A stretch of 20,322 bases of DNA, taken from contig NJBG01000001.1 of NCBI GenBank assembly GCA_005222965.1, forward strand, positions 62,001 through 82,322, in the 5' to 3' direction. Shown here piece by piece: positions 1 through 20,322 of this stretch (the stretch's first letter is position 1; each line of letters opens with the position of its first letter). The notes below the pieces were generated by a model, which did no database searches, was not told where the DNA came from, and worked only from the letters and a program-made list of their open reading frames with translations. This DNA is from Candidatus Woesearchaeota archaeon B3_Woes (GTDB lineage Archaea; Nanobdellota; Nanobdellia; Woesearchaeales; B3-WOES). A program made the translations under genes and the position numbers.

Positions 1-2
1 CC

Positions 3-1088
3 ATCCACACATTTTTCTGCCATTTCTTCTAAATGTTTGTCGTCTATTTTTAATTCTTTTAAAGATGTTGGAAGTCCTATCTCTTTAAAGAAGTCTTTAG
101 TGCTTTTAATTCCTTTTAGTATAATTTGCTCATCTGTGTCGTCTTTGATTCCCCAAACATTTTTTGCAAATTTTACAAATCTTTTTATGTCGTGCTTATA
201 GACATGTTTCATCCATACAGGAAAAACCACTGCAAGACCAGCCCCATGTGCAACATCATAAAATGCGCTTAATTCATGCTCAATTTTATGTGATGCCCAA
301 TCCTCTTCTCTTCCAGTTCCAAGAAGACCATTATGTGCAACACAACCAGCCCACATAATTTCTGCACGATATTCATAATTATTTGGTTCTTTTAATACAT
401 TTCTGCAGTTTTTTATTATTGATTTTAAAGTTGCTTCACATAATTTATCAGTAAAATCAACATTTTTTGTATTTGTAAAATATCTTTCCATCACGTGTGC
501 CATCATATCAGCAACACCACATGTAGTTTGAAAATTAGGTAGCGTCATTGTCAAATCAGGATTTAATATTGAAAATTTTGGTCTTAATATTTCACCTCCA
601 ATTCCTATTTTTCTACCTTCCTCTTCATTTGTAATCACAGTAGCACGGCTAGCTTCGCTTCCTGCAGCAGGAATTGTTAATATAACTCCCACTGGCAAAG
701 CCTTCTCTATTTTAATTTGTTTTGAAAAAAAATCCCATACATCACCTTCATAATAAAATCCAAGAGCAATTGCTTTTGCAGAATCAATTACACTACCCCC
801 TCCAACAGCCAGAATAAAATCTATATCGTTTTCACGACAAAGTTTGATTCCTTCTCTAACTAAACTTAATCTAGGATTTGGAACAACACCTGAAAGTTCT
901 ATATACTCTACTCCAGAATTTTTTAATGATTCAATTACTCTATCATACAATCCTGATTTTTTTATACTGCTTTTTCCATAATGGAGTAGAATTTTTTTGC
1001 TGTAATTTCTTGTTTCTTTCCCAACTAGATTTTCTGTATCCTTTCCAAAAATAATTTTGGTTTGGTTTTGATAAATAAAATTTTCCAT
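3..1088 (-). CDS. Iron-containing alcohol dehydrogenase, BdhA/YqhD (butanol dehydrogenase-like) family; 3' end runs off the window
   Basis: Manual translation from ATG at 1088: MENFIYQNQTKIIFGKDTENLVGKE...LSGVVPNPRL...FILAVGGGSVIDSAKAIA; metal-ligand motifs ADMMAHVMERY and DWASHKIEHELSAFYDVAHGAGLA. Absent from the ORF track because the stop lies outside the window. Confidence 0.93.
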   Translation of the reverse strand, partial: MENFIYQNQTKIIFGKDTENLVGKETRNYSKKILLHYGKSSIKKSGLYDRVIESLKNSGVEYIELSGVVPNPRLSLVREGIKLCRENDIDFILAVGGGSVIDSAKAIALGFYYEGDVWDFFSKQIKIEKALPVGVILTIPAAGSEASRATVITNEEEGRKIGIGGEILRPKFSILNPDLTMTLPNFQTTCGVADMMAHVMERYFTNTKNVDFTDKLCEATLKSIIKNCRNVLKEPNNYEYRAEIMWAGCVAHNGLLGTGREEDWASHKIEHELSAFYDVAHGAGLAVVFPVWMKHVYKHDIKRFVKFAKNVWGIKDDTDEQIILKGIKSTKDFFKEIGLPTSLKELKIDDKHLEEMAEKCVD

Positions 1089-1108
1089 ATTACTACAAAA
1101 CATAACTA

Positions 1109-1160
1109 ATTTATAAGGTTTTTGTAACTTTTTTTGATAGTCAACAAAAACTTTATAAAG
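1109..1160. promoter_or_regulatory. Divergent archaeal promoters (BRE + TATA) for the ADH gene (-) and the rps6e operon (+)
   Basis: Minus strand AAAAAC-CTTATAAA about 22 nt before the ADH ATG; plus strand AAAAAC-TTTATAAA at 1146-1159 upstream of rps6e. Confidence 0.65.
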
Positions 1161-1223
1161 GCCATAAAATTCTTATAGCGTACTGAGGTTAACATAAGAT
1201 TATCCTCGGGAGGAAATCTAAAA

Positions 1224-1757
1224 ATGGCTGATTTTAAATTAACAATTGCAGATCCAAAAACAGGTAAGTGTGTTCAGCGTGAACTAAAATCTCCTGAAGC
1301 AAACATATTAATTGGTAAGAAAATAGGGGATAAAATAGAAGGAAAATCAATTGGTTTAGAAGATTATGAATTTGAATTAACAGGAGGTTCTGATTACTGT
1401 GGCTTTCCTATGAGAAGAGATGTACAAGGAGCAAATAGAAAAAGAATTCTAGCAGTAGAAGGCGTCGGAATAAAGAAAAAGGCAAAAGGAATTAAACAAA
1501 GAAAAACCGTTTGCGGTAACACAATTCAGGATAAAATTGTTCAAATCAATTTTAAAATATTAAAACAAGGCAAGGAAAACCTATTCCAGGCCAAAGGTGA
1601 AGAACCTAAAAAAGAAGAAAAGCCAAAGGAAGAAACAAAAGCAGAGAAAAAAGAAACGAAACCTGCTGAAGAAAAACCTAAAGAAGAGAAAAAGGCAGAA
1701 GTAAAAGAAGATAAGCCAAAAGAGGAGCCTAAAGAAAAACCAGAAGAAAAGAAATAA
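1224..1757 (+). CDS. rps6e: 30S ribosomal protein eS6 with a Lys/Glu/Pro-rich C-terminal extension
   Basis: N-terminal FKLTIADPKTGK, S6e signature LTGGSDYCGFPMRRDV, RKTVCGNTI..IVQINFKI; GGGAGG SD at 1208-1213; adjacent to aIF2-gamma as in the conserved archaeal operon. Confidence 0.97.
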   Translation: MADFKLTIADPKTGKCVQRELKSPEANILIGKKIGDKIEGKSIGLEDYEFELTGGSDYCGFPMRRDVQGANRKRILAVEGVGIKKKAKGIKQRKTVCGNTIQDKIVQINFKILKQGKENLFQAKGEEPKKEEKPKEETKAEKKETKPAEEKPKEEKKAEVKEDKPKEEPKEKPEEKK

Positions 1758-1759
1758 AC

Positions 1760-3016
1760 ATGGTTGAGAAAAAGACAAAAAAAAGCGAAAAAGCAATTCA
1801 ACCAGAGATAACTATAGGATTCTGTGGTCATGTTGATCATGGAAAAACAACTTTATTAGAAAAGTTAAGTGGTAAATGGGCTGATACTCATTCTGAAGAA
1901 ATAAAAAGAGGAATAACAATAAGGCTTGGTTATGCAGACACATCATTCTACAAATGTCCAAAATGCAAAGCTGCAAAATCATATGGAACAAAAGAAACAT
2001 GTCAAAATTGTAAATCAAAAGGGAAATTATTAAGAAAAGTTAGTTTTGTCGACGCACCAGGTCATGAAAGTTTGATGGCTACTATGTTATCTGGAGCAGC
2101 TATAATGGATGGAGCTCTAGTTATGGTTGCAGCAAATGAAAAATGCCCTCAACCACAAACAAGAGAACACCTCATGGCCCTAGAAATAGTAGGCATAAAA
2201 GATATTGTTGTAGTCCAAAACAAAATTGATCTAGTAGATGAAAAACAAGCACTAGAAAACCATAAACAAATAAAAGAATTCCTTAAAACAACCCCATATA
2301 AAGATGCTCCAATAATACCTATATCTGCTCAACATAACGTCAATATAGATGTTTTAGTAGAAACAATAGAAAAAACACTAAAGACGCCTAAAAAAGACCT
2401 TAAATTAGATCCAATAATGTTTGTTGCAAGAAGTTTTGATATTAATAAACCCGGCACAATACCAAAAGACCTAATTGGAGGGGTATTTGGAGGCATATTA
2501 AAACAAGGAAAATTAAAAAAAGGAGACGAGATAGAAATAAGACCAGGATTAGAATTCACAGAGAAAAATCAAAAAGTATGGAAACCAATAAAAACAAAAA
2601 TAACAGCCATAATGGCTGGGGGCGCACAAGTTGATGAGATTCAACCAGGAGGTTCTATGGGATTATTAACAACACTAGACCCTGGAATTGTTAAATCAGA
2701 CTCTTTAGGAGGAACTATAATTGGCTTGCCTGGTAAACTACCAGATACCAAAGATCAGATTAAAATGGAAGTAAATCTCTTAAAAAGGGTTGTTGGTGCT
2801 AAACAAGAGTTAGATGTAGAACCAATAAAGCCAAATGAAACATTGATGTTAAATGTAAATTCATCTGCAACGGTCGGTGTTGTTACTAGTATATCGAAGA
2901 AAGATGTAAGTCTAAAATTAAAAAGACCAGTATGTGCTGAAATAGGTTCAAGAGTTACAATTTCGAGGCTTGTTGAACATAGATTTAGATTAATTGGTTT
3001 TGGCATAATAAAATAA
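1760..3016 (+). CDS. eif2g: Translation initiation factor aIF2 subunit gamma
   Basis: G1 GHVDHGKT, effector EEIKRGITIRLGYAD, Zn ribbon CPKC..CQNC, DAPGHE, NKID, SAQH, RSFDINKPG, C-terminal RFRLIGFG. Confidence 0.98.
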   Translation: MVEKKTKKSEKAIQPEITIGFCGHVDHGKTTLLEKLSGKWADTHSEEIKRGITIRLGYADTSFYKCPKCKAAKSYGTKETCQNCKSKGKLLRKVSFVDAPGHESLMATMLSGAAIMDGALVMVAANEKCPQPQTREHLMALEIVGIKDIVVVQNKIDLVDEKQALENHKQIKEFLKTTPYKDAPIIPISAQHNVNIDVLVETIEKTLKTPKKDLKLDPIMFVARSFDINKPGTIPKDLIGGVFGGILKQGKLKKGDEIEIRPGLEFTEKNQKVWKPIKTKITAIMAGGAQVDEIQPGGSMGLLTTLDPGIVKSDSLGGTIIGLPGKLPDTKDQIKMEVNLLKRVVGAKQELDVEPIKPNETLMLNVNSSATVGVVTSISKKDVSLKLKRPVCAEIGSRVTISRLVEHRFRLIGFGIIK

Positions 3017-3025
3017 TTGTTTCTT

Positions 3026-4225
3026 ATGACAAAAATAAAGTTTAAAGACCTAAGTTTTGAAGAAATGGATAATAAGATTAGAGTTTTCTTTCTAGATAAT
3101 TATTATTTTGACATTGAAAAAGAAGATTTATCAAATATTGGTAAATTTAAAGTTAATAAAAACTCTATTGAGTTTTATGTTAATGATAATAAAGCAAGAA
3201 AAAGGTTCGATTTTCTTATAAATAAAGGTTTTGAAAATCTGAAAAACAAATTAACCCATAAAAAAGCAGTATATTTACATCAAAATATGGATATTCCCCT
3301 TATTGGTCTTAATTATTTTGGGATTATTGACAGAAATACTTCATTAATCGAAGTAAAGCCATTAACATCATGTAATTTTAACTGTATCTATTGCTCAATT
3401 GATGAAGGAATAAGCTCAAAAAAACAGACAGATTTTATAATAGAAAAAGACTTTTTAATTCAAGAGCTTAAAAAACTAATTAAAACAAAAAACTGTAATC
3501 ACATTGAAACCTACATTAATCCTCATGGAGAACCTTTATTATACAAACCACTTGTAGATTTAATCAAAGATATATCAAAAATTAAACAAGTTAAAACAAT
3601 TTCAATAAGCAGCAATTCTCTTTTATTAGATAAACCAAAAGTTGATGCACTTATTAAAGCAGGTTTAAATAAATTTAATCTTTCTATTAATTCTATAGAT
3701 GAGAAAATAGCCAAAAAAATGGCAGGAACAAATTATGAACCAAAAAGAATTCTGGAAATCTGTAAATATATTTCTTCAAAAAAAGCAAAACTCTTTATTG
3801 CACCAGTGTTGTTGCCTAATTTTAATGATGATGAAATGCCAAAAATAATTGAATTTGCAAAGAAAATTAATGCTAAAGTATGTATACAAAACTTTCTAAA
3901 TTATAGATTTGGTAGAAATCCTTGTAAATCCTTGCCTTTTGAGAAATTCTTTGAGAATATGAAAAACCTTGAAAAAAAGCACGAGGTTAAACTAATAGTT
4001 GATTCTACTGATTTTAATGTGATAGAAACAAATAAATTAGAAAAACCCTTTAAAAAGAATGATACTATTAAAGCAGAAATATTATTTGATGGAAGATTAA
4101 AAGGTGAAAAAATAGCTATGGCAAAAAACAGACTTATTTCTATCCCTAATTGCCATAAAACAGGGAAAGTTAAACTAAAGATTGTTAGATCCAAACACAA
4201 CATATTTGTAGGTATTCTAATTTAG
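3026..4225 (+). CDS. Radical SAM protein with C-terminal TRAM-like domain (archaeal COG2100-like); ATG at 3026 preferred over TTG at 3017
   Basis: CxxxCxxC motif CNFNCIYC preceded by FGIIDRNTSLIEVKP and followed by SIDEG; HGEP motif; C-terminal beta-rich PFKKNDTIKAEI...KLKIVRSKHNIFVG. Confidence 0.85.
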   Translation: MTKIKFKDLSFEEMDNKIRVFFLDNYYFDIEKEDLSNIGKFKVNKNSIEFYVNDNKARKRFDFLINKGFENLKNKLTHKKAVYLHQNMDIPLIGLNYFGIIDRNTSLIEVKPLTSCNFNCIYCSIDEGISSKKQTDFIIEKDFLIQELKKLIKTKNCNHIETYINPHGEPLLYKPLVDLIKDISKIKQVKTISISSNSLLLDKPKVDALIKAGLNKFNLSINSIDEKIAKKMAGTNYEPKRILEICKYISSKKAKLFIAPVLLPNFNDDEMPKIIEFAKKINAKVCIQNFLNYRFGRNPCKSLPFEKFFENMKNLEKKHEVKLIVDSTDFNVIETNKLEKPFKKNDTIKAEILFDGRLKGEKIAMAKNRLISIPNCHKTGKVKLKIVRSKHNIFVGILI

Positions 4226-4238
4226 ATTGTTTTCTATA

Positions 4239-4302
4239 GATTTTCGTGAGCTGTTAAGTCAAAGGTTTTGAGGTGACGTTTACTTAACAGCTCAGATTTT
4301 CG
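4239..4302. mobile_element. MITE-like miniature element (48 bp, 4247-4294) with 13-bp terminal inverted repeats and 8-bp flanking direct repeats
   Basis: TGAGCTGTTAAGT (4247-4259) and its perfect complement ACTTAACAGCTCA (4282-4294); GATTTTCG directly abuts both ends (4239-4246 and 4295-4302). Confidence 0.6.
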
Positions 4303-4352
4303 AAATATTTATATAAGATAACATTTTTTAGTACTGATAAGGGGTGATGGTG
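4300..4352 (+). promoter_or_regulatory. BRE/TATA box and Shine-Dalgarno for the 4360 gene
   Basis: CGAAA-TA-TTTATATA at 4301-4315; GGGGTGATGGTG at 4341-4352 shortly before ATG 4360. Confidence 0.6.
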
Positions 4353-4359
4353 TAATAAC

Positions 4360-5337
4360 ATGAAAAAAGCATTATTATTACCATTTATGATTCTAATTTT
4401 ATTAGTTAGCACTGTATATGCTTTAGAAGATGGTCTTAGAATAAGTGATCTTACAATATATCAGGATTCAGACCTACAAAGAAGCATTGGAGACGGATCT
4501 GTTTATAATGAGTTTATCGTACCAGGAGGAGATATAAAATTTGAAATAGAATTAGAAAATACATTTATAGATAAAATAGATATTGAAGATATAGAAATAA
4601 GCATCACTCTTTATAATATAACAGAAAATGAAGATATATTTGAAGATGTTTCATCTTTTGATTTAAACTATGATAAAACTAAAACTAAAAGTATTAGATT
4701 AAATATCCCTGATGATGCTGAAGAAGTTCAAAAAACAGTTGAAATAAATATCCAAGGAATAGATGAAAATGATACAATTCATAAGATTGATTGGTTTGTT
4801 TATCTTAATATAGAAGATGAAGGTCATGATGTAAGAATTTACAATACACAATTAAATCAAACAATAGTAAATTGTGGAGAAACAGTAAAACTTATTGTAT
4901 GGATTGTTAATGATGGGAAACATGATGAAGAAGAAGTTGTCTTAGAAATAGAAAACAAAGAACTTGGACTACATAATGTTTATGACAATATCGAAATTGA
5001 TGAAGATGAAAAATATGCTAAAAGAATTCTTTTAAATTTTGATAATGTAAATAAATCAGGCAAATTTCCTCTTCAAATAAAAACATATTATAAAGATGAT
5101 CATTTAGATGATTTAACTACAATAGATTTATGGGTCAATCAATGTAAAAATGTTTTAGTTATTGATGATGAAGATATATCAGAAGAAGAAAGTGATACTC
5201 AAACAACAGCACCTCAAACTAATATAGATGAAAGCGATACAAAAAAACAGAATATACCAGTTATGTTATTGGCTTTTTTTATAGTTATTTTAGTAATACT
5301 TATTATAATAGTTGTTGTTTGGTTAATAAAAGAATAG
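4360..5337 (+). CDS. Membrane-anchored cell-surface protein with two Ig/CARDB-like beta domains (S-layer-associated candidate)
   Basis: Signal peptide MKK+hydrophobic+VYA; two acidic beta-rich repeats (PGGDIKFEIELEN, CGETVKLIVWIVNDG); Thr/acidic linker; C-terminal TM helix ending in KE; four N-x-S/T sequons. Confidence 0.7.
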   Translation: MKKALLLPFMILILLVSTVYALEDGLRISDLTIYQDSDLQRSIGDGSVYNEFIVPGGDIKFEIELENTFIDKIDIEDIEISITLYNITENEDIFEDVSSFDLNYDKTKTKSIRLNIPDDAEEVQKTVEINIQGIDENDTIHKIDWFVYLNIEDEGHDVRIYNTQLNQTIVNCGETVKLIVWIVNDGKHDEEEVVLEIENKELGLHNVYDNIEIDEDEKYAKRILLNFDNVNKSGKFPLQIKTYYKDDHLDDLTTIDLWVNQCKNVLVIDDEDISEEESDTQTTAPQTNIDESDTKKQNIPVMLLAFFIVILVILIIIVVVWLIKE

Positions 5338-5354
5338 AATTCTCAAGTTTTATT

Positions 5355-5394
5355 TAAAAAAAGAAAAAATAAAGGAAATAAATTCCTTATTTTT
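5355..5394 (-). terminator. Hairpin plus T-tract terminator of the S-layer gene, between convergent genes
   Basis: AAGGAA/TTCCTT inverted repeat (5372-5388) extended by A/T runs, followed on the minus strand by TTTTTTCTTTTTTT. Confidence 0.6.
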
Positions 5395-7924
5395 ATTCAG
5401 CTGCTGGTACACCAACACTAATGTCAGTTAGACTTGTTCCAGTAACAACGACTTCCATACCGCTTAAAGCATAATTTCCGCTTTCAGCAAGTACTCTGGA
5501 TGCTCTTTGTGTGTCGTCTGCTTCCCATCCTGCAACAATTACAGCAACAGTTCCATCAGTTTGTTCAACAAGTTTAATTAAACCTGCATTTTCTGGTATT
5601 CCGGAATCTGTACCATATGCTGGATAAGACTTACCTGTTAAAGCTGCAGTAGCTCTGTTAATAGCTGGACCACCTACAACTATCAAGTTTTGGTTTGTAT
5701 AACTTGATAAAGATGTGTCCAATACAGCTGCTCCAACTTCAATTTTGGTAATTGCTACTGATTCACTTCCTGCTGTTGTTGATACCTGAGAAGCTTTTGA
5801 ACCAATATATAGGTTTGCATATGTCTCTTCACCAGGATATGTTAATTCTATTACATACTGGTCAGCAACTTTGTCTTCAATTACTTGTGTAGATACTTGG
5901 GATTGAACTAATCCTACATATCTCTTTGAGTTATCAATAGAGTATGTCTTGTCATTAGACAAGTTGGTCTTAGCAACAAGCTTTACATGTGCTTCTGTAT
6001 CGCTGTTAAATGTTGCATTTAACTGTAGGAATCCTGTTCCACTAGCAATATTTTCGTCTTTGTCTTCTTCTGTTACATTCATTGTCCAAGCTGGTGCATA
6101 ACAGTCTTTACTACCATTAAGACCAGTACCGGTTGCATTCCAACTAGTAAGGTTTAGATGGATACTTTTACTATAATCTCCACCTGAACAATTAATATTT
6201 GCTGTAATAATGCCGTTTGACAAATTGTATTCTGTATATACATCAGTTGCTGGCAATCCTAACTGCAAACCTTCTGCTGTAACTAAAGTGCTGTTTACAC
6301 AATTACTATCAGATAGTTTAAAGGAAACATTACTATCAGTTTGAGATAAATTCATAACAGTAATTGTCATATCTGCTGCATCAAAGGTTTTAGTTACCTT
6401 TTTATTTTCAGCAATAACTGTTCCTGTGTAGTCTTTAACAGTAATTCCGTTTGTATCATGTACCTTACTTAATTGAAGTACTGCTGTTTCTGCTTCTTTA
6501 CCATTTACCTTTGTAACTACAAAGTATTCATCTGTATCCATATCTACATAAAAGTATTCATCAGTACCAAGACATGTTCTTGTAATGAGTTTTTTAGTAG
6601 CTGATGCTCCTACATTATTAAAATCACCATCACTATCACTATCATATAAAAGATCTAATTTTACATCATAGTCTTTTACTGGTGCTGCTAATGTAATTGT
6701 ATCATCTGAGCTGCCATATACAGATATCTCTTCTTCTGCACCTCTATAGAATCCATCCATATAAAACTTAATAGATTCTAATCCAGGCATAACAACTTCA
6801 TTACCATCTTCTGTAATAAACAAGTCATCATCTGCTGTCCACGCAATCTCTATTTTTTCTAATGCAGTTTTACTAGCACTTTGACTTGTAGTTATATATA
6901 CATCTACATTACTAATGTCTTCATCATCCATGCTAAGTTCTTCACCACCTTTCATGACAATTTTCTTAGCACCTAGATAAAACTCAACCATATCCTGAGT
7001 TACATCTCCTGCTTCATTAGGTAGAATCTCTCTTGCTCCAATATTAATTCCATCGGATAATTGATAGACATCGCCTTTTACCATTGAATCTGTAACTTCT
7101 CCATTAATCTTAAACTTAACTTTACTATTTGTATCGTCTATGATTAATGCTGTTACTTCATACTCTTTTCCATCAATTGTATAGGTTGCTGTCTCTCCTT
7201 CTTCAAGAGTAGGTTTTAGAGCTCCTCTCATTAACGAAAGTTCTGCAGTAGATGCAGTATTATTTTCAGATCCAGTAATATCAAAGACCTCACCTAGCAT
7301 TTCAATTTGTCTATCTTCCAATTCAGTTAAATCACCATCAGAGTTTACACTTGATTTTGCATTTTTAGTAAATTCAAGTGTATAATTCAAAACATTTTTG
7401 TTTCTAGATATTGAAAGACCAACTACTGGTTTTTCATCTTCATAGTCTTTGTCTGCAAAAAATTGTATATGGTGGTCTGATGTTGATCCTAAGCTAATCT
7501 CTTGTTCATAGTCATATTTAGCTCCTTTTGCAGTTGTAAATGTTCCATCTGCCAATATTATTGGAAGGTGTGTATCTGAAAGTTTAGTCCTAATAGTAGT
7601 CATATTCTCTCCTACATTAAGCTTGTCAGAAGATTTATCAAACTTAAACACATCTCCAACTGTTGATGTCACTGCACTTGTTCCTGTGGATCCGCCCACT
7701 GCTACTGCTTGTAATGAAGAAATCATATCCATTGCTCCAAGCATATCTTGTGTGTCTCCGTCTGCCCCTATTACTAATAATCCATCAAACTTACCATCTT
7801 TGATGAACATAGGTGCAGGATATTCGCTAAGGTCAGCTGCCATAGCACCCAGAACTGTCGCTCCAAGCATTGTTGCTCCTGTGCTCAATGCCACAATTCT
7901 TTTTACTGTTTTTCTTAATTTCAT
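5393..7924 (-). CDS. S-layer protein (Methanococcus/DPANN type with S_layer_N and S_layer_C-like ends)
   Basis: Signal MKLRKTVKRIVALSTGATMLGATVLGAMAA then DLSEYPAPMF..G.FDGLLVIG; C-terminal NLIVVGGPAIN...VIVAGWEADDT..A.RVL; acidic and Thr-rich; 14 N-glycosylation sequons counted; strong GGAGGTG SD. Confidence 0.9.
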   Translation of the reverse strand: MKLRKTVKRIVALSTGATMLGATVLGAMAADLSEYPAPMFIKDGKFDGLLVIGADGDTQDMLGAMDMISSLQAVAVGGSTGTSAVTSTVGDVFKFDKSSDKLNVGENMTTIRTKLSDTHLPIILADGTFTTAKGAKYDYEQEISLGSTSDHHIQFFADKDYEDEKPVVGLSISRNKNVLNYTLEFTKNAKSSVNSDGDLTELEDRQIEMLGEVFDITGSENNTASTAELSLMRGALKPTLEEGETATYTIDGKEYEVTALIIDDTNSKVKFKINGEVTDSMVKGDVYQLSDGINIGAREILPNEAGDVTQDMVEFYLGAKKIVMKGGEELSMDDEDISNVDVYITTSQSASKTALEKIEIAWTADDDLFITEDGNEVVMPGLESIKFYMDGFYRGAEEEISVYGSSDDTITLAAPVKDYDVKLDLLYDSDSDGDFNNVGASATKKLITRTCLGTDEYFYVDMDTDEYFVVTKVNGKEAETAVLQLSKVHDTNGITVKDYTGTVIAENKKVTKTFDAADMTITVMNLSQTDSNVSFKLSDSNCVNSTLVTAEGLQLGLPATDVYTEYNLSNGIITANINCSGGDYSKSIHLNLTSWNATGTGLNGSKDCYAPAWTMNVTEEDKDENIASGTGFLQLNATFNSDTEAHVKLVAKTNLSNDKTYSIDNSKRYVGLVQSQVSTQVIEDKVADQYVIELTYPGEETYANLYIGSKASQVSTTAGSESVAITKIEVGAAVLDTSLSSYTNQNLIVVGGPAINRATAALTGKSYPAYGTDSGIPENAGLIKLVEQTDGTVAVIVAGWEADDTQRASRVLAESGNYALSGMEVVVTGTSLTDISVGVPAAE

Positions 7925-8192
7925 AGCTTATAACACCTCCGTGTTTGTGCTATACATGGAAACTTTCATGTTTCCTCTTTTTTAGCATCCATCTGGATAC
8001 ATTATGGTTTGTATAAAACCATTAAACATATTTTCTTTCGCTCAAACCATTATATATAGTGTTTCAAACCCAATATATATTTAGGGATATATATTCAAGT
8101 TTTACTTTTTATATATTCAAAGTTTTTGCTTAAGCATAATAGAGATTAGTCTCTATCATCCCTAATACTACTGGCTATTGTAGGTAATAAAC

Positions 8193-8209
8193 TCTTTATA
8201 AAGATTTCG
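8193..8209 (-). promoter_or_regulatory. Strong BRE-TATA promoter, probably for the S-layer gene (implies a leader of about 250 nt)
   Basis: Minus strand CGAAAT-CTTTATAAAG; no sizeable ORF between it and the S-layer start. Confidence 0.55.
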
Positions 8210-8329
8210 CAATTAGACTAGATATGTTTAGATTGAATAATATATTAAACCCTCAAACACTTTAAAAAAGGCAATATAGAAGGTTGTTACTTTAAAATGG
8301 TATAGAATCTATGGTTTAAAAACATGAAT

Positions 8330-9079
8330 CTATTTCATTAAGCTTTCTACTGTATTTCCAACAACTAGAATTCTGGGTTTTATTACTTTTGTTAATCCAC
8401 TAAGAATAGGATTATAATATTTTGATTGAGGATCACTATATCTTTGTTCAAACTCTGCTAATCTTTGTTCAATAGGTATAGATTCACCATTAAGATTTGT
8501 TAAATCAGCATAAAGAGTTATTTGTTGATTCAAAGTATAAGGTAAAGCAAAATCTTCTATACTCAATGGTTCATCTGTTTTTGAAAGATCTCTTCTTAGC
8601 TGTTCAACTTTTTCAATAAACAAACCTATATGATCTTTATACAAAGCCCCATCTGGGAAATTAGACCCTCCTAATTCTTCATAAAGTGCAAGATCGGGTG
8701 GGATTATAGAAGCCATTTCTCTTAGTACTCCTTCTCTTTCTGACTTTAATCCCCCATTTATTAATCCTAAATTTTTATCGCCTTCTGTTAATATTAAATG
8801 TGCTGCCCCTACTTCATGATATTCGTGCCCCCCATATACCTTACCAAAATCATGCATATATCCTGCTGCTCTAATAATCTCAGGATCAATTAAATTTTTC
8901 AAAGAAGGATGTTTTTCAAGAATTATATTAGCTATATTATATGCTATTCTAGCTGTATCAATAGAATGATTAGCAAAGCCACTAGAATCAATAATAAAAT
9001 CTTTATCTGTATTTGATTCTACTTCAGATTCAATTAATTCTCTAGCTCTTTCCTCAGTAATAAAATTTATTTCACTCAT
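8330..9079 (-). CDS. HD-domain metal-dependent phosphohydrolase
   Basis: Motifs NHS...YMHDFGK...HEVGA...LPYTLNQQITLYADL, the H...HD...D pattern of the HD superfamily; TATA box about 22 nt upstream. Confidence 0.85.
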   Translation of the reverse strand: MSEINFITEERARELIESEVESNTDKDFIIDSSGFANHSIDTARIAYNIANIILEKHPSLKNLIDPEIIRAAGYMHDFGKVYGGHEYHEVGAAHLILTEGDKNLGLINGGLKSEREGVLREMASIIPPDLALYEELGGSNFPDGALYKDHIGLFIEKVEQLRRDLSKTDEPLSIEDFALPYTLNQQITLYADLTNLNGESIPIEQRLAEFEQRYSDPQSKYYNPILSGLTKVIKPRILVVGNTVESLMK

Positions 9080-9141
9080 ATATTATAAGTAAATTTATAG
9101 TATATAAATCTTTCTATTTGTTACTACTACTAAGAAACAAA

Positions 9142-9247
9142 TGCGGAGAGGAGGATTTGAACCCCCGTAAGCACTAAGCTAACAGGTTTCTGCAAACAAA
9201 GTTTGTTTACCTAAGCCTGTCCCGTTTGACCGCTCCGGCATCTCCGC
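9142..9247 (-). tRNA. tRNA-Leu (anticodon UAG) with a 22-nt intron at canonical 37/38 (9188-9209); CCA not encoded
   Basis: Acceptor GCGGAGA/TCTCCGC+A, D arm CCG..CGG, anticodon stem ACAGG/CCTGT, loop CT-TAG-G|A, long variable arm, T arm GGGGG-TTCAAAT-CCTCC; TTTATATA about 30 nt upstream. Confidence 0.93.
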
Positions 9248-9295
9248 ATATGTATAAATCAACAGAAATGAGTATTATATAAATATTATGGTTAA

Positions 9296-9838
9296 TTAAG
9301 ATTTAACACAATCTGAACAAACAAGAACATTATCTTTTTCAATAACCTTTTCAGAATAATTTCCACAAAGATTACAAACTCCTTCTTTTTCTTTAACACT
9401 ATGAATTGGTTTTCTTTCTTCTTCTTTTAACTCAAACTTTTCTACTAATAAATCAAATAATTGTGGTTCTATTTTAAGGACATCTTTTAATGTCAATAAT
9501 CCAACCATCTTTCCACTATCTATTACAGGTAAATGTCTTATATTATGATCTTTCATTATAACCAAAGCCTCAAATATATCCTGTTGAAGCTCTGCTGTGT
9601 GTTTTATCTTCATCATAACTTCTGATACAATCTCTTTTTCAGGATCAAGACCAAGAGAAACGCCCTTTCTTACAATATCTTGTTCTGTCACAATGTAAAG
9701 AACTTCATTATCATTTATTATCAAAGCACCAACATGGTTGTCTTTCATAACATTTGCACATTTCATTAAAGAATCATCTTTACCAACCATTACTGGATTT
9801 TTCGTCATTGCATCACACACTTTGTATCCTATCTTCAT
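9296..9838 (-). CDS. Tandem CBS (Bateman) domain protein with C-terminal Zn ribbon
   Basis: VCDAMTKNP...HVGALII...IVTEQDI and VSEVM...NIRHLPVID.GKMVGLLTLKDV; C-terminal CNLC-x17-CSDC. Confidence 0.9.
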   Translation of the reverse strand: MKIGYKVCDAMTKNPVMVGKDDSLMKCANVMKDNHVGALIINDNEVLYIVTEQDIVRKGVSLGLDPEKEIVSEVMMKIKHTAELQQDIFEALVIMKDHNIRHLPVIDSGKMVGLLTLKDVLKIEPQLFDLLVEKFELKEEERKPIHSVKEKEGVCNLCGNYSEKVIEKDNVLVCSDCVKS

Positions 9839-9926
9839 CTCAAAAAGAATATGAAAAATTAGTATTTAAATATTTAGGTCATTAAAAACATACTAAGAAA
9901 AAGATAGGATTTACCGTGTATAAAAT

Positions 9927-11768
9927 TTAAGAATTTACTAAAATTTCTACATCTTTGCCAAAGATCTTTTTTAGATTTTCAAAGACTGGTTTTTTGATAA
10001 ATGCTTTAGGTATTTGTTCAATCTCAGATAATGTTTTATCTAGTTCATCAAAAGAACTTTTCTTTAATGTGCCAAAACTTCCATCTGGGTTTAATTTTAC
10101 CTGACTAATTTTCTTAGCTTCTTCACTAACATCATGTATTACAAAAGCAACAGCTCCAAGCAAAACAACTTCTCCGTATTTCTTGCCATATTTTACCTTG
10201 ATTTTTGATCTTTCTAATTCTCCAACTCTTTTTCTCTGGATATATTCCACCATAAATTTGATTAGTTCCCTTGTATCTTTTTTGACTTTCTCAACTTCTG
10301 TTTTTGTTAACTTCTTTTCATCATAATCTTTTTTAGCTTTAAATGTCTCATTAAGTATTCTTAAAAATTTAGCAGGTATTTTTCCTTTTGACGTCATTTC
10401 ACTCTCAAACACTTTAACAATCTCTTTATCAGGAATTTTTTCAATACCTTCATTCTTTAGTATATCTCTTATGATTGTAATAACAGATTCATATATACTC
10501 ACAACATCTTGTTCTGATTTTATAACACTTATCTGCTCAAATAATCTTTTTATTCTTTTGAGATATTTTTTAGCATGAGATAATAGATCATCTACTTCTT
10601 TCCCGGTTATTTCTTTTTTTGTACCATGTTCAATTTCTTTTCTTAAAGTGATTATTTTCTCGAGGATACTAATATAATTAGCTTCTAAAAGTTTCTCTTT
10701 TTGCACAAAGATTTGCTTCATAAGCTCTGGTGTTTCTCTCGGTGTAGGTGGAGGAATACCCAACATCATTAATGCTGCCTGAGAAGGCGTCAAGAGAGCA
10801 TAATATATATCCTCTATACATATATCTTTAAGCTTGAAAGTAACTCTTTGGAGCATCTGTTCTCCAGACGACATAAACATATCAATAGCTTCTGCACTTG
10901 GTTTAATCTTACCCATTCTAAGCAATAATTTCCAAGGCATAAATACTCCTCTGTCATAAAAAGGAACTCCATCTCTCAATAAAGTAAAGATTATTGGGTT
11001 TGCTTCCTTTAGGCTGTCCCAGAAATCAGTCAAAATATAAATTTGAATATTTAATTTGTTTTTAATACCAGTCATCTCTCCAGCTTCAATACCCATACCA
11101 ATAATTATAGCCCTTAACTTATCCCTTAACTCCACTCTTGTCATCTTTTTAACATCTGTATCGTCGATAACTATCCAGACATCAATATCAGATGTTTTTG
11201 TAGATTTACCTTGTGTTAAAGAACCTGCTAAAACATAGCTAACTATATACTTTTCAAATTTCTTTAGAACCATTGATTTATGTATTTCAGCTATTTTTAT
11301 TGCAGCCAACATTCCATTATCATACACAGGAGCAGACATAGAAACCATCTGTAATAATTCATATTTTCCATCATAACAATTTTGCCATAACTCGCTTAAC
11401 AAAATTATTTCAGGAAATATTTTTTTATCTGTTTTCTGTGCCATCTCGATTATTATAGTGGATAGTTTTTGATGTAATTCCATCTTAGACATTGTTTTAC
11501 TATCCATGTCATCAATTAAAACCAAGACGCTTATCTTATCTTTATCCTCTTCCTTCATCTTTTGCATCTGTTCAGGTTTAGGGGGAGGTAATAAAGAAAC
11601 AGCCACAATATACTTATCAAATTTTTTAGTTATCTCTTTTTGGAATTTAGTTAATTTTGATTTGATTGTTTTTAATTTCTTCTCTAACTCTGGAGGCAAA
11701 GGTGGTTGTTTAGAATTAACATTATTTGGTTTTACAACATCTTTATTTTTATCATCTTTGTTTGTCAT
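9927..11768 (-). CDS. Multidomain protein: degenerate nucleotidyltransferase + Pol-beta-type (MNT) nucleotidyltransferase + HEPN + degenerate HEPN-like + C-terminal domain
   Basis: GSLTQGKSTKTSDID (aa 182-196); internal repeat aa ~30-153 vs ~155-275; YYA..SQAAL..G and RKEIEH (aa 376-381, Rx4H). Confidence 0.8.
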   Translation of the reverse strand: MTNKDDKNKDVVKPNNVNSKQPPLPPELEKKLKTIKSKLTKFQKEITKKFDKYIVAVSLLPPPKPEQMQKMKEEDKDKISVLVLIDDMDSKTMSKMELHQKLSTIIIEMAQKTDKKIFPEIILLSELWQNCYDGKYELLQMVSMSAPVYDNGMLAAIKIAEIHKSMVLKKFEKYIVSYVLAGSLTQGKSTKTSDIDVWIVIDDTDVKKMTRVELRDKLRAIIIGMGIEAGEMTGIKNKLNIQIYILTDFWDSLKEANPIIFTLLRDGVPFYDRGVFMPWKLLLRMGKIKPSAEAIDMFMSSGEQMLQRVTFKLKDICIEDIYYALLTPSQAALMMLGIPPPTPRETPELMKQIFVQKEKLLEANYISILEKIITLRKEIEHGTKKEITGKEVDDLLSHAKKYLKRIKRLFEQISVIKSEQDVVSIYESVITIIRDILKNEGIEKIPDKEIVKVFESEMTSKGKIPAKFLRILNETFKAKKDYDEKKLTKTEVEKVKKDTRELIKFMVEYIQRKRVGELERSKIKVKYGKKYGEVVLLGAVAFVIHDVSEEAKKISQVKLNPDGSFGTLKKSSFDELDKTLSEIEQIPKAFIKKPVFENLKKIFGKDVEILVNS

Positions 11769-11842
11769 TGTTGCATCCTATTCAAGTAACAACTTATGAA
11801 ATTAATTGTGAGTATTTAAAGGTTTTGTTTAGATATTTTTAT

Positions 11843-13342
11843 CTATTGTTTAATAACCATGCCGTCTAATTTGATAAGGGCTTTTTTTGCAAAATCTAAT
11901 TTTATTTTGTTATGAGCATAAATTGTCAGAAGGGTTTCTCCTTTTTTTACATAATCACCAACATGTTTATGTAAATAAATTCCTGCTCCTTTATCATTTG
12001 GTGCTCCTGCCACTCTCGCTATTTTACAGATTGCTCTGTTATTAATAATATGTAGTTTCCCATCTTTATGTGATTTTAGGTCAAATTTTTGATTGCCGAT
12101 TTTTATTTGATTAGGTAATATTTCTTTTCCTCCCTGAGCTTTTATAATCTCAATAAATTTTTTATATGCTTTTCCAGATTCAAGAATATTTTGTGCTTTT
12201 CTAAATCCCTGCCCTTTCTTAGCTTTTCCACCCATTTCTAACATAATACCTGCCATCATTAAACTCTTTTTCTCTAAATCTAAAGGTCTTTTCTTATCTC
12301 TTTTCAAAACATATAAAACATCTCTTGCTTCTAATCCGGGCCCAATACCATTGCCAATTGGCTGTTTTCCATCAGTTATAATTACTTTTGTTTTAATTCC
12401 AAGCTTTTTTGATACTTCTTCAAAATCTCTTTTTAATTTAGCTGCTTTATCTTTATGAGTTATTTTTGAGCCAACCCCAACAGGGATATCTATCAATAGG
12501 TATTTGGTTGAAACACTTGCTTTTTTAGACATAACAGAAGCCAGTAATTGTGATTCAGCGTCAATACTTAATGGCCTTTCAACATTTATGATTTTATCAT
12601 CTGCAGGAGACAAATTTAAACTTCCTCCCCAAACCAAACAACCATTTGTTTTTTTAACAACCTTTTTCATTTGTTTAATATCTAAAGAAACATTTGTAAA
12701 CACCTCTACAGTATCTGCTGTTCCTGAAGGAGAAGTTATGCTTCTCGAAGATGTTTTAGGAATAGTTAATCCAGCAGCAGCCACAATAGGCACAATAATC
12801 ATTGTTGTTCTATTCCCAGCTAATCCCCCAACACAATGTTTATCAACAACTACACGATTCTTAAATTTTAATATATCCCCTGTATCTCTCATCGCTTTAG
12901 TCAACCAAACAGTTTCTTCCATATCTAACTTATTAGCATAACCTGCTGCAACAAAATATGTCATTTCAGATTCTTGGAGTTTGTTATGAACAATATCCCA
13001 TACAATTTGATTAATCTCTTTTTGTGTTAGTTTACGACCATCTAATTTCTTTTTGATATATTCTAAGGAAATAGGTTTTCCAGCTGGAATTATCTCAACC
13101 ACATCATTATTTTCAGCATCTATAGCATCAATAATTTCCTCAAATAAGCCAATATAACCTCTTCTAACTGCTTTGCCGCTTTCTGCTATATCTAGAACAA
13201 TTGTAGCCTCTTTTTTTCCTTTTCTTACTTTTATTCTATCTAAAGAATGTAGATCAAGTTGAGAAGCATCTTCTTCATTTAAGATAGCTACTAAAATGCC
13301 TCCTGTAGATATATTCATATCTTTGACTTTAAGTCTCTTCAT
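11843..13342 (-). CDS. deoA: AMP phosphorylase (archaeal thymidine phosphorylase family)
   Basis: 499 aa with N-terminal extension; DKHCVGG.AGN, IPKTSSRSITSPSGTAD, WGG.LNLSPADD..I.VE.PL.ID, SVMSKK, QPIGNGIGP.LEA, AGAPNDKGAG. Confidence 0.93.
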   Translation of the reverse strand: MKRLKVKDMNISTGGILVAILNEEDASQLDLHSLDRIKVRKGKKEATIVLDIAESGKAVRRGYIGLFEEIIDAIDAENNDVVEIIPAGKPISLEYIKKKLDGRKLTQKEINQIVWDIVHNKLQESEMTYFVAAGYANKLDMEETVWLTKAMRDTGDILKFKNRVVVDKHCVGGLAGNRTTMIIVPIVAAAGLTIPKTSSRSITSPSGTADTVEVFTNVSLDIKQMKKVVKKTNGCLVWGGSLNLSPADDKIINVERPLSIDAESQLLASVMSKKASVSTKYLLIDIPVGVGSKITHKDKAAKLKRDFEEVSKKLGIKTKVIITDGKQPIGNGIGPGLEARDVLYVLKRDKKRPLDLEKKSLMMAGIMLEMGGKAKKGQGFRKAQNILESGKAYKKFIEIIKAQGGKEILPNQIKIGNQKFDLKSHKDGKLHIINNRAICKIARVAGAPNDKGAGIYLHKHVGDYVKKGETLLTIYAHNKIKLDFAKKALIKLDGMVIKQ

Positions 13343-13360
13343 TTTATAGATATCTTGTTA

Positions 13361-14410
13361 TTAAATAGTAAAAGAATCTTTTTCTTCCTGATATATTTCA
13401 ATAATAGTCATTAATAAAGATAGTATGACTGGTCCAATAACAATACCTACAGGACCAAAAGCCACAAGACCACCCAAAACACCCAAAGCAATAATGATGG
13501 GGTGTATATCTGCTCTTGTACCTATTATCTTGGATCTTGTCCATATATCCAAGAACATAATGATTAATCCTGCTATTACCAAGACAAGAACTTTAATTGG
13601 TTCTCCTTGCACAATATAATATATAGAAGCAGGAACCCACACAAGTGATGCACCAATAGCAGGTACTAAAGCCAATAGCATAATTATTATTCCTAAAAGT
13701 AAAGCAATTCTATTTCCAATTATAGCAAAACCAATCCATCCGACTATTCCTTCTATAAGTGCTATTACTAAATAACCATAAACAACACCATTAAGTGTTT
13801 CAGCAAACTTCTTTAATAGTTTGTCTTTGTGACCTCTTTTCAAAGGCAATAATTCACTCACCCCATCCCAAATTGTCTTGCCTGCTTTTAATAAAAAGAA
13901 CACAAGCAAGAATATAATTAATATGTTAAGAATTTTTTTTGGTACTGAAAATAAAAATGAAGAAGTATTTCTTGTTATGCTTGATGCTAGATTTGTTATA
14001 GTCCCACTAATATAAAATCTAACTCTTTGGTTTGTATTTACAGCATCTACCATACTACAAAATAAGGTTTCTTTTTCACATTCTATTCCTGTTAATTCTT
14101 TATCTTCTATTAGTTTTATTGTTGCATCATTATATATATCTATAACTTCATTAGAAACCATATTAAGTATAAGTATTGATGGGATTGCTATTATTAATAC
14201 AATCAAAAAAGCTATTGTAAATGCACTAAGATTTTCTCTTTTTGTTTTATTAAGTATTTTTTTATAGAAAGGGTAAAAGACAAAAGCAATTATAAAAGAA
14301 CTTAGTATTGCCATTAAAAAAGGTTTTAGAATTATGAATGAAAGATATACCATTGCTAAAAAAAATCCTATAAAAAAATAATTGTTTAATTTAGACTTGA
14401 TGTAAATCAC
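13361..14410 (-). CDS. AI-2E (UPF0118/PerM) family transporter; start codon uncertain
   Basis: Multiple TM segments; LKPFL..I..S.I.A..FYP.Y, LVPAIGASLVWVP, IHPIIIALGVLGG..AFGPVGIVIGPVI. Confidence 0.9.
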   Translation of the reverse strand: MIYIKSKLNNYFFIGFFLAMVYLSFIILKPFLMAILSSFIIAFVFYPFYKKILNKTKRENLSAFTIAFLIVLIIAIPSILILNMVSNEVIDIYNDATIKLIEDKELTGIECEKETLFCSMVDAVNTNQRVRFYISGTITNLASSITRNTSSFLFSVPKKILNILIIFLLVFFLLKAGKTIWDGVSELLPLKRGHKDKLLKKFAETLNGVVYGYLVIALIEGIVGWIGFAIIGNRIALLLGIIIMLLALVPAIGASLVWVPASIYYIVQGEPIKVLVLVIAGLIIMFLDIWTRSKIIGTRADIHPIIIALGVLGGLVAFGPVGIVIGPVILSLLMTIIEIYQEEKDSFTI

Positions 14411-14459
14411 CTCATTAGCATTATTAAAACATTTCAGTTTATAAATGTTATGTATAGGA

Positions 14460-15635
14460 TTAGTTAGGTAGAGTTTTTTCTAAATAAGGGTACAACAACA
14501 TTAATATTACAAACAAAAGTATACCTAGAGTTAAATAACCAATTTTATAAGATTCTCTCATTACAAAACTTATACCAAAAGCAACGATTATTTGAAATGC
14601 TAATTGAATCTGGTTCTTTACAGAAAGCATTGTTGCTTTATAATGTTTGTTATTAAGAAAATTTTTTAGAAAATATCCATTGATTAGGTGATTTCTTCCC
14701 CAGAAATACCCCATTAATAATGAAAACATAAATCCATTTAGATAAGGATTAGAAAAATAAGAAGTTGATAATAAAATCAGAGGAAATAAAAATATTTCAA
14801 TTTTAAATATTTTTTTCATACCAATCTTTTGTTCAAGTAAATGAGCGTTATGTCCTATAAAAAACCAAAACAATCTTGAAAGGCCCATTACAAACCCAAT
14901 TAATATGATAGGGTAACCAAGAGATTCTAGATATACATATCTATAACCATTTGTTGCCATAATAAATCCCCCTATAGAACCAACAAAAATAGCTGTTGGA
15001 TAAAATTTAGGATCAATTGCTGTTTTGACAATATGAAAAAAAGATTGAGGTTTGCCCTGTGCAATATGATAACACTCTTCAGGAGATTTAAGTGATAATA
15101 CAGCTACTAAACCTATCAAATCGAATATTAAGTTTATTTTTAGTGGAAGCACTATTGAAATTTCGGTTAAAAAAGGTAAAAGAATTATAAGTAATGCGCT
15201 GGCTAATGAAACATTAGCAGCAATCTTACTCATAATTTTTGTAAATTCTTTTTCCTTGTTAAGACACGATATAGTGTTATGAATAAAAGCAGAACTTGTT
15301 CCAGAAGTTGCTGCAAACGAAAGTGATAATAGGGCAGAACCAGCAATAAAATGATATAAAGATTGAGCAAATATAAAAGAGAATAAAGATAAAATCATCA
15401 ATATTTTAGCTAAAATTAAAGTTCTCTTATGGCCAAATATATCTGCAAAATAACCACTAGGTATTTCAAATAAAAAAGATGCAAAATAACCAATTGCTAC
15501 ATATGTTCCTATTTGTTGAGCATTTGTATTAGGTAATGTTAAAAAATAAATTGCAAGGATTGGTATAAAATGTCTTCTCTGGCTTAGACTAAAAATAAAA
15601 AATTTCCATAAATTGTTTGATAAATCTTTTTCCAT
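14460..15635 (-). CDS. Major facilitator superfamily transporter
   Basis: About 12 hydrophobic segments; motif A-like EIPSGYFADIFGHKRTL; SGT.SA; YKATMLS. Confidence 0.88.
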   Translation of the reverse strand: MEKDLSNNLWKFFIFSLSQRRHFIPILAIYFLTLPNTNAQQIGTYVAIGYFASFLFEIPSGYFADIFGHKRTLILAKILMILSLFSFIFAQSLYHFIAGSALLSLSFAATSGTSSAFIHNTISCLNKEKEFTKIMSKIAANVSLASALLIILLPFLTEISIVLPLKINLIFDLIGLVAVLSLKSPEECYHIAQGKPQSFFHIVKTAIDPKFYPTAIFVGSIGGFIMATNGYRYVYLESLGYPIILIGFVMGLSRLFWFFIGHNAHLLEQKIGMKKIFKIEIFLFPLILLSTSYFSNPYLNGFMFSLLMGYFWGRNHLINGYFLKNFLNNKHYKATMLSVKNQIQLAFQIIVAFGISFVMRESYKIGYLTLGILLFVILMLLYPYLEKTLPN

Positions 15636-15718
15636 TTTATATAGATTATTTGTTTTGTTTAAATATATTCTTGTTTTGAATCCAAAAATTTATAATCACT
15701 CATATATTATCATAGATT

Positions 15719-16096
15719 ATGTCATCAGAAGGAACAAGTAAATACCTAATAGAAGTTAGATTACTTCCGGCTATAGCTAAATATAGGCAACCAGATGGAA
15801 CAATTGATTTTAGTAAAATTCCTCTTGAAGAAGTAGTATACCTACAAATTGATAGGGTGCGCAGACTTGATCAAACAATACAAATACAAGAGTATCCTTC
15901 TGGTATAAAAAGTTTATATCATCATCCTATGATAAGAGATTTTAGAGATGCTGTTCATTGGCATAAAAGATTTCCAACAGATCATAGTAGAAATGAAATA
16001 AGACGTTATAAAAAAGAAGAAGCAATTAAATCAATAAAACAAACTCAAGGATTACTAAACTATCTTCTAACACCACAAGGTATACCAAGAATATAA
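15719..16096 (+). CDS. Hypothetical protein, possibly HEPN-like
   Basis: 125-aa ORF with its own TATA (TTTATAAT 15689-15696) and a downstream T-run; IRDFRDAVHWH motif followed by an amphipathic terminal helix. Confidence 0.6.
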   Translation: MSSEGTSKYLIEVRLLPAIAKYRQPDGTIDFSKIPLEEVVYLQIDRVRRLDQTIQIQEYPSGIKSLYHHPMIRDFRDAVHWHKRFPTDHSRNEIRRYKKEEAIKSIKQTQGLLNYLLTPQGIPRI

Positions 16097-16173
16097 TTTT
16101 TTTCTTAATAGATTGAATATATTTATATATGATTATGTTTTTTATTTAGTTAAGAGGTATGTGAGGTGTTTAA

Positions 16174-18384
16174 TTGAAATCAAAAAATCAATCATATGTT
16201 GCTTACTTAAGCAGTTACCCTCCAAGAGAATGTGGCATTGCTACATTTACAAAAGATTTAACAAATTCTATGAATAAGAGATTTAATCCTCAGCTAAAAT
16301 CAAAAATAATTGCCATAAATGATAATTCTACTAATATATATAATTACAATAAGAAAAAAGTAATCATGCAGATTAATGAAGATGATATTGAAAAATACAT
16401 TAATATGGCCAAAGAGATTAATCAATCAAAAAAAATTAAGATTGTTAATATCCAGCATGAGTTTGGTTTGTTTGGTGGTGATGATGGAAATTATTTAATC
16501 CCTTTTTTAGAAACTTTAGAAAAACCAGTTGTAATAACATTTCATTCTGTAGTTCCTGATCCAGATGAGTCAAGAAAAAAACTTATACAATTTATTGTGT
16601 CTCATTGTTCTGCAGTCATTGTAATGGCCAATAAAGCAATAGAAATATTAAGAGAGGATTATGAAGTTGATACAGACCATATACATGTAGTTCCTCATGG
16701 AATTCCAGAAGTCCCATTTCAATCAACTAAATCTGCTAAAAACAAATTAGGATTACAAGATAAAAAAGTTTTATCTACTTTTGGTTTAATAAATAAAGGT
16801 AAAGGAATAGAATATGTAATTGAATCTTTACCTCCTTTAGTAAAAAAATTTCCTAATCTTTTATTTTTGATAATAGGCGAAACACATCCTGTTGTGAGGA
16901 AAAATGAAGGTGAAACCTATCGGAATAGCTTAATAAAAAAAATAAAAGACCTTGGTCTTGAAAAAAATGTCAAATTCTATAATAAATATCTTGATCTTCA
17001 GGAAATCATAGATTATTTGTTAGCAACAGATATCTATATGTCTTCAGCATTAGATCAAAATCAAATAGTAAGTGGAACTCTTTCATATGCATTGGGTTGT
17101 GGTAAAGCAATTATCTCAACACCCTATCTTTATGCTAGTGAGGTTCTATCTGATAATAAAGGCATATTAGTTAAGTTTGCAGATTCAGAATCAATAACCA
17201 AGGCTATAGACAAAATATTATCAAATAAAAATTTTAAAAAAGAGTTAGAAAAGAACGCATATGATTACAGTAGACGTATGACTTGGTCTAATGTGTCTAC
17301 ACAATGCTTAAAAATTTTTAATCAGATTGAGAGATTAAGAGAAGGAGTAACAAAAAAATATCCTGCTATTAAATTAACTCATCTTATGACGATGACAGAT
17401 GATTTTGGAATTATCCAGTTTGCTAATCATTCTAACCCTGATAAAAACTCTGGTTACACTGTAGATGATAATGCAAGAGCACTAATCGCCACAATTAAGC
17501 ATCATAGTTTATCTAAGTCAAAATCCTCTCTAAAACTAATAAATACTTACCTCAATTTTTTAGAACATTCACAAAATAAAGATGGTGATTTTCATAATTT
17601 TATTGGTTATGACAGAAAACCATTGTTGAATAAAGGATATACAGCAGACGCTCTTGGAAGAAGCATCTGGGCTTGCGGTTATACTATTTTTAAAAACAAT
17701 AAAGATGATATAAAATATAAAGCAAAAAAAATACTCACAAAAACTCTGCCTTTAATTCCCAAACTAGAGTCTCCAAGAGCAAAAGCATTTACAATACTTG
17801 GCCTTTACTATTATAATGAAGTCTACAAAGATAAAAAAATTGTTTCTCAAATAACAAAATTAGCTGATTCTTTAGTAGAAGGCTATAAAGAAGAATCATC
17901 TGATGATTGGAAATGGTTTGAAAAAATACTTACATACTCTAATGGAAAATTGCCAATGTCTCTATTTGCAGCTTATCAGGCAACAAACAAAAAAGAGTAT
18001 TTAAAAATTGCTGAAGAGAGTTTGGATTTCTTATCAAATCTAACATTCCTTGATAAAAAGTTTGTTCCAATAGGACATAAAGGGTGGTACAAGAGGGATG
18101 GTAAAAGAGCCTTCTTTGATCAACAGCCAGTTGATACATCTGTAATGGTTCAGACTTATTTATTTGCATACAAAACCACAAAAAACCCAGAGTATTATGA
18201 TAAAGCTATTCTTGCTTTCAACTGGTTTTTAGGTAGAAACTCTATAAATCAGATGATGTATAATGAATCAACAGGAGGGTGCTTTGATGGATTATCTCCA
18301 ACTTCTGTTAATCTAAATCAAGGAGCAGAATCAACAATAGCTTATCTATTAGCAAGATTAGATCTAGAGGAAATAAAGAAATAA
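16174..18384 (+). CDS. GT4 glycosyltransferase fused to a C-terminal six-hairpin (alpha/alpha)6 glycosidase-like domain
   Basis: YPPRECGIATF, IQHEFGLFGG, TFGLI..KGIE, GETHP, SGTLSYA.G.GKAIISTPY; C-domain GYTVDDNARAL, WFE..LTYSN, FDQQP, GGCFDGL, NQGAEST; TTG start with GAGGTG SD at 16163-16168. Confidence 0.88.
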   Translation: MKSKNQSYVAYLSSYPPRECGIATFTKDLTNSMNKRFNPQLKSKIIAINDNSTNIYNYNKKKVIMQINEDDIEKYINMAKEINQSKKIKIVNIQHEFGLFGGDDGNYLIPFLETLEKPVVITFHSVVPDPDESRKKLIQFIVSHCSAVIVMANKAIEILREDYEVDTDHIHVVPHGIPEVPFQSTKSAKNKLGLQDKKVLSTFGLINKGKGIEYVIESLPPLVKKFPNLLFLIIGETHPVVRKNEGETYRNSLIKKIKDLGLEKNVKFYNKYLDLQEIIDYLLATDIYMSSALDQNQIVSGTLSYALGCGKAIISTPYLYASEVLSDNKGILVKFADSESITKAIDKILSNKNFKKELEKNAYDYSRRMTWSNVSTQCLKIFNQIERLREGVTKKYPAIKLTHLMTMTDDFGIIQFANHSNPDKNSGYTVDDNARALIATIKHHSLSKSKSSLKLINTYLNFLEHSQNKDGDFHNFIGYDRKPLLNKGYTADALGRSIWACGYTIFKNNKDDIKYKAKKILTKTLPLIPKLESPRAKAFTILGLYYYNEVYKDKKIVSQITKLADSLVEGYKEESSDDWKWFEKILTYSNGKLPMSLFAAYQATNKKEYLKIAEESLDFLSNLTFLDKKFVPIGHKGWYKRDGKRAFFDQQPVDTSVMVQTYLFAYKTTKNPEYYDKAILAFNWFLGRNSINQMMYNESTGGCFDGLSPTSVNLNQGAESTIAYLLARLDLEEIKK

Positions 18385-18396
18385 ATATTCTTAAAA

Positions 18397-19557
18397 ATGG
18401 TTGTAAAAACACTAAAAGATAAAATTGTTTTTGGACCAGACTATGTTAGTATTGATTTTTGTCCTGTAGCAAAAGACACAGGCCAAGAAACTTTTCTTTT
18501 AGGAACATTTAATCCAGGTATGACTCGGTTAAAAAATGGAAATGTGCTTCTAATGATTAGGATGGCTGAAACATTAAAAGGATTTAAAGGCAAAGATGTT
18601 GTATATACTCCTCGAATGGATCTAAAAAAGAAAAAATTTGTTTTAGATACATATCCTAGAAAACATGTAAAATTCAGTGATCCAAGACATTTTGATATTA
18701 AACAACCAAATGGTGAAACAGCCATAAGATTAACTTCTGTCTCATGGTTATTGCCTGTTGAAATGAGTCCAGATGGAATGAAAGTAGTTAAAATTCATTA
18801 TACAAAAGCGATTCTTCCAGAAAAAGTTTACCAGGAATATGGAATAGAAGACCCTAGAATTACAAAAATAAAAAATAAATACTATATGACTGCTGTAGGA
18901 GTTAGTCCTAATAAAATTTGTACTTGTATGTATGAATCAAGCAATGGTCTTGATTATAAATTAAAAGGAGTTATTTTTGGAAATCAGAATAAAGATGTTG
19001 TTTTATTTCCAGAAAAGATTAAAGGAAGATATGTTGCACTAACAAGACCAGAAGGGCCATCTAATATTGCTTTCCCTTATGAACATGGTTCTCTTGTAGG
19101 AGGAGAATACATCAATATTTCCTATTCTCCTGACCTTAAATACTGGACTCCTTATGACGAGTTTTTATTAACACTAAAAAAGGATAGTTTATTTGATAAA
19201 AAGATTGGCAATAATTCTCCACCAATCTTAATGGATTTTAATAGAAAAAAATATTGGTTTTTCTTGTTTCATGGTGTACAAAGTGGAACTAAAGGAGTAG
19301 GAGTCTATCGTACTTTTGCTGCATTGCTTGATAAAAATAATCCTACAAAAATTTTCAAAATTAAATATAAACCTTTTTTAGAACCTAATCTAAAATTAGA
19401 AAAACGAATTAGAGAAATACTATTACTAAAGAATGTTGTTTTTACAACAGGTATGATTCCTGATGGTAAAGATTATCTAATCTGTTCTGGTGAGGCAGAC
19501 ACAGTAGTTAGAATGACAAAAGTTTCAAAAGAAGCTATTGTAAAATTTTTCTCTTAA
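18397..19557 (+). CDS. GH130 family beta-mannoside phosphorylase/glycosidase (five-bladed beta-propeller)
   Basis: FNPG, YGIEDPRIT, NKDVVLFP, LTRP, SPDL.YW, KIG..PPI, FHGV, LLD.NNP, NVVFTTG, GEAD; 12 bp after the GT4 gene. Confidence 0.88.
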   Translation: MVVKTLKDKIVFGPDYVSIDFCPVAKDTGQETFLLGTFNPGMTRLKNGNVLLMIRMAETLKGFKGKDVVYTPRMDLKKKKFVLDTYPRKHVKFSDPRHFDIKQPNGETAIRLTSVSWLLPVEMSPDGMKVVKIHYTKAILPEKVYQEYGIEDPRITKIKNKYYMTAVGVSPNKICTCMYESSNGLDYKLKGVIFGNQNKDVVLFPEKIKGRYVALTRPEGPSNIAFPYEHGSLVGGEYINISYSPDLKYWTPYDEFLLTLKKDSLFDKKIGNNSPPILMDFNRKKYWFFLFHGVQSGTKGVGVYRTFAALLDKNNPTKIFKIKYKPFLEPNLKLEKRIREILLLKNVVFTTGMIPDGKDYLICSGEADTVVRMTKVSKEAIVKFFS

Positions 19558-19563
19558 AAAATA

Positions 19564-20142
19564 TTATTTATTAGGATTAAATAATTTTGTTAAATCAGTC
19601 ATATCTTTTTCTTCTTTAGTTAGGATTGGTCTGTCTTCATCAGGTTCTTCTTCAGGCTCTTCCTGTTCTTCAGTTGTCTCTTCTTTATTTTCCTCTTCCT
19701 GATCTATTTCATCATTTGTTTTCACAATATCCTCATCTGTTTCAGAGCTCTCTTCTGTTTCTGTCACATCTTCTATTTGTTGAGCTTCTTCCTCTTGTTG
19801 TAATATTTCTTGGTCATTTGTCATAACTTCGTCCTTAACCAAATCACCAACTTTCATGTTAGAATCAGCGACATTAAAATCAGCATCGTCAAATTGTGAA
19901 AGTTTTTTTTCTACTGGTTTTTCAGATTCTTTTTTTGTTTCAATCTCTTTATCAACTTCATTTATTATACTATCAACTTTTTCTTTTTTTTCAACAGAAG
20001 GCTCTTCAACTCTTATCTTAACGCCTTTATTAGAATATCCTAGAATTTCTTTTGCTTTGTCTTTAGCATCAGTTATACTTGCAGCTAATCCAGATTGATG
20101 TAATGATTCTGCTAATTTATCTATCTCTTCTTGCTCTCCCAT
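19564..20142 (-). CDS. Acidic, largely disordered hypothetical protein
   Basis: 192-aa Glu/Asp-rich ORF with a TATA box about 24 nt upstream; helical N-terminal motif IDKLAESLHQSGLAAS..DAK.KAKEILG. Confidence 0.7.
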   Translation of the reverse strand: MGEQEEIDKLAESLHQSGLAASITDAKDKAKEILGYSNKGVKIRVEEPSVEKKEKVDSIINEVDKEIETKKESEKPVEKKLSQFDDADFNVADSNMKVGDLVKDEVMTNDQEILQQEEEAQQIEDVTETEESSETDEDIVKTNDEIDQEEENKEETTEEQEEPEEEPDEDRPILTKEEKDMTDLTKLFNPNK

Positions 20143-20186
20143 TATAATTAAAAGAAATAGATTAGTATTTATATTATTTTCTGATT

Positions 20187-20321
20187 TTAAGCTAAAAATA
20201 TAATATCTTTGTCTTCTTCAATAATATTCTCAACATTAAATAATTCTTTTATTTTTTTTTCAATAAAATCTCTTTTACCTGATTTTTTTAAAAAGCTCAA
20301 AACAAATCTATCTTTTCCAAC
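20187..20321 (-). CDS. C-terminal 44 aa of a gene entering from the right edge; possibly a class I SAM-dependent methyltransferase
   Basis: Open frame VGKDRFVLSFLKKSGKRDFIEKKIKELFNVENIIEEDKDIIFLA-stop. It resembles the last strands of small methyltransferases, but the functional call is weak. Confidence 0.45.
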   Translation of the reverse strand, partial: VGKDRFVLSFLKKSGKRDFIEKKIKELFNVENIIEEDKDIIFLA

Positions 20322-20322
20322 C

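Follow-up and report, generated by a model that had tools for sequence, protein, structure and literature searches.

What does a long archaeal protein do when it is built from the domains of toxin-antitoxin pairs and stands among housekeeping genes? The question arises from a reverse-strand gene of Candidatus Woesearchaeota archaeon B3_Woes, lying in a stretch of 20,322 nucleotides that was analysed as a whole and is called the window here. An earlier, sequence-only reading of this DNA had described a chain of two nucleotidyltransferase (NTase) and two HEPN domains, one of each kind dead or degenerate; it had proposed a nucleotidylation/RNase machine, domesticated rather than mobile, whose homologues might be common under a generic annotation. 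The architecture, the view of a domesticated housekeeping gene and the generic annotation are supported; the ‘RNase machine’ half, in the form proposed, is not.

Domain anatomy and two internal duplications

The 613-residue protein is confirmed as NTase(dead)-NTase-HEPN-HEPN(degenerate), followed by a C-terminal domain without an assigned fold (Table 1). BLASTP, VIA matches and hhalign all back the four-domain order, and every motif on which it had been based is present in the translation at the residue numbers given. The AlphaFold model of the whole protein has a mean pLDDT of 94.1 and a pTM of 0.72; the lysine-rich tail is the weak part, with a pLDDT of ~48 over its first 20 residues and a mean major-residue frequency of 0.26 over aa 1-25.

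Table 1. Features of the gene, its product and its surroundings; positions are those of the window
Feature	Residues (aa)	Window positions	Strand	Basis
Whole gene, 613 aa + stop codon		9927..11768	(-)	ORF list and translation
N-terminal tail, Lys-rich, poorly conserved	1-25	11694..11768	(-)	Low pLDDT, low conservation
NTase-1, dead duplicate of NTase-2	26-152	11313..11693	(-)	BLASTP, hhalign, secondary-structure order
NTase-2, Pol-beta-type nucleotidyltransferase domain, predicted catalytic	153-277	10938..11312	(-)	Pfam, VIA
Active-site motif G182-S183 ... D194-I-D196	182-196	11181..11225	(-)	Conservation in A3
PWKxLLxMGKIKPS linker	278-291	10896..10937	(-)	7/14 positions >= 90% conserved
HEPN-1, UPF0332 type	292-412	10533..10895	(-)	Profile search of PDB sequences, VIA
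RKEIEH, R-x4-H position	376-381	10626..10643	(-)	A3 conservation
HEPN-2, degenerate duplicate of HEPN-1	413-521	10206..10532	(-)	hhalign, VIA
C-terminal alpha/beta domain	522-613	9930..10205	(-)	AlphaFold, fold searches
Paired NTase motifs KFDKYIVAV / KFEKYIVSY	49-57 / 170-178		(-)	Translation
Paired NTase motifs VLIDDMDSK... / IVIDDTDVK...	83-102 / 199-218		(-)	Translation
Paired NTase motifs APVYDNGM / VPFYDRGV	146-153 / 268-275		(-)	Translation
TATA-box-like TTTAAATACT		11811..11820	(-)	43-52 nt upstream of ATG; consensus match only
CBS pair + C-terminal zinc ribbon (DUF7573) gene, downstream, co-directional		9296..9838	(-)	Pfam CBS E 3e-23
Own TTTAAATACT of CBS gene		9861-9870	(-)	Sequence match

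The duplication of the NTase domain, first suggested by its paired motifs, is recovered by BLASTP (aa 21-155 against aa 156-290: E 2e-14, 29% identity, 115 columns) and by hhalign of sub-alignments of the family (99.5% probability, E 9.2e-23, 111 columns), a comparison in which four cross-domain controls all stayed at or below 1.0% probability; in the AlphaFold model copy 1 has the same order of helices and strands as copy 2. As had been supposed, copy 1 carries neither part of the active site: LPPPKP (aa 60-65) stands in place of the GS loop, and K78 and S80 hold the positions equivalent to DxD in the internal alignment. Family-wide, the commonest residues at these two positions are K (34), S (7) and E (6) among 85 sequences, and N (28), H (15) and S (10) among 86, so NTase-1 is without the metal-binding pair.

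Copy 2 alone has GS...DxD, again as described, and has kept it: G182 in 101/101 of the diverse relatives, S183 in 94/101, D194 in 98/102 and D196 in 97/101 (such counts refer to the covered rows of alignment A3, ~101-107 per position). Pfam PF01909 (NTP_transf_2) recognizes the domain by a marginal pass (21.5 bits for a cut-off of 21.0, aa 169-217); 29 of 33 family members match this model at E <= 0.01, the best at 1.1e-7. By fold, NTase-2 resembles the MNT protein 8xeh_E (VIA Z 10.2, rmsd 3.0, 104 aligned residues, aa 148-274) and 5yep_A (VIA Z 9.1; family-profile E 0.0048), and, searched with the family profile, the PDB sequences closest to its NTase part are those of MntA-type enzymes. The linker that follows is the most conserved stretch of the protein, with W279, L283 and G286 found in 33/33 sequences of alignment A2. 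A 271-aa paralogue keeps the linker motif in part; its comparison with PDB sequences gave nothing meaningful.

The assignment of aa ~290-412 to the HEPN fold is borne out by AF0298 (2hsb_A: VIA Z 11.5, rmsd 2.6, 101 aligned residues, aa 309-412; profile E 1.8e-6; 24% identity over 101 residues). Its degenerate twin, likewise predicted, emerges from hhalign (98.0%, E 1.5e-13, 90 columns), which sets KKDYDE (aa 479-484) against RKEIEH; BLASTP does not detect the relationship (E 0.035, 18 residues). HEPN-2 has no R-x4-H, and its VIA matches are to HEPN-type bundles (2jpu, Z 9.0; 1wwp_B, 8.6; sacsin HEPN 3o10, 8.4; 8xdj, 7.3), values that lie under the safe level for helical bundles and are not decisive.

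The fifth domain (aa ~522-613), which the earlier description overlooked, consists of five strands and two helices, and modelled by itself it reaches a mean pLDDT of 83.9. Comparison with PDB folds found no match (VIA best Z 4.1 among 48161 chains, Foldseek best E 0.14), which is not proof of a new fold; hhalign detected no similarity to the other domains of the protein.

Conservation declines away from the proposed core. The linker aside (Table 1), positions at least 90% conserved number 31/125 in NTase-2 and 9/121 in HEPN-1, then 2/127 in NTase-1, 0/109 in HEPN-2 and 0/92 in the C-terminal domain.

Distribution and genomic setting

Each of the 201 genomes sampled from the phylum contains a match at E <= 1e-5; in 193 the match reaches E <= 1e-90. 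Matches in the other eight are weaker (E 1e-48 to 1e-29). Four of these were inspected: one holds a 540-aa orthologue (G059, a 0.5-Mb genome of the same class); two have frames of 363 and 379 aa without NTase-1; the fourth has a paralogue-like frame only, with an in-frame TAA. Identity is 67-86% over ~600 aa among the matches listed. More than 4476 homologues were collected at E <= 1e-3 from 8000 candidates scored, and the generic label foreseen for them is indeed in use: ‘nucleotidyltransferase domain-containing’.

Distant relatives of 1083-1340 aa have ~700 aa of TPR repeats ahead of the same module, a fusion that hints at a protein partner. A search for longer homologous proteins gave two matches; the TPR part of one relative, P0192, found only P0192 itself when used as a query. 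No such TPR fusion turned up in the 201 phylum genomes, where each of the matches listed spans residues ~690-1340 of P0192 only, in open frames of 411-719 aa.

Around the gene lie an AMP/thymidine-phosphorylase-type gene, a transporter, a CBS protein, an S-layer protein, aIF2-gamma and S6e; the single match to defence models in the neighbourhood is a radical-SAM gene (pVip). Scans of the window for tRNAs and Rfam families returned no matches. The universal presence, the housekeeping neighbours and the lack of a defence island agree with the earlier view of a domesticated gene rather than a mobile toxin-antitoxin module. The TATA-box-like TTTAAATACT sits in the 74-nt gap that separates the gene from the one upstream, and the window contains three copies of the 10-mer where 0.32 would be expected; a scan for sigma-70 promoters and terminators, a model not relevant to archaea, did not rise above shuffled expectation.

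Of 80 related loci, 26 have an orthologue of the CBS gene downstream in the same orientation; 70 of the 80 hold at least 700 nt of downstream sequence. No other conserved context was found: the upstream phosphorylase recurs in 1/80 loci and an HD-domain gene in 0/80, and of the other recurrent neighbour clusters (at most 15/80 loci) the one with a Pfam match is an FmrO-type methyltransferase, seen in 5 loci. A predicted complex with the CBS/zinc-ribbon neighbour (score 0.00, mark 0.32, without controls) speaks neither for nor against an association.

DPANN genomes are very small, and this 613-aa protein is found at 50-86% identity in nearly all of the sampled phylum genomes. That so long a protein is kept in such tiny genomes probably means that it has a central role, one that is absent from pathway maps.

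Candidate functions

One way to account for these features, to which we give a probability of about one half, is that the protein is a domesticated, vertically inherited, cytosolic single-chain nucleotidyltransferase of Woesearchaeota/Nanoarchaeota, with one active site and a cellular substrate. It would have originated from an MNT-HEPN (KNTase-like) module by internal duplication, so as to have two NTase and two HEPN equivalents per chain. NTase-2 alone would bind Mg-NTP, via G182-S183 and D194/D196, and would move one nucleotidyl group, most likely AMP, onto a hydroxyl of the substrate; the linker and HEPN-1 would form the substrate/nucleotide-binding half of the site, like the helical domain of kanamycin nucleotidyltransferase; the selected residues of the HEPN-1 motif would be K377 and E380, rather than the R/H RNase pair; the non-catalytic NTase-1 and HEPN-2 would stand where a KNTase-type dimer has its other protomer and so leave a single asymmetric active site; finally, the C-terminal domain would give partner or substrate specificity. 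Domestication of MNT-HEPN modules is proposed as the origin of GlnE and KNTase in the pertinent passages of PMC3710099.

As to what is modified, a protein would be our tentative first guess; the 3' end of an RNA is a rather improbable substrate, and a small molecule an even less probable one. A bolder version of the proposal, possible though held at clearly less than even odds, goes further: a former MNT-HEPN toxin-antitoxin pair, with each domain duplicated, would mimic an MNT2:HEPN2 hetero-tetramer with one live site, and would have become an indispensable, lineage-defining regulator, perhaps one that AMPylates a core cellular protein or modifies RNA 3' ends; a previously unseen C-terminal fold would pick the target.

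A second perspective supposes that no transfer chemistry takes place: the protein would be a pseudo-enzyme, binding nucleotides as a sensor or scaffold and reporting on ATP or nucleotide status to a partner, for instance the neighbouring CBS protein. A later strand of NTase-2 (aa 239-245) reads LNIQIY (aa 239-244), and its NIQIY is presumably the usual place of the third carboxylate in Pol-beta-type enzymes. Q242 is kept there in 98/106 relatives, so that catalysis may be impaired or unusual; the D248 column has an acidic residue in 94/107. Degeneration has already reached two of the four core domains, CBS pairs are binders of adenosyl ligands, and both the recurrent CBS neighbour and the TPR fusions of distant relatives would suit a signalling role. 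Retention of the glycine, the serine and both aspartates in 94-101 of ~101 relatives is nevertheless above the usual need for binding alone, and transferases of the ANT and MNT types manage with two carboxylates and a base from elsewhere. The pseudo-enzyme is, on balance, unlikely.

Less likely again is the nucleotidylation/RNase machine of the sequence-only reading, which would make HEPN-1 a working endonuclease for RNA processing, turned on or off by NTase-2, for instance through self-AMPylation. HEPN-1 is a genuine UPF0332-type HEPN domain, the nearest PDB sequences of the NTase are MntA-type, and neither R376 nor H381 varies within the close Woesearchaeales set (21/21), which leaves room for an RNase role within that clade. 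Among the diverse relatives, R376 is found in 72/105 and H381 in 81/104, the two jointly in only 58/104; the NTase motif, by contrast, is kept in more than 93%, and within RKEIEH itself K377 (96/104) and E380 (94/104) are better kept. Residue conservation, which had been named as the thing to look at, thus upholds the DxD and fails the R/H pair outside the close clade, and an RNase role conserved across the family is not supported. The site of a HEPN RNase is built from two motif-bearing domains; with none in HEPN-2, the one motif per chain would require homodimerisation. HepT, moreover, carries its acceptor tyrosine two places beyond the histidine (RX4HXY). That tyrosine is absent here, where H381 is followed by G382-T383 and column 383 (E8/K8/T7/V2/F2/L1 in 33 sequences) has no Y. 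Where a HEPN domain is fused to MNT, its RNase residues are typically missing, according to the relevant part of PMC3710099, and it would be expected to be non-nucleolytic; in the present family, too, loss of the R/H pair is frequent.

That the gene is a toxin-antitoxin or antiviral defence fusion of MNT and HEPN (PDC-M05 or type VII TA-like) is very improbable: its domains are of the kinds found in HEPN-MNT pairs, and PADLOC gives weak matches (PDC-S09, the best, at E 1.6e-4; PDC-M05A, E 2.5e-4), but the gene has a match in every sampled genome, strong in 193, with high identity across the order, a housekeeping neighbourhood, no conserved RNase pair and only 19.6 bits against the 60-bit cut-off of the NCBIfam MntA equivalog (NF047752).

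The family matters for several reasons. It offers a clean case of domestication, in which domains of toxin-antitoxin type underwent duplication, half of them lost activity and the gene as a whole became fixed in a housekeeping role. Its one-chain N-N-H-H order is a natural asymmetric form of a dimeric enzyme, and helps the study of how KNTase and MNT-HEPN proteins share a site between subunits. Identification of the substrate would give a function to thousands of ‘nucleotidyltransferase domain-containing’ proteins.

Comparison with known systems

The archaeal class I CCA-adding enzyme was considered and rejected: PF09249 (tRNA_NucTransf2) is not among the protein's Pfam matches at E <= 10, and the sole match to it in the genome lies elsewhere (G000:C1:176375-176737, E 6.7e-40); the canonical enzyme is encoded at another locus, and the present protein is therefore not that enzyme.

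Searches of the literature for a nucleotidyltransferase with HEPN in Woesearchaeota found none, and under the name NEQ050 nothing related appeared among the matches listed; PMC12988326, in the portion pertinent here, treats defence systems such as PDC-M05 and not the present protein. A cluster of MNT-HEPN fusions confined to DPANN, unusually conserved and reported to lie in a housekeeping context, was flagged in 2019 in the section of PMC6393860 that deals with it. That cluster, cls.004259 (NEQ050-like MNT-HEPN fusion), is probably the same family, and its description fits the present protein; its account in that section makes no mention of duplications, dead copies or a C-terminal domain. The earlier remark that no characterisation was known stands, although the cluster itself was already in print; it is uncharacterised.

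The type VII MntA/HepT pair has domain families in common with the present protein, whose R-x4-H lies on HEPN-1. MntA and HepT are, however, two small genes of patchy, mobile distribution, whereas here both kinds of domain are fused and duplicated in one chain that is vertical and universal. AF0298, of the UPF0332 type, is a free-standing protein of 126 residues; HEPN-1 lies inside a longer chain, with an NTase on one side and a second, degenerate HEPN domain on the other.

The protein AMPylators GlnE and DrrA/SidM, which combine NTase and helical domains, are weak fold matches (1v4a, E 2.3e-3; 6yx5_B, E 1.7e-3), and DrrA is matched by the family profile at E 0.0043. A GlnE chain also contains a pair of NTase modules, laid out NTase-helical-NTase-helical with both halves active; the present protein is laid out N-N-H-H, with one dead NTase site.

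In layout the protein resembles ANT(4')/KNTase and ANT(9)/AadA/LinB, homodimers whose NTase is followed by a helical HEPN-like domain, as NTase-2 is by HEPN-1. GS...DxD is common to the ANT/KNTase enzymes and NTase-2, at an identity of ~13% in fold alignments. The best Foldseek matches are KNTase 1kny_A (E 6.4e-4), AAD(9), DrrA and GlnE. VIA aligns aa 152-418 with ANT(4')/KNTase 6nlt_A (Z 11.6, 206 aligned residues), and also with 3c18, AAD(9) and LinB (6sxj_A, Z 9.9; 3jyy_A, Z 8.4); the rmsd to 6nlt_A is 19.1 Å over both domains, so that their relative orientation is unlike that in the KNTase monomer. The protein does not belong to the ANT_9 sequence family (NCBIfam, 15.9 bits against a cut-off of 340). 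Unlike the KNTase-type enzymes, it adds a dead NTase, a degenerate HEPN and a fifth domain in the same chain; it is also universal in one archaeal phylum, and no resistance gene.

One chain, two internal duplications

The 613-aa translation contains every motif quoted in the sequence-only reading, at the residue numbers stated there. The architecture proposed in that reading (a dead nucleotidyltransferase (NTase) domain, a second NTase, a HEPN domain and a degenerate HEPN) is confirmed, and is extended by a fifth domain that it lacked. The NTase copies can be aligned directly: a BLASTP comparison between aa 21-155 and 156-290 yields E 2e-14 and 29% identity over 115 columns; hhalign, run on sub-alignments cut from a family alignment of 109 sequences (A3), pairs NTase-1 with NTase-2 at 99.5% probability (E 9.2e-23, 111 columns). 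Judged from sequence, this duplication is statistically solid. For HEPN-1 and HEPN-2, BLASTP yields E 0.035 over 18 residues, and the relation is not visible at that level; at the profile level, however, it is clear: hhalign gives 98.0% probability (E 1.5e-13, 90 columns) and sets KKDYDE of HEPN-2 opposite RKEIEH of HEPN-1, with four cross-domain controls at no more than 1.0%.

An AlphaFold2 model of the whole protein, built from A3, has a mean pLDDT of 94.1 and a pTM of 0.72; in it, the order of helices and strands is identical in NTase-1 (aa 26-152) and NTase-2 (aa 153-277). Residues 152-418 match kanamycin nucleotidyltransferase (KNTase, ANT(4')), both as 6nlt_A (VIA Z 11.6, 206 aligned) and as 1kny_A (Foldseek E 6.4e-4); the rmsd of 19.1 to 6nlt_A means that both domains match while their mutual orientation differs. 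Residues 148-274 match the MNT antitoxin 8xeh_E (VIA Z 10.2, rmsd 3.0), and aa 309-412 the HEPN protein AF0298 (2hsb_A; VIA Z 11.5, rmsd 2.6, 24% identity), to which the family profile also leads among PDB sequences (E 1.8e-6). For aa ~414-518, the HEPN-type bundles 2jpu, 1wwp, sacsin 3o10 and 8xdj score VIA Z 7.3-9.0, values not decisive by themselves for a helical bundle; the HEPN-2 assignment comes mainly from the hhalign result. The fifth domain (aa ~522-613), folded alone, has a mean pLDDT of 83.9, and nothing in the PDB matches it convincingly: among 48161 chains the best VIA Z is 4.1, and the best Foldseek E is 0.14. Anatomically the protein is built like a KNTase/MNT-HEPN-type transferase: one chain with two NTase and two HEPN units, only one NTase being live.

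Features of the window, with a related gene elsewhere in the genome
Feature	Position	Strand	Remark
NTase/HEPN gene	9927..11768	-	ORF, 613-aa translation
CBS-pair gene, C-terminal four-Cys zinc ribbon (DUF7573)	9296-9838	-	downstream of NTase/HEPN gene, co-directional
TATA-like TTTAAATACT	11811-11820	-	43-52 nt upstream of NTase-gene ATG
TTTAAATACT, identical 10-mer	9861-9870	-	precedes CBS gene at TATA-box distance
TTTAAATACT, third copy	17996-18005	-	within ORF 16174-18384, opposite strand to ORF
DDTDV, aa 202-206	11151-11165	-	directly after DxD strand
DDxD, aa 86-89	11502-11513	-	in NTase-1
Radical-SAM protein, 402 aa	3017-4225	+	directly after aIF2-gamma
ORF, 325 aa	4360-5337	+	no Pfam match at E <=0.001
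ORF, 125 aa	15719-16096	+	no Pfam match at E <=0.001
ORF, 192 aa	19564-20142	-	no Pfam match at E <=0.001
Paralogue, 271 aa, one NTase + one HEPN	G000:C1:950481-951233 (L022:1447-2262)	+	outside window

The constrained core and its possible chemistry

In a 33-row family alignment (A2), positions at least 90% conserved number 31/125 in NTase-2, 7/14 in the linker (aa 278-291) and 9/121 in HEPN-1, against 2/127 in NTase-1, 0/109 in HEPN-2 and 0/92 in the C-terminal domain. The constrained core is thus NTase-2, linker and HEPN-1, and it coincides with the stretch to which the single-module paralogue encoded elsewhere in this genome aligns (aa 155-412, 29% identity, E 8e-35). The paralogue has SKMITH at the motif position, with the H and without the R, and is directly preceded by a DOT1-like/class I methyltransferase gene.

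The larger A3, whose most distant rows have 22% identity and which also takes in shorter members of the family, supplied the residue counts. D272 is kept in 107/107. NTase-1 has K78 and S80 where the BLASTP self-alignment places the DxD; these positions vary widely across the family, so NTase-1 cannot bind metal in the usual way. Family-specific motifs accompany the two copies: D202, D205 and V206 of the acidic DDTDV are present in 33/33 rows of A2, the DDxD of NTase-1 echoes it (D87 29/33), and YDxG closes both copies (D150 and D272 each 33/33).

For catalysis, pseudo-dimer packing and substrate we infer the following scheme. The protein would be a single-site nucleotidyltransferase, with Mg-NTP bound by NTase-2 and with linker and HEPN-1 forming the half of the site that binds acceptor and nucleotide; NTase-1 and HEPN-2 would take the place of a second protomer, and specificity would come from the C-terminal domain. 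The TPR fusions and CBS neighbour described below lean slightly towards a protein partner.

Where we take a third carboxylate to be expected, the family has a conserved Gln, Q242 (98/106), and this substitution keeps alive the reading of the protein as a pseudo-enzyme. Of the residues singled out in the sequence-only reading, G182 (101/101), S183 (94/101), D194 (98/102) and D196 (97/101) are kept; R376 (72/105, Tyr in 17) and H381 (81/104) occur jointly in only 58/104, though in 21/21 close relatives, and are less well kept than their neighbours K377 (96/104) and E380 (94/104). Ribonuclease action may occur within Woesearchaeales, where the pair is invariant in these close relatives; the ‘RNase machine’ of the sequence-only reading is weakened by poor conservation beyond the close clade and by a chain in which only one HEPN bears the motif, and the RNase half of the proposal is not supported.

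Distribution and genomic setting

More than 4476 of 8000 candidates scored are homologues at E <=1e-3, and the 119 other proteins among the matches listed are 67-86% identical; those with names are Woesearchaeota/Nanoarchaeota ‘nucleotidyltransferase domain-containing’ or ‘UPF0332’ proteins. Every one of the 201 genomes sampled from the phylum has a match at E <=1e-5; 193 of them reach E <=1e-90. Four of the eight with weaker matches were inspected: G059 has a 540-aa orthologue; G018 and G089 have open frames of 363 and 379 aa spanning ~aa 155-454; in G082 the sole match is paralogue-like and contains an in-frame TAA. Archaeal titles (Woesearchaeota, Nanoarchaeota/Nanoarchaeia, generic ‘archaeon’ and many ‘uncultured Methanosarcinales archaeon’) account for 79 of 80 species-representative loci; the other has a bacterial-bin label.

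A second match is listed in most sampled genomes, and was paralogue-like in the five of five viewed. The long (or 379-aa) form and short paralogue lie ~1.5 kb and ~3.4 kb apart in G089:C3:47673-50736 and G031:C4:38691-44367, in genomes of the same class as the window's own, where the distance is ~880 kb. Distant relatives of 1083-1340 aa carry TPR repeats in an N-terminal ~700 aa, followed by the same NTase/HEPN module (P0178, P0184, P0186, P0192, P0200, P0212, P0221, P0236, P0244 and P0268); P0237 (1221 aa) has a long N-terminus without a TPR match. A search of the 201 genomes from the phylum turned up no TPR-fused form.

The neighbours (S6e, aIF2-gamma, an S-layer protein, a thymidine/AMP-phosphorylase-type gene, transporters and the CBS protein) are housekeeping genes. 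Among 80 related loci, 70 of which extend 700 nt or more downstream, the CBS/zinc-ribbon gene is the sole recurrent neighbour (26/80), always downstream on the same strand. The 10-mer TTTAAATACT occurs three times in the window against 0.32 expected; as it stands ahead of both NTase and CBS genes, each probably has its own promoter, to judge by this consensus match.

Universal vertical inheritance makes a role in toxin-antitoxin action or defence unlikely; the protein's own PADLOC matches are weak (best E 1.6e-4), and the only defence-model match among window neighbours, of the radical-SAM protein to pVip (viperin-like; E 1.9e-11), may reflect generic radical-SAM similarity only. The 201/201 occurrence and the housekeeping neighbours support the earlier idea of domestication.

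Relation to known systems

By architecture the closest systems are KNTase/ANT(4'), ANT(9)/AadA and LinB; by domain families, the MntA/HepT type VII toxin-antitoxin systems and UPF0332 HEPN proteins. The protein falls below the sequence-family cut-offs for MntA (19.6 vs 60 bits) and ANT(9) (15.9 vs 340 bits). According to a proposal set out in Anantharaman et al. 2013 (PMC3710099), a HEPN domain fused to MNT is usually inactive, and GlnE and KNTase derive from domesticated MNT-HEPN modules. Literature searches found no paper characterising the 613-aa protein. Very probably, going by the published description, it belongs to cls.004259, a DPANN-specific cluster (representative NEQ050; 36/67 DPANN genomes) described as ‘MNT fused to HEPN ... 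typically in house-keeping context’, whose unusual conservation was remarked (Makarova, Wolf and Koonin 2019, PMC6393860); that description does not mention double duplication, dead copies or a fifth domain. The gene is real and strongly conserved, and belongs with the MNT-HEPN/KNTase-like transferases; very probably it is already in print as uncharacterised dark matter. What distinguishes it is universality in a genome-reduced phylum, together with an unusual one-chain N-N-H-H layout.
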